Below, one piece after another: positions 1-59,395 of a DNA stretch of 59,395 bases. Location of the stretch: contig JAFGJV010000014.1 of NCBI GenBank assembly GCA_016928955.1, positions 70,014 through 129,408 on the forward strand, in the 5' to 3' direction. The stretch comes from Spirochaetales bacterium. Lineage in GTDB: Bacteria; Spirochaetota; Spirochaetia; Treponematales; UBA12059. The stretch's first letter is position 1. Every line of letters starts with the position of its first letter. A model generated the notes under the pieces. It made no database searches. It saw nothing but the letters and a program-made list of their open reading frames with translations, and was not told the DNA's origin. Both the position numbers and the translations under genes were made by a program.

Positions 1-320
1 TGCTCGCGGATGCCCGCAAAGCTGTAGAGCAGGGGTGACAAGCCTGCCGTGTTGTCCAGGTCCACCGAACCGCTTTCCAGCACCGCTCGCATGCCTTCCA
101 GGATGGTGTGGGCCTCGCCCACGTAGCTTTTCATGCGCGCGTCTATCTCGCCCGAGGTTTTCCAGGTGAGCGACACGGCAAACTGGGATACCACGGCGCG
201 GGACGTCAGGAAGGAGCTCAGGCCCATGGCTCCGATGGCAAGGATGTACACGATCAGTATGGGCAAGGCCAGCATGACCCAGAGCGGCGTGATGCGGCGG
301 TGGCTGTTCATTTTTGCCAT
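1..320 (-). CDS. Partial CDS (N-terminus only): membrane sensor protein with one TM helix followed by a probable extracytoplasmic Cache-like domain; output domain lies outside the window
   Basis: Not in the ORF track; read manually. ATG at 320 with AAGGAG RBS; MAKMNSHRRITPLWVMLALPILIVYILAIGAMGLSSFLTSRAVVSQFAVSLTWKTSGEIDARMKSYVGEAH... stays open to the window edge. Confidence 0.7.
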   Translation of the reverse strand, partial: MAKMNSHRRITPLWVMLALPILIVYILAIGAMGLSSFLTSRAVVSQFAVSLTWKTSGEIDARMKSYVGEAHTILEGMRAVLESGSVDLDNTAGLSPLLYSFAGIRE

Positions 321-568
321 GTGGGGCTCCTTGGGCTGACAAGTGGTTGCGGAAACGGTGTTGTCGTTTTCAGCCTAGTGTACCTTCGGATAAATTTCCA
401 CCGGTTTTGACCGTCCGCGCGCATTTGCCCGCGTGTCCGGCTTGCCGTATTATAGAACGTAGGCGAAGCGTGTGGGCTTATTGAAATTTCACCTGTAGGA
501 GTCTTGACCGGCAGTTGTTCCGCGTTGGGCGGATAACCCCGGCTTTTCCCGAGTTGCAAGGAGGCAGC

Positions 569-1543
569 ATGAGCGACTTGTCAGCCACGTATATGGGTTT
601 GAAGTTGGCCAATCCCGTGATCCTAGGATCGTCCGGACTGACATCCAGCGCGGAAGGGGTCAGGAAGGCTTTTGACGCGGGAGCCGGCGCGGTGGTGCTG
701 AAATCCCTGTTCGAGGAACAGCTACGCAAGGAGCTTGGCTCCGTGGACGCGGGTCCCTGGTCGCACCCGGAGGCGGAAGCCTTCCTGTCCCGCATGGGCA
801 TGAACGAGGGCGCCGACGAGTACCTCAAGCTGATCGACGAGGCCAAAAAAGACGGCCGCGGACCGGTCATAGCCAGCGTCAACTGCGTGGGCGAGGCGTT
901 CTGGATGGACTTTGCCGGACGGGTGGAGAGCGCCGGCGCGGACGCCCTGGAACTGAACCTGGGGCAGGTGCCCGACAACCCGAACGAGGACGCCGCAGCC
1001 GTGGAATCCCGGCTGGAGCGGCTGGTGCGGGACGTCCGCTCGAGCGTCCGGATACCCGTGGCCGTCAAGCTGGGGTACGGCTACACGGCGCTTGGGCATC
1101 TCATCAAGCGCCTTGCCAAAGCCGGTGCCCAAGGCGCCGTCCTGTTCAACCGTTTCTACAAGCTGGACGTGGACCTGGATGCCATGAGTCTGTCATCCGG
1201 GCCGGCCAGGAGCGGACCGGAGTCCTACCATGATTCGCTACGCTGGATTGCCCTTTTGGACGGCAGGGTAGGCGCAGAGCTGTGCGCGTCCGGTGGCGTG
1301 CATGACGGGGCTACCGTGCTCAAGCTTGTGGCCGCTGGAGCCCACGCCGTACAGGTGTGCTCGGCCGCGTACTCAAAGGGCTACGGCGTGATCAGCAGCC
1401 TGCTGGACGACATCAGGTCCTGGATGTCGTCCCGGGGCATAGCCTCCCTGGACGAACTCAGGGGCCGCCTGGCCAGGAGAAACTCAGAACATCCGGAACT
1501 GTACGGCAGGCTTCAGTATCTTGAGGCCCTGCACACGCGCTGA
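569..1543 (+). CDS. Dihydroorotate dehydrogenase-like FMN protein (DHOD-like family)
   Basis: LSATYMGLKLANPVILGSS, GAVVLKSLFEEQ, PVAVKL, LFNRFY, SGGV motifs; AAGGAGG RBS before ATG 569. Confidence 0.85.
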   Translation: MSDLSATYMGLKLANPVILGSSGLTSSAEGVRKAFDAGAGAVVLKSLFEEQLRKELGSVDAGPWSHPEAEAFLSRMGMNEGADEYLKLIDEAKKDGRGPVIASVNCVGEAFWMDFAGRVESAGADALELNLGQVPDNPNEDAAAVESRLERLVRDVRSSVRIPVAVKLGYGYTALGHLIKRLAKAGAQGAVLFNRFYKLDVDLDAMSLSSGPARSGPESYHDSLRWIALLDGRVGAELCASGGVHDGATVLKLVAAGAHAVQVCSAAYSKGYGVISSLLDDIRSWMSSRGIASLDELRGRLARRNSEHPELYGRLQYLEALHTR

Positions 1544-1564
1544 TCGCCGGGTGCTTTCGGACTG

Positions 1565-2044
1565 TTAGAGCGGATCGTCAGGCTGGAGGGGGAAGCTGAG
1601 GTATACCCGATCCATCTGCTCGCCGGGACGGTAGCACACGGAGCGGGCAAGGTTCCTGCTCATGGTGAGGCCCAGTCCGTGCCAACGCTTGAGCTCCGAG
1701 TTGTAGCGCGGCCCGGGCGGCGGGCTCAGGTCCAGGCATGCCGAAAAGCGGGCGAATATTCTGTGGCTTTGCACGTAGAGGGCCAGGGTGATGCCGCTGG
1801 CCCTCTTGCGTACCGTGACTTTTATGCCGTGCCTGCCGACCTCGCCATGGGTCAGCAGGTTGTCCACCACTTCCTCGCCGGCCACAATGACAACGTTTTT
1901 CTCGCGCTCGCTCAGGAAGCGCACGGTGCGGATAAAATCCTCGTAGCGGAGCACGGCCTCCGGCCGGCGGGGCAGGGTTATCCTTGCCTTGCGGGGAACC
2001 TCGGCGTGCTTAACTGGCGCTTTGACTGCGCGGTGTCGGCTCAT
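1565..2044 (-). CDS. RsbW-like anti-sigma factor/serine kinase (HATPase_c), atypical
   Basis: N-box EEVVDNLLTHG and G2-like HGLGLTMSRNL; lies directly downstream of a STAS gene. Confidence 0.65.
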   Translation of the reverse strand: MSRHRAVKAPVKHAEVPRKARITLPRRPEAVLRYEDFIRTVRFLSEREKNVVIVAGEEVVDNLLTHGEVGRHGIKVTVRKRASGITLALYVQSHRIFARFSACLDLSPPPGPRYNSELKRWHGLGLTMSRNLARSVCYRPGEQMDRVYLSFPLQPDDPL

Positions 2045-2066
2045 GGGTGCCTGGGCTGGATCGGCG

Positions 2067-2396
2067 CTATACCGGCAGGTCTTTGACCGATGCGAGAGTG
2101 GGGAAGCGCTCAGAAAACCCGGTTGACTCTATGGCCAGCCTGGCCACTTCCGAAGGTCCGATCATAAAGATCCGCTTGCCCGCGGCTTCCGCGTCCTCTA
2201 TGGCCGCCAGGATCACCCCTATGCCTGCGCTGGTCATGGATGTGACCCCGGACAGGTCTATGGCGAGGTCGGACTTGCCGACGTGCTTCATGGTCTTTTC
2301 CTGAAGCTCCGTGAACGTGTAGCTGTTGATCGGGCCATTGACACTGAGCACGGTGAATTTGCCGCGCTCGCTTGCCTCGATGCTGATGCCGGTCAT
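2067..2396 (-). CDS. STAS-domain anti-sigma factor antagonist (RsbV/SpoIIAA-like)
   Basis: 109 aa; IDLSGVTSMTSAGIG with the conserved phospho-Ser; ATGA overlap with the upstream phosphatase. Confidence 0.9.
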   Translation of the reverse strand: MTGISIEASERGKFTVLSVNGPINSYTFTELQEKTMKHVGKSDLAIDLSGVTSMTSAGIGVILAAIEDAEAAGKRIFMIGPSEVARLAIESTGFSERFPTLASVKDLPV

Positions 2397-4528
2397 GACG
2401 TCTTCTCCTTATGGCCATGGAAATTGATGGCCAGCAGCGTGATATCGTCCTCGAGCCGCCCGTCCGTGAAGGACGTGGCGCTCCTGATTACCGAATCGAC
2501 TATGTCGGCCGCCGGGGCCCCGCGGTTTTCCGTCAGGATGCGTACCAGGCGCTCCTTGCCGTAATGCTCGCCCCGGATGCTTTCCGCTTCTATGATGCCG
2601 TCCGTGCTGATCACCAGGCCGGAATTCACGGGCAGGTCCAGCCGGCGGGTCTTCAGGTGGGGCTCCAGGTTGCGCACAAAGCCGAGCATTTTGCCCTCGC
2701 CCTGCACCTCGATGATCGCGTCCAGCGAGGGGGAGCGGAAGAAGATGGCGGGTATGCCGCAGTTGATGAAATAGATGGAGCGCTTGTCCAGGGCCAGGAA
2801 GCCGAACACCCCCGCAAAGAACGTGCCCCGCGGCAGGTGGTCCTTGATGAACTGGTTCGTGCGCGACACCAGTTTGATAAAGTCCTTTTCCTCGCGGAGC
2901 AGGGTGCGGATCATGGACTTGAGGATGATCATGGACATGGACGCGTTAAGACCCTTGCCAGACACGTCGCCGACCACAAAGAACCAACGGTGCTCGGACA
3001 GGCGCACTGCGTCATACAGGTCGCCACCGAGCTGTCGGGTTGAGCGGCACACGAACGACACGTCCACGCCCGGATAGTCTATGGGCGCTATGGACTCCTG
3101 CACGGACTTGACGATCTGGTCAGCAAGCCCGATTTCCTTCTCCACCGTGGACAACAGCGACTCGCGGGCCACGTGGCGCACGTAGTAGGCCACCACGAAG
3201 AGCTTTCCGTGGATGGCCAGGAACGCCTCGTAGTCCAGGGCATTGTAGTCGCGCCCATTGCGCTTAGGACCAAAGGCGAACAGGCCCACGATGCGTCGGC
3301 CTTCCCTGGCCAGGATCAGGGCTTCAGAGCCCAGCGCGTCCATGAAGCCAAAAATGGCGGTCTTGCTGTCGGCAAAGGCAGGGTCGGCGATCACGTCGGT
3401 CTTGAGCACCACCGATCGGTCCAGCGCCGTCAGCACGGGTACAATGGGCGAGTCCGAAGCGGCCAGTTCCTCTTCCTCGGCGCCGGGGAAAACCCGTGAC
3501 AGGCCGCCCGATTCGTTTTCCGAAATGGCCATGAACCAGGACGAGCCAAAAGCGTCGGCCATGATCTCGGACAGCTTGCCCAGCACTTCGTCCCGTCCCG
3601 CGGACAGGTCCAGGTGGGCGATAGCTGTCTCGAGTTCCTCGCGCGCTTCCTCGTCGCGAGCTGAACCGAAACGGCCTTTGAGAAAGCCCTCGGCCCAGCG
3701 ACCGAACATCAGGAAGCCCAGAACGCCCACGCCAAGCACAAAGGCCAGCATGTCCAAGCGGAACATCAGGAGCACGCCGACCACAACGCCCAAGGGAAGG
3801 CCAAAAAACACGATCAGGAGGCCGTAGGTAAGCGTTGACTTGGCCAGGGTGCCCACATGGAAGAGGCGCGTGGCCGTCAGGGCGTAATAGCCGGCAAGGA
3901 TGGCCGGCAGGGCGCTGAGTCCGGCCAAGGGATACACCACGTTCTTGCCCTGGCCGGGGAAATAGATGGCCAGGATGTACCCGTACGCCACGCTGACCGC
4001 CAGCCCCACCGTGAGCACGAACAGGTGCTGTTTGTACATGCGGCTGGCCGTGGTCAGGCCCCGGATCAGGAAGAGCACCGTGGTCGCCAGGGCCAGGGCT
4101 GCACCCAGAGTGGACAAAAGCCCGTGAGCGGCGCCCTCAAACCGTATGTACTCAAGCTCTATGCGCCGCACGCTTTCCAGAAAATCAGCCGTATAGACAA
4201 AGCGCCACACCGCTATGCCGACCAGGACGGTGAGCGCCAGGTCCACCAGATAGATTTTGCGCGCGTATGGGTAGGTCAGGGCCATGCGGAAAAAGGCCGC
4301 GTAGCTGGCCAGGGCCAGGGCTCCGGCCCAGCGCAGGAGGGACAGGGCCATATCTTGGTTGTCGGCCGCCAAGAGGTAGCCGGTAGCCAGGCAGACGGCG
4401 TACGCTGCGCTGGCCAGGGCGCCGAGTTTGAACGCCGTGGAGCCCGTGCCCGAACCCAGCCGCTTGGTCCTGAAGGCGGTTATGACCATCACGATGGCGG
4501 CCAGGTAGGTGAAAATCGTCAGTCCCAT
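2393..4528 (-). CDS. Multi-TM, GAF-like, SpoIIE/RsbU-family PP2C phosphatase
   Basis: About 9 hydrophobic segments, a GAF-like region (LFAFGPKRNGRDYN), then GGDLYD, GDVSGKG, STDG, DDIT metal-binding motifs. Confidence 0.9.
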   Translation of the reverse strand: MGLTIFTYLAAIVMVITAFRTKRLGSGTGSTAFKLGALASAAYAVCLATGYLLAADNQDMALSLLRWAGALALASYAAFFRMALTYPYARKIYLVDLALTVLVGIAVWRFVYTADFLESVRRIELEYIRFEGAAHGLLSTLGAALALATTVLFLIRGLTTASRMYKQHLFVLTVGLAVSVAYGYILAIYFPGQGKNVVYPLAGLSALPAILAGYYALTATRLFHVGTLAKSTLTYGLLIVFFGLPLGVVVGVLLMFRLDMLAFVLGVGVLGFLMFGRWAEGFLKGRFGSARDEEAREELETAIAHLDLSAGRDEVLGKLSEIMADAFGSSWFMAISENESGGLSRVFPGAEEEELAASDSPIVPVLTALDRSVVLKTDVIADPAFADSKTAIFGFMDALGSEALILAREGRRIVGLFAFGPKRNGRDYNALDYEAFLAIHGKLFVVAYYVRHVARESLLSTVEKEIGLADQIVKSVQESIAPIDYPGVDVSFVCRSTRQLGGDLYDAVRLSEHRWFFVVGDVSGKGLNASMSMIILKSMIRTLLREEKDFIKLVSRTNQFIKDHLPRGTFFAGVFGFLALDKRSIYFINCGIPAIFFRSPSLDAIIEVQGEGKMLGFVRNLEPHLKTRRLDLPVNSGLVISTDGIIEAESIRGEHYGKERLVRILTENRGAPAADIVDSVIRSATSFTDGRLEDDITLLAINFHGHKEKTS

Positions 4529-5910
4529 AGCCGTCCCACCTTGCCGACCAGGATGGTGATATCGTCGCGGAGCTGTTTGTCGCCCACGTAGGTTTCCCCG
4601 AGGGTGGCCAGGGAATCCACCAGGTCTTCCGCGCTGTGACCGGCGGCGTCGGTCAGGATACGCTGGAACTCGGGCGAGCCGTCCAGGGGCCGGCCGTCCT
4701 GGTCGTCCAGCTCAAGAAGGCCGTCCGTGGACAGGATGACCACGTCGTCCGTGCGCAGTTCGATTTCCTCCACCTCCACGCTGTCCAGGGGCGTTAGGCC
4801 CACGATGCTGGTATTGGATTCCAGGCGCCGTACCACGGGTCCCTTGACCGTGCGCACCACCAGGAACTGGTCCGGCATGGCCGCGTTCACGTAGCGGAGG
4901 GTGTGTTTCTTGAGGTCGGCCAGGCCCAGGAACAGCACTATGTACTTGTCGTCAAAACCCATCTCGCGGATGGCGTTGTGGCAATTGCGTATGATGTTCT
5001 GCAGGTCCGCCTTGTTCTGGGCGGCCCGGATGGTGTTGAGCGCAATGCCCATGATGAGGGCGGCCGCCAGGCCCTTGCCGGACACGTCGCCCATCACGAG
5101 AAGGAAGCGATCGTCGTCCAGCTGGATGGCGTCGTAAAAATCCCCGGACACGTTGACCAGGGGGCGGAAATAGGCTGAAAGCTCCAGTTTGGGGTGTTCC
5201 GGCAGCTTTTGCGGCAGGAAGGTCTTCTGCGTTTCGGCTATCAGCCGCCATTCCTTGGACAACGCGGCAATCTGGAACAGCCGGGCCACGGTGAGCACGC
5301 GGTCAAAGAAGATCAAAAGCTCGCCGTACAGGACGCGGAAGGCGTCATGGTCAACCTCCGCGCAGGACCGCGAGAAAACGAACAGGTAGTAGCCCTTGCA
5401 GAACACAAAGAAACCCCTGGACGCTTCCATGCGAACCGTCAGACTAAAGCGGTCGTCCATGAAGCCCATGCCTTCGGACAGCTCGCGGAAATTGCGTTTG
5501 AGAATGGCGAGCAGGCCGGGATCGGAGGTCAGGGTGGCCGGGCTGGTGTACACCGGTTCCCAGGTGTTGCTTTTGATCAGGATGACGGACGCGTCCAGTT
5601 TCTTTTCCAGGTCATCCCTGATGGCGTTGACCAGTTCCGGCATGGTAAAGCAGGTGCGGACCCTCTCGGTGAAATCCGACAGAAGGCGGGTCGCGCCCCT
5701 GGACATGGCCCGCTTGAGCAGGGCCGCGTCCCAGCGTTTCACGATGGCCCGCCTCACCATGAACGTCAGGAAGAAGATGGCCACGACAATGGCGACCGTG
5801 CCGGCCGTGCCGTAACCAGCCGAGGCGTGGTAACTGACCGATATAAAAAAACCTGCCGCTACCACCCAGCTGGTGGTCTGGGCGAGTCTGCTTGCTCTCC
5901 TGTAGTCCAA
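4519..5910 (-). CDS. Membrane-anchored SpoIIE/RsbU-family PP2C phosphatase
   Basis: 2 N-terminal TM segments; SGDFYD, GDVSGKG, STDG, DDIT motifs; TTG start with GGAG upstream. Confidence 0.88.
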   Translation of the reverse strand: MDYRRASRLAQTTSWVVAAGFFISVSYHASAGYGTAGTVAIVVAIFFLTFMVRRAIVKRWDAALLKRAMSRGATRLLSDFTERVRTCFTMPELVNAIRDDLEKKLDASVILIKSNTWEPVYTSPATLTSDPGLLAILKRNFRELSEGMGFMDDRFSLTVRMEASRGFFVFCKGYYLFVFSRSCAEVDHDAFRVLYGELLIFFDRVLTVARLFQIAALSKEWRLIAETQKTFLPQKLPEHPKLELSAYFRPLVNVSGDFYDAIQLDDDRFLLVMGDVSGKGLAAALIMGIALNTIRAAQNKADLQNIIRNCHNAIREMGFDDKYIVLFLGLADLKKHTLRYVNAAMPDQFLVVRTVKGPVVRRLESNTSIVGLTPLDSVEVEEIELRTDDVVILSTDGLLELDDQDGRPLDGSPEFQRILTDAAGHSAEDLVDSLATLGETYVGDKQLRDDITILVGKVGRLWD

Positions 5911-6074
5911 CGCTGGCGCTCCGTTCCGGACGTCGCTGTGCTTTATCCGCGCCTGGTCGGGCGGAGCAGGGCAAGCCTGCGTCCCCCAACCATACGGCCC
6001 AAGGATAAGCCAAGCGGTCCAAACATCGTCTCACGCGGTCTGGCCCCTGTCAACATCATGAACAGGCAGAATCT

Positions 6075-6785
6075 TCATTCTTTCCATTTAATGAAAAATG
6101 ACAGGGGGCGTTCCAGGGTAAGCGCCCTGAGGACGGGTACCGCCAGCTCGCGAGAACTGGCCGCAAGGCCCGGCCGAGGCGCTGAGAACCCCTCACTTTC
6201 CAGTATCGGTCCGGGAACGCTGATGGATAGGGAAAAATCCAGGGTATCCAGGGCCGAAGCGGCCTGGGTCCCGAGCAGGGCTACCAGCATGGATCTATAT
6301 TCGTCCTGGCTGACCGGGTTGTCGTACAGGGCGGGCGGCTGGAGGGCCTCCAACAGATCCTGGTCGAGGCCAGGGAACAGGCTGACCAGGGCCGGGGCCG
6401 TGCCGCGGTCTATGGTGAGCGACAGGGAAGCCCAGCCGGGCCCGCGTTTGACCGTAAGGGCTCCGCCAAGGCCCGCCGACCGGATAAACTGGTCCAGGTC
6501 CGCCGCCGTGAAGGATCCTTGGTAGCCCGCCGCTTCGTTCCTGGACGAACGGACAACCAGCCCGCTGTCCGACGCCCCTTCGGACACGGCTTCCGCGCTG
6601 AACAGGGGGCCGCTCTGAACGCCAGACAGGGATCTCAGTTTTGCCTCCAGCTGGGCGGGAAGGCGTACGCTGACGTCTATGAGCGCCGAGCGGTCAGGGC
6701 GCAGCACGAGGCTGGCCGAGCCGGCGCATGATGCTGACAGGAAGGCAAGTAGGCAGGCGGCGTATCCGGCGCGTAGTCGTTTCAT
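6075..6785 (-). CDS. Putative lipoprotein (LppM/DUF3153-like)
   Basis: MKRLRAGYAACLLAFLSASC signal with lipobox Cys; GGAGAG RBS 7 nt before ATG 6785 (track start 6806 is probably too long); FSLSISVPGPI motif resembles LppM-like proteins. Confidence 0.6.
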   Translation of the reverse strand: MKRLRAGYAACLLAFLSASCAGSASLVLRPDRSALIDVSVRLPAQLEAKLRSLSGVQSGPLFSAEAVSEGASDSGLVVRSSRNEAAGYQGSFTAADLDQFIRSAGLGGALTVKRGPGWASLSLTIDRGTAPALVSLFPGLDQDLLEALQPPALYDNPVSQDEYRSMLVALLGTQAASALDTLDFSLSISVPGPILESEGFSAPRPGLAASSRELAVPVLRALTLERPLSFFIKWKE

Positions 6786-6810
6786 CGTGTAGCTCTCCAT
6801 GCTCATCCCG

Positions 6811-6878
6811 GCGTTTTCGGCCGAAAACGTTCGGTTTTCTCGGGTACCCCACTAAAACTGAAGTTTTAAGGGGCTCCC
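6811..6878. repeat. Degenerate partial copy of the palindromic MITE at 52169-52276
   Basis: Same CGTTTTCGGCCGAAAACG palindrome and a TAAAACTGAAGTTTTA hairpin; aligns by eye to 52208-52276. Confidence 0.85.
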
Positions 6879-7196
6879 AGTGGTTTTTCACGCGTGTACG
6901 ATAGTCGATGGCGACGCTCAAGGTCCCACGCGGCAGCCGTCCCATTCACAGGCAACAATCGCGCGCGCGGCTGGTTACCGGCGGTCGCCCGGTCGGCAGG
7001 GCCTGGCTGGCTCGATCCGGTGCCGTGCTCGCATAAAATGAGCTGATTTGGTTTTTTTCGCAACCACCCAGGCGGGTTGTGTGTCAAAATGCCCAAGGTG
7101 GGTTCTATTTGGGCCCGTTTATAGATAATTCCACGGGTCCGCCGGGATATCCAACCGGGAACGGCGGGCCCGAGCTCGCATGATGAGGAGGCGCGC

Positions 7197-8918
7197 ATGA
7201 AAAAGGGTGAGCCCTGGGACTTTCTGGCCGAGTATAAAGGCACGCATTTCAGCGGTGAATGGCCGACCCTGCCCGAGCTGTTCAGGATATCCGCGGCACG
7301 GCATCCGGATCGGGCCTGCTTTACGGTGTACGATCCCGACAGGCTGACCCTGACCTACGCGCAGGCCTTGGCCAAGATAGAGCGCTTGGCCGCCTTCCTT
7401 GCGGCTTCGGGCTATGGGCGTGGCGACAATGTGGTGGTAACGGGCAAAAATTCACCCGAGTGGGCCGTGGCCTACCTGGCCATCATGTTCGCGGGGGCCA
7501 CGGTGGTGCCCGTTGACTACCAGATCAGCAACGCGGAAATTGAGAACATCATAAAGGCGTCGGACTCCAAGGCCATGTTCGTGGACGGGGAAAAATTCGA
7601 CGAGCTGGATCCCAAGCGCCTGGGCTTGAAGGCGCGCTGGTCCCTGGCCAAGGGCAAGGGCGACTATGTATACGACCTGGAAGCCAAGGGCGCCGTGCCC
7701 GCCATCAAGCCCGCCGTCGAGCGGGACCTTGCCGCCATCCTGTTCACCAGCGGCACCACCGGCGTGCCCAAGGGCGTCATGCTCACCCACGCCAATTTTG
7801 TGTCCGACTGCTTCCTGGCCCAGGCCAACCTGGCCGTGTACCATACGGACGTGTTCTACGCCCTTCTGCCTATCCACCACTCGTATACCATGCTGGCGGT
7901 GTTCATTGAGGCTATTTCCAGGGGCGCGGAGGTGGTGTTCGGGCAGCGCATGGTCACGTCAGCCATCCTCAAGGACCTCAAGGAAGCCAAGGTGACCATG
8001 TTCCTGGGCGTTCCCCTGCTGTTCAACAAGGTGCTTGCGGGCATCCAGAGGGGCATCAAGGCCAAGGGTCCCGTGGTGAGCGGCATCCTGGGCTTTTTGA
8101 TGGTGGTGTCGGGCCTGATCAAAAAATTCTTCAAGGTCAACCCGGGCAAGAAGCTCTTTGGCACGGTCCTGGACAAGGCAAGCCTCAAGACCATACGCAT
8201 ATGCATATCCGGGGGCGGGCCCCTGGCTCCCAGCGTGTTCCGCAAATACAACCAGCTGGGCATAGACTTTGTGCAGGGCTATGGCCTGACCGAAACCAGC
8301 CCCATCCTGACCCTCAATCCCACGGAAGCCTACAAGGAAACCAGCGTGGGCAAGCTCATTCCCCGGGTGCAGATGCGCGTGCTGAGCCCCGACCACGACG
8401 GCCGCGGCGAGCTGATTGTCAAAGGTCCCATGGTCATGCAGGGCTACTACAAAAACGAGGCCGCCACGCGGGAGGTTTTCACCGAGGACGGCTGGTTCCG
8501 CACCGGCGACGTGGGCTACATGGACGGCGACAACTACGTGTACCTGACGGGCCGGGCCAAGAACCTGATCGTCACCGAGGGCGGCAAGAACGTGTACCCC
8601 GAGGAGATCGAGAACCGGTTCCAGCTCTTTGGCGAGGTAGAGCAGGTGCTGATCCGCGGCTATGTGCTGGACAAAAAGCAGAAGTCCGAGGGCATAGAGG
8701 CCCTGATCTATCCCAGCAAGGACTGGTTCGACCAGAAAGCCGGCTCGTCCGGGGCTAACATAGAGGACGGTGACGTGGAAGACCGCATCAGGCACGTGGT
8801 GGACGAGGTCAACGCCAGCATGCTGCCCTACCAGCGCATCGGCAAGATCACCATCCTGGAAGAACCCCTGGAGATGACCACCACCAAAAAGGTCAAACGT
8901 TTCGCGGTCAAGTCCTGA
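7197..8918 (+). CDS. Long-chain fatty acid-CoA ligase (AMP-binding, FadD-like)
   Basis: ILFTSGTTGVPKG, GYGLTE, FRTGD, GKNVYPEEIE motifs; GAGGAGG RBS. Confidence 0.9.
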   Translation: MKKGEPWDFLAEYKGTHFSGEWPTLPELFRISAARHPDRACFTVYDPDRLTLTYAQALAKIERLAAFLAASGYGRGDNVVVTGKNSPEWAVAYLAIMFAGATVVPVDYQISNAEIENIIKASDSKAMFVDGEKFDELDPKRLGLKARWSLAKGKGDYVYDLEAKGAVPAIKPAVERDLAAILFTSGTTGVPKGVMLTHANFVSDCFLAQANLAVYHTDVFYALLPIHHSYTMLAVFIEAISRGAEVVFGQRMVTSAILKDLKEAKVTMFLGVPLLFNKVLAGIQRGIKAKGPVVSGILGFLMVVSGLIKKFFKVNPGKKLFGTVLDKASLKTIRICISGGGPLAPSVFRKYNQLGIDFVQGYGLTETSPILTLNPTEAYKETSVGKLIPRVQMRVLSPDHDGRGELIVKGPMVMQGYYKNEAATREVFTEDGWFRTGDVGYMDGDNYVYLTGRAKNLIVTEGGKNVYPEEIENRFQLFGEVEQVLIRGYVLDKKQKSEGIEALIYPSKDWFDQKAGSSGANIEDGDVEDRIRHVVDEVNASMLPYQRIGKITILEEPLEMTTTKKVKRFAVKS

Positions 8919-8937
8919 CGGGCGCGACGCTACGCTC

Positions 8938-8969
8938 GCCGGAGGGAGCACCAGCCCTCCGGCTTTTTT
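8938..8969 (+). terminator. Intrinsic terminator
   Basis: GCCGGAGGG/CCCTCCGGC stem followed by T6, between convergent genes. Confidence 0.8.
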
Positions 8970-10236
8970 ATTTCCTGCCGAACACGGCCTGCGGTTGGGT
9001 CTTGCCCCTGAAAAGCACTTCCCCCATGGCCTGGAGGTGGCTCTGGCGTTCCAGGCTGAGGAGTTTGTACGCTGACGCGGACACCAGGATGTCCTGTTTG
9101 AATTCGCGGCAGAGCGAATCCAGCCTGGCCGCCATGTTGACCGCCTCACCGACCACGGCCACCCGGGCCGCTCCGCTGGCCGAGGTGAGTTCCCCCGCGG
9201 CCACCTTGCCGGCGTGCACCCCTATGCCTATGTGCTTGATCAGGGGCAGGCGGTGCTCGGCCAGGTCCTCCTGGAGGTAGGAGAACTCGGTGAGGAAATC
9301 AAGGGCGCAGTCCACGGCCGAGTCCGCGTAGTCCGGTTCTCCCATGAGGCCGAACACGGCTATCACCGTGTCGCCCACAAACTGGTCCACAATGCCCCGG
9401 TGCTTCCTCACCACAACGTCCCACATGCTGTAGTAGCGGTTGAGCAGGGATATGGTGCCGGCCGGGCCTTCCTTCTCGGCTATGGGCGTGAAATTCCACA
9501 GGTCGGCGTACAGGATGGCCACGTCCCGGCGCTCGCCCTTGGCCAGGGCGGCCCGCGCGGTGAACTCCGGCCGCGGCGGCTCAACGATGGCGCATATGGA
9601 GTCCAGCCTGGCCTTGAGCGATATCTGTTTGACCTTGTCCGATACCTGGAACAGCCCGAAGATCAGCGCGCCGAACATGAAGAAGATGTTCTGCGTTGAC
9701 CTGCCAAAGTGGCCAAAGGCGGGCAGGAAGTTGCTCAGGGCCAGGGCGGACATCAGCCCCTCGTAGCTCAAGGTTCCGTCCGTGTATGAGTGCACGCTGT
9801 GCGTCCGCAGATCCAGGTAAAAATAGAAGAAGATGAACGTAAACACCGTGCCGAGGGTCAGGAAGAGCTCCGCGATGCGTTTGGGCCATTTCCGGTGGAA
9901 GAGGAGTCCCAGCGCCTGGATGGCGCCCAGGTAAAAGGCGGTTGCCCACAGGAAGAAGCTGGCCATGTCCAGGGGCAGTATGGGCCCGGACAGCGACTGC
10001 ATGATGCTGTACCCGAACGGCGTCATGAAAGAGAAGAGGAACCGAGCTAGGGGACGGTGGCCGAACCGCGCCAGAAGGCCGATCTGCAGGAGCAGAAAGC
10101 CAGTCAGCGTCACGAGGGGCAGGCTGGCGGGCCGGATGACCGACGGCGATGTGAACAGGATGATGATGAAGAACAAGACGAACTGGCTGGAATAGAGAAA
10201 GAATTCCTCCAGATACCGCCGCGGAAGAAATTTCAT
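8968..10236 (-). CDS. Membrane-bound class III adenylate/guanylate cyclase-domain protein
   Basis: 6-7 TM segments, then ILYADLWNFT, DQFVGD, IGIGVHAG, GEAVNMAARL; start moved to MKFLPRR (GAGG RBS). Confidence 0.85.
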   Translation of the reverse strand: MKFLPRRYLEEFFLYSSQFVLFFIIILFTSPSVIRPASLPLVTLTGFLLLQIGLLARFGHRPLARFLFSFMTPFGYSIMQSLSGPILPLDMASFFLWATAFYLGAIQALGLLFHRKWPKRIAELFLTLGTVFTFIFFYFYLDLRTHSVHSYTDGTLSYEGLMSALALSNFLPAFGHFGRSTQNIFFMFGALIFGLFQVSDKVKQISLKARLDSICAIVEPPRPEFTARAALAKGERRDVAILYADLWNFTPIAEKEGPAGTISLLNRYYSMWDVVVRKHRGIVDQFVGDTVIAVFGLMGEPDYADSAVDCALDFLTEFSYLQEDLAEHRLPLIKHIGIGVHAGKVAAGELTSASGAARVAVVGEAVNMAARLDSLCREFKQDILVSASAYKLLSLERQSHLQAMGEVLFRGKTQPQAVFGRK

Positions 10237-10427
10237 GCGAACCTCGCCGGTCCATGATACTCCATGAGGCCCGGCTTGCAAAGCGGACTTTCTTGCGCGG
10301 CGTCCCTGCGGGTTTCCGGCGGTAAAACGCCTCCGGGAGCTAGCTGGACGCCGACCGGGCACGATATGGTAGTCTGGATTCCGGGCGGCGGCTTGTGCGC
10401 GCCGGGAAGCATGCACGGAGGGTGGAC

Positions 10428-11567
10428 ATGGATGCTGGATCGACAACGCGCGTACTGAAAAGCTCGGGCACCGTGCTGAGCGTGCTCATTCCGCTCCTGG
10501 CGGCCGTCCTGGTGGCTTTGGCCTGCGTGCCGGCTGACCGCCCGGCGGACGGAGCTGAGCGCGATCCGGACCAGTGCGACTATGTCCTTCTGGCCCTGGT
10601 ACCCGGAGACTTCAGCCAGGCCCCGGGAAGCTACCAGGGCCGCCTGGAGCTGGTGTACCACGACCAGTCCTCCCTGGATGCCGGCGACGACGCCTGGGCC
10701 CGCGTCATGGAGGCCGTGTCCGATCCGGCCACCCGGGCCGTGGTCGTTCCGTCTGCGCCCGAGGGCAGCTCCGGCCTTTTTGAGGCTATACGCGCCGCGC
10801 GCGACGATATCGTCATCGTGGCGGGCGGCTGTCCTGACGACACGCTCGCGCTCGAGGCTTTTGCCGACCTGGTCGTCGATCTGGACTGGGCCGCGCGGTC
10901 CAAAGCAGCCGGTAGGGCGGCTGCCCTGCTCGACGCATCGTCCATACTGCTGGTCGGCAAAAAGGACCAGTCGCCCACCTGGGAACGCGACTCACGCCGG
11001 GGCGCCCTGGCTTCTTCGGGCCTGGCCCTGAGCACGGCTGACGTGGATATCGGTCCCCAAGGACAGTTCGACGCCGCCGCGCTGAAAGGGCTGCTTCAAG
11101 CGCTCGAGCCGGGCACGGCTGTCATCCCGGACCACCCGTGGCTGGCCCGGGCCCTGGCGGACGCGGCCATGGAAACGGGCAGCCTTTATATAGAAGGCGC
11201 TTCCCTGCCCTGGGGCCAGCGCTACGGCCAGGCGCAAAACTACCTGGACGCGCCCAAGGCGGCAGACACCCTGGCGCTTGAGCGCGCTTCCGTCGGCCGG
11301 ATGCTGTTCTGGCCCGGCGACGCTCCTGACGCGGTGGCCGCCGCCCTGGTTCGGCACACACTGCTTGCCCTGGACCGCGGGGACGGCCTGCGCGACGGCG
11401 ACGCTCTGGCCGCGTCCCTGCGCTCGGTATGGCCGGCCGGCTCATGGAAGGTTGAGCCGTACCTGGACCCGGACTCTGGCATCCGGGCCCGCGGCCATCT
11501 CATGATATCCTCTGATCCGTACCTGGCCGGCCGCGGATACCTGCCTAGCGCCCGGAAGGATGGCTGA
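10428..11567 (+). CDS. Divergent DUF3798-like substrate-binding lipoprotein paralog
   Basis: VALAC lipobox; colinear similarity to the next gene (FEAIRAARDDIVIVAG vs FKRVREKRPDILLFAG; DPYLAGRGYLP vs DTYVFGQGYLP). Confidence 0.7.
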   Translation: MDAGSTTRVLKSSGTVLSVLIPLLAAVLVALACVPADRPADGAERDPDQCDYVLLALVPGDFSQAPGSYQGRLELVYHDQSSLDAGDDAWARVMEAVSDPATRAVVVPSAPEGSSGLFEAIRAARDDIVIVAGGCPDDTLALEAFADLVVDLDWAARSKAAGRAAALLDASSILLVGKKDQSPTWERDSRRGALASSGLALSTADVDIGPQGQFDAAALKGLLQALEPGTAVIPDHPWLARALADAAMETGSLYIEGASLPWGQRYGQAQNYLDAPKAADTLALERASVGRMLFWPGDAPDAVAAALVRHTLLALDRGDGLRDGDALAASLRSVWPAGSWKVEPYLDPDSGIRARGHLMISSDPYLAGRGYLPSARKDG

Positions 11568-11623
11568 GACGGGCGTACACGAGCGTCGATTCAAGAAAAA
11601 GACGAATGATGCCTCGCGGCACC

Positions 11624-11651
11624 TTGACGACTTTTGGCGATGGGGTACAAT
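11624..11651 (+). promoter_or_regulatory. Sigma70-type promoter for the DUF3798 binding protein
   Basis: TTGACG-N16-TACAAT. Confidence 0.65.
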
Positions 11652-11686
11652 GATTCCCATTGCCCGGAAAAGGCAAAGGAGGATAC

Positions 11687-12901
11687 ATGAAACGGATACT
11701 GAAGCTTGCCGCGCTTCTGGCCGCGGTTCTGCTCGTGTTCGCCGCTTGTTCCAAAGGCGCGGACGCCGACTCGGCCCCCTTCCACATTGGTGTGGTGACC
11801 GGTTCGGTTTCCCAGTCCGAGGATGACCTGCGTGGCGCCGAGGAGCTCATCAAGCTCTATGGCGACTCCAAGACCGGCGGTATGATCACCCACCTGACCT
11901 ACCCCGACAACTTCATGGATCAGATGGACACCACCATCTCCCAGATATTGTCTCTGGCCGACGATGCCAAGCTCAAGGCCATCATCGTGAACCAGGCCGT
12001 GCCGGGCACGGCGGAAGCCTTCAAGCGCGTGCGCGAGAAGCGCCCCGACATTCTCCTGTTCGCCGGCGAGCCCCACGAGGATCCGCCCGTCATCCAGGAA
12101 GTCGCCGACATGGCCATCAACAGCGACTTCATCAGCCGCGGTTATACCATCATTTGGGCCGCCAAGCAGATGGGCGCCAAGGCCTTTGTGCACATCTCCT
12201 TCCCCCGCCACATGTCCTATGAGACACTCGGCCTCCGCCGGCTGATCATGGAGCAGGCCTGCACCGACCTGGGCATGCAGTTCATCTTCGAGACCGCCCC
12301 CGATCCGACCAGCGAGGTCGGCGTTGCCGGCGCTCAGCAGTACATCCTTGAGAAGATGCCCCAGTGGATCGAGAAGTACGGCGAGGAAACGGCCTTCTTC
12401 TGCACCAACGACGCCCACACCGAGCCCCTGCTCAAGCAGCTGTTCGCGTACGGCGGCTACTTTGTGGAAGCCGACCTGCCCTCTCCCCTCATGGGATATC
12501 CCGGAGCCCTGGGCCTGGACCTGACCGCCGAAGCCGGCGATTTCCAGAAGATCCTCAAGAAGGTTGAGGAATCCGTGGTGGCCAAGGGCGGCGCTGGCCG
12601 CTTTGGCACCTGGGCCTACAGCTACGGCTTTACCGTGACCGCGGGCCTGGGCGAGTATGCCCGCCGCATCCTGGCCGGCGAGACCCAGCTGGGCGACAAA
12701 GCGTCGCTCAACGATTCGTTTGCCAAGTTCACCCCCGGAGCCAAGTGGGCGTCCGGTCCCTACGTGAACGCGCTGACCGGGCAGCAGGCCTCCAACCACA
12801 TGCTGGTGTTCATGGACACCTACGTGTTCGGCCAGGGCTACCTTCCCACCACCGCGCAGGCCATCGATCCGAAGTACTACGAGATTTCGGTCAACAACTA
12901 A
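11687..12901 (+). CDS. DUF3798-family ABC transporter substrate-binding lipoprotein
   Basis: VFAAC lipobox; IGVVTGSVSQSEDDLRGAE, TYPDNFM, HISFPRHM, FFCTNDA, PSPLMGYPGALG; AAGGAGG RBS. Confidence 0.9.
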   Translation: MKRILKLAALLAAVLLVFAACSKGADADSAPFHIGVVTGSVSQSEDDLRGAEELIKLYGDSKTGGMITHLTYPDNFMDQMDTTISQILSLADDAKLKAIIVNQAVPGTAEAFKRVREKRPDILLFAGEPHEDPPVIQEVADMAINSDFISRGYTIIWAAKQMGAKAFVHISFPRHMSYETLGLRRLIMEQACTDLGMQFIFETAPDPTSEVGVAGAQQYILEKMPQWIEKYGEETAFFCTNDAHTEPLLKQLFAYGGYFVEADLPSPLMGYPGALGLDLTAEAGDFQKILKKVEESVVAKGGAGRFGTWAYSYGFTVTAGLGEYARRILAGETQLGDKASLNDSFAKFTPGAKWASGPYVNALTGQQASNHMLVFMDTYVFGQGYLPTTAQAIDPKYYEISVNN

Positions 12902-12942
12902 TGCACGGGGCTTTGGTCCCGCCTGAGATACTGTGAGGTGCT

Positions 12943-12975
12943 AAAGGCGCGCTCCCCCACGGGGCGCGCCTTTTT
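12943..12975 (+). terminator. Intrinsic terminator after the binding-protein gene
   Basis: AAAGGCGCGCTCC/GGGGCGCGCCTTT stem with T tract. Confidence 0.75.
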
Positions 12976-13029
12976 CAGAGTGGCGCCCGAACGAACCGAC
13001 GAGGCCGGGCTCACTTTGTCCAATCGCGT

Positions 13030-13058
13030 TTGACGAGTCAGGCAAGAGGACGTATGAT
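13030..13058 (+). promoter_or_regulatory. Sigma70-type promoter for the ABC ATPase/permease genes
   Basis: TTGACG-N17-TATGAT. Confidence 0.7.
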
Positions 13059-13137
13059 AGGTCGTCCGCGCGCCTCTGGGCGTGAGCCTTCCGCCCGGGC
13101 GCCTATCCGGTCAAGTCTTCCAAACAAAGGTGGTAGC

Positions 13138-14739
13138 ATGTCCACGGGAACCCGCCTCTTATCCTTACGCGGGATATCCAAGGAGTTCTACGGCAACGTG
13201 GTCCTTGAGGATATCTCGTTTGATCTGGACCGAGGCCAGATAATCGGACTGGTCGGCGAGAACGGCGCCGGCAAGACGACGCTGATGCGCATACTGTTCG
13301 GGATGCCGGTCATTGCCGAAACAGGCGGCTTTAACGGAACCATAGAGCTGGACGGCCAGCCGGTGGCGTTCAAGACGCCCTTTGACGCCCTGGACGCCGG
13401 CATCGGTATGGTGCACCAGGAATTTTCCCTGATTCCGGGCTTCAGCACCACGGAGAACATAGCCCTGAACCGCGAGTCGCTCAAAACGAATTTTGCCTGC
13501 GACATCTTTGGCAAACGGATGAGCGTGCTGGACAGGGTGACCATGCGCGAGCGCGCGGTCAAGGCCATACACACGCTCGGGGTCAAGCTGGATCCCGACA
13601 TGCTGGTGTCCGAGATGCCGGTGGGCCACAAGCAGTTCACCGAGATAGCCCGGGAGATAGACCGCAAAAACGTCAAGCTCCTGGTGCTGGACGAGCCCAC
13701 GGCGGTGCTCACGGAGACGGAAGCCGAGGTGCTTTTGTCGTCCATGAGGGCGCTGGCAGCCCAGGGCATATCGATCATCTTCATATCGCACCGCCTCCAT
13801 GAGATCACCAAGGTGGCGGACAAGATCGTGGTGCTCAGGGACGGAAAGATTGTCAAGGACGTGCCGGTGGCCGGCGTGTCTGTCCAGGATATAGCGGCCT
13901 GGATGGTGGGCCGCGACGTCAAGACCAAAGCCGCGCACCTGTCGGTGTGCAAGGATTCCGTATACCTTAACGTGGAGCACCTGTGGGTGGACATGCCGGG
14001 CGAGACGGTCCGTGACGTGTCGTTCCAGGTCATGGAGGGCGAGATCTTTGGCATAGGCGGCCTGGCAGGCCAGGGCAAGCTGGGCATAGCCAACGGCGTG
14101 ATGGGCCTGTTCCCCGCCGGCGGCCAGGTGACCGTGGGCGGGCAGGACGTGATCCTGAACAATCCCCACGCAGCCCTCAATTCGGACATAGCCTTTGTGA
14201 GTGAGGACCGGCGCGGAGTGGGTCTGCTCTTGGACGAGTCGCTCGAGTGGAACATAGCGTTCACCGCGATGCAAGCCAAGCGCCAGCACCTGATCCCGGT
14301 GCTCGGAGGCCTGTTCTCCGTCCGCGACGAGAAGTCCATGAAGGCGCTCGCGCTGGAATACATCGAGTCGCTTGAGATACGCTGCACGGGTCCCAGGCAG
14401 AGGGCCAAGGAGCTGTCCGGCGGCAACCAGCAGAAAATCTGCCTGGCCAAGGCCTTTGCGCTCAAGCCCAAGCTGCTCTTTGTGTCGGAACCCACGCGGG
14501 GCATAGACGTGGGCGCCAAGGCCATCGTGCTGGAAACCCTCCGTGCCTACAACCGCGATTACGGCATGACCATCGTGATGATATCCAGCGAGCTGGAGGA
14601 ACTCCGCTCAATCTGCCACCGCGTGGCCATCGTGGACGAGGGCAAGATAGCGGGTATCCTGCCGCCCACGGCCGACGTGGCGCAGTTCGGCCTGCTCATG
14701 TCCGGCCTGGGCGCGGGCAAGAACGGAGACGCCGCATGA
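13138..14739 (+). CDS. Sugar-type (CUT2) ABC transporter ATP-binding protein, two NBDs
   Basis: GENGAGKT Walker A, LVLDEPT, LSGGNQQK, EPTRGIDVGAK. Confidence 0.93.
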   Translation: MSTGTRLLSLRGISKEFYGNVVLEDISFDLDRGQIIGLVGENGAGKTTLMRILFGMPVIAETGGFNGTIELDGQPVAFKTPFDALDAGIGMVHQEFSLIPGFSTTENIALNRESLKTNFACDIFGKRMSVLDRVTMRERAVKAIHTLGVKLDPDMLVSEMPVGHKQFTEIAREIDRKNVKLLVLDEPTAVLTETEAEVLLSSMRALAAQGISIIFISHRLHEITKVADKIVVLRDGKIVKDVPVAGVSVQDIAAWMVGRDVKTKAAHLSVCKDSVYLNVEHLWVDMPGETVRDVSFQVMEGEIFGIGGLAGQGKLGIANGVMGLFPAGGQVTVGGQDVILNNPHAALNSDIAFVSEDRRGVGLLLDESLEWNIAFTAMQAKRQHLIPVLGGLFSVRDEKSMKALALEYIESLEIRCTGPRQRAKELSGGNQQKICLAKAFALKPKLLFVSEPTRGIDVGAKAIVLETLRAYNRDYGMTIVMISSELEELRSICHRVAIVDEGKIAGILPPTADVAQFGLLMSGLGAGKNGDAA

Positions 14740-15776
14740 GTTCCATCAAAACCTTCATTGCGGATTTCGGCTGGCCGCGCATCATCATAGCGTTGTTCTT
14801 GCTGTCGCTGTTCGTCGCGGCTCCTATCGTGGGCGTGGACCTGGGCGCTTCGATCGGGGACGTGCTCAACCGCTTTGGCCAGAACGCCATCATGGTGCTG
14901 GCCCTGGTCCCCATGGTCCAGTCGGGCTGCGGCCTGAATTTCGGCCTGCCAATCGGCATCCTGGCGGGCCTCCTTGGATCGACCATCACGATGCAGCTCG
15001 GTCTTACCGGCCTGACTGGCCTCCTGGTGGCCATCCTCATCACCATCGTGTTCGGCGTCATATTCGGCTACCTGTACGGCAAGCTCCTCAACAACGTCAA
15101 GGGCGAGGAGATGACCATAGCAATGTACGTGGGCTTCTCGGCCGTCATGCTGTTCTCCATACTCTGGCTGGTCTTGCCCTTCAACAAGGCCGACCTGGTC
15201 ATGGGCTACGCGGGCGAGGGCCTCAGGCGGAGCATCGCGCTGGAGGACTACTGGGGCAAGCTGTTGAACAACTTTGGACAGTTCAGCATAGGCGGTACCC
15301 CGATTCCGACAGGCCTGTTGCTCTTCGTCGGACTGTGCGTGTTCTTTGTCTACGTGTTCATGCGCACGCGCACGGGCACCGCCATGACGGCCGTGGGGTC
15401 CAACCCGGACTTTGCGCGGGCCAGCGGCGTGTCCGTTGAGCGCATGCGTACCGTGAGCACGGTGGTGTCCACCGTACTCGGCGGGATAGGCATCCTGGCC
15501 TACCAGCAGAGCTTTGGCTGGGTACAGGTATACGACGCGCCCCTGTTCATGGCCTTTCCGGCCGTGTCTGCCCTGCTCATAGGCGGCGCGTCCGTGACCA
15601 AGGCCAGCATGGTCAACGTGGTGCTGGGAACCTTCCTGTTCCAGGGCATACTCACCATGACGCCGTCCGTCATCAACAACGTGCTCAAGAACGAGCTGTC
15701 CGAGGTGATAAGGATCATCGTGACCAACGGCATGATCATTTACGCCCTGACCAGAAAGACCAAGGTGGCAAAATGA
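14736..15776 (+). CDS. ABC transporter permease (BPD_transp_2)
   Basis: Multi-TM; RTRTGTAMTAVGSNPDFARASGV motif; ATGA coupling. Confidence 0.92.
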   Translation: MSSIKTFIADFGWPRIIIALFLLSLFVAAPIVGVDLGASIGDVLNRFGQNAIMVLALVPMVQSGCGLNFGLPIGILAGLLGSTITMQLGLTGLTGLLVAILITIVFGVIFGYLYGKLLNNVKGEEMTIAMYVGFSAVMLFSILWLVLPFNKADLVMGYAGEGLRRSIALEDYWGKLLNNFGQFSIGGTPIPTGLLLFVGLCVFFVYVFMRTRTGTAMTAVGSNPDFARASGVSVERMRTVSTVVSTVLGGIGILAYQQSFGWVQVYDAPLFMAFPAVSALLIGGASVTKASMVNVVLGTFLFQGILTMTPSVINNVLKNELSEVIRIIVTNGMIIYALTRKTKVAK

Positions 15777-16885
15777 GAAACGTCAAGAGTTTCGTGGCCG
15801 ACAATATCGTCACGCTCATTTTTTTGACCATCACCATCATAGCCATACCGTTTTCAGGCCTGTCGGGGTCCTACATCATCAGTAACCTGATAGACAGGTT
15901 TGCCCGCAGCTCATTCCTGGTGTTCGCGCTGATACTTCCCATCATGGCCGGCATGGGCATCAACTTTGCCATGGTGCTCGGCGCAACGGCCGGCCAGATA
16001 GGGCTGATCTTTGCCGTGGACCACAACATCATGGGCACGGAGGGACTTATCCTGGCCACGCTGGTGGGCATACCCCTGTCGGTGGGCCTGGGATGGTTCT
16101 CAGGGCAGGTGCTCAACCGCGCGCGCGGTCGAGAGATGGTCACCGGGTTCATCCTGGGCTATTTCATGGACGGCATCTACCAGTTCTTCGGGCTGTACAT
16201 CATGGGCTGGCTGATACCCATACGGACGGCCCAGGTCATGCAGATAGACGGCGGCGGCGTGCGCAACACGCTGGCGCTCGAGTCGGTCCGCGGAGGCCTG
16301 GACAAGATCGTCAGCCTGAAGGTGGGGCCCTTCTCCATACCCGTGGTCACCTTTGCCGTGATTGCCGTGCTCTGTCTGTTCATCATCTGGTTTAGGCGCA
16401 CCAAGCTCGGCCAGGACATGAGGGCCATAGGCCAGGAGCAGGGCATATCCCACGCGGCGGGTATCAACGTTGACCGCACGCGCATCCTGGCCATCGTCAT
16501 ATCCACCGTGCTGGCGTGCATCGGCCAGATCATCTACCTGCAGAACCTCGGCAACATGTTCACCTACACCAGCCAGCGTCAGGCCGGATATTACGCGGCG
16601 GCGGCCATTCTGGTGGGAGGCGCCACGGTCAGCAAGGCATCCATCAAGAACGTATTCATAGGCGTGTTCCTGGTGCATGCCCTCTACATAACCACCCCGC
16701 TGGCCGGCAAGGCCCTGTTCAAGTCCGCCATGGTTGGGCAGTACATGAGCGACTTCATCAATTACGGCATCATAGCGTCCGCCCTGGTACTGCACGCCTG
16801 GAAAAACAAACGGGCAGCCGACCTAGCCCGGGCGGGACTCCGCATGAGCGCGGAAGCCCAGGCGGCCGCGGGAGGTGTCGCATGA
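15773..16885 (+). CDS. ABC transporter permease (BPD_transp_2)
   Basis: Multi-TM; RTKLGQDMRAIGQEQGISHAAGIN motif; ATGA coupling. Confidence 0.92.
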   Translation: MRNVKSFVADNIVTLIFLTITIIAIPFSGLSGSYIISNLIDRFARSSFLVFALILPIMAGMGINFAMVLGATAGQIGLIFAVDHNIMGTEGLILATLVGIPLSVGLGWFSGQVLNRARGREMVTGFILGYFMDGIYQFFGLYIMGWLIPIRTAQVMQIDGGGVRNTLALESVRGGLDKIVSLKVGPFSIPVVTFAVIAVLCLFIIWFRRTKLGQDMRAIGQEQGISHAAGINVDRTRILAIVISTVLACIGQIIYLQNLGNMFTYTSQRQAGYYAAAAILVGGATVSKASIKNVFIGVFLVHALYITTPLAGKALFKSAMVGQYMSDFINYGIIASALVLHAWKNKRAADLARAGLRMSAEAQAAAGGVA

Positions 16886-17250
16886 ACCTGCGTTCGCTGG
16901 TGGTCAAAATCACTCTGGCAGTGGTGTACCTGGTCCTGGCCGTGTGGGCGTACGGGGCTGGCAAAGGCTACCCGTTGTACATAGACAACACGGATCTATC
17001 CAAGCCGACCATGCTGAGCGTGGTGATAGACGGGAAATCCCCGGTAAGGGTGCGGGAAGGCGCGTACACCGAGATCATGGTCAAGGGCGCCAGGAAGCAC
17101 ACGATCAGTCTGGTGTTGCCCTCGGGCGCCGAGTATAGGGAAACCTTCAGGTTCCCGGCCGGAGCCCAGGCGGCGGAAATCCGCGTGCCCGAGCTGGCTC
17201 CGGGATCCGACCCCGTGGTCAGGCCGGTGCTGCCTCGGCAGGACAGGTAA
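16882..17250 (+). CDS. Small membrane-anchored accessory protein of the ABC operon (DUF6672-like)
   Basis: GGAGG RBS and ATGA overlap; MNLRSLVVKITLAVVYLVLAVWAYGAGKGYPLYIDN; 122 aa. Confidence 0.7.
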   Translation: MNLRSLVVKITLAVVYLVLAVWAYGAGKGYPLYIDNTDLSKPTMLSVVIDGKSPVRVREGAYTEIMVKGARKHTISLVLPSGAEYRETFRFPAGAQAAEIRVPELAPGSDPVVRPVLPRQDR

Positions 17251-17266
17251 AAGAAATCTGATACAC

Positions 17267-17303
17267 AGCCGCCCGTTCGTTGCGCATGAGCGGGCGGTTT
17301 TTT
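17267..17303 (+). terminator. Intrinsic terminator of the ABC operon
   Basis: AGCCGCCCGTTC/GAGCGGGCGGTT stem followed by T tract. Confidence 0.8.
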
Positions 17304-17339
17304 TATGAAACGCGTCTGGGCGACGCTACAGGACGGGAT

Positions 17340-17810
17340 ATGGTCATACGCTACAGAAAAACGGTACTGAACGATTTTGGGGCCTTTGTTTCCATTGTGT
17401 TGGTGGGGGTGGTCCTGGTCATGGCTGTGGTCTCCTTGGCCACGGGCTACACGGTATCCAAGACGCGGGGCCTGGTGCGGGTTAAAGAAGCCGATCAGGT
17501 CGTACTGCAGGTTGTTCTTGCGGTCATGATGCTGGCGGGTTTTGTGGGGCACGTGGCCAGGGTAGCCTGGCTGGAGCGTTTTGTGACAAAGGCCGCGGAA
17601 TGCCAGGGCGTGGTTACCGGGCTGTCGCTGTACCGCGACCGGGGGCATGTTCAGTACAGCTATGAGGTGGACGGAGAGAGACGGAGCGCAAAAAACGCGG
17701 TGCACGCATCCGCCCAGGTGCGCGCGCTCGCGGAAGGGCAGGCCGTCCGCGTACTGGCCGGCGCCAAGGGCGGCAAACAGCGGTCTCTTATCAAAGACCT
17801 GTACGTGTAA
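17340..17810 (+). CDS. Hypothetical 2-TM membrane protein (DUF3592-like)
   Basis: Two TM helices, then GVVTG...VQYSYEVDG...GQAVRVL beta-rich pattern. Confidence 0.6.
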   Translation: MVIRYRKTVLNDFGAFVSIVLVGVVLVMAVVSLATGYTVSKTRGLVRVKEADQVVLQVVLAVMMLAGFVGHVARVAWLERFVTKAAECQGVVTGLSLYRDRGHVQYSYEVDGERRSAKNAVHASAQVRALAEGQAVRVLAGAKGGKQRSLIKDLYV

Positions 17811-17844
17811 GGTTACGCAACCCGCGGGTTGTGCCGACCCTGGT

Positions 17845-19488
17845 CTATTTCCCGCCTTCCGTCAGGCCCGCGCGCAGGCGGTCTATCATGTCCATGTTCT
17901 GACGTCCGAGCCGCTGGAGGGTCTCGGCGCGGCTGAGGAGCCCCGCGCAGGCAGCCGATATGGTTCCCGCTCCCTCGCGGATGCCGGACGCCACGCGGCG
18001 CGCCTCGGCGGTCCGGCCGGACGATTGGCGCATGGATACAGACGCCTGCTCGGCGGCCGTTGTGGCCGTCTGGGCCAGCGACCCGAACCCCTCAATGGTG
18101 CCGCTGATTTCCTCCGTGCCCGCCGACAGCTCCTCCAGCTTGCCAAGGAGGCCGCCGAGCGTGGTGGCCACTTCCCTGAGTTCCGCCGACAGCTTGCCGA
18201 AATACGCGCCCGTGTCCGATCCGGCTCCCGAGGCCAGCTCGACCGCCTGCCGCGTGTTGGCCAGGAGCTTGGATATGTCGCCCGAGCCCCGGGCCGTCTC
18301 CTCCGACAGCTTGCGTATCTCTCCGGCGACCACGGCAAAGCCACGGCCAGCCAGGCCCGCGTGGGCCGCCTCTATGGACGCGTTCATGCCCAAGAGGTTG
18401 GTGCGGTTGGCCACGTCGCCGATCAGGGTGTTGAGCTCTTCCATGCGCTCGGTGGCCTTGACGATGCCGTCTATAGAGCCGTTGACGTCCGCTATGCGCT
18501 TGTCGCCGTCCTGGGCCAGGGCAGTCAGGGCCTCTATGCCGGCGCTCCGGGAGCCGGCGGCGTCGGCCAGCTCGCGCAGGGAGCGTATCATCTGGGACAC
18601 GGCAGCGCTGGCTTCAAGCACCTGGGTGGAATAGGCGCCCAGGGTGGCTATCAGGCGCTCCTGGCCTCCGGCAACCTCGTCCTCGCTGGTGGCGCTCAGG
18701 GCCAGCGCCTGGTCCAAGGCCACGGCGGCTGACGATTCCTCCTCGGCCACCGCGTTCAGTTCCTTGGCGGCGGCGAACAGGGCGTCCGCGGTTTCAGCAA
18801 GGCTGGCGCCAAGTTCTACGGCCTCGTCCTGGGAGCGCTGGACGGCGTCCGACATGGACCTGAACTGGCTGGCGGCCGTTTCCGAGGATTTCACGCACTC
18901 GTCCACGAGCGTCGCCTGCATATGCACGGCCGAGGACGTGAACAGGCCGCCTATGATCACCAGCACGCCGCTGGTGCCCAGCGACTGTATGGCCAGGGTC
19001 GTGACCGCTCCGCCCTCGCTGGCGCTGTGGATACCGTCGCTCAGGTACAGTATGGCAATGGCCGCCAGGTTGAGCGCCGTCAGAATCCAGATGTGGACGC
19101 GCTGGGTGGCCATGAGGCCGGCGGTGATCAAAAGGAAACAGCCGAGCGTGCCGAACACGTAGCATTCGTACACGCTGTCGTACGCGTCGCCCCAAATCGC
19201 AAGGAGCATGACCAGCCACAGGCCGTAGAGAAAGAGGGACGACGCCAGCTGGTAGCGCCCGCGGGCCACAAGGAACAAAACGGCCACGCAGAACAGGGCC
19301 AGCGCGCCAAGCATGGCGGCCACCATGCCCGCGCCCGTAAGCAGCATGAGCGCGCTGAGGATCACGGCAAAGACGCCTATCACCGCCGCCACGGGCACGA
19401 GTAGCCTGGCTTTTTTCCGGGTGCGTATATCAGCCTGCTCGTAGCGTTTCAGGAAAGGTTTCAGGAACCATTCGACGGGCTTTGACAT
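17845..19488 (-). CDS. Methyl-accepting chemotaxis protein with about 6 TM helices
   Basis: RTNLLGMNASIEAAHAGLAGRGFAVVAGEIRKLSE hairpin tip; AGGAGAG RBS before ATG 19488. Confidence 0.92.
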   Translation of the reverse strand: MSKPVEWFLKPFLKRYEQADIRTRKKARLLVPVAAVIGVFAVILSALMLLTGAGMVAAMLGALALFCVAVLFLVARGRYQLASSLFLYGLWLVMLLAIWGDAYDSVYECYVFGTLGCFLLITAGLMATQRVHIWILTALNLAAIAILYLSDGIHSASEGGAVTTLAIQSLGTSGVLVIIGGLFTSSAVHMQATLVDECVKSSETAASQFRSMSDAVQRSQDEAVELGASLAETADALFAAAKELNAVAEEESSAAVALDQALALSATSEDEVAGGQERLIATLGAYSTQVLEASAAVSQMIRSLRELADAAGSRSAGIEALTALAQDGDKRIADVNGSIDGIVKATERMEELNTLIGDVANRTNLLGMNASIEAAHAGLAGRGFAVVAGEIRKLSEETARGSGDISKLLANTRQAVELASGAGSDTGAYFGKLSAELREVATTLGGLLGKLEELSAGTEEISGTIEGFGSLAQTATTAAEQASVSMRQSSGRTAEARRVASGIREGAGTISAACAGLLSRAETLQRLGRQNMDMIDRLRAGLTEGGK

Positions 19489-19672
19489 GGACTCTCCTGG
19501 GCGGCGGTATGCGTGGACTCGCCCGGGACGGCAAGCCGGGTTGGACGCTTGTAGCCTTGGTGGGCGTTCTCCAAGTATGGTATGTTTTTCTGGCCAAGGC
19601 AACACGGCGCGTTTCCAAAAGCCGGGTTTTTAAAGCCATACTGCACACACTGGACGACGCGGAGGACAGACG

Positions 19673-20068
19673 ATGGAAGAACTGAAACCGGGCATCCGTG
19701 GAGAGCGCAGCCTGGTGGTGGACGAAGAGCTCACGGCCAGGCATCTGGGTTCGGGCGGCGTGCCGGTGTACGCCACACCCATGATGGTGCTGGCCATGGA
19801 GGAGGCCGCCCTGAACGCGGTGGACCACCTTCTGAGTCCGGGCATGGCCACCGTGGGCTACCACCTGGATATACGGCACCTGGCGGCCACGCCCCTGGGC
19901 ATGCGCGTCACGGCCAGCGCCGAGCTTGTCAAAGTGGACGGCAGGATGCTCACCTTCAAGGTGGAAGCGCGCGACGAGGTCGAGCTCGTGGGCGAGGGCA
20001 CCCATGTGCGGGCGATCATAGACACGGAAAAGTTCGCCGCCAAGCTCAGGGCCAAGACCGGGGCATGA
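19673..20068 (+). CDS. Hotdog-fold thioesterase (fluoroacetyl-CoA thioesterase FlK-like)
   Basis: LGSGGVPVYATPMMVLAMEEAA, TVG, HLAATPLG, GEGTHVR. Confidence 0.88.
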   Translation: MEELKPGIRGERSLVVDEELTARHLGSGGVPVYATPMMVLAMEEAALNAVDHLLSPGMATVGYHLDIRHLAATPLGMRVTASAELVKVDGRMLTFKVEARDEVELVGEGTHVRAIIDTEKFAAKLRAKTGA

Positions 20069-20081
20069 CGGGCGGCCGAGC

Positions 20082-20111
20082 TTGCGTAGCCGGCCGGTTT
20101 TTCGATAGACT
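20082..20111 (+). promoter_or_regulatory. Putative sigma70 promoter for the trpS leader (leaderless start at the leader ATG)
   Basis: TTGCGT-N18-TAGACT, 7 nt upstream of ATG 20119. Confidence 0.5.
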
Positions 20112-20118
20112 TGCCGGC

Positions 20119-20229
20119 ATGAAGCCGATATTCCCGCGGTCAACGCGCCCCGCGCGACCCATCCTCAAGGAAGCCTGGTCCTGGCGACCGGCGGGTTCGC
20201 GCGCCGCCGTTGGCGGCGACGGGGCTTGA
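20119..20229 (+). CDS. Putative Trp-containing leader peptide (36 aa) upstream of trpS
   Basis: MKPIFPRSTRPARPILKEAWSWRPAGSRAAVGGDGA; TGG codons at 20176 and 20182; alternative hairpins follow. Confidence 0.55.
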   Translation: MKPIFPRSTRPARPILKEAWSWRPAGSRAAVGGDGA

Positions 20230-20315
20230 CGGAACCCCGCGAGGCGACCCGCCCCTGTACTTCCGGCCGGCCGCCGCCACAGGCGGCCACGCACCCCGAC
20301 ATCCGGAGCTGAATC

Positions 20316-21377
20316 ATGGAACGCAAACGCATACTCACCGGCGACCGGCCCACCGGCAAACTGCACCTGGGACACTACGTGGGCAGTCTGGCCAACCGCG
20401 TCCGACTGCAGGACCAGTACGAGTGCTTCTTCATCATCGCCGACCTCCACACGCTGACAACCAAGCCCGAAAAAGAGAACATAGAGGCCTTGCCCGACAA
20501 CGTGCGCTCGGCCGTGCTTGATTACCTGGCCTGCGGCATAGACCCGGCCAAGAGCGTCATCTACCTGCAGTCGGCGGTGCCCGAGGTGGTGGAGCTGTCT
20601 TTGTTTTTCCAGAACCTGGTCACCGTGCCGCGCTTGTCGCGCATACCCAGCCTCAAGGAAATGGCCCAGGGCGCCGGCATTGAGGAAATGCCCCTGGGGC
20701 TCCTGGCCTATCCGGTGCTCCAGGCCGCGGACATCCTGCTCCCGCGCGCCCACCTGGTGCCCGTGGGCAAGGACAACGTGGCCCACGTGGAGATCACCCG
20801 GGAGATAGCCCGCCGCTTCAATTACCTGTACGGCGACACGCTCCCCGTGCCGGACGTGATGGTGTCCGAGTACGGTTCCCTGGTGGGCACGGACGGCAAC
20901 GCCAAGATGTCCAAGAGCCTCAACAACGCGATTTTCCTGTCGGACGACCAGAAGACCGTGCACAAGCGCGTTATGTCCATGTACACCGACCCCAAGCGCG
21001 TGTCCGCCGACATACCGGGCACCGTGGAGGGCAACCCCGTCTTCCAGTACCACGACGCCTTCAACCCGGACAAGGCCGAGGTGGAGGACCTCAAGGCCCG
21101 CTACCGCGCCGGCACGGTGGGAGACGTGGAGGTCAAGGAAAAGCTGGCCAAAGCCATCAACGCCTTCCTGGATCCCATCCGGGAGCGGCGCGCGCGCTAC
21201 GAAAGCCAGTCCGGCCTGGCCGACGAGGTGATATACGACGGCACCCTCCGCATGCGGGAGGAGGCACGCGCCACGCTGAGCGCTGTAAAGAAGGCCATGG
21301 GCATGGCGGCCGTGTGGAACCGCGTGGCGCGCAAGGCCGAGGACGTCAAGAAGAAACGCGAAAAGTCCGGGTCCTAA
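20316..21377 (+). CDS. trpS: Tryptophan--tRNA ligase
   Basis: TGDRPTGKLHLGHY, YPVLQAADIL, VPVGKDN, KMSKS. Confidence 0.97.
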   Translation: MERKRILTGDRPTGKLHLGHYVGSLANRVRLQDQYECFFIIADLHTLTTKPEKENIEALPDNVRSAVLDYLACGIDPAKSVIYLQSAVPEVVELSLFFQNLVTVPRLSRIPSLKEMAQGAGIEEMPLGLLAYPVLQAADILLPRAHLVPVGKDNVAHVEITREIARRFNYLYGDTLPVPDVMVSEYGSLVGTDGNAKMSKSLNNAIFLSDDQKTVHKRVMSMYTDPKRVSADIPGTVEGNPVFQYHDAFNPDKAEVEDLKARYRAGTVGDVEVKEKLAKAINAFLDPIRERRARYESQSGLADEVIYDGTLRMREEARATLSAVKKAMGMAAVWNRVARKAEDVKKKREKSGS

Positions 21378-21446
21378 GCTGCGTATCGCCGCCTGCCCAG
21401 TGTCAAGGCCGGTGATACGCCGGCCGACACTTGAAGGGGAGGGCCC

Positions 21447-22523
21447 ATGCGACGCCGAACAACCTTTGCAGCACTGACTATCCTAGCCGCCGTGATGCTG
21501 GCGCCGGTACTGACCGCGGATTCCGCAGGTTCAGGCGCGGACACCAATCCGCGGGGTTATCCCATACCCGAGGTGCTCCCCACCGAGCGGACAGCCTTTA
21601 CGCGTCGCTTTGCTGCGGAGGCCGGAGAGATGGTTCTGGATCCGGTGCCCTTCGGCGAGATATGGGCCTATCTCATGCACGGCGAGGAGCGCTATCTCAC
21701 ATCGTCGGCTCCCATAACGGACATAGCGTATTTCTCGGCGGCCATATCCAGCAAAGGCGTCCTGTACGGGGCGCCTCCGGTCAAGAATCTGGCGTCCGTC
21801 AAGGCGCGAAAGCACCTGGTGGTGGCCGAGGTGTCCAACCAGGCGCTGATACACTTTGTGCTCAACAAGGCCTACCCCTTGCGCGACCGGCTGCTCAAGG
21901 ACATTGTGGCGGCGGCCTCGGGCTACGACGGCGTCAACATAGACTTTGAGAACATGCGGGCCGACGACGGGCCCGCCTACCTGGAGTTCCTGAAACTGCT
22001 CAAGGCCAAACTGGGCAGAAAAATCCTGAGCGTGTGCGTGCCTGCCCGTACCCGGAAATACGCGGACGCGTACGACTACGCCAAGATAGCAGCCATAGCC
22101 GACCGCGTCTTTGTGATGAGCTACGACGAGCACTGGAGCGGAAGCGCCGCCGGGCCCGTGGCGTCCATCAGTTGGGCAGCAAAGGTGGCCGAGTGGGCCG
22201 TCCAGGCCGTGGGCGCGCGCAAGCTCATCATGGGTATGCCGTTTTACGGCCGTGCCTGGGCCGACCGGAATCCGGCGGGCGCGTACAAGTACTCAAGCGC
22301 CCAGCGCGTGCTCGGCGAGCGGGGCCTGTGGCCGTCCAGGGACCGCGAGGGCGTGGCCTACGTTCGTTTTGCCGAGACGGTCAATTACGTGATGTATTTT
22401 GACGACGCGGTGTCCACCCGCCGCCGGGCTTTCGCCTTCAGCGAGCGCGGCGTGGACAAGGTGGGCTTCTGGCGCCTGGGCCAGGAGGATCCGGATGTGT
22501 GGGGCGTGCTGGCCAGGCGCTGA
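21447..22523 (+). CDS. Secreted glycoside hydrolase family 18 protein
   Basis: Signal peptide; YDGVNIDFE catalytic motif, MSYDEH, GMPFYG, WRLGQED. Confidence 0.88.
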   Translation: MRRRTTFAALTILAAVMLAPVLTADSAGSGADTNPRGYPIPEVLPTERTAFTRRFAAEAGEMVLDPVPFGEIWAYLMHGEERYLTSSAPITDIAYFSAAISSKGVLYGAPPVKNLASVKARKHLVVAEVSNQALIHFVLNKAYPLRDRLLKDIVAAASGYDGVNIDFENMRADDGPAYLEFLKLLKAKLGRKILSVCVPARTRKYADAYDYAKIAAIADRVFVMSYDEHWSGSAAGPVASISWAAKVAEWAVQAVGARKLIMGMPFYGRAWADRNPAGAYKYSSAQRVLGERGLWPSRDREGVAYVRFAETVNYVMYFDDAVSTRRRAFAFSERGVDKVGFWRLGQEDPDVWGVLARR

Positions 22524-22529
22524 CGCTCT

Positions 22530-23168
22530 TTATCGGGGGTGTTGTTCCGCTATCCTCAAGACGCCCCTGCCCAGGTCCCGTAGCTGGAGCGCTCCGGAGG
22601 CAAGTTCCGTAAGCCTGGACTCAAGAGCCGGGTAGGCGTCCACGGGCACCTCGAGTTCCATGCCCACATCCTCCAGAAAGGTCTCAGCCCTGACCTGAGC
22701 TCCCGAGCCGTCGGCCAGCTGGCGCGCCCGTTCGTACAGGTGGTAGGGCAGGTTGAAGGCGACGCGTATGGACGGGCTGAGCACTGCCCGCCTGGCCGAG
22801 GCAAGGGCCAGCTTTCCTGCCTCCGAGTACGCTTTGACCAGGCCCCCGGTGCCCAGAAGCGTTCCGCCGAACCAGCGCGTCACCACGATCACCACGTTGC
22901 CCAGCCCTGAGCCCTTGAGCACGGCCAGGAGCGGGCGGCCGGACGTGCCTGACGGCTCGCCGTCGTCAGAGCAGAACTCGACCACGGAATTGCCCCCGCC
23001 CACCACAAAGGCCGGCACGTGGTGCGTGGCTTCCGGATACGCGGCCTTGCGCCCGGCTATGAAGGCCCGGGCGTCGTCCACGCTGTCCGCGGGAGCCAGC
23101 TCGGACAGGAAGCGCGAGTTGGATACCTGGAGTTCCGCGCTGGCCGGTTCAAGCGGCACCACGAGCAC
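22530..23168 (-). CDS. YigZ/IMPACT family protein
   Basis: SRFL, ATHH, SDDGEPSGTSGRP, VTRWFGGTLLGTGGLVKAY. Confidence 0.93.
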   Translation of the reverse strand: MLVVPLEPASAELQVSNSRFLSELAPADSVDDARAFIAGRKAAYPEATHHVPAFVVGGGNSVVEFCSDDGEPSGTSGRPLLAVLKGSGLGNVVIVVTRWFGGTLLGTGGLVKAYSEAGKLALASARRAVLSPSIRVAFNLPYHLYERARQLADGSGAQVRAETFLEDVGMELEVPVDAYPALESRLTELASGALQLRDLGRGVLRIAEQHPR

Positions 23169-23179
23169 GAGCGTCGCCT

Positions 23180-24631
23180 TTATTTTCCCCGACCCGTGGC
23201 CATGGCGCGCCGTACGCCTCTGACGCCCGCCGCCACCAGGATGACCAGCAGGGCAAGCACGGCGGCCAGGAAGAGGCCATAGGCGGGAAGGCGCAGGTCC
23301 AGCGGGGCACGCCGCGCCCCAAGGACTGCGTCGGGGTCGCTCACGTAGTCCACGTAGGCGCGCACGTAGTCGCCCACGTCCCGCATGATGTCCACCAGGC
23401 TGGTTTCCAGGCTCGCGGCTGCATCGGGCTGGGCTGAGCGGGCGGCCGCAAGGCTGTCGTACAGGGGTTTGTCGGGGTCAGCTCCGAAATCGTAGCTTGG
23501 ATCGGAGCTGTAGCGCTCGGGAAAAGCCTTCACGATGAGCCTGTCTATGGCCGGACCGCGCTTGTACGCGGCGGCAGCGGCCACGTCATAGGCAAAAAAG
23601 TCGCGCCAGGCTACCGGGCGCTGCGAGCCCTCCGCCAGGGCCGTGGCCAGGGCAGGATTGCCGGCCAGGTTGGACGTCAGGCGATACTGGAAGTCCTCCA
23701 GCAACATGTGCCGGTTGGACAGAAGCACCACCGCTCCGTCTATGTCGGCCTGTGTGCCCAGTCCGTACAGGGTTAGCATGCCCAGGGTGCCCTTGCCCGG
23801 CATGAGTCGCGCGTGGTAGGGCATGGCCATGTCTTCCAGGTAGTGGATGGCCCACCCGGCAAAGCGCCAGCCCCAGTAGTCGTGGTCGTGGGCGAACGCG
23901 AAACGGGCAAGCTCCGTGTAGAGGGTCACGCGGTAGTGCGCAAGACCCCGTCCCACAAAGGGCGCGGCCGCCGTGATTATGGGATCTTCCCGGGGAAAGG
24001 TCATGTGGAAAGGCGCCTGGCTGCCGTATATCAGAGCCGGGTTGCCAAAGGGCTGGGGACCAAACGCGTAACGGGCGCCGTAGGCCGTGCCGTTGTCGTC
24101 CCACAGGCCAAGGTCCATGCCGTAATCCGGCTCGTCAGACGCCGTGGCGACCACGGTCAAGGCAGGTACGGACTGGCCCGCGCTTAGGGCCTGGAAAGGC
24201 TGGTTGGGGAAGCGACCCTTGAACACGTCCACTGTCTCCAGGGGCAGGTCCTCAAGGGCGGGGTCGCGGTAACCGTTTGCGGGAGGCTGGATAAAAAGGA
24301 CAAACGGCCGGTCGGGATTCACCCTGATGGCCCGCATGAACGACAGCACCAGGTCCTCAGCCCGTAACGCTGGGTCAAGGGCCAGGTTGTCGGGGCGGCG
24401 GGGGTACGCGGGCAGGCTGGAGGCCATACGCTCCTCCAGCGTATCAAGGAATTCGGCCAGCTCGGCGGCCGTGTCCTCCAGGAAGGCGGACAGATCCTCG
24501 GCCAACACGCTTCCGCCCACGGCCTCATGGCCGGACAGGGCGGCAAGGGTCAGCTGGTCATGGTCGTCCCAGGACCAGGCGCTGACTGCCATGAGCAGGC
24601 TTATGGCTACGCATACGATGGTTTTCTTCAT
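23180..24631 (-). CDS. Zinc-dependent phospholipase C/P1 nuclease-fold protein with C-terminal TM anchor
   Basis: Signal peptide leaving an N-terminal W (WDDH), DEPD, PFH, HYLEDMAMPYH, HMLLED; hydrophobic C-terminal helix with basic tail; AGGAG RBS. Confidence 0.72.
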   Translation of the reverse strand: MKKTIVCVAISLLMAVSAWSWDDHDQLTLAALSGHEAVGGSVLAEDLSAFLEDTAAELAEFLDTLEERMASSLPAYPRRPDNLALDPALRAEDLVLSFMRAIRVNPDRPFVLFIQPPANGYRDPALEDLPLETVDVFKGRFPNQPFQALSAGQSVPALTVVATASDEPDYGMDLGLWDDNGTAYGARYAFGPQPFGNPALIYGSQAPFHMTFPREDPIITAAAPFVGRGLAHYRVTLYTELARFAFAHDHDYWGWRFAGWAIHYLEDMAMPYHARLMPGKGTLGMLTLYGLGTQADIDGAVVLLSNRHMLLEDFQYRLTSNLAGNPALATALAEGSQRPVAWRDFFAYDVAAAAAYKRGPAIDRLIVKAFPERYSSDPSYDFGADPDKPLYDSLAAARSAQPDAAASLETSLVDIMRDVGDYVRAYVDYVSDPDAVLGARRAPLDLRLPAYGLFLAAVLALLVILVAAGVRGVRRAMATGRGK

Positions 24632-24741
24632 GGTGGCTCCTGTAAGGGTCGCGCGACAAGCTTTGTCCTGCACGACGATACCACCATAGTACGACAGACG
24701 GGACTCGCGACGCCATACCCGCGGCCGCATGGCGGAAAAAC

Positions 24742-24770
24742 TGGACAGGACCGCGTGGGCCTCCTATAGT
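24742..24770 (+). promoter_or_regulatory. Sigma70-type promoter of cheY-cheC-cheA (leaderless candidate)
   Basis: TGGACA-N17-TATAGT, 6 nt before ATG 24777; no SD sequence. Confidence 0.6.
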
Positions 24771-24776
24771 TTTGGA

Positions 24777-25139
24777 ATGGCTCGCGAAATACTAATAGTC
24801 GACGATTCCCTGGTTGCCCGGATGGCAATAAAAAATTTCCTGTCCACCGCGGACGCGTCCTTCCGCGAGGCGTCCAGCGGCGAGGAAGCCCTGTCCCTGC
24901 TGGACGGCGGCTACCGGCCCGCCCTTGTGTACCTGGACCTGACCATGCCCGGCATGGGCGGCGCCAAGACGCTCAAGGAGATACGCGCTCGTCACCCCAC
25001 CATGCTGGTAGTGGTCATTACCGCCGACGTCCAAGCGTCCACCCTGGAGGAACTTGGCGCCCTGGGAGTATCCGGGGTGATCAGAAAGCCGGCGGACAAG
25101 GTTTCCGTACTGACGTGGTTCGGCAAGGCTGGCGGGTAG
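24777..25139 (+). CDS. Single-domain response regulator (CheY-like)
   Basis: ILIVDDS, LDLTMPGMGG, ITAD, RKP. Confidence 0.9.
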   Translation: MAREILIVDDSLVARMAIKNFLSTADASFREASSGEEALSLLDGGYRPALVYLDLTMPGMGGAKTLKEIRARHPTMLVVVITADVQASTLEELGALGVSGVIRKPADKVSVLTWFGKAGG

Positions 25140-25148
25140 GAGAGCGCC

Positions 25149-25751
25149 GTGGCCGTGTTCAACGAGCTTGAGCTGGACTGCCTCAAGGAGTTCATGAACA
25201 TAGGCGTGGGCAAGTCGGCCCGTTCGCTGGCCGAGCTTTTTGGCCGCAGGGTGGGCCTGTCCGTACCCCAGGTTATGGAGCTGGACCCCGGCACCTTGGG
25301 CGTGTTTCTCCGCGACTACGGAGGCACGGCCAGTTGCTATGAAGCCGCCGGCCAGGATTTCTTTGGCCCCCTGCATGGCCAGGGCTTTTTCTTCCTGAAC
25401 AGGTCCGAGGCCCTGTCCATGGCCAGCGTCATAGGCCTTGAGCTGGACATGGCCGACGGCATCATCACGGATCTGGTGGAGGAGCTGTCCAACCTGGTGC
25501 TCGTTTCCTGCGTGGGGTTCATGGCCGATGCCTTAAAAGGCTCTTGTTCCTTTTCCGCGCCGCATTATCTGGGGTGCGAGACGAATCTAACCGGGGTCAC
25601 GGAACGGGGAGACGTACGGCTGGGGCTCAAAACGGTGTTTTCCTTCGGCCCCGGCAACGCGGACGGACACCTGGTGCTGACGGTGCGCGGTTCGTCCTTG
25701 CCCTGGCTCAAAAGCGCCCTGGATACCCATCTGGCGGGCCTTTCGTGCTGA
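25149..25751 (+). CDS. CheC-family phosphatase
   Basis: DCLKEFMNIGVG and EELSN (two ExxN sites), LSVP, FSAP. Confidence 0.85.
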   Translation: MAVFNELELDCLKEFMNIGVGKSARSLAELFGRRVGLSVPQVMELDPGTLGVFLRDYGGTASCYEAAGQDFFGPLHGQGFFFLNRSEALSMASVIGLELDMADGIITDLVEELSNLVLVSCVGFMADALKGSCSFSAPHYLGCETNLTGVTERGDVRLGLKTVFSFGPGNADGHLVLTVRGSSLPWLKSALDTHLAGLSC

Positions 25752-27424
25752 GCGATATCCGCGCGGCCTTTGCCGCCGAGTCCGAGGAAATACTGGCCGC
25801 CATGGAAGAGGCCATTCTTGCCCTTGAGCGCGGCGACCAGGGCGCGGTTGACAAGCTCTTCAGGGCCGTCCATACGCTCAAGGGATCGTCCGGCATAGTC
25901 GGCCTGGCCGCGCTGGAGCGCTACGCGCACAAGCTGGAAACCCGGCTCGGGACCATACGCTCGGGGCAGAAGCTCCCGTCGCAGGAGGCCTATGGCGCCC
26001 TGCTGGCGTGCAAGGACCGTTGCGCGGCCATTCTTGCCCTACCGAACGCGTACATGGACGAAGGCCAGGCGGAGCGGGCCGTCCCGCCGGAAGACAAGCT
26101 GGACGACGCCAGCCTTGAGCGTCTGGACGCCGCCCTTGTCGAGGCTCGAGACGACGCCGACACTAGCCCTGGCCTGGGAGCAAGCGCCATGCCGATCGAC
26201 GACGCTGAGCAGGAACCAGAGGCGGCCGCCGATTCCGGTTCTCCCAGAAAAGCGCATCAGCCGGGCGTCCGCGTTCCTGACGCCAAACTGGACGCCCTGG
26301 TCAACCTGGTCGGCGAGATGGTGACCATGCAGGCCCAGCTTACGCGCATATCGGCAGAGTCCGCCAACCACGAACTCCAGAGCGTGGGCGAGGGCATACG
26401 GCGCTTGGTGGGCGAACTCAGGTCGGCGGCCATGGAGCTGCGCCTGGTTACGGCGGACACCCTGTTCAGCAGATTTAGCCGTCCTGTCCGCGACATGGCC
26501 AAGGCCCTGGGCAAAAAGGTGTCGCTGGTCACAGACGGGGGCAGCACCGAGCTGGACAAGTCCATTGTGGACGGACTGGCCGAACCTCTTTTGCACCTGG
26601 TGCGGAACGCCGTGGACCACGGCACGGAAACACCGGACGAGCGCGAGCGCCTAGGCAAGCCGCGCTCAGGTACGGTCCGCGTGTCGGCCAGCCATGAGGG
26701 GGCGTCCGTCCGTATCATGGTGGAGGACGACGGACCCGGCATAGACACGGCGCGCATCCTGGACAAGGCTCGGGAGCTTGGCCTGGCTGCCAGGGAAGCG
26801 CGTTTGTCCCGTGAGGACATCCTCCAGTTCATGTTCCAGCCCGGTTTCAGCACGGCCCAGACCGTGTCCACCGTGTCCGGCAGGGGCTTTGGGCTGGATA
26901 TAGTCAAGTCGGCCGTGGAGAGACTGGGCGGGTCCCTGTCCGTGGACACTGAGCAGGGCAGGGGAACCCGCTTTTTCATCGATCTGCCCCTGACCATAGC
27001 CATCATAGACGGTTTTCTGGCCGAGCTTGAAGGCAGGCTGTTTGTCCTGCCCCTGGCAAACGTGGCCGAGTGCTGGGAACGCCCCCGTCCGGATCCGGCC
27101 GCCAGGGAACGCTTACTGGAGCGGCGCGGCGAACTGGTACCGGAACTGGACCTAGAACGCTTTTTCGGCCTGATAAGGAAATCCGCGCCCGGCCCCAGCC
27201 AGGCCATGGTCTTGGCCGTGGCGTACGGCAAGCGCCTTGCTTTGGCCTTTGACGCCCTCATTGGCGGCTACCAGACGGTCATCAAGCCCCTTGGAGAGCT
27301 GGCCAGCCATCTGCCTGGCGTGTCCGGAGCGGCCATCCTGCCCAACGGGACCGTGGCGCTGATCCTGGACGTGGCCGGTCTGGCCAGGGCGAACAAGGAA
27401 ACGGCCGCCACAAAAGCGGGTTGA
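25745..27424 (+). CDS. cheA: Chemotaxis histidine kinase CheA lacking a P2 domain
   Basis: FRAVHTLKG (Hpt), LDALVNLVGE, HLVRNAVDHG, PGFSTA..SGRGFGLD, C-terminal CheW-like domain; GTG start overlapping cheC. Confidence 0.92.
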   Translation: MLSDIRAAFAAESEEILAAMEEAILALERGDQGAVDKLFRAVHTLKGSSGIVGLAALERYAHKLETRLGTIRSGQKLPSQEAYGALLACKDRCAAILALPNAYMDEGQAERAVPPEDKLDDASLERLDAALVEARDDADTSPGLGASAMPIDDAEQEPEAAADSGSPRKAHQPGVRVPDAKLDALVNLVGEMVTMQAQLTRISAESANHELQSVGEGIRRLVGELRSAAMELRLVTADTLFSRFSRPVRDMAKALGKKVSLVTDGGSTELDKSIVDGLAEPLLHLVRNAVDHGTETPDERERLGKPRSGTVRVSASHEGASVRIMVEDDGPGIDTARILDKARELGLAAREARLSREDILQFMFQPGFSTAQTVSTVSGRGFGLDIVKSAVERLGGSLSVDTEQGRGTRFFIDLPLTIAIIDGFLAELEGRLFVLPLANVAECWERPRPDPAARERLLERRGELVPELDLERFFGLIRKSAPGPSQAMVLAVAYGKRLALAFDALIGGYQTVIKPLGELASHLPGVSGAAILPNGTVALILDVAGLARANKETAATKAG

Positions 27425-27517
27425 GAACAGGGCGCCCGCATCAAAGCTTCGTCGCGCCGGCCGGTCTCCCGCCCTTGTGCTTGAGGCCCGAGCCAGCCTA
27501 TGCTGGCCGCAGAGACC

Positions 27518-28162
27518 ATGAAAAACTACCTCGTCCTGGCCGGCAACATAGGAGCCGGCAAATCCACCCTGGTCAGCCTGCTGGCGGAACGTCTTGGCTT
27601 CCGTCCCTATTTTGAGCCCGTGGCGGAGAATCCCTATCTTGAGGACTTCTACGCCGACATGGAACGCTGGGCCTTCCAGTCGCAGATTTTTTTCCTGACG
27701 CACCGCGTGCGCTCCCACAGGGCATTGATGGACGATCCGTACTCCGTGGTCCAGGACCGCTCCATCTACGAGGACGCGGAGGTCTTTGCGCGCAATCTGT
27801 ACGAGCAGGGCAGGATGAGCCAGCGTGACTGGGACAGCTACCGCGGGCTGTACCGTACCCTGATCACCCTGCTGCCCCCGCCGGACCTGGTTGTGTACAT
27901 CAGCGCGTCGGTGCCCACCCTCCAAAAGCGCATAGCCAAACGCGGCCGCGCGTTCGAGGCAACCATACCAGACGACTATCTGGCCGGGCTCAACCGCCTG
28001 TACCAAGAATGGGTGGAGGGTTTCAGCCTGTCGCCCGTGCTGGTGATACCCGGCGACAGGCTGGACTTTGTCGAGGATTCCCGGGATTTCAAGGCCATCG
28101 TGCACACGGTTGAGGAGCGCCTGCGCGACAAGCAGGGCAGCCTGTTTCCCCTGGGTATGTGA
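27518..28162 (+). CDS. Deoxynucleoside kinase (dNK family)
   Basis: GNIGAGKST, EPVAENPYL, QDRSIYED, RIAKRGRAFE. Confidence 0.93.
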   Translation: MKNYLVLAGNIGAGKSTLVSLLAERLGFRPYFEPVAENPYLEDFYADMERWAFQSQIFFLTHRVRSHRALMDDPYSVVQDRSIYEDAEVFARNLYEQGRMSQRDWDSYRGLYRTLITLLPPPDLVVYISASVPTLQKRIAKRGRAFEATIPDDYLAGLNRLYQEWVEGFSLSPVLVIPGDRLDFVEDSRDFKAIVHTVEERLRDKQGSLFPLGM

Positions 28163-28184
28163 ACGACGCTCGCCGCCCAGCTGG

Positions 28185-29252
28185 CTATTTCCCGCCTAAC
28201 CGGTTTCTCCGGATATCGTTGACGGCCGTCCGGATCTTCTTGGCGCTGGACAGGGCCGGCAACACCCCTATAAACACGGTTCCGAGCAAGTACCAGATAC
28301 TGCCCGTGCTGGCATACGCGTAAGCCAGGCCCGCTCCCACGCACAGCTTGACGGCCAGGCTGGATACTGCCGACGCAAGGCGAGCGCGGGCTTTGTCCTC
28401 GGGGTTATACGCGGCAGTGCCTGTGTGCACCGCCAAACCCTCCGTGTCCGCATCCAGCCTCCTCTGCGGCTTGTCGGGGACCATAGGTCTGGCGGGCGGG
28501 ACGGGCTTGGGCGGCCGAGGCGCCTGTCCGCTTCCCAGGCTGATGCTGATGTCCAGGTTCCGGGACAGGGCATCCATGACCTGCTGTTTGATGGACCGCC
28601 CCAGTTCGCTTCCCATAGCGCTCGGCCGTGAGGCGGCCGGGCTGCCAGGGTCCGGCGCGGCCGGGACTTCGCGCGGTAGGCGCTCGGCGGGTTCGGCCGT
28701 GGGCATGTCCCGCCCGTCATGAGCGCCAGCCAGAAAACCCGAACCCGTGTCTATCTCGTAGATGGCAAGCCGACGCTCTATGTTCTTGGGCTGGGGGCAG
28801 TCCGCCAGGCGCGCGTCCAGGTCCAGCTTGGACTCGATCTGCCTGTACAGGTCCTCGGAGGCCAGCAGGGCGCCCGGAGGCGCAACCTGCATGACGCGAG
28901 CTGCTATGTTGACGCCGTTGCCGAACACCCTGCCGCTTTCCTGCCAGATTTCACCCAGGTGCAGGCCCATGCGCGGTTTGAGCGGCGGCGACGCCTCGCC
29001 AGGGGCGGCTCTGAGCGCCAGGCTCAAATGCAGGGCGCATTGGGCGGCGGCCACGGCGCTCCCGAAGGCCACCAGCAACTCGGCCGCCGTGGCGTCAACC
29101 AGCTCGCCCTGGTGCTCGGCAATGACGTCCCCGGCGGTCTGTCGGTACCTGGACAGTTCGATAAGCGCGCCGCGCTCGTCTCCGGCCAGAAGCTCGGGAA
29201 AGCCGGCCAGATCCATGAACAGGATGGCTGCCAGGCGCGACGCGGCGCTCAC
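28185..29252 (-). CDS. Class III cyclase-like domain (degenerate) with Pro-rich linker and C-terminal TM hairpin
   Basis: LAAILFMDLAGF, RMGLHLGE, FGNGVNIAARV; the GD motif is replaced (VDATAAE). Confidence 0.75.
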   Translation of the reverse strand: MSAASRLAAILFMDLAGFPELLAGDERGALIELSRYRQTAGDVIAEHQGELVDATAAELLVAFGSAVAAAQCALHLSLALRAAPGEASPPLKPRMGLHLGEIWQESGRVFGNGVNIAARVMQVAPPGALLASEDLYRQIESKLDLDARLADCPQPKNIERRLAIYEIDTGSGFLAGAHDGRDMPTAEPAERLPREVPAAPDPGSPAASRPSAMGSELGRSIKQQVMDALSRNLDISISLGSGQAPRPPKPVPPARPMVPDKPQRRLDADTEGLAVHTGTAAYNPEDKARARLASAVSSLAVKLCVGAGLAYAYASTGSIWYLLGTVFIGVLPALSSAKKIRTAVNDIRRNRLGGK

Positions 29253-30655
29253 CTGCCTTCCGCCTCCTGCCGTGCCTCGGTATCCATCAGGGCCCGGTAG
29301 GTTTTCTCGTCCAGGGTGTAGCGCTCAACCAGCAGGATGGCCGCTATGAATACCACTGCGGGGATGGGGCCTATAAGCCAGCGTATCATGGACAGGGTGG
29401 CGCCAGACTGGGCCGCAAGATCGGCCGAGTAGCCCGCCCACTGCAGGAGGAGGCCCGTCAGCACCACGGCCGTGGCCGTTCCGACCTTGGCTATGAAGGT
29501 CCACATGCCGTAGAAGGCGCCTTCCTTGCGCTTGCCCGTGGTCACCGCGTCGTATTCCACCGTGTCCGGTACCATGGCAAAGGGCAGGGCGTAGCCAAAG
29601 CCCAGGCCGATTCCCGCAAAGGCCATCATCGCGTAGAAGAAGGTCATGCCCAGGCGGTGCCCAAGGAAGAAGATGACCAGGCAGGTCACGGCCAGGATGG
29701 CAAAGTTGATCTGGTAGGTCCGCTTCTTGCCTATGCGCTTGGATACCAGCACGGATACCGGTATGGCCAGCATGGCAACCACCAGCAGTACCAGCATGGC
29801 TATGCTGGTCGCGCCCTCGTCTCTGTACAGCCACTTGAAATAGTACACCAGTATGGTTTCCACAAAGGCTATGCCCACCAGGTTGAGGCCGTAGGTGGCT
29901 ATGAGGACGACAAAGGGCTTGTTCTTGAATACCACCATGAAGGTCTCAAAGAACCCTTCCTTGGGCACGGGGGTCGACGAATGGTCGCCTTCCTTGACCG
30001 TGAACACGGTGATGAGGGCGGTTACCGCCATGACCACGCCGAATATCAGCCCGACCGCCGAGAAGCCCTGGGCCTGGCTGGGGAACAGCCCGACCAGGGG
30101 CTGGACGGCCACGGCGCCCAGCATGGTGCCCAGGATGGCAAAACTGAAACGGTAGCCGTTCAGGCTGGTGCGTTCGTGGTAGTCTGGCGTCAGGTCCGGG
30201 GTCAGGGCGCCGTAGGGTATGTTGACGATGGTGAAGGCCGTGTTGAGCAGGCACAGGGCAAGGCCGCTCCACAGGGCTACCAGCCAGGGAGACGACACCG
30301 GCGGCTTGGTGAAGAACAGCCACATGGCGAGGAGCTGGGGCACCGCGCCAAATAGCATGAAGGGCCTGCGCCTTCCCCAGCGGGTGCGCGTGCGGTCAGA
30401 TATGAAGCCGGTCAGGGGATCCGTCACCGCGTCCCACAGCTTCCCTGCCCAGTAGATAGCTCCGGCCGCGGCCGCCGCTATGCCCACCACGTCCGTCAGG
30501 AAGAACAGGGTCCAGAAGCCCATGGCCGTAAAGAACAGGTTTCCGCCCAGGTCCGCCACGCCAAAGCCCAGCTTGACGCCCAGGGGCAGGCGGCTGGTGC
30601 TGGCGGCTTGCCCGCGCGCCGCGGCCTTGCTGCCGGTTTTAGGGAAATCGCTCAT
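29249..30655 (-). CDS. MFS transporter, glycoside-pentoside-hexuronide (GPH/MelB) family
   Basis: DAVTDPLTGFISDRTRTRWGRRRPF, NIPYGAL, ERTSL, PDTVEY..GKRKEG; AAGGAG RBS. Confidence 0.92.
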   Translation of the reverse strand: MSDFPKTGSKAAARGQAASTSRLPLGVKLGFGVADLGGNLFFTAMGFWTLFFLTDVVGIAAAAAGAIYWAGKLWDAVTDPLTGFISDRTRTRWGRRRPFMLFGAVPQLLAMWLFFTKPPVSSPWLVALWSGLALCLLNTAFTIVNIPYGALTPDLTPDYHERTSLNGYRFSFAILGTMLGAVAVQPLVGLFPSQAQGFSAVGLIFGVVMAVTALITVFTVKEGDHSSTPVPKEGFFETFMVVFKNKPFVVLIATYGLNLVGIAFVETILVYYFKWLYRDEGATSIAMLVLLVVAMLAIPVSVLVSKRIGKKRTYQINFAILAVTCLVIFFLGHRLGMTFFYAMMAFAGIGLGFGYALPFAMVPDTVEYDAVTTGKRKEGAFYGMWTFIAKVGTATAVVLTGLLLQWAGYSADLAAQSGATLSMIRWLIGPIPAVVFIAAILLVERYTLDEKTYRALMDTEARQEAEGR

Positions 30656-31998
30656 GTGTGTGCTCCTTGCGCGTCCAGTAGGAACAAGTCTTTCAAGTCG
30701 GTGCCGGCCTGTCTGACGGCAGTCCGGGGATCGGCCTCGTACGCGGCCATGCGCCCCGACAGGTCCAGGGCAGGGCCAATGGCTATGCGTGCCCGTATGG
30801 GCCGCACGTTCACACGGCCACTGATAACGCCCCCCATCAGACGGTTGGCCAGGTCCCATAGATTCTGGGCGTATTCTACCATGCTGTCCAGCGGGGCGGC
30901 AGGGTCAAGGCGGTCCGGCGACAGATAAAAAGCCAGATCGGCCAGCTCCATGTGTCGCATGGCGTACCAGGCCTCGCCCGCCCGCCGGTCGGCCAGGGCG
31001 CGTCCGGCGGGATGAAGGCTCCCGGGATCGGTGTCGGGATAGATGCGGTCCCAACCGGCTTGCCGCACCCGGTACACGCGCTCGATAACGCCGGTCCGGT
31101 ATGAGCCTAGGTCCAGGATGCGCTCGGCAGCCTCCACCGCGGCCAGGGTTACGGCCGCCAGGCGAGCGTCCAGGCCGGGGCCGGTTTCGGAAGGCTTCAG
31201 TCCGTACAGGCCTTCGGCAAGGGCAACCAGACGTTCCGCGGCGGCATCCAGCCGGGCTTTCAGGCCGGCTCCTGTCCGGCCCGCGCCGTCCACTCCCAGC
31301 GCGCCCTCAAGGCGCCGTACCAGGCGGCCAAGCGACGGCAGGACGGCGTCGTCGCAGTGCCTGAACACGCTGATGGGGACGACGACGACGCGCTCCGGCC
31401 GGCCGGCTTTCCGGAGGGCCGCGGCCGCGCCAAAGCCCAGCCGAACGGTGCCGTCCTCCAGCCGCGGGACGTCCCTGCTTGCGTAGCTCACCTGGCCTTC
31501 GGGAGCCAGGGCCAGCGGCCAGCGGCCGTCCATGATGGCCGCGTTGATGCGCTCCAGGCCCGGCCTGTCCACTTTTGAGTGGTGTACGGGCAGGGCGCCC
31601 ATGCGCGGAAGGAGCCAGCGCACAGCCGGGCCGCTCCAGCGCGGCACCTCGTAGCCGTGGATGAAGACGGCGTGGGCTCTGTCCGGCAGGGGAGCGCCCA
31701 GGTGGCGGGCTTCTGCCATGACGCCCCTGGAGAACAGCCAGGCCATGAGCTGGGCCTCGTCGCCATAGGGGTGCCTGAAAGCCAGGATCAGTCGGGTGCG
31801 ACCCTCCTGGAAGTCCCTGAAAGCGTCTACCAGGAGGCCGGCCCTGTCCACGTCGATGCGCCGGTAGCCAAGGGCCAGGCGGAGATAGGGTCGCGACACG
31901 AGGCGGACGGCCGCCAGCAGCCACGGGCTGGCGCGGGGTTCGGCCGATGCGGGCGCGCTGATGGCCTTGGTCGTCGCTTTGACATACGGATAGCGCAT
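30652..31998 (-). CDS. PlsC-superfamily (lyso)phospholipid acyltransferase
   Basis: FRHPYGDE (variant H...D block), MGALPV, LAPEG, VVVPISV. Confidence 0.75.
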   Translation of the reverse strand: MRYPYVKATTKAISAPASAEPRASPWLLAAVRLVSRPYLRLALGYRRIDVDRAGLLVDAFRDFQEGRTRLILAFRHPYGDEAQLMAWLFSRGVMAEARHLGAPLPDRAHAVFIHGYEVPRWSGPAVRWLLPRMGALPVHHSKVDRPGLERINAAIMDGRWPLALAPEGQVSYASRDVPRLEDGTVRLGFGAAAALRKAGRPERVVVVPISVFRHCDDAVLPSLGRLVRRLEGALGVDGAGRTGAGLKARLDAAAERLVALAEGLYGLKPSETGPGLDARLAAVTLAAVEAAERILDLGSYRTGVIERVYRVRQAGWDRIYPDTDPGSLHPAGRALADRRAGEAWYAMRHMELADLAFYLSPDRLDPAAPLDSMVEYAQNLWDLANRLMGGVISGRVNVRPIRARIAIGPALDLSGRMAAYEADPRTAVRQAGTDLKDLFLLDAQGAHT

Positions 31999-32120
31999 AT
32001 CGCGTAACCATAGCCGCTAAACGCTGCCATGGCCAGTCATGCCGCTTGAATTCAGGCGCCTGCGCCCGTACTTTTGAATAAGCGCGCCTCCTTCAACCGG
32101 GGCGCGGGAGAGGAAAAATT

Positions 32121-32636
32121 GTGGCACACATCACGTTGAAGGGAGCGCCCACCCGTACCGTGGGGGACCTTCCGGCGGTCGGTTCAAAGGCGCCTGATTT
32201 CCGGCTTACCAAAGGAGACCTGTCGGACGTGACCCTGGCCGACTTCCGGGGAATCACGCTGGTGATCAGCATCGTGCCCAGCGTGGACACGGGCGTGTGC
32301 GCGGCCAGCGCCCACGCGTTCAACCAGCGCGTCAAGGAACTGGGTTCCGTCAAGGTGCTGACGGTGAGCAGGGATTTGCCCTTTGCCCAGCGGCGCTTCT
32401 GCGAGGCCGAGGGTATAGATGCCGTGGTCACCCTGTCCGAGCTCAGGAACCGGGCTTTTGGGCAGGCGTACGGCGCTGAAATCGTGGACGGGCCCATGGC
32501 CGGGCTTCTGTCCAGGGCCGTGGTGGTGGTCGACCCCGCAGGGCGCGTGTCCTGGACCCAGCAGGTGCCCGAGATCGGCCAGGAACCCGATTACGACGGC
32601 GCCCTGAACGCTGCCAAGGCAGCCGCTTCCTACTGA
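32121..32636 (+). CDS. tpx: Thiol peroxidase (atypical 2-Cys peroxiredoxin)
   Basis: PSVDTGVC, SRDLPFAQRRFC, EPDYD; possible promoter TTGAAT-N17-TACTTT at 32046-32074. Confidence 0.95.
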   Translation: MAHITLKGAPTRTVGDLPAVGSKAPDFRLTKGDLSDVTLADFRGITLVISIVPSVDTGVCAASAHAFNQRVKELGSVKVLTVSRDLPFAQRRFCEAEGIDAVVTLSELRNRAFGQAYGAEIVDGPMAGLLSRAVVVVDPAGRVSWTQQVPEIGQEPDYDGALNAAKAAASY

Positions 32637-33733
32637 GAGCGGCTGATGGGTGTGTCCACCCTGTCCACGCTCAGGGCGCCTGACGCCAGGGCCAGGCGCC
32701 TGAGCCAGGGTTGGTACATGACCGGCAACTTGAGCGCCTTGACTGCCAGCTCGGCCCTGAGGCGGGCGTTCGCAGCCGTGTAACGGCCGAGCCAGCCGTC
32801 CTGGCCGGGGCCGAGCGCCTGGGCCAGGGACAGCGCGCTCCGGAACGCGTAGCTGAAGCCTTCAGCGGAGCTGGGGCTGATGAGTCCGGCGGCCTCTCCC
32901 ACAAGGGCCACCGTGCCGGCGCCCAGGTCGACCACGCCCGGTCTGGACGGGCGGGCCAGGTGGGTGCCGTGCCTGAGCGCCGGCGCACCCAGTTCCCAGC
33001 CACGCTCCACGAGCAGGCGCTTGAGAAGCTCAAAACGCGCGGCCGGATCCTTGTCCGCCGGCAGTGCCGCGCCCAGTATGAGCTTGCCGTCCTTGGGTAT
33101 GGTCCACGCGTAAAAGTCCGTGACGGCGGGGTGGAAGAGCGCCTCAAAGCATGAGCTTACCGTGTGGTTTGGATACCATTCCTGTATCGCCACATAGTCA
33201 GGCCTCTGCGACGATGATCCGCGCAAGGCGCGTCTGACCGCCGACCAGGCTCCGTCGGCCCCGACCAATAGGCCCGCGCGCACCTCAACGGGCTGACCGC
33301 CCACGGTGTAGCGCACTGTCAGGCCGTCTTTGTCCGGCCTGAACGTCCTGAAGGTGGCGCCCCTCGCCACGGTGGCCGAGCGGGCGGCCAGCGACAAAAG
33401 CCATTCGTCCATGGCTCCCCGGTCTATGTTCACGTAATGGCGCTGATAGTGACGCTCCAGGCCGGAAGCCAGGTCCACGGCCCGTACGGCGAACAGTTGG
33501 GGGCCAACCAAGACCTGGCGCGGCACCCCCAACCCGAAGGTCGCCAGCATGCGCTGGGCGTCCGGGTCCAAAAGGCCGCCGCAGCATTTCTGCGCCTGCG
33601 GCCGGCCGGCCGTGTCGCCCCCGCTTCTCTCCACCACCAGCACGGACCGGCTGGTTCCCAGAAGCCTGGCCAGGGTGGACCCAGCCGGCCCCCCGCCTAT
33701 GATGACCACGTCAAAGCGCTGCTCTACCGACAT
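32630..33733 (-). CDS. FAD-dependent oxidoreductase, CbrA/geranylgeranyl reductase-like
   Basis: IIGGGPAGSTLARLL, KCCGGLL, YVNIDR, GADGAWSAVRR, GEAAGLISPSSAEGFSYA. Confidence 0.85.
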   Translation of the reverse strand: MSVEQRFDVVIIGGGPAGSTLARLLGTSRSVLVVERSGGDTAGRPQAQKCCGGLLDPDAQRMLATFGLGVPRQVLVGPQLFAVRAVDLASGLERHYQRHYVNIDRGAMDEWLLSLAARSATVARGATFRTFRPDKDGLTVRYTVGGQPVEVRAGLLVGADGAWSAVRRALRGSSSQRPDYVAIQEWYPNHTVSSCFEALFHPAVTDFYAWTIPKDGKLILGAALPADKDPAARFELLKRLLVERGWELGAPALRHGTHLARPSRPGVVDLGAGTVALVGEAAGLISPSSAEGFSYAFRSALSLAQALGPGQDGWLGRYTAANARLRAELAVKALKLPVMYQPWLRRLALASGALSVDRVDTPISRSQ

Positions 33734-33794
33734 GGGTCGATTAAACCAGCATTTGGCCCCTTCTGACCAGCGGGGCTTTCCCTTGGGTCCGGAA

Positions 33795-33823
33795 TTGAGT
33801 ATTATACCCCCAGGGGGTATGCT
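33795..33823 (+). promoter_or_regulatory. copZ promoter with overlapping CsoR-type operator
   Basis: TTGAGT-N17-TATGCT containing the palindrome ATACCCCC-A-GGGGGTAT (33804-33820). Confidence 0.8.
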
Positions 33824-33853
33824 GATAGCGTACGTGCCTCCAGAGGAGTGGCT

Positions 33854-34063
33854 ATGAAAAGCATTGTCAGGATAGAGGGCATGAGCTGCGGGCATTGCGC
33901 CATGCGCGTACAGCGGGCGCTTGAAAGCCTGGCCGGGGTAAGCTCGGCCACTGTGGACGTGCAGGCGGGAACGGCCGAGGTCGAAGGGCAGGGCTTGGAC
34001 GCCAACCTGCTCAGGGGCGCGGTTATCAAGGCGGGCTACACGCCCGTGTCAGTCCTGCCCTGA
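33854..34063 (+). CDS. copZ: Heavy-metal-associated (HMA) copper chaperone, CopZ-like
   Basis: IEGMSCGHC, AGY; 69 aa; GAGGAG RBS. Confidence 0.85.
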   Translation: MKSIVRIEGMSCGHCAMRVQRALESLAGVSSATVDVQAGTAEVEGQGLDANLLRGAVIKAGYTPVSVLP

Positions 34064-34720
34064 GCCGCCTACCAGGGCCCAGTAGCCCAGTCCGCGGTCC
34101 CGTGCCCTGGCTTCCGCTTTCTTGAATTCCCCGGAGAGTATGAAGGGATATTTCAGAAGAGCCGGGGCATGGCCGTTGGCTACCAGGGCCAGATTCACAT
34201 GGGTGCCGTCTTCCAGAAAAACGTAGCAGAGAAGGCGGCCGTAGGTGTCCCTGAGGTCCCGGTCAAAGGCCAGGTGTAGCGTATTGCCCCGCGCGAGCTC
34301 GTCCAGGGCCAGCGACGCTTCCAAGCCCCCGGTTTCTGGACCCTGGCCTTGGCGCCTGATTTCCGGGGCGTCTACGCCGACCAGCCGCACTGATTCGCGC
34401 GGTTCTAAAATCTGCGCGCCTCCGTTGGCCGCGGCCACGGCCAGAAGCTGGTCCGGGGCCAGGCTCACGCGCAGGGTATCCCCGTCCACAGTTTCCAGAA
34501 GCTCGGCCGGAAGCATGCGCGACACGTCGGTGCTTCCCGAGGTTTTGAGGCCAAGCTCGTGCAGGGAGTACAGGCCTTCAGACACGCCCCTGACCGCACG
34601 GGCCGCGGCGGCGACCTCCGGACCCAGCCGCTGTCCGAGCGCGGCGGCCGCTATCACGGCTGCCGCCAGCCAGGGAAGGACACGGATGAAGGCGCCTACG
34701 GGCGTGAGCGGTTTTCTCAC
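34049..34720 (-). CDS. Thermonuclease (SNase-like) with N-terminal membrane anchor/signal
   Basis: VDGDT, VRLVGVDAPE, DTYGRLLCYV, ARDRGLGYW; GTG start overlaps the dnaJ stop (GTGA). Confidence 0.88.
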   Translation of the reverse strand: MRKPLTPVGAFIRVLPWLAAAVIAAAALGQRLGPEVAAAARAVRGVSEGLYSLHELGLKTSGSTDVSRMLPAELLETVDGDTLRVSLAPDQLLAVAAANGGAQILEPRESVRLVGVDAPEIRRQGQGPETGGLEASLALDELARGNTLHLAFDRDLRDTYGRLLCYVFLEDGTHVNLALVANGHAPALLKYPFILSGEFKKAEARARDRGLGYWALVGGSGQD

Positions 34721-35859
34721 TTGAGGTCTGACAGCTTGATGGGGGTGGGCTCGGACGGGTCGCCTTCTACCCTGGCCAGCTCGTCCAGAAGCTCCCTGCC
34801 GCGCTTGCTGAGGTGGGCGGGCACCTGGATCATGAGCTTGATGTACATGTCGCCACGCCGCGAGCCGCCGCCGGCCCCGGGCACGCCTTCTTCCCGCAGC
34901 CGGAGCATCTTGCCGTGCTGGGCTCCGGCGGGCACGGTGACTTTGACCTTCTTGCCCTCGATGGTGGGCACCGTGATTTCGCCGCCCAGGGCGGCCTTGG
35001 TTATGGATATGGGCACGGCGCAATAGAGGTCGTTGCCGTCGCGCTCGAAAAACTCGTGGGGACGCACGTGGACAAAGACAAAAAGATCGCCGGGGCGGCC
35101 GCCGTTGGGGCCCGCGTCGCCCTGACCCGACACGGACAGCCTCCGGCCGTCGTCCATGCCCGGGGGGATGGTTACCTTGATTTTCTGCTTTTTCTTGGAC
35201 AGGCCCGAACCGCCGCACACCTTGCACGGCCGGTCGACCACGTAGCCTTCCCCGCCGCAGGTGGGGCAGGGGCTGGCTATGGAGAAGAAACCGGAACTGC
35301 GGCGGACCTGGCCGGAGCCCTGGCAGGTGGGGCATACCTTGCGCCCGCCGCCCGGCTCGGAGCCCGAGCCGCCGCAGGCCTGGCAGGATTCGTCCCGGCT
35401 GTACGTGATTTCCACGGTGGTGCCGAACACGGCCTGCTCGAAGGAGAGCTCCAGGTCATAGCGGAGGTTGGAGCCACGCGGAGGCTCGCCGCGCCTGCGA
35501 CCGCCGCCCCCGCCCATGCCGCCGCCGAACAGGTTGTCAAAGATGCTCCCAAATCCGCCCATGCCCCCAAAAATGTCCTCAAAGTCGCGGAATATGCCGG
35601 AGAAGTCATGGGCGCCCTGGCCGCCGGCCATGCCCTCCACGCCGGCAAAGCCGAACTGGTCGTAGGCGGCTCGTTTCTGGTCGTCGCCGAGTACCTCGTA
35701 GGCCTCGGTGCCTTCCTTGAAGCGCTCTTCCGCGGCCTTGTCCCCCGGGTTGCGGTCTGGGTGGTTGGCTACCGCGAGCCGGCGGTACGCTTTCTTGATG
35801 TCGTCCTTGTTGGCGCCCTTGGGAACCCCAAGAACCTCGTAGTAATCGCGTTTGGCCAC
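34717..35859 (-). CDS. dnaJ: Chaperone DnaJ
   Basis: KRDYYEVLG, HPD, G/F region, four CxxCxGxG repeats. Confidence 0.98.
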   Translation of the reverse strand: MAKRDYYEVLGVPKGANKDDIKKAYRRLAVANHPDRNPGDKAAEERFKEGTEAYEVLGDDQKRAAYDQFGFAGVEGMAGGQGAHDFSGIFRDFEDIFGGMGGFGSIFDNLFGGGMGGGGGRRRGEPPRGSNLRYDLELSFEQAVFGTTVEITYSRDESCQACGGSGSEPGGGRKVCPTCQGSGQVRRSSGFFSIASPCPTCGGEGYVVDRPCKVCGGSGLSKKKQKIKVTIPPGMDDGRRLSVSGQGDAGPNGGRPGDLFVFVHVRPHEFFERDGNDLYCAVPISITKAALGGEITVPTIEGKKVKVTVPAGAQHGKMLRLREEGVPGAGGGSRRGDMYIKLMIQVPAHLSKRGRELLDELARVEGDPSEPTPIKLSDLK

Positions 35860-35882
35860 GGTATGCTTCCTTACCACATGCG

Positions 35883-35968
35883 ACCACGGAGTCACGGAGT
35901 CGAGGAGGCGTTATATGGGAGAGGATTCAACCCTCACCCTTCCCTCCGTGTCTCCGTGTCTCCGTGGT
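35883..35968. repeat. Intergenic inverted repeat built from 8-bp units (REP-like)
   Basis: ACCACGGAGTCACGGAG...(CTCCGTGT)2-CTCCGTGGT between dnaK and dnaJ. Confidence 0.75.
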
Positions 35969-35979
35969 AGTTTTTTACG

Positions 35980-37905
<1,926 letters not shown>

Positions 37906-37938
37906 TGCGTTCTCCTTGGCGCTGCGCGCTCTCGTGTG

Positions 37939-38559
37939 CTATTCCGTCGCGGTGTCCGCCCCGGTCTTGGCGGCGGGCATGCGTACTTTTACCTTGGCGC
38001 TACGGAGCACGCGCTCGCGCAGCATGTAGCCTTTCATGTATTCCTCAACGACCACGGGTTCGTCGCAGTCGCCTTGTTCGCTCATCATGGCCTCGTGCCG
38101 GTTCGGGTCAAAGCTCTGGCCCACGGACTCGAAGCGCGACAGGCCGTACTTGTTGGCCAGGGTTGAAGACAGGTTGCGCTCTATCATGGCCACGCCGTCA
38201 TGCAGGGTCTGGAAATCCTTGGACGTCTCGCTGGACTTGATGGCGCGCTCGAAGTCGTCCATCACGCCCACCAGCTCGGCGAGGAGCCCGGCGTTGGCGA
38301 ACTGGACGGCGTCGTCCTTCTCGCGGAACATGCGCTTGCGGAAATTCTCGTAGTCCGCCAACTTGCGCAGGTACTGGTCCTTGAGCTCGGACAGCTCGCC
38401 TTCCAGTTTCGCTATGCGCTCGTCGCGCTCGTCCGGAACGGCCGCCTGGGTTTGCGCGCCGTGTTCGGGCGCGGCCGGCTCAATGCCCGTTGCGGGCTGA
38501 TCCTGGACGGAGTCAGGTTGTTCTTCGCGCTCGTCGGTTTTTTTTGCCTTGTTCGACAT
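37939..38559 (-). CDS. grpE: Nucleotide exchange factor GrpE
   Basis: ADYENFRKR, FDPNRHEA, GYMLRERVLRSAKV; GAGGT RBS before ATG 38559. Confidence 0.96.
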   Translation of the reverse strand: MSNKAKKTDEREEQPDSVQDQPATGIEPAAPEHGAQTQAAVPDERDERIAKLEGELSELKDQYLRKLADYENFRKRMFREKDDAVQFANAGLLAELVGVMDDFERAIKSSETSKDFQTLHDGVAMIERNLSSTLANKYGLSRFESVGQSFDPNRHEAMMSEQGDCDEPVVVEEYMKGYMLRERVLRSAKVKVRMPAAKTGADTATE

Positions 38560-38724
38560 GACCTCGCCTTGTGGACGTGATGAGGCGGTATCCTTGGACA
38601 CGGGGTCTCCGGAACCGCCGGGCGTAAAAATAATAAACACCCTTTTCCAGCGTCAAGCTGGATGCCTTCTTATATGTTAAAAGTATGCAATTTTATCCTT
38701 ATAGTCACCTTTTGGGGCCGTAAA

Positions 38725-38791
38725 CGGCACGGTTTTTGTATTCAGGGCCCTGTCCCGTCCAGCTTGACATTGGCCGCGCAAGCTATAACAT
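38725..38791 (+). promoter_or_regulatory. rpoN promoter region: sigma54-like site plus sigma70 promoter
   Basis: CGGCAC-N5-TTGTA (38725-38740; GG-N10-GT) and TTGACA-N16-TAACAT (38764-38791). Confidence 0.55.
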
Positions 38792-38851
38792 TGATTAAAG
38801 GGAAACGATGACGGGGCCGGAGCCAAACCGGCCGCGCGGGAGGGGTGTTTC

Positions 38852-40225
38852 GTGCAGGTTCAGAGGCCGTCGATCATACAGGAACAACGGCAAAAGCTGA
38901 GCCCTCAGATGATTCAGTCCATCCGCCTTATGTCCTTGCCCCTGCAGGAGCTGAAAGAGGAAATCCAGCAGGAGCTGGAGGGAAATCCAGCCCTTGAAAT
39001 CGTGGAAGACCGCTCGACCGTTTCTCTGGAGAGTATTAAAGAGGAGCGCGAGTCCGATTCGGATACCCAGCGCCTGTTCGAGGCCAGCTCCGATCCGGGC
39101 TGGAACCGGAGCTCGGACGACGACTCCGACGCCAAGCGCATGTTCCTAGAAGGCGCCATAACCAGCCCGGAGACGCTCCAGGACCACCTGCTGTGGCAGC
39201 TCAGGCTCCAGCCGCTCTCGGCAGACCAGCGCGGCGTGGGCGAGAAGCTGATTCAGAACCTGGACGCCGACGGTTTCCACAAAGAGGATCCCTATGTACT
39301 CTGCCAGGGGCACTCGCCGGAGCTGGTGAACATGGTCATGGCCGTGATCCGGAGCCTTGAGCCGGCGGGCTGCTGCGTGGGCAATTACCGCGAGTCGCTG
39401 GTGGCCCAGACCCTTCTGGCCCCGGACGCCCCGCGCACGGCCCTTGCCATCCTGCGCGACCACATGGACCTTCTGGAGCGCGGCCGCGTACAGGACATAC
39501 AGCGCAGGCTCAAGCTGACTGAAGCGCAGCTGGATGAGGCCATGACCTTCATCAGGAGCCTCAACCCCTTTCCCGGGCGCCAGTACTCGGCGGAAGAGGC
39601 CCGCTACGTGGTCCCGGACGTCCTTGTCAAGCTCAAGGACGGCGAGTTTGTCATAGCCATAAACGACGAGGAAATCCCCGTCATCGGCATCAATCCCTTC
39701 TTTGACGAACTGGCCGAGAGCAAGCACGACAAGGCTACGGACTCCTTTGTCAAGGACAACATCCGCAAGGCGCGCTGGTTTATCCAGAGCATCCATCAGC
39801 GCAACCGGACCCTGCTCAAGGTGGTCCGCTCCATAGTGGAATTCCAGCGCCAGTTTTTTGCTCGGGGACCCAAGTACCTGGCCCCGCTCACGCTCAAGGA
39901 CATAGCGGCCGAGGTCGGCGTGCACGAGACGACGATATCGCGCATCGCCGGCAAGAAATACCTGCAGACCGACTGGGGCATTTTCGAGCTCCGCTACTTC
40001 TTCACCAACAGCATATCGGGAACCGGATCCCGGGGGTCGCGGTTCTCCAAGGAGGGCGTGAAACAGGTCATCAAGGAGCTGATAGAGGGAGAGTCGCGCG
40101 CCCTGTCCGACCAGGACATCAGCGAGGCCCTTGCGCTCAAGGGCATCAAGCTGGCCAGGCGGACGGTGGCCAAATACCGCCAGGAGCTCAACATGGATTC
40201 GTCGTTCAGCCGCAAGCACGGCTGA
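38852..40225 (+). CDS. rpoN: RNA polymerase sigma-54 factor
   Basis: Gln/Leu-rich region I, VHETTISR helix-turn-helix, RpoN box ARRTVAKYR. Confidence 0.98.
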   Translation: MQVQRPSIIQEQRQKLSPQMIQSIRLMSLPLQELKEEIQQELEGNPALEIVEDRSTVSLESIKEERESDSDTQRLFEASSDPGWNRSSDDDSDAKRMFLEGAITSPETLQDHLLWQLRLQPLSADQRGVGEKLIQNLDADGFHKEDPYVLCQGHSPELVNMVMAVIRSLEPAGCCVGNYRESLVAQTLLAPDAPRTALAILRDHMDLLERGRVQDIQRRLKLTEAQLDEAMTFIRSLNPFPGRQYSAEEARYVVPDVLVKLKDGEFVIAINDEEIPVIGINPFFDELAESKHDKATDSFVKDNIRKARWFIQSIHQRNRTLLKVVRSIVEFQRQFFARGPKYLAPLTLKDIAAEVGVHETTISRIAGKKYLQTDWGIFELRYFFTNSISGTGSRGSRFSKEGVKQVIKELIEGESRALSDQDISEALALKGIKLARRTVAKYRQELNMDSSFSRKHG

Positions 40226-40244
40226 GCGGTGCAAGGAGGTTTTC

Positions 40245-40538
40245 ATGACAATTGATGTCCGTTCCGTGCATTTCGAGATGAGCGACGCGAACCGGTCCTA
40301 CCTGGACAAGAAGCTTGAGAGGATAGCGTACGCCAAGGACCTGATTGTGGACCTGTTGTTTTCGTTCACCAAAGACAAGCAATTCAAATGCGAATGCACG
40401 GTCAATTTCCGCTGGGGCTCCCAGGCCCACGTGCAGGAAACGGACTTTGACCTGACCGCGGGCATGGACAAGCTGATGGATACCCTGGAGCAGAAAATCA
40501 ACAAGGAGAAAAAAAAGGTCCAGGACAAGAAGCAGTAG
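40245..40538 (+). CDS. hpf: Ribosome hibernation promoting factor (short HPF/RaiA)
   Basis: 97 aa downstream of rpoN; MTIDVRSVHFEMS..YLDKKL..DKLMDTLEQKINKEK; AAGGAGG RBS. Confidence 0.85.
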   Translation: MTIDVRSVHFEMSDANRSYLDKKLERIAYAKDLIVDLLFSFTKDKQFKCECTVNFRWGSQAHVQETDFDLTAGMDKLMDTLEQKINKEKKKVQDKKQ

Positions 40539-40546
40539 AGATACGG

Positions 40547-40576
40547 ACCGCCGGCTTAACGCCGGCGGTTTTTTTT
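40547..40576 (+). terminator. Intrinsic terminator after hpf
   Basis: ACCGCCGGC/GCCGGCGGT stem followed by a long T tract. Confidence 0.88.
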
Positions 40577-40638
40577 GCGCGTCCGGGACGGCGGCATCCG
40601 ATTGCGCAAGCGCCGGAATCGCATTATGCTTCCGCACG

Positions 40639-41628
40639 ATGGACGAAAAGCGTTTTACCGTGCTTGACCTTCTGGATCTGGACCTCAAGGAGCACGACAC
40701 CCTGGATCTCCGCTGCATAGGCGGCCGCAAGGGCCTGGGCAGGGAGATCAACGGAGCGGATATCAACCGCCCCGGTCTTGCCCTGTCCGGCTTTTTTGAG
40801 AGCTTTGCCTTCCAGCGCATACAGCTCATCGGCAAGGGCGAGTCCGCCTACCTCCGCCTTCTGGCGGCTGAAGCGCGCAACGAGAGCTTTGGGAAGATAT
40901 TCAGCTATCCGGTGCCCTGTTTCATCTTCACAAACGGCGAGCCGCCGGAACCCAACTTTGCCGCGGCGGCCGAGGCAGCCGACTGCCCCATACTCCTGTC
41001 GCCCCTGTCGTCCACCGAGCTTGCCGCCCGCCTGATGCGCGTGTTGGCAACCGTCTTTGCCCCCAAGACCAGCGTGCACGGCGTGCTGGTGGAGGTGTTC
41101 GGCATAGGCATACTCCTGACCGGCGACTCAGGCGTGGGCAAGAGCGAGACGGCCCTGGAGCTGATCGAGCGGGGGCACCGCCTGGTGGCGGACGACGTTG
41201 TGGAAATCCGCTGCGTGAGCGGCAACATCCTGATGGGCTCGGGCGCCAACAAGGTGATCGGCCACCACATGGAGATCCGGGGCCTGGGAATCATAAACGT
41301 GACTCACCTGTTCGGCGTGGGCGCCATCAGGGACAAGAAACAGGTACAGCTGATATGCATGCTTGAGGAGTGGGATTCCAACAAGGTGTACGACCGCATA
41401 GGCACCGACGAGAATTTCGAGGAAATACTGGGCGTCAAGATTCCCAAGCTGGAAATACCCGTCAAGCCGGGCCGCAACATACCCATCATCGTGGAGACGG
41501 CGGCCATGAACGAGCGCCTGAAGAAGATGGGGTACCATTCGGCCAGGGAGTTCAACCAGAACATCCTGCGCTGGCTGGAAAGCGAAAGCGCGCGCGCTGT
41601 GTATTTCGGGCGCGACGAATCCATTTGA
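40639..41628 (+). CDS. hprK: HPr kinase/phosphorylase
   Basis: NRPGLALSG, GDSGVGKSETALEL, LVADD, EIRGLGII, PGRN. Confidence 0.97.
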   Translation: MDEKRFTVLDLLDLDLKEHDTLDLRCIGGRKGLGREINGADINRPGLALSGFFESFAFQRIQLIGKGESAYLRLLAAEARNESFGKIFSYPVPCFIFTNGEPPEPNFAAAAEAADCPILLSPLSSTELAARLMRVLATVFAPKTSVHGVLVEVFGIGILLTGDSGVGKSETALELIERGHRLVADDVVEIRCVSGNILMGSGANKVIGHHMEIRGLGIINVTHLFGVGAIRDKKQVQLICMLEEWDSNKVYDRIGTDENFEEILGVKIPKLEIPVKPGRNIPIIVETAAMNERLKKMGYHSAREFNQNILRWLESESARAVYFGRDESI

Positions 41629-41670
41629 CGGCGGCAGGGCTGCACCCGGCCTCCGACGCGGAGTAGAAAC

Positions 41671-41937
41671 ATGGTAGAGCGAGCCACCGTCATCAAGAAC
41701 CGGGCTGGCATCCACGCGCGGCCGGCGGCCCTGATCGTCCAAACCGCGGGTAAATACAAGTCGCGGGTGTTCCTGGACAAGGACGGCGAGCGGGTCAACG
41801 CCAAGAGCATCATGGGCATCATCACCCTGGGCGCCGGGTACGACACCAAGATAGTTGTGGTGGCCGAGGGCGAGGACGAGGAAGCGGCCGCGGAAGCCGT
41901 GGCCCAGCTGTTCGACCGGCGCTTCGAAGAGGAGTGA
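41671..41937 (+). CDS. ptsH: Phosphocarrier protein HPr
   Basis: GIHARPA (His15), NAKSIMG (Ser46), GEDE. Confidence 0.96.
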   Translation: MVERATVIKNRAGIHARPAALIVQTAGKYKSRVFLDKDGERVNAKSIMGIITLGAGYDTKIVVVAEGEDEEAAAEAVAQLFDRRFEEE

Positions 41938-43712
41938 TGGCAGGCCGCGGGCGCACCTGGAACGGCCGCGCAAAGGCGGGCGTTGCTGACACCATAGTCA
42001 CCGCGCTGGTATACCTGGCCGCTGTGGCCGCCCTGGCCGCGAGCCTGGACGGCGCCCTGTCCTTGCCGGACGCAGAGGGAGGCGTGCGCAGGGGCGTGGC
42101 GAACGCCCTGCTTTTGGTCCTGCCGCTGGCCCTGGCCGCGGTCCTGGCCCTGCACGTGGCCGGGGCCGTGCGGAACTACAGGAAAGGCGCCTGGGGCGCG
42201 CGCCTGCGGTGGAGGACCATGATCCTCTTCATAAGCGCGGCCTTGGCCGCGGCCCTGCCGACCTTCCTTGCCCTGGGAGTGCTCCTGGCCAGGAACGCCG
42301 ACGCCCCCTTCTCCGCCGGGATTCGGGCCAGCCTGGACGCCGGCATTGAGCACGTGCTTGCCTACTACGAGGAACTGGACGCGGACCTGGAGACCCTGGC
42401 CGAACGCGACCTGCCCGGGGCTGCGGCCGCCAACGCGCTCTCGGCGTCCGGAACCCTTGCCAGCCTGTCAGGACGCGAGCCGGGACTTGAGTCCCTGGAA
42501 TTTTTCGAGGATGGCCGCTCGTTCTCCTATGCCGGGCCGGACGGCCTCCGGTCGGAGGACGGGAAAGCCCCCATGGACGCAAGCGGCTTTCTTCCGAGGC
42601 TGTCCATAGGCCCTTCAGGATACATACGCTACCACGCGCGCGACGCAGGCACCGCGAGGAACGGCGGACGGCTGTCGGCCACGCTGGCCATGCGCGTGCC
42701 GGAAACGGCCGCGCGGGCTGCCACGGCCCTGTCCCTGGCAAGGCGTACCCTGCTGCCGTCCGGCCCCGAGTCCGGCAAGCGCGTGGCCTTCTTTGTGCTG
42801 GCCATGCTGGCGCCGCTGTTAGTACTGGCTTTCAGGCTGGCTGAGCACGCGGCCGACTCCCTGTTGGCCCCGGTAGGCGCCCTAGATGACGCCATCCGGA
42901 AAGTCGGGGCCGGCGAGCGCCGCGCGCCTTATCTGGCCAAGCCGGGAGACGAGGCGGGGGCGCTCATAGAGTCGTTCAATACCATGCTGGAGCGGCTCGA
43001 GCGGTCCCGGGGCGACGAGCTGCGCACGGAGCGCCTTTTATCATGGCGTGACCTGGCCCGGCGTCTGGCCCACGAGCTCCGCAATCCCCTAACGCCCATA
43101 CGCCTTTCAGCCGAGCGCGTGCTCAAGCGCTGGAAGGAAGACCCCGGCGCGGTAGGCGGCATCCTGGAGAAATCCATGGTGGCCATCATCCAGGAAGCGG
43201 CCAACATGGAAAGTCTCCTCACCGAGTTCAGGGACTTTGCCCGCCTGCCCGAGCCCCACCGCGAGTGGGTCAGGCTCAGGGAGCTGGTGGACGAGTCCCT
43301 GTACCTGTATTCAGCCTCCTGGCCAGGCCTGGTCCTGGACGCGTCCGGCGTGGACAGCGGCATCATGCTGCGGGCGGACAAGGGGCACATCAAGCAGGTG
43401 CTCGGCAACCTGGTATCCAACGCCGCCGAGGTAACGTCCGGCAGGGGCAGGGTGTGGATAAGCGCCGACCTTGTCAAAACGGCCGAGAGCCGCTACTGTA
43501 GGCTTCAGGTCAGGGATGACGGCCCCGGAATCCCAGAGGACGCGCAAAGCCAGGTGTTCCGGCCGTATTTTTCCACCAAGCCCGGCGGTACCGGGCTGGG
43601 CTTGGCCATCGTGGAGCACATCGTGGCCGCCCATGGCGGATCCATCCGCTTCGAGACGGCGCCGGGCCGGGGCACCGTGTTCATCCTGGACCTTCCCACC
43701 TTTGAGAATTGA
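41937..43712 (+). CDS. Membrane sensor histidine kinase with HAMP domain (NtrY-like)
   Basis: N-terminal TM segments, HAMP, WRDLARRLAHELRNPLTPI, NLVSNA, DDGPG, GTGLGL. Confidence 0.9.
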   Translation: MAGRGRTWNGRAKAGVADTIVTALVYLAAVAALAASLDGALSLPDAEGGVRRGVANALLLVLPLALAAVLALHVAGAVRNYRKGAWGARLRWRTMILFISAALAAALPTFLALGVLLARNADAPFSAGIRASLDAGIEHVLAYYEELDADLETLAERDLPGAAAANALSASGTLASLSGREPGLESLEFFEDGRSFSYAGPDGLRSEDGKAPMDASGFLPRLSIGPSGYIRYHARDAGTARNGGRLSATLAMRVPETAARAATALSLARRTLLPSGPESGKRVAFFVLAMLAPLLVLAFRLAEHAADSLLAPVGALDDAIRKVGAGERRAPYLAKPGDEAGALIESFNTMLERLERSRGDELRTERLLSWRDLARRLAHELRNPLTPIRLSAERVLKRWKEDPGAVGGILEKSMVAIIQEAANMESLLTEFRDFARLPEPHREWVRLRELVDESLYLYSASWPGLVLDASGVDSGIMLRADKGHIKQVLGNLVSNAAEVTSGRGRVWISADLVKTAESRYCRLQVRDDGPGIPEDAQSQVFRPYFSTKPGGTGLGLAIVEHIVAAHGGSIRFETAPGRGTVFILDLPTFEN

Positions 43713-43725
43713 GGAAACGTAAGCG

Positions 43726-45087
43726 ATGGGTTCCATACTCGTTATCGACGACGAACCGGGTATCCGCTCCACGGTAAAGGACATCCTTGAGGACGACGGC
43801 TACTCGGTTCTGCTCGCCGAGGACGGGCCCGTTGGCCTGGACGTCCTGCGGCGGGAAGACGTGGACACGGTCGTCCTGGACGTATGGCTGCCACGCATGG
43901 GCGGCATAGACGTGCTCAAGGCCGTCAAGGCCGACCATCCCGGCGTTGAGGTTATCGTCATATCCGGGCACGCAAGCATCGACATGGCGGTCAACGCCGT
44001 CAAGCTCGGCGCCTTTGACTTCATAGAAAAACCCCTGTCCATAGACCGGCTGACCACGTCCATACGCAATGCCCGCGCCCTGGCCGACCTCCGCGTGGAG
44101 AACGCTCGGCTCAAGCGGGCCGTGGTGGAAGCTGACGACCTGGGCGGGAATTCGGAAGCCATAGAAGCGGTCAGGGCGCTGATCGAGCAAAGCGCCAAAA
44201 GCGACGCCCACGTGCTCATCAGCGGGGAAAACGGCACCGGCAAGGAGCTGGCGGCCCGCGGCATACACGCGCGCTCGGCTCGGGCGGCCGGCCCCTTTGT
44301 GGCCGTCAACTGCGCCGCCATACCGGACACGCTGATAGAGAGCGAGCTTTTTGGCCACGAGAAGGGCGCGTTCACGGACGCCGTGTCCAGGCGCAAGGGC
44401 CGCTTTGAGGCCGCCAACGGCGGCACCCTGTTCCTGGACGAGGTGGCCGACATGTCCCTGGCCGCCCAGTCCAAGGTCCTCCGCGCCATCCAGGAACTGC
44501 GCTTTGAGCGCGTGGGCGGCGAGGAAACCCTCTCGGCCGACGTGCGCCTGATAGCCGCCAGCAACAAGGACCTGCGCGCCGAGATAGCGGCCGGACGCTT
44601 CCGCGAGGACCTGTTTTTCCGGCTGAACGTCATACCCATACGCATGCCATCCCTGCGGGAACGGCCCGAGGACATACCCGCCCTGGCCTCTGCGTTCCTG
44701 GCCGAGTTGTCCACCAGCGCGCCCAGAAGGCTGTCCGCGGAGGCCGCCGCCGCCATGGCGCGCTACGAATGGCCGGGCAACGTGCGCGAGCTCAAGAATT
44801 TCCTAGAACGGGTGGCCGTGATGAGCGACGAGGACCCGGTGTCAGAGGCAACGGTGGCCCATTTCCTGGGCGGAGGCCAGCCGACGGCGGCCCACACGCC
44901 CGAGGACCTGGACAGCCTCTTTGAGCTGCGGCTCGCGGAAGCCAAGGACGAATTCGAACGACGATATATTCAGCACATTTTGCGCGCCAGGGAGTATAAT
45001 GTCACCAAGGCCGCGGAAATCATGGGCGTCTATCCCGGCACCCTGCACGCAAAGATCAAGAAGCTCGGCATAGAGGTTTTGCCATGA
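43726..45087 (+). CDS. Sigma54-dependent response regulator (NtrX/NtrC-like)
   Basis: REC domain (DVWLP), GENGTGKE, GAFTDA, LFLDE, WPGNVREL, Fis-type HTH. Confidence 0.93.
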   Translation: MGSILVIDDEPGIRSTVKDILEDDGYSVLLAEDGPVGLDVLRREDVDTVVLDVWLPRMGGIDVLKAVKADHPGVEVIVISGHASIDMAVNAVKLGAFDFIEKPLSIDRLTTSIRNARALADLRVENARLKRAVVEADDLGGNSEAIEAVRALIEQSAKSDAHVLISGENGTGKELAARGIHARSARAAGPFVAVNCAAIPDTLIESELFGHEKGAFTDAVSRRKGRFEAANGGTLFLDEVADMSLAAQSKVLRAIQELRFERVGGEETLSADVRLIAASNKDLRAEIAAGRFREDLFFRLNVIPIRMPSLRERPEDIPALASAFLAELSTSAPRRLSAEAAAAMARYEWPGNVRELKNFLERVAVMSDEDPVSEATVAHFLGGGQPTAAHTPEDLDSLFELRLAEAKDEFERRYIQHILRAREYNVTKAAEIMGVYPGTLHAKIKKLGIEVLP

Positions 45088-45683
45088 GGGAATTGACCGA
45101 TAGACAGAAGACCGTGCTCCAGTTCGTGAAGCACTACGTGAACGAGAAGCACTACCCGCCCTGCGTAAGGGAGACCGCCCAGTACCTGGGCATCACCCCC
45201 AAGGGAGCCTACGACCACCTCAAGGCCCTGGAGAAAAAGGGCTGCCTGCGCATCGGGGAGGGCACGTCCAGGTCCATAGAACTTCTGGACAGGAGCGACG
45301 CCCCGTCAACGGTGGCCGAGCTTCCGCTGCTGGGCGAGGTGGCCGCGGGCCGGCCCATCTTTGCCGACGAGAACTTTGAGTCCACGGTGTGCGTGCCCGC
45401 GGCCATGCTGGGGGCCAAGCCCTGTTTCGCGCTCAGGGTCCGGGGCGACAGCATGACGGGGGTGGGCATCCTGGACGGCGACATAGCCGTCATCGAGCAG
45501 CGCACCACGGCGAACGACGGCGACATCGTCGTAGCCCTGATGGAGGACTCGGTAACGCTCAAGCGCTTTTACAAGGAAAAGGGCAGGGTTCGCCTGGCGC
45601 CCGAAAACCCGGCGTACGCGCCCATATACACGCAGGACCTCAGGATACTCGGCAAGCTCCGGGGCCTGGTCCGCACCTACTGA
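45084..45683 (+). CDS. lexA: LexA repressor
   Basis: LTDRQ wHTH, VAAG cleavage site, GDSM Ser and TLKR Lys. Confidence 0.95.
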   Translation: MRELTDRQKTVLQFVKHYVNEKHYPPCVRETAQYLGITPKGAYDHLKALEKKGCLRIGEGTSRSIELLDRSDAPSTVAELPLLGEVAAGRPIFADENFESTVCVPAAMLGAKPCFALRVRGDSMTGVGILDGDIAVIEQRTTANDGDIVVALMEDSVTLKRFYKEKGRVRLAPENPAYAPIYTQDLRILGKLRGLVRTY

Positions 45684-45692
45684 GACCGCGGC

Positions 45693-46694
45693 ATGGAGCC
45701 TGTGGTGGTGGTGGGCGGGCCGGAACTGGGCCGCCGGAACGATTTTGTCAAACAGCTGCTCGCGCGTTGCGCCAAGGACTGGGGCGAGGCGCCGGAGGAG
45801 CACAGGCTGTATGCCCAGGATGCGGGCGTGCCGGCCCTCCTTGACCTTCTGCTCAACGGCTCGCTGTTCTCGGCCGGGAAATTCGTGCAGTACCTGGGCG
45901 CGGACCAGATCAAGGCCAAGGCGGACGTCCAGGCCCTGATCGACTACGCCGCCAGGCCGGCGGAACGCACCGTGCTTGTCCTGGTGTCCGATTCCTACGG
46001 CGTGGACAAGGCGCTCGAGTCGGCCCTGCCCAAGGACGCAAAGAAAATCTTTTGGGAGCTGTCGGAAGCCGAGATGGGTCACTGGGTCCGCGACTGGTTC
46101 TTGTCCCAGGGGCTGTCCGTGGAGCCGGCCGCCATTGAGGCCCTGCTTGAGCTGGTGGAGAACAACACCGACGCCCTCAGACGGGAATGCTCGCGGCTGG
46201 CCCTCTTTTTCCCGGAGGGCTCCCGCGTTACCGAAGACGACGTGGAACGCTACATGAGCCACAACCGCGCGGAGGACGCCTTCAGCCTGTTTGACAGGAT
46301 GGCGTCCGGCGGTTTTGAGCAGGCTCTGGACGTGCTCGCGGCCATCTTGAGCGACAGGGACGGCAACGGGGTGGGGCTCCTGGCCGGCCTTTTATGGTCG
46401 TTCAGGCGCCTTTCGGCCCTGCATGCCGCCATGGCGGAGGGCAAGGGCTTTGCCGACGCGGCGAGGGGCCTCCGCATTACCAGCCGCAAGCTCCTGGCCC
46501 AGTATGACGCCGCCCGCCAGCGCTGGCCGGCCCGTGTGTGCGCTGCCCTGGTCGCCTTTGGGGTGGAGGTGGACGCCCAGCTGCGCGCCCTTGGCCAGGC
46601 CCACGAGCGCACGCTCCTGGAGCTGTTTCTGTACGGCTGCATGGTCAAGGGCGGTCCCGTGGCCCTGGAAGCTCCGGACAGGATACGATGCTAG
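45693..46694 (+). CDS. holA: DNA polymerase III delta subunit
   Basis: SLFS motif, clamp-loader delta size and pattern (ECSRLALF, VTEDDV, AFSLFD). Confidence 0.85.
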   Translation: MEPVVVVGGPELGRRNDFVKQLLARCAKDWGEAPEEHRLYAQDAGVPALLDLLLNGSLFSAGKFVQYLGADQIKAKADVQALIDYAARPAERTVLVLVSDSYGVDKALESALPKDAKKIFWELSEAEMGHWVRDWFLSQGLSVEPAAIEALLELVENNTDALRRECSRLALFFPEGSRVTEDDVERYMSHNRAEDAFSLFDRMASGGFEQALDVLAAILSDRDGNGVGLLAGLLWSFRRLSALHAAMAEGKGFADAARGLRITSRKLLAQYDAARQRWPARVCAALVAFGVEVDAQLRALGQAHERTLLELFLYGCMVKGGPVALEAPDRIRC

Positions 46695-47371
46695 CTTCCG
46701 TTTGACGGGGCGGGTTTCCAGCCGGAAAAGCCAAAGCTCATGCGGTAGCGCTTTTTCACAAAAAGGATGGTCGCCTCCACGTTCAGCGTGGTGCGGGACG
46801 TCACCAGGGCGTCGCCCACATAGTCGTACTCAAAGCGCGACTCCATGCGCTTGACCATGGGCGGTAGCTTTTCCCATACCTGGCTGGCCGCCCTGGCCCT
46901 GCCGTCCGGCCCAAAGGTGACCACGCCCGACACCGGTCCCTGTTCCGTTTCCAGTAGATAGGACACGTTGAGGGATCCGTCCGCGGCGCTTGCCCCGGCC
47001 TTGAGCGAGCGCGTGGCTGCGTACGCGGCGTCAAAGGGGTGGGCGTCATACCCGGGCGGTGGTCCAGACGCTGAACCGGCCTTGGAATAGCGCTTTTGCC
47101 AGTCGTCGCTCACGTCCTTGCCGTTTTTCGACGCCCACAGCACGGTCACCTGTTGGGTGCCGTCGGCGGCCCAGGACGTGCTCGTTTCGCCTTCTTCGCG
47201 CGACACCGCGCGCCCTTCGGCATCCAGTTCCTCTATCAGTATGCTTGACCGCGTGGGCGCGTATGCCTGGCCCCGGGCGCTGGCCGCCTCGGCCTCCTGC
47301 CAGTAGGAACCAGGAACGCCGGACAGGGCCGACGCAAAAACCACGACGAGGGTAAGTAACGCTCGCGCCAT
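46691..47371 (-). CDS. Hypothetical secreted beta-rich protein
   Basis: Signal peptide MARALLTLVVVFASALSG; AGGAAGG RBS; no family recognised. Confidence 0.65.
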   Translation of the reverse strand: MARALLTLVVVFASALSGVPGSYWQEAEAASARGQAYAPTRSSILIEELDAEGRAVSREEGETSTSWAADGTQQVTVLWASKNGKDVSDDWQKRYSKAGSASGPPPGYDAHPFDAAYAATRSLKAGASAADGSLNVSYLLETEQGPVSGVVTFGPDGRARAASQVWEKLPPMVKRMESRFEYDYVGDALVTSRTTLNVEATILFVKKRYRMSFGFSGWKPAPSNGS

Positions 47372-47585
47372 GCTATGCCTTCCTAAAATAGGGCTTTCAT
47401 GATACAGTATAACTAAATATCAATGCACTACCGAATATCAAAAGGGAGCACTAAGGAAAGGCGTCCGCGGCATCGGTTCGCGGGAGCCGTGCCGGGCTCC
47501 GTCCCAAGCAAAATACCGGAGTCTGTTGGCTAGAAATTCCGCCGGTCGTCCGCAGCTGCGTTCAGTCCGGTTCTTTGGCGGTGCG

Positions 47586-49352
47586 ATGGTGGAGAGTTTC
47601 GAGGATTCCAGCAAGGAAGAGGGGCGACCCTGGGGCGAGACGACCGATCTGGAGCGTCTTGCCCTGAGCAGAACCCTTCTGGCCATCATGCGGGACGGCG
47701 TGTTTTTTGCGGACGCCGACCTGCGCGTCCGCTACGCCAATCCGGCCTTCAGGTCCATGTCGGTATGGGACGACGAACGGGACGCCCCCGGCCTGGACGA
47801 GCTGTACCCCGGGCCGTTCAACGCCCGGCCGCTGACCAACGCCAAGGCGGCCCTGGCCGCCGTGGGCTATTGGTCCGGCGAGCTGGCGCGAACGGACCGC
47901 AACGGCGACATCCGCCTGGACGACGTGACCATAGCCCTGACCCACAACGAGGGGCCCCGGCGCGAGGGTTCGGCCCGTTATGCGGCGGTCGTGCGCGACG
48001 TGACCGCCCAGCGTGAGGCCGAGGAGCGCCTGGCCTGGGCGCGCAACCATGACGAGCTCACGGGCCTGCCCAACCGCGTGCTGTTCGCCGCCTTGTTGGA
48101 ATCGGCCCTGCTCCGCGCGGGCGCCTCGGGTTCCGCTTTGGCGGTGGTGGCCGCCGACCTGGACAATTTCAAGCGCTTCAATACCGATTTCAGCCACGAC
48201 GAGGGCGACCGCATACTCAGGGCGGCCGCCGACCGCCTGTGCCTGCGGGTCCACCCCGGGGACGTCCTGGCACGTACCGGCGGCGACGAATTCTGCGTCA
48301 TCATGGCCCTGCGCAGCGCGGAAGACGCCCACGCGGCCGCCGAGATCGTGCGCGACGCCTTTGCCGAGCCGGTGGCCACGGACAACGGGGCGTACGCCCT
48401 CAGGACCAGCGTCGGCGTGGCCGTGTGGCCGCGCGACGGAGCGGACGCGGCGTCCCTGATAGCGGCCGCCGAGCTGGCCATGCAGGAATGCAAGGATCAG
48501 GGCAAAGACGGCGTCATGTGCTTTGACGAGGGGCTGTACCGCGAGCGCAAGGGACGCGCCCGGCTTGAAGCGTCGCTCAGGGAGGCCATAGCCGCCAAGA
48601 CCCTGTCTGTGCACTACCAGCCCGTGGTGCGCGTGTCGGACGGCATGATAGAGGGCGTTGAGGCCCTGGTTCGCTGGCGCCATCCCGAGCGCGGCGACCT
48701 TTTACCCGACAGCTTCATACCCCTGGCCGAGGAAACGGGCCTGATCGTCGGCCTGGGCGAACTGGTGCTCAACACGGCCTGCGGCCAGGGCGCCAGCTGG
48801 ACCGGCAACACGGTGCCCGATTTCAAGGTGGCGGTGAACGTGTCGCCCCTCCAGCTGGAACGCGACGACTTTCCGTCCGTCATCATGAAGGCCCTGGACT
48901 CTGCGGGGCTTCCGCCCCAGCGCCTGGTACTTGAGATAACGGAGAGCGTGCTCCTGGGCAAGACCGACACCGCCCGCCGGTCGCTGGCCAGGCTCAAGGG
49001 CCTGGGCGTGGGCATGTCCGTGGACGATTTCGGCACGGGCTATTCCAACCTGGTGTACGTCAAGGACCTGCCCGTGGACTTTCTTAAGATCGACCGCATG
49101 TTCGTGCGGGACATGGAACGTTCCAGCGTGGCCAGGGAAATTGTGGCGGGAACCATAACCATGGCCCACCGCATGAACCTCCGGGTGGTGGCTGAGGGTG
49201 TCGAGTCGGCCGAGCAGTTCTACATGCTCAGGTCCATGGAGTGCGACTCGGCGCAGGGCTACCTGTTCGGAGCCGCCCTTCCGGCCATGGAGCTGGAAGG
49301 CCGCTACCTCTGCCGCGGCGGCTCCCGGCATTCGTCCTTCCTGCTCAGATGA
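47586..49352 (+). CDS. PAS-GGDEF-EAL diguanylate cyclase/phosphodiesterase
   Basis: PAS (YANPAF, WSGEL), DELTGLPNR, GGDEF, EALVRW, DDFGTGYS, VAEGVE. Confidence 0.94.
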   Translation: MVESFEDSSKEEGRPWGETTDLERLALSRTLLAIMRDGVFFADADLRVRYANPAFRSMSVWDDERDAPGLDELYPGPFNARPLTNAKAALAAVGYWSGELARTDRNGDIRLDDVTIALTHNEGPRREGSARYAAVVRDVTAQREAEERLAWARNHDELTGLPNRVLFAALLESALLRAGASGSALAVVAADLDNFKRFNTDFSHDEGDRILRAAADRLCLRVHPGDVLARTGGDEFCVIMALRSAEDAHAAAEIVRDAFAEPVATDNGAYALRTSVGVAVWPRDGADAASLIAAAELAMQECKDQGKDGVMCFDEGLYRERKGRARLEASLREAIAAKTLSVHYQPVVRVSDGMIEGVEALVRWRHPERGDLLPDSFIPLAEETGLIVGLGELVLNTACGQGASWTGNTVPDFKVAVNVSPLQLERDDFPSVIMKALDSAGLPPQRLVLEITESVLLGKTDTARRSLARLKGLGVGMSVDDFGTGYSNLVYVKDLPVDFLKIDRMFVRDMERSSVAREIVAGTITMAHRMNLRVVAEGVESAEQFYMLRSMECDSAQGYLFGAALPAMELEGRYLCRGGSRHSSFLLR

Positions 49353-52141
49353 GCTCCTCGGGCGGGCTTCGGGACGACGAACTGGTCTCGCCTGAGCACC
49401 GGCCCGACCCCCGGTCCCGAGCCAATGCCGACGCCAACGCGGCCTCCCTGGAACTGCCCGACAGGCTGGCGTCCAGGATCCGCGCCCACGAGCGCGCCGG
49501 CACCGACCAGCCCTTCCGACACCGCATAGCCCTGATCGGAGCCGCTAAGCTGGACCTCCGGAGGCCAATCCGACTGCGCTCGGGCGTATGGCAGCTTCTG
49601 GAAGCCGTGTACGCCCACGGCAAGCCCCACTGGCTGGATCCCGTGCATGCCCTGGCCCCGGTCAGGGAATTGCTGTTCAACGAACAGGCGCCGCCGGGCA
49701 CGGACCGCGGCATCTACTACGTGCTGACCAGGCTGGCCAGGGCCGGCATATCGCCGGCGGCCTTCGCGTCGCACGTGGTGGTCCCTCGTCTTGCCCGTGA
49801 CGCGGACTGGCGGCACTGGAGGGTACGGCACATTTGGGTGCTGGACGCCATAGCTGACATGCTGATTGAGCTGAAGGACGCGCCGCCCTGGAACGAGCCG
49901 ACCATAGGCGGCGGCCTGGCCCTGTCGGACGTGGCCCTCTGCAAGTACGCCGGCCGCCCGCTGTGCCGCCTGTCCGGGAGCCGGATGGAAAGCCAGGCAA
50001 CGCATCTTGCGGCCTGGATGGCCGCATGGAAGAGTTTCCGGTTCAGCGACGACCGCTTTCTGTCCTTCCTGCGCCGTTCCGTCCTGCCCTGCCTGTACCG
50101 CCTGTCCGGACGCGTGGATCCCGAACAGCTGGCCCCGCTGGCCCATACCCTGGCCGGGATGGAACGGAGCCTTGGTGCCAGGCTGTCGGCAATGGGGGCT
50201 CCGGCCGCGCGGAGCTGTATCGAAGAGGAAGGTTTTGCCGATCGGCTGGACGCCAGGCTTGACCGCCATGCCGGCGCGGACGGGTATTATGGCCTGGTAC
50301 GGGAACTGCGCGCCTGGCTGGACGTTGTCACCGCCCTGTCCAAGCTGGATTCTGGTCCCGCCCTGATTGGACTGGCCGGCGAGCTGTCCATGGCCTCCGA
50401 TACCGGGTATTTCTCGGACGCGGCAGCCCTGCTCAGTGTCCTGCGCCGGGTAGAGGGCGTGTCGGTTCCGCGCTGGCACCTGCAGTCCCTGGCCCGCCTT
50501 GGCCCCCTGGAGCGCAGCGCTTTCATAGAGGAAACCAGGATGGCCAAAGGCGTCCACCCCACCTGTCCGGGGAGGCCGCCGGAAGCCGAGGCGTACTGGA
50601 GCGGGACGGCGACCCTGGCTGAGGCCCTGTCCATTCCGGATGTGGCCTCGTTCAGGCCGCCGGGGGGCGTGCGGGCCTTGGTGCGCGTGCACGGAGCCCG
50701 TTTCCCGGAATACGGCGCCCTGATGGACAGGCTTCTCTGCGATATCGGCGAGGGACGCGACGCAGGCTGGACCCGGGACACGCTGGCCAGCTGGGATTCC
50801 GCCGGGCCGGCTTTCCACGAGCTGGCCATGCGCCAGCTGTTCCCCGGTCTCAACCTGGCCGCAGTCGCGCCCTCCAGCCGGAGCTTTGGGTCCCTGTGGG
50901 CAGGCCGGCCTTCCGCGGCCCAGAGCCACGGCTGGACGAACATAAGCGTGGCCTGCGATGCCGACGGCGCGGCCGTTCCTCCCGCCGTCGCGGACGCCAT
51001 AAGGACCAAGCTGGAGACGGACGCCGTAGACGCCCTGGTGGCGGCCCTGTCGGGCGACGACCAGGCCTCGGGCGCTCTGTTTGCCCGGCTCGGAAAGGAA
51101 CTGGCGGACGCCCGGAAAAACCTGGACGGCGGGGCAGGCTTTGGCGCCCAAGCGGGTACCCGGCGCCTGGCCGTGCTCAGCGCCGTCATGGACGCGTCCG
51201 AGCTGGTCAGCCCCGTCGCCGGCGACGCGCGCAGGCTGGTCCTGGCCTTGCTGGCGTCTGCCTGGCTCTTGCCCGCCGGCGACCCGGACGCGCTTAGGGC
51301 CGTGGCGGCAACGGCGTCGCGCTTTGCCGACCGCCCGGCCATCCATGACGCCGTGGCCAGCCTCAAGGCCGACTGCGAGCCAGGCTATCCCGGCGCCATG
51401 CACGCGGCCCTGGCCCTGGAAACGGTGGACGAGCTGGCCAGGGCCATGCGCGGGGACGAGCGTCTGGTCGCCGCGCTCGCGTCGCGCGAATTGGCCGAGG
51501 TGCTGGCCGTGTCCGGCAAGGCTGGCGACGCTCATGCGCGGCTGGCCGGAGCCCTGCGGCAGTGCGCGGGATACCGCGACCGTGCGCTGGACCTTGCGCG
51601 CTGGCGGGACCTGGCTGCGCTGCGGTCAGCCGGTCCCGAGACGCGCCGCGTCGCCTTCCGCGCCATGCATGTGGGCTCGCCCCTGGACCTGTACGCCGGC
51701 GCCATGGCCGGGGAGCTGACAGGCCTCAAGCCTGCGACATCGTCCGTGGTCATACGGCTGTGGGACTCGGGCGCCAGGCGTTTTGCCGGCGCGAGCCTTC
51801 TGTCGGCGGGGCCGGAGCCCGGATCGCCGTATTTTCTGCGGCTGTTGGGCCTGCAGACGGCGACCGCCCGGCGGCTCGGCTCCCGGGAGCTGGCGGCCGT
51901 GTATCTGGCCTACCGCTCCGTGGCTGAGCGCGTGTCCGAAGCGAGCGGCAGGGCCATTCTTGTGCCCACGCGCGCCGCCAGCCTGGCCGGCGAGCCGGCC
52001 ATGGCCTCCCTGGCCGTGCGCTACGAAACCGCCGGCGATCCCGAATCCGACTCAGGCTGGCTCAGGGCCATAGATCCGGCCAGGCCGGACAGTTTCCGCG
52101 CCACCCGGGAGCTGGAAACCCTGGGAGCATGGCGGCCCTAG
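49349..52141 (+). CDS. Large hypothetical protein (930 aa)
   Basis: Long ORF translationally coupled (ATGA) to the GGDEF-EAL gene; fills the interval; no recognisable motif. Confidence 0.7.
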   Translation: MSSSGGLRDDELVSPEHRPDPRSRANADANAASLELPDRLASRIRAHERAGTDQPFRHRIALIGAAKLDLRRPIRLRSGVWQLLEAVYAHGKPHWLDPVHALAPVRELLFNEQAPPGTDRGIYYVLTRLARAGISPAAFASHVVVPRLARDADWRHWRVRHIWVLDAIADMLIELKDAPPWNEPTIGGGLALSDVALCKYAGRPLCRLSGSRMESQATHLAAWMAAWKSFRFSDDRFLSFLRRSVLPCLYRLSGRVDPEQLAPLAHTLAGMERSLGARLSAMGAPAARSCIEEEGFADRLDARLDRHAGADGYYGLVRELRAWLDVVTALSKLDSGPALIGLAGELSMASDTGYFSDAAALLSVLRRVEGVSVPRWHLQSLARLGPLERSAFIEETRMAKGVHPTCPGRPPEAEAYWSGTATLAEALSIPDVASFRPPGGVRALVRVHGARFPEYGALMDRLLCDIGEGRDAGWTRDTLASWDSAGPAFHELAMRQLFPGLNLAAVAPSSRSFGSLWAGRPSAAQSHGWTNISVACDADGAAVPPAVADAIRTKLETDAVDALVAALSGDDQASGALFARLGKELADARKNLDGGAGFGAQAGTRRLAVLSAVMDASELVSPVAGDARRLVLALLASAWLLPAGDPDALRAVAATASRFADRPAIHDAVASLKADCEPGYPGAMHAALALETVDELARAMRGDERLVAALASRELAEVLAVSGKAGDAHARLAGALRQCAGYRDRALDLARWRDLAALRSAGPETRRVAFRAMHVGSPLDLYAGAMAGELTGLKPATSSVVIRLWDSGARRFAGASLLSAGPEPGSPYFLRLLGLQTATARRLGSRELAAVYLAYRSVAERVSEASGRAILVPTRAASLAGEPAMASLAVRYETAGDPESDSGWLRAIDPARPDSFRATRELETLGAWRP

Positions 52142-52164
52142 CCAGCCATCCTGCGCGTCAGCCC

Positions 52165-52280
52165 TTAAGGGAACCTCTAAAAACCCCATGGTTATTAGAG
52201 GTTCCCTGCGTTTTCGGCCGAAAACGCTAGGTTTTTTAAGGTAACCCTCTAAAAACTGAAGTTTTTAGAGGCCCCCTTAA
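52165..52280. mobile_element. MITE-like element (52169-52276) with 16-bp TIRs and TTAA target duplication
   Basis: TTAA-GGGAACCTCTAAAAAC...GTTTTTAGAGGCCCCC-TTAA (TIRs match 14/16); three internal hairpins; AT-rich relative to flanks. Confidence 0.8.
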
Positions 52281-53388
52281 GCGCCTCGGGATTGAGACCG
52301 GCCAGCTCGGGAACCACAAAGAGGCCGTCCTTGCGCACCAGGCGGCCGTCGAACCACAGTTCGCCGCCGCCGAACTCGGGCGTCTGAATCAGGACCAGGT
52401 CCCAGTGCACGGCGGAGCGGTTGCCGTTGAAGCAGTCGTCGTAGCTGTTACCCGGCGTAAAGTGGATGGAGCCGGCTATCTTCTCGTCGAACAGGGTTTC
52501 CTTCATGGCTTTGGTGATGTACGGGTTGACGCCAATGGCGAACTCGCCCACGTAGCGCGCGCCTTCGTCCGTGTCCAGCACGCGGTTGATGCGCTCGTTG
52601 TCGTTGCTCGTCGCCTTGACGATCTTGCCGTCCTTGAACTCGAAACGGATGCTCTCGTAGGTAAAGCCCTCGTGCTCGCTCGGCGTGTTGTATGCTATGA
52701 CGCCGTTGACCGAATCGCGGACGGGCGCCGTGTACACCTCGCCGTCAGGTATGTTCAGCTTGCCGTCGCACTTGACCGGCGGCAGGCCCTTGATGGAGAA
52801 CGACAGGTCGGTGCCCGGCCCCACGATGCGCACGCGGTCGGTGGCGGCCAGGATTTTTACCAGGGGATCCATGGCAGCGCTCATCCTGGCATAGTCCATG
52901 GTGCACACGTCAAAGTAAAAGCGCTCAAAGGCGTCCTCGCTCATGCCCGCCATCTGGGCCATGGCGGCCGTGGGATAGCGGAGCACTACCCAGCGCGTGC
53001 CCGGCAGGCGCGTGTCGATATGGACCTTTTTCCAGATGTTTTTGTTGTACAGGTCCATCTTGTCGCCCGGCACGTCGCCCATGGCGTTCATGTTGCGGAT
53101 GGCGCTGTAGCCTATGTAGCACTGCATCTGGCTCATGCGCTGGCGCTCGAATTCAGCCTGGAGCTCCACCTGCTCGGGCGGCGCGTCCATGAGCAGTTCC
53201 CGGTCCAGGGTCTTGTCCCTCAGGGTGACAAAGGCCCGTCCGCCCGCCTTGTGCACGGCCCTGACCAGGGCGCGGTCAAAGGCCGGCTCTATGCCCGTAT
53301 CCTGAATGAGCACGTTTTCCCCGGGCTGCACGCGCACGGAATAATTGACCAGAATGTCCGCCAGTCGCTCGGCTCTCGGATCCAGCAT
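52249..53388 (-). CDS. Aminopeptidase, peptidase M29 (AmpS/PepS-like)
   Basis: NIPDGEVYTAP, GEFAIG, LFDEKIAGSIH, SAVHWDLV; AAGGAGG RBS. Confidence 0.93.
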   Translation of the reverse strand: MLDPRAERLADILVNYSVRVQPGENVLIQDTGIEPAFDRALVRAVHKAGGRAFVTLRDKTLDRELLMDAPPEQVELQAEFERQRMSQMQCYIGYSAIRNMNAMGDVPGDKMDLYNKNIWKKVHIDTRLPGTRWVVLRYPTAAMAQMAGMSEDAFERFYFDVCTMDYARMSAAMDPLVKILAATDRVRIVGPGTDLSFSIKGLPPVKCDGKLNIPDGEVYTAPVRDSVNGVIAYNTPSEHEGFTYESIRFEFKDGKIVKATSNDNERINRVLDTDEGARYVGEFAIGVNPYITKAMKETLFDEKIAGSIHFTPGNSYDDCFNGNRSAVHWDLVLIQTPEFGGGELWFDGRLVRKDGLFVVPELAGLNPEALKGASKNFSF

Positions 53389-53636
53389 GATGTCCTCCTT
53401 GATTTTGCGCGGGCGCCAAGCCCCGGCACTCCGGAGCCAAACAGCTCAAACGCTTCCGGTGGCGCCACGCGCAGACAGCATAGCATGGCCACGTCGTTTT
53501 GAAAACTTGAACGTCCGCAGGACAAGACGCTTGCATCCGAATTTTCCCTAGGCGCCGCGTCCCTGCCCTGGCTATCATAGAATCGTTCGCCGTATCCCCT
53601 AGGAGAGGCGCAGAGCACGTCACGCAAGGAGGCCGT

Positions 53637-53711
53637 ATGTCCCGCATATCAACACTGGAGTTTGCGCGCGGTGGGGACCATCGGCTTCCGGGAGCGTCAC
53701 TGCTTCCCTGA
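53637..53711 (+). CDS. Putative small upstream ORF/leader peptide (24 aa)
   Basis: AAGGAGG RBS, then MSRISTLEFARGGDHRLPGASLLP*; too short for the ORF track. Confidence 0.45.
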   Translation: MSRISTLEFARGGDHRLPGASLLP

Positions 53712-53886
53712 AACAAGCCCATGGATCCCCACGGCGGGGACTGAACCGCGTCCGCGCAAGGACGGTTCGGTCATAACGCAGCGACGATACCGTGCCAGCC
53801 GCCGGGCGTGAGCCCGCACATGGCTGAGGTAAGGCCCGTGCGGCCTGCCCGGTGGCGTCGTCGCCCGGCCAACGAGGGATCCCATC

Positions 53887-54675
53887 GTGGACGACGAGGA
53901 AATTTTCGAGCAGTTTGAGGCCCGCGCCATCATTACGGGCGGGCGGGAACGCATAAAAAGCGGCAAGGAAGCCGTGGTGTACCGTTGCGACGCCCATCCG
54001 GCCACGGGCCTTTCACACGTGGCGGTCAAAGTGTACAAGGACGTGCAGACCAGAAGCTTCCGCCACATGAACACCTATCTGGACGGCCGCATTGGCCGGA
54101 CCATACGCAAGCGCAGGGACATACTCCACATGCTGGCCAACGCTGACGAGCGCCAGCATTTCTGGGTGTCCACGGAATTAGGCGCCTTAGAGACCCTGTA
54201 CGCAGCCGGCCTGCCCGTGCCCCGGCCCCTGGGCTCGGCGGGAACGGCCATTGCCATGGAATTCGTGGCGCATGATGACGACGATGAACCCGCCCCGAGG
54301 CTCAGGGACCTGCGTCCCGACTCGGACCTGGCCCAAACCCTGGAGCGGGATGCCGTGGCCTTGATCGAGAACATGCTGGCCCACGACATCATCCACGGGG
54401 ACCTGTCTCCCTATAACCTGCTGGTCAGGAACGGGCGCCTCATGGTCATAGACTTTCCCCAGGCGGCGGACGCCCGCTATTCAACCCAGGCACAATTTTT
54501 CCTGGCCCGCGACACGGCCAACGTTCTGTCCTATTTCCGGGAGCTCGGCGCGGGGCCGGACGCCGCTCGCCAGTCCGCGAATGAGCTTGCCGCCGGCCTA
54601 TGGGACCGCTGGGAATCCGGTGATTTGTACCTTGCACGGGACGCGGCCGCCGTGGCCCGTGCCTGGGGGCTGTAA
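53887..54675 (+). CDS. RIO1-family atypical serine/threonine kinase
   Basis: KSGKEAVVY, VAVKVYK, IHGDLSPYNLL, IDFPQA. Confidence 0.92.
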   Translation: MDDEEIFEQFEARAIITGGRERIKSGKEAVVYRCDAHPATGLSHVAVKVYKDVQTRSFRHMNTYLDGRIGRTIRKRRDILHMLANADERQHFWVSTELGALETLYAAGLPVPRPLGSAGTAIAMEFVAHDDDDEPAPRLRDLRPDSDLAQTLERDAVALIENMLAHDIIHGDLSPYNLLVRNGRLMVIDFPQAADARYSTQAQFFLARDTANVLSYFRELGAGPDAARQSANELAAGLWDRWESGDLYLARDAAAVARAWGL

Positions 54676-54793
54676 AACGACCGGCTTGCTTGCGTTAAGA
54701 GTGGCGGAGCGGCCGTCCCTGGGCTATGCTGTAGTCGTGCTCGGACGAGCCTGCCGCGCTCAGGCAGGCCGCGGGTTTTTCCAGGGAGGGCAT

Positions 54794-54979
54794 ATGGCGG
54801 AGAGGATAGGCGATTTTCTTGTACGCATCGGCGCCATGACGCAGGAGCAGGTCACCAAGGTCCTGGCGGCGCAGAGCCAGGAAGAAGAACCCCGGATGTT
54901 CGGAGAGATAGCCATAGAGCTGGGTTTTGTCGACGACGCTGCCCTGAAGCGCTACGTGACCGAAAAGCACGGCGGCTGA
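54794..54979 (+). CDS. Stand-alone MshEN-type (c-di-GMP-binding) small protein, 61 aa
   Basis: GGGAGG RBS; RIGDFLVRIGAMTQEQVTKVLAAQ followed by RMFGEIAIELGFV. Confidence 0.8.
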   Translation: MAERIGDFLVRIGAMTQEQVTKVLAAQSQEEEPRMFGEIAIELGFVDDAALKRYVTEKHGG

Positions 54980-54991
54980 AAGCCCGGACGC

Positions 54992-55018
54992 GGGGCGGCG
55001 GACTGGTTCCGCCGCCTC
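54992..55018. terminator. GC-rich hairpin between convergent genes
   Basis: GGGGCGGCGGA/TCCGCCGCCTC stem; no U tract. Confidence 0.45.
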
Positions 55019-55045
55019 CTGCTGGGTTGCGCCGCGCGGCTGGGG

Positions 55046-57496
55046 CTACGCGCCCGGCTTTCTAGGTTTTGGCGGCCGCTTATCCCTGGAGGGGGGCCGC
55101 TTGTCGGTAGATGACGGCCGCCGTTCCTTGGAAGGCGGCCGTTTTTTGTCCGCCAAGGCATCGGAGCGCGGGCGTCGCCCGGAAGATCCTGCCTTGCCTG
55201 GCTGGGAGCCGGGCCGTCTGGAGCCAGCCGGGTTTCTGCGGCCGGACTCGTCCTTTTCGAACCACTGGGGCTTGCCGCCCCGGCCAGGCCGCCCGGCCTC
55301 TTTTTTGGCCTTGAGCACCGCCGCCTCGTAGCGGGCCGCGCTAGCCGCTTTGGCCCCGGCGGACGAGGCTCCCGGCTTGCTTTCCGGGCGGGAACCGCGG
55401 CGGCCCGAGTCCGCGGCTCCGTACACGCGCTGGCCTTCCTCGTCGGCCTGCCAAAAGCCGTCTTTCCAGTTGAAGCGGCTGGTTTCCGGCAGCACCAGGC
55501 CGTCCCTGGCCGCCGCCATCACGCGCTTGTATACCTGTTTCTTGAGGTCGATGAAACTGAAATCCAGGATGAAACGCCCCACGCCCTCTTTCCGGAAGTA
55601 GGGCATTCTGTCCACCAGCGAAAAGGGCTTGACCGGTATCACCGTTGATCCGGACTGGTCGGTCACCAGCTCGTAGTCGTCGCCGTCTCGGTCGCGGAAG
55701 AAGTGGAAGCCGTGGGTCTGGCCCAGGTCGGCGCGTATGGTGAACAGGGGCGGGTAGGCGAACACCGTGGGGAAGAAGACCGAAGGCTGGACGGTTTCCG
55801 CCACCTTGGCCCAGTCCTGTTTGGATATCTCCAGGGGCGGCACGACGCTCGAAGCGCCGTTGTCCAGGAGAAAGGCCGCGGCCCATGCGTTGAACGTGTA
55901 CAGCCAGGGGCCGGCAGCCACCGGCAGGTTCTTGCCCCGCAGGATGCCCAGGTGGCCCAGGTTGTTGGCTATGAAGTGGCGCTGCCCCTTGCCGGCCCAG
56001 TAGTCTATCTCGTCGGCCAGCCAGACGGCGTCCGCCTGCGGGAAGAAGGGTTCCAGCCAGATGGCAAGCTCGTCGCCCTTGAAGGGCAGTTCCTTCTCGT
56101 GGCGACGCATGAGCTCGGCGTTCTTGCGGGTCAGCCGGATGATGGCCTTGCGCGGCCGGTCTGCCTGGAGGACGTGGAGGTCCTGGACCCTGGATACCAT
56201 GGCGTAGGTTCCGTCCGGCCAGGCCGGGGTCCTGGTTTTTGCCTGTTCCGGCACGGCCGGTATCGGGGCCGCGTCCCAGCTCGGGAAGGCGTGGTAGCGG
56301 CTCAGGTTGGGGGGCAGGACCGGCTTGTAGCGCCTGGCCAGGTTCCGGGTCTGCACCAGGTACACCTCGTCCTGGGGACCGTACTCAGCGTCCGCGCGGA
56401 CAAAGAAGCCTTCCGGCAGGGTTTTGACACCGCGCACCTTGGCGGTGACGCGGCCGGAGTCGTCATGTTTGTGGATGCGGAGCGAGTCGCCTTCCTGGAT
56501 GCCGTCGTAATGGGGCAACTGCATCCAGCGCTGGTCGTCGAACACCCTGATCAGCTTGACCTTGCCCAGGGCTATGCCCGTGCCGCCGGCCTGGTCCGGG
56601 CGGATGAAATCCTGCGCAGGGCTGCCCTCGAACCAAAAGGTGGTCTTGCGCCGGGCAAAGTCGCCCTGCAGCATGGACAGGGCCTTGGCGGCCGCGCGCT
56701 CACGGTCAAAGCGCCAGTTGTCCAGCATGTGGCGGTACGCGGCCACCACCGTGCCCACGTACTCGGCGCTTTTCATGCGGCCCTCGATCTTGAACGAGGT
56801 GATGCCGGCCTCTACCAGGTCGGGCACCTTTTCTACCAGCTGGAGGTCGTCCGGGCTGAAGAAGTAGCCGTCCTGGTCGTCTTCCGAGCGGAACATGCGG
56901 CGGCAGGCCTGGGTGCACGCGCCTCGGTTGGCCGAGCGTCCGCCAAGGTAGCTTGAGAACAGGCACACCCCTGAGGCGCTGACGCACAAAGCGCCGTGCA
57001 CGAAGGTTTCCAGCTCCATGGCCGTGGAGCTTCGCACGTCCCTCATCTCGTCCAGCGACAGCTCGCGGGACAGGACCACCCGCTTGAAGCCGTGGCGCGA
57101 CAGGAAATTGACGCCGGCGGCGCTGCCCACGTTCATCTGGGTGGACGCGTGGAGCCGCAGGGCGGGGAAATGGTCGCGCGCCATCTTGACCACGCCGAGG
57201 TCCTGGACGATCACGCCGTCCGGGCCGACCCGCTCCAGGTACTGCAGGAGCTGGTACATGCGGTCGGCCTCGCGCTGTTCGAACACCGTGTTGACCGTGA
57301 CGTACAGCTTCTTGCCTGCCTTGTGCAGGGCCTCCGTGGCGGCTTCAAACTGGCTGTAGGCAAAGTTGCTGGTGCGCAGGCGGGCGTTGAAGGTCTTGAG
57401 GCCCAGGTATACAGCGTCGGCGCCTTCGCCAATGGCGGCGTCGAGGGCGTCCGGATTGCCCGCGGGAGCCAGAAGCTCGGCGGTGGTATAGGTCAT
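55046..57496 (-). CDS. Peptidase U32-family protein (RlhA/TrhP-like RNA hydroxylation protein) with basic disordered tail
   Basis: ELLAPAG, GADAVY, HASTQ, FVHGALC.S.SG.C, NRGACTQACR, KIEGRMKS. Confidence 0.9.
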   Translation of the reverse strand: MTYTTAELLAPAGNPDALDAAIGEGADAVYLGLKTFNARLRTSNFAYSQFEAATEALHKAGKKLYVTVNTVFEQREADRMYQLLQYLERVGPDGVIVQDLGVVKMARDHFPALRLHASTQMNVGSAAGVNFLSRHGFKRVVLSRELSLDEMRDVRSSTAMELETFVHGALCVSASGVCLFSSYLGGRSANRGACTQACRRMFRSEDDQDGYFFSPDDLQLVEKVPDLVEAGITSFKIEGRMKSAEYVGTVVAAYRHMLDNWRFDRERAAAKALSMLQGDFARRKTTFWFEGSPAQDFIRPDQAGGTGIALGKVKLIRVFDDQRWMQLPHYDGIQEGDSLRIHKHDDSGRVTAKVRGVKTLPEGFFVRADAEYGPQDEVYLVQTRNLARRYKPVLPPNLSRYHAFPSWDAAPIPAVPEQAKTRTPAWPDGTYAMVSRVQDLHVLQADRPRKAIIRLTRKNAELMRRHEKELPFKGDELAIWLEPFFPQADAVWLADEIDYWAGKGQRHFIANNLGHLGILRGKNLPVAAGPWLYTFNAWAAAFLLDNGASSVVPPLEISKQDWAKVAETVQPSVFFPTVFAYPPLFTIRADLGQTHGFHFFRDRDGDDYELVTDQSGSTVIPVKPFSLVDRMPYFRKEGVGRFILDFSFIDLKKQVYKRVMAAARDGLVLPETSRFNWKDGFWQADEEGQRVYGAADSGRRGSRPESKPGASSAGAKAASAARYEAAVLKAKKEAGRPGRGGKPQWFEKDESGRRNPAGSRRPGSQPGKAGSSGRRPRSDALADKKRPPSKERRPSSTDKRPPSRDKRPPKPRKPGA

Positions 57497-57682
57497 CGGT
57501 CTATCCTCAGGGTCGGTCCGGCCCGCCCCCGTGGCCGGCCGCTCGGATGCAAGGCCAGCCTTGTTCCGAAACCGCACTATAGCGTTTTTTCGGTTTACTG
57601 TATACACCGCGAAAAACAGGGATAAAACGCATAGAACGGCAGGGCCAGGCGCCTGAGAACGACTGCAGGGCAAAGCCCTGCC

Positions 57683-59245
57683 TCAATCCTTGGCATACTC
57701 CTCGCTGGTCCAGAATTGCCGCGTCCCCAGAAAAGACGGAATGTCCAGCGTCTCCCCATTTTTGCGGATGCGGGCGTGCTTGGCTCCAATCTCCAGCTCA
57801 TAGACGTCCGAACACTGAGGCACCTTGCCGATGAAGCGCAGACGCATGGAAAAATCGGCGGCGAGTTTGCGTATGTCGAACATGGACAGGAAACGTTTGG
57901 CTTTGCCCTTGAACGAGCGCGCGGGGTCCAGGCTCGGTAGCTCCGCGTTGTCGAATACGAAGTCGGCGCAGAGCCGCCCGCCTTCCGAGTAGAGCACGGT
58001 CTTGCAAAATTCGTTCACAAACTGGCGGCTTTGGGCCGCCCTCGATATCCGGGAGAATTCTTCCAGCTCGTCCACGATGGCCAGGAGGGCCGAGCCCATG
58101 TCCGGTTTGCGTATCGAGTAGCCCGAGCTTGTATGGTCTATCACCGCCTGCAGGATATTGTTTTTGACGAATACCAGCGGGGTGTCCTCCTCCGAGAATT
58201 CCAGCTTGGCGTAGTCCGTGTAGGCGGTACGGGAGCTCTTGAAGGCCTCCAGGGTCCGCGCCAGCAGGAAGGCGCTCATCATGCCGTGTTCGTACTGCTC
58301 AAAGTCCGCGGAATAGCGCATGTAGACGGAGGATTCGTAGGTGTTGGCGACGGCGAACGAAAATCTGCCAGCCAGGGCAAGCTTGGTTTTCTCGTCTAGT
58401 TTTCCGTAGCGAGCCTCGTCCAACCCGAGGGACCCGGAAGCCTGATCCCAACTCACCAGATCCTGTACCAGGCGGTCCATGTCCGGGTCGGCCGCGTCGC
58501 CGAACTTGAAGGAGAACTTGAATTCCAGGCAAAGGTTCCGGAGGAATTGCTCCACAAAGCTTGTTTGCAGGGCGGAGAAGTCAAAGCTGAATTCATCGTA
58601 CGTACGTATGGCAAAGGCCGGCAGGATTGAGCCTATGGCGCGGTTGATCTTGTGGATTTTCTTGAGGGGATAGCCCAGGTCGTGGGTCAGGGCGGCGACG
58701 CATACCTGGGCGTCCTGCAGCCTGGCCATGGTGTCAAGGAAGCTCCATGCATTCATAGCCGGCGAATATGCCTTCCGGATCTCTTCGCTCTGGCCGTCCG
58801 TGAGCCTTTGCAGTAGTCCGGTCAGCATGCGCGAGTCGTCTCCCGCCGAGGCAAAGTTCCGCATGAACGTTTCGAATTCTGGGCGCTTGGCTATCCACTG
58901 CCCCAGGAAGTACACCCAGAGGCAGTGCAGGGTGTGATCGCGGTAGAAGGCATCGGAAGCGAAAATAAGCTCCTCGAAATCCACATAGGCGTCAAAGTAG
59001 GAAAAGAGCTCGTCGTAACCGCGCTTGTCCGGGTCGATCGAGCTCATGGCCGCCTCGAAGAGTTCCTTCCAGAGGGCTTTGGCGGCATGTATTCTGCCGT
59101 GCATGTCGGGAGCATCGCGTAGGGAGACAATCAGCAGGCGTACGGATTCCTGATAGGCCGGCCGGTTCGAGAGAAAGGCCACACGGTCGGCGTCTATAAG
59201 TCCAAGGTAGTGATCCAGAACCTCGGTTTCGCGGGCTATTTGCAT
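57683..59245 (-). CDS. HD-domain metal-dependent phosphohydrolase-like protein
   Basis: YRDHTLHCLWVY, ALTHDLGYP, EHGMMSA, AVIDH, LLAIVDELEE. Confidence 0.75.
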   Translation of the reverse strand: MQIARETEVLDHYLGLIDADRVAFLSNRPAYQESVRLLIVSLRDAPDMHGRIHAAKALWKELFEAAMSSIDPDKRGYDELFSYFDAYVDFEELIFASDAFYRDHTLHCLWVYFLGQWIAKRPEFETFMRNFASAGDDSRMLTGLLQRLTDGQSEEIRKAYSPAMNAWSFLDTMARLQDAQVCVAALTHDLGYPLKKIHKINRAIGSILPAFAIRTYDEFSFDFSALQTSFVEQFLRNLCLEFKFSFKFGDAADPDMDRLVQDLVSWDQASGSLGLDEARYGKLDEKTKLALAGRFSFAVANTYESSVYMRYSADFEQYEHGMMSAFLLARTLEAFKSSRTAYTDYAKLEFSEEDTPLVFVKNNILQAVIDHTSSGYSIRKPDMGSALLAIVDELEEFSRISRAAQSRQFVNEFCKTVLYSEGGRLCADFVFDNAELPSLDPARSFKGKAKRFLSMFDIRKLAADFSMRLRFIGKVPQCSDVYELEIGAKHARIRKNGETLDIPSFLGTRQFWTSEEYAKD

Positions 59246-59291
59246 GCCGCTAGTATAGCCTCGTATCACATGGCGCGCACTCCAAAACTGT

Positions 59292-59395
59292 TGGAGCCTG
59301 TACGCTTTCCTTGCTTACTGCCGCGAACCTTATTGGTCGCTCTGGGAGCTAGGGCTCCGTCCGACCTCAGGCAAGGGCGAACCTCGGCGTATACG
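59292..59395 (+). ncRNA. Possible 6S RNA (5' part, truncated by the window edge)
   Basis: Non-coding; the order CCTG...TTGCT...GAACCTTATT...TGGGAGC...GAACCTCGG resembles the 5' strand of 6S RNAs as I recall them; not tested with a covariance model. Confidence 0.45.

Follow-up and report, generated by a model that had tools for sequence, protein, structure and literature searches.

A conserved tryptophan-codon leader upstream of trpS in spirochetes as a candidate ribosome-mediated attenuator

In a group of uncultured spirochetes, the gene for tryptophanyl-tRNA synthetase (trpS) is preceded by a conserved leader. We interpret it, with moderate confidence, as an attenuator mediated by ribosomes, through which a shortage of charged tRNA-Trp would increase the expression of trpS. 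The comparison of related leaders at the sequence level brings out an upstream open reading frame (uORF), an invariant Trp-x-Trp motif within it, a fixed spacing of 5 nt between this motif and a three-way junction RNA, and an exclusive association with trpS. As judged from these features, the element is a real and conserved cis-regulatory leader, and the sensor part of the attenuator model appears well supported. The control of trpS by ribosome stalling, which an earlier note had proposed from this DNA alone, is in this way supported by the comparison with relatives. Leader-peptide attenuation as such is textbook knowledge in proteobacteria, predicted or demonstrated cases are known from actinobacteria as well, and it is the spirochete form, built on a junction, that is new.

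The window, by which we mean the whole stretch of DNA analysed, comprises 59,395 nucleotides from the genome of a Spirochaetales bacterium (G000). Between a thioesterase-like ORF (19673-20068) and trpS there is a gap of 247 nt with a G+C content of 70%, and, among the orthologue loci compared, the thioesterase gene stands upstream of trpS only in the window's own genome. A protein search returned one match, a single trpS, in this genome. Among solved structures the encoded enzyme comes closest to the "TrpRS II" type, its nearest entries being 6ncr (415.9 bits) and the "tryptophanyl-tRNA synthetase II" structures 2a4m/1yi8 (~320 bits). Close trpS orthologues, with 82-100% identity, were found at 23 loci when the TrpRS protein was searched against 41 genomes, and they have the N-terminus MERKRILTGD in common, with single-residue variants at some loci. 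TrpA was not found in the window's genome, which is 99.5% complete, and no TrpB match rose above the cut-off, which makes trpS the obvious gene to tune. A TrpA match is likewise absent from 36 of the 42 genomes of the window's family, where the presence of the leader shows no obvious tracking with that of TrpA. Near-identical DNA occurs in metagenomes from sediment, freshwater, wastewater, sludge and digesters. Parts of the leader and of trpS appear in contigs of three metatranscriptome (RNA) runs, assemblies from which starts, ends and levels are not readable; one of them (19811-20213) spans the proposed promoter, pointing to either upstream read-through or DNA carry-over.

Table 1. Features of the trpS leader and its surroundings (positions in the window)
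Feature	Position	Strand	Remarks
Promoter-like element	20082..20111	+	-35 TTGCGT 20082-87, 18-nt spacer, -10 TAGACT 20106-11; sequence reading
Leader uORF	20119..20229	+	36 codons and TGA (20227-29); peptide MKPIFPRSTRPARPILKEAWSWRPAGSRAAVGGDGA; ATG 7 nt past the -10 box
5' part of the uORF, rich in C and poor in G; possible Rho loading zone	20122..20166	+	composition, 23 leaders
Conserved purine block GGR, Shine-Dalgarno-like	20169..20171	+	5-7 nt before the first Trp codon
Putative regulatory codons TGG TCC TGG (Trp-Ser-Trp)	20176..20184	+	TGG at 20176-78 and 20182-84
Trp-codon stretch GUCCUGGCG	20178..20186	+	complementary to 20217-20225 (end of P2 and 5' strand of P3)
Three-way junction core	20190..20253	+	isolated folds and covariation
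P1, closing helix	20190-20200 with 20244-20253	+	GGCGGGU.CGC at 20190-20200 in the window
P2, variable arm	20202-08 with 20212-18	+	folding
P3, arm	20220-24 with 20235-39	+	loop holds the uORF stop
Junction strand CGAG	20240-43	+	between P3 and P1
C-rich spacer	20254..20304	+	lineage-specific hairpin (20269-75 with 20282-88), no U-tract
trpS Shine-Dalgarno GGAG	20305..20308	+	context YCGGAGR kept in relatives
trpS	20316..21377	+	353-aa tryptophanyl-tRNA synthetase; ATG at 20316

The promoter-like element, the uORF with its two TGG codons and the ATG of trpS all lie where the earlier note had placed them (Table 1). The promoter matches 7 of the 12 consensus positions, a score under the threshold of the promoter scan, and is for that reason missing from the scan's list. 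The layout TTGNNN, 17-18 nt, TANNNT, 6-7 nt and ATG recurs in all 18 analysed leaders of the window's family, and, because the ATG follows the -10 box by only 6-7 nt, the uORF is probably leaderless, with transcription expected to start at or beside the A of the ATG. In leaders of the sister family, 14-19 nt separate the -10 box from the ATG, and a weak AGG or GAGG is present. By itself, an ORF of 36 codons is nothing unusual, since long open frames are common at 70% G+C. Its conservation in relatives, which had been put forward as a check, was borne out: in the 24 distinct leaders (24/24; 15/15 in the first set) the Trp codons are preceded by an in-frame ATG and no stop intervenes. In the family leaders (n = 18) the promoter geometry places this ATG independently of the frame, yet its frame is always that of the Trp codons, at distances as diverse as 24, 57, 60, 66, 84 and 93 nt.

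The two TGG codons, which form Trp-x-Trp, are unchanged in all leaders (24/24), and one low-G+C genome carries Trp-Ala-Trp-Pro-Trp. Between them stands TCC, TCA, TCT or GCC, and mostly CGA, CGC or CGT comes next; the Ser and Arg codons vary synonymously among leaders. The peptide upstream of the Trp codons varies with no sign of conservation, and the uORF stop may follow the second Trp codon immediately or come later, at +9 to +75 nt counted from the first one. Invariant Trp codons with synonymous neighbours, next to an upstream peptide and a stop position that are not conserved, constitute the signature of a leader peptide, which by this comparison is read for its codons rather than for its product. 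For the same reason, the lack of conservation of the N-terminal part, the likeness between MKPIFP and the MKAIFV of E. coli TrpL, on which the earlier note had remarked, is a coincidence. Shortly before the Trp codons, the GGR block has G at 70, 80 and 60% for positions -7, -6 and -5, versus ~10% in the preceding C-rich tract. Sister switches for other amino acids were looked for at 128 leaderless-type promoter-plus-ATG sites of the window's genome, 28 of which yield short ORFs, and tandem rare cognate codons before the matching gene were found at trpS only.

The TGG-TCC-TGG-CG block stands upstream of trpS in 15 of the 23 orthologue loci; in the remaining 8 the promoter is close to trpS and the leader is absent. 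A covariance model built from 14 of the 15 block-bearing leaders found matches in 19 of the 42 genomes of the window's family, leaving 23, complete ones included, without the element. In a sample of the order 21 of 151 genomes matched, with 15/36 in the own family, 5/36 in one sister family and 0/78 in the four other families of the order, and in a sample of the phylum the single match (1/151) was the window's own genome, with none in the 150 others; all samples together covered roughly 340 genomes. Every one of the 25 loci of the covariance model (24 genomes) lies directly upstream of trpS, except for one truncated by a contig end, and there is one element per trpS gene, including genome G051, which has two trpS contigs and an element on each. 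A loose DNA-pattern scan of species-level genomes gave, in the 80 loci among the matches listed, one real model match, L129 from a Spirochaetota MAG (73.8 bits), the other listed loci scoring 24-28 bits from the seeded motif alone, that is, by chance. The 24 distinct leaders compared throughout are kin from two families and thus not independent of each other. L012, which has the WSW codons and a model score of 19.6 bits, was excluded from all alignments; L038 was dropped as nearly identical to L004; and L047, at a contig end, is part of the 24-leader alignment (A4) and outside the 23-leader analyses.

Downstream of the Trp codons, the RNA core folds in isolation into the same three-way junction in 23 of 23 leaders, with predicted energies between -30 and -62 kcal/mol. 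Its 18 pairs leave 93.3% of the cells paired over the 24 leaders, a level that none of 500 shuffles reached (84.0 ± 0.9) and that compares with 35-55% in slid controls. Compensatory changes occur at 10 of the 18 pairs, in 45 cells, which answers in the affirmative the question of stem covariation raised before; the alignment was fitted to the structure of the model itself, a bias in favour of this count, and the slid controls and independent single-sequence folds agree with it. The window's leader on its own is not beyond chance (z = -1.39, with 20 of 200 shuffles folding equally well), and the signal exceeds chance only through the relatives. P1 and the unpaired positions of the junction are strongly conserved, and the AG of the CGAG/AUAG junction strand is invariant. 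All the pairings listed in the earlier note do exist, with 20202-08:20212-18 being P2, 20191-200:20244-52 being P1, 20269-75:20282-88 being the spacer hairpin, and 20211-18 able to pair with 20272-79. Two helices of the core had thus been seen, and the third arm, P3 (20220-24:20235-39), which turns the structure into a three-way junction, had been missed. The mutually exclusive pairings described there are likewise present in the window, of which 20211-18:20272-79 and the spacer hairpin are lineage-specific, given that both P2 and the spacer differ among leaders and that the hairpin is missing in four relatives. On the strand of the leader, Rfam 15 gives no match in 19900-20500 at E up to 10, with chance-level matches on the opposite strand, and five relatives give none either at E up to 0.5; these null results cover the Trp_leader (RF00513) and the T-box (RF00230) in both searches.

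The second TGG lies 5 nt from P1 in 23 of 24 leaders and 4 nt from it in the remaining one. The Trp-codon stretch GUCCUGGCG can pair with 20217-25 in a helix that is mutually exclusive with the three-way junction. Over the 24 leaders 89.4% of the cells of this helix are paired, versus 42-55% with a slid partner, in a helix whose covariation is not judgeable because both of its sides are conserved. Further upstream, 20151-20160 (CGCGCGACCC) is able to pair with the 5' strand of P1 in minimum free energy (MFE) folds. Tests for complementarity between the uORF and the core gave weak results, with z < -1.64 in 6-7 of 23 leaders, and in 6 of 23 for the duplex with the 5' strand of P1. Between junction and spacer, 9 of 23 leaders show an excess of complementarity, because spacer hairpins often repeat sequences of the arms, and long duplex folds are uninformative in such G+C-rich RNA. 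Regarding composition, C and G account for 41% and 19% of the 5' part of the uORF (23 leaders), 33% and 43% of the 5' half of the junction, 48% and 31% of its 3' strands, and 41% and 22% of the spacer; the 3' strands and spacer together average 77 nt, with 43% C and 25% G. By these figures the leader is a G-rich core between two C-rich zones, with a potential to pair with either.

The folding states of the leader were predicted with a ribosome footprint assumed to extend over 15 nt upstream and 12 nt downstream of the first A-site base, the unwinding point being set at +11. In the naked leader the predicted probability of P1 has a mean of 0.49 and exceeds 0.5 in 11 of 23 leaders, among them all five sister-family leaders analysed. 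It rises to a mean of 0.80 (>0.5 in 20/23) with a ribosome mask on the first TGG and to 0.92 (>0.5 in 22/23) with the whole uORF covered, and it falls to 0.14 (>0.5 in 4/23) with the mask on the second TGG, because this mask reaches the first bases of P1. In these predictions, the attenuator model is dependent on which Trp codon stalls the ribosome and on an assumed footprint size. The formation of P1 without help in 11 of the 23 leaders implies that a thermodynamic switch is not general and that the switch would have to be kinetic.

As for the output step, no terminator-like site was found on the + strand from 20119 to 20316. P1 was rejected as an intrinsic terminator, there being no U-tract behind it in any of the 22 leaders read, and no U-tract follows the spacer hairpins of relatives, four of which have no hairpin at all and keep only 26-30 nt of CA-rich RNA between the junction and the Shine-Dalgarno sequence (SD). 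Hairpin-plus-T7 terminators are in use elsewhere in the window's genome. The lack of a U-tract had been noticed before, with the corollary of a Rho-dependent or translational output; this pair of options stands, and folding tests now disfavour the second. In a translational output, which we regard as unlikely, the sensor would be the same and the stalled ribosome would refold the leader, freeing the ribosome-binding site of trpS. Such an architecture is known from mycobacterial leaderless sORFs with cognate codons and no terminator, in the available text of the report on them (bioRxiv 10.1101/834739), and many of the spirochete leaders carry pyrimidine stretches, UUCC or CUCCG for example, after P1 that could pair with CGGAG, up to a perfect 6-bp SD match in L017 (z = -2.4). 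Against it, sequestration of the SD by an anti-SD was rejected, since predicted duplexes of the spacer with the SD do not outperform shuffles (mean z +0.30, 1/23 below -1.64), and for those of the uORF with the SD none of 23 leaders falls below z -1.64. A "3:4" helix of the P1 3' strand with the spacer or the SD was also discarded (mean z -0.23, 2/23 significant). Thermodynamic prediction gives the SD the same pairing in both states, 0.71 with the junction enforced and 0.70 with the G-rich core masked, a shift above 0.2 appearing in only one of 23 leaders in each direction, and whole-leader MFE folds with and without the ribosome mask show no consistent switch.

The remaining alternatives place the control elsewhere. 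The junction itself could be the true sensor of a ligand, of tRNA-Trp or of TrpRS in an autoregulatory loop, with the uORF as a secondary or second input. Operator RNAs for the autoregulation of a synthetase exist, as in E. coli thrS, and the conservation of P1 and of unpaired positions, including the invariant AG, exceeds what simple hairpins need, in an RNA whose P1 is predicted to form unaided by ribosomes in 11 of the 23 leaders. We nevertheless hold it to be improbable: Rfam offers no match to the junction, T-box included, ARAGORN finds no tRNA-like gene, and a CCA anticodon-like loop is not conserved in any arm, the P2 loop being variable; moreover, the invariant in-frame Trp-x-Trp, the promoter-proximal ATG and the fixed 5-nt spacing would be left unexplained. 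Very improbable, in our opinion, is a control through mRNA stability, in which ribosomes stalled on the 5'-terminal uORF, together with the junction, would shield the mRNA from 5'-end-dependent decay: the predicted location of the uORF at or near the 5' end and the very stable structure behind it would suit this reading, but nothing speaks specifically in its favour and the complementarity of the Trp codons to P3, as well as the fixed spacing, would remain without explanation. Lastly, a frameshift at hungry Trp codons, with reading on to the trpS start and termination-reinitiation coupling, was suggested by the +2 frame of the window, which has no stop between the Trp codons and a TGA located 3 nt upstream of the trpS ATG, and can be practically dismissed, since the shifted frame ends within 3 nt of that ATG in only 3 of 23 leaders (L001, L014 and L037), the first shifted-frame stop of the others lies 15-150 nt upstream or does not occur, and trpS is in frame 0, +1 and +2 relative to the uORF in 9, 10 and 4 leaders.

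The attenuator model is therefore left with Rho as our preferred guess for its output, given that there is no terminator, no predicted hiding of the SD and no conserved frameshift route, and that C-rich zones and a rho gene (TIGR00767 at 718.6 bits, cut-off 509.45) are present. This choice is inferred by exclusion and from composition, and C-richness, the one trait by which the candidate rut sites were recognised, is a weak ground in high-G+C DNA. In its complete form, which we advance only tentatively, the leader would be a Rho-dependent attenuator that senses tRNA charging and controls a synthetase gene, where a leaderless Trp uORF and the junction abutting it would jointly hide two C-rich Rho zones upon stalling. 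With scarce Trp-tRNA, the leading ribosome would wait while its A site is occupied by the first TGG, covering the Trp-codon stretch, and ribosomes queued behind it would cover the C-rich RNA of the uORF as well. In this stalled state, the C-rich 3' strands of the junction would be bound by its G-rich 5' half, and the whole would close against the ribosome, with P1 as the counterpart of the 2:3 helix in classical trp attenuation. With plentiful Trp-tRNA, the ribosome would enter P1 and leave at the stop codon, and, when running on or terminating at any of the observed stops, it would cover the 5' strand of P1, so that C-rich RNA would become bare. The bare RNA could be the uORF or, if the uORF and the Trp-codon stretch bind the G-rich core, the 3' strands and the spacer (~77 nt); Rho would load on it and transcription would stop before trpS. 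Stalling would thus keep the loading zones hidden (ON), and free-running translation would expose them (OFF).

A comparison with known systems helps to delimit what would be new. As in the E. coli trpL (RF00513) and pheST leaders, a short leader ORF contains tandem cognate codons. In classical attenuators the position of the ribosome also selects between exclusive RNA pairings, a trait that the spirochete leader would share and that is predicted for P1 in about half of the leaders, and in both the stop lies where a ribosome finishing translation would occupy the next strand. Classical attenuators differ in having a hairpin-plus-U-tract terminator, which the spirochete leader lacks, and this leader also departs from the RF00513 family in showing no match in sequence or structure, and in its three-way junction, its probably leaderless uORF and its spirochete host.

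Attenuation of an auxiliary trpRS1 has reportedly been studied by experiment in Streptomyces. In the available text of Seliverstov et al. 2005 (PMC1262725), classical attenuators were predicted in Streptomyces before trpS/trpS2 and leuS; those of trpS/trpS2 share with our case a leader peptide with Trp codons before a TrpRS gene. According to the same text, those attenuators have terminators and serve an extra trpS copy, whereas here the sole trpS is concerned, no terminator is found and the RNA is unrelated (PMC1262725). Mycobacterial leaderless sORFs with polycysteine stretches are attenuators in the available text of Canestrari et al. 2020 (bioRxiv 10.1101/834739), and resemble the trpS leader in the leaderless type, probable in our case, in the sensing of an amino acid by stalling at cognate codons, as proposed here, and in having no classical terminator. 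In that system, as described there, stalling prevents the formation of a duplex in which the ribosome-binding site is masked, and no such duplex is predicted in the trpS leader; the amino acid, the phylum and the RNA all differ too. The T-box found before trpS in Firmicutes (RF00230) does the same job, more synthetase when tRNA-Trp is uncharged, by binding the tRNA directly and without a uORF, whereas the trpS leader has a uORF and no T-box match.

On the side of the output, the available part of a review on Rho (PMC12360218) presents uORF-controlled Rho attenuation as established for tnaC, speFL, cruR, mgtA and corA. Stalling shields an intragenic or adjacent rut site in cruR, tnaC and speFL, and favours a Rho-resistant fold of the leader in mgtA and corA (PMC12360218). 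These systems (tnaC, speFL, cruR, mgtA/mgtL and corA/corL) have in common with the trpS leader the proposed output, but, as the review describes them, they sense free ligands or ions by means of the nascent peptide or of proline codons, whereas the trpS leader would sense the charging of tRNA-Trp (PMC12360218). In the part of the review available, the only case of tRNA charging is hisL, which "may combine" intrinsic and Rho-dependent termination (PMC12360218). Related literature includes Baniulyte and Wade 2025 (PMC12121999), also found in the table of this review (PMC12360218). Neither a trpS leader peptide nor such a junction in spirochetes appeared in Rfam 15 or in the literature searched, which covers few papers of subscription journals.

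If the proposed model is true, it would mark the first description of leader-peptide attenuation in Spirochaetota, with a design in which a probably leaderless uORF is fixed at 5 nt from a three-way junction and no terminator follows. Should the output be Rho, the sensing of hungry codons would be wired to this factor instead of an intrinsic terminator, and this in organisms apparently unable to make tryptophan. The leader would also be a clean system for the study of how the position of a ribosome gates RNA folding, and the compact covariance model is useful for the annotation of these uncultured spirochetes of wastewater and sediment. In a family mostly without tryptophan synthase, the enzyme that charges tRNA-Trp would be the sole lever on the tryptophan supply.

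The leader, that is, the uORF with two Trp codons plus the three-way-junction RNA that follows it, was found only alongside the TrpRS type that the window's family has in common with one sister family, a confinement that hints at a transfer of the trpS gene and its leader together. From one of these two families to the other the TrpRS proteins are 82-94% identical and their closest solved structures belong to the 'TrpRS II' type, and those from the other families of the order are only 36-48% identical to them (window 20316-21377 and loci L024-L030).

At positions 1299-1437 of a locus from the sister family (L012, genome G035), the TGG-TCC-TGG codons share the reading frame of an ATG or GTG, but the RNA downstream of these Trp codons is divergent, scoring only 19.6 bits with the covariance model built from 14 trpS leaders. 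This leader may have decayed or been remodelled. Another genome, G051, carries two trpS contigs (L038 and L050), each with its own leader and with a trpS about 93% identical to that of the window, which may reflect either a mixture of strains in the bin or a duplication. The thioesterase-like ORF preceding the leader adjoins trpS in the window's genome only, being absent within 1.5 kb in all 22 of the other close trpS loci.

A 10-nt string, GGCGACCGGC, occurs twice in the window, and its repetition is probably due to chance, since relatives do not conserve the trpS copy at the nucleotide level.

Features around trpS and on contig C50 of the window's genome (G000)
Feature	Coordinates	Strand	Context
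Thioesterase-like ORF	window 19673-20068		directly upstream of the leader
GGCGACCGGC, first copy	window 20183-20192		where the second Trp codon meets P1, the closing helix of the junction
GGCGACCGGC, second copy	window 20340-20349		trpS codons 9-12
37-codon ORF, terminator and ABC-F-like gene	contig C50, ~65173-67331 (forward coordinates)	minus	outside the window

Elsewhere in this genome, an ORF of 37 codons (MISIRFGQYLSCVCS...) stands behind a leaderless-type promoter and ATG, with a canonical terminator (CCGCGCGG...CCGCGCGG plus T7) 3' of it and, next, a gene for an ABC-F-like ATPase of 626 aa. This arrangement resembles a ribosome-mediated attenuator controlling the ABC-F gene.

Regarding tryptophan synthesis, the window's genome (99.5% complete) gave no match to tryptophan synthase alpha and its TrpB fell below the cut-off; the alpha subunit also had no match in 36 of the 42 genomes of the family, most of which appears to be auxotrophic for tryptophan.
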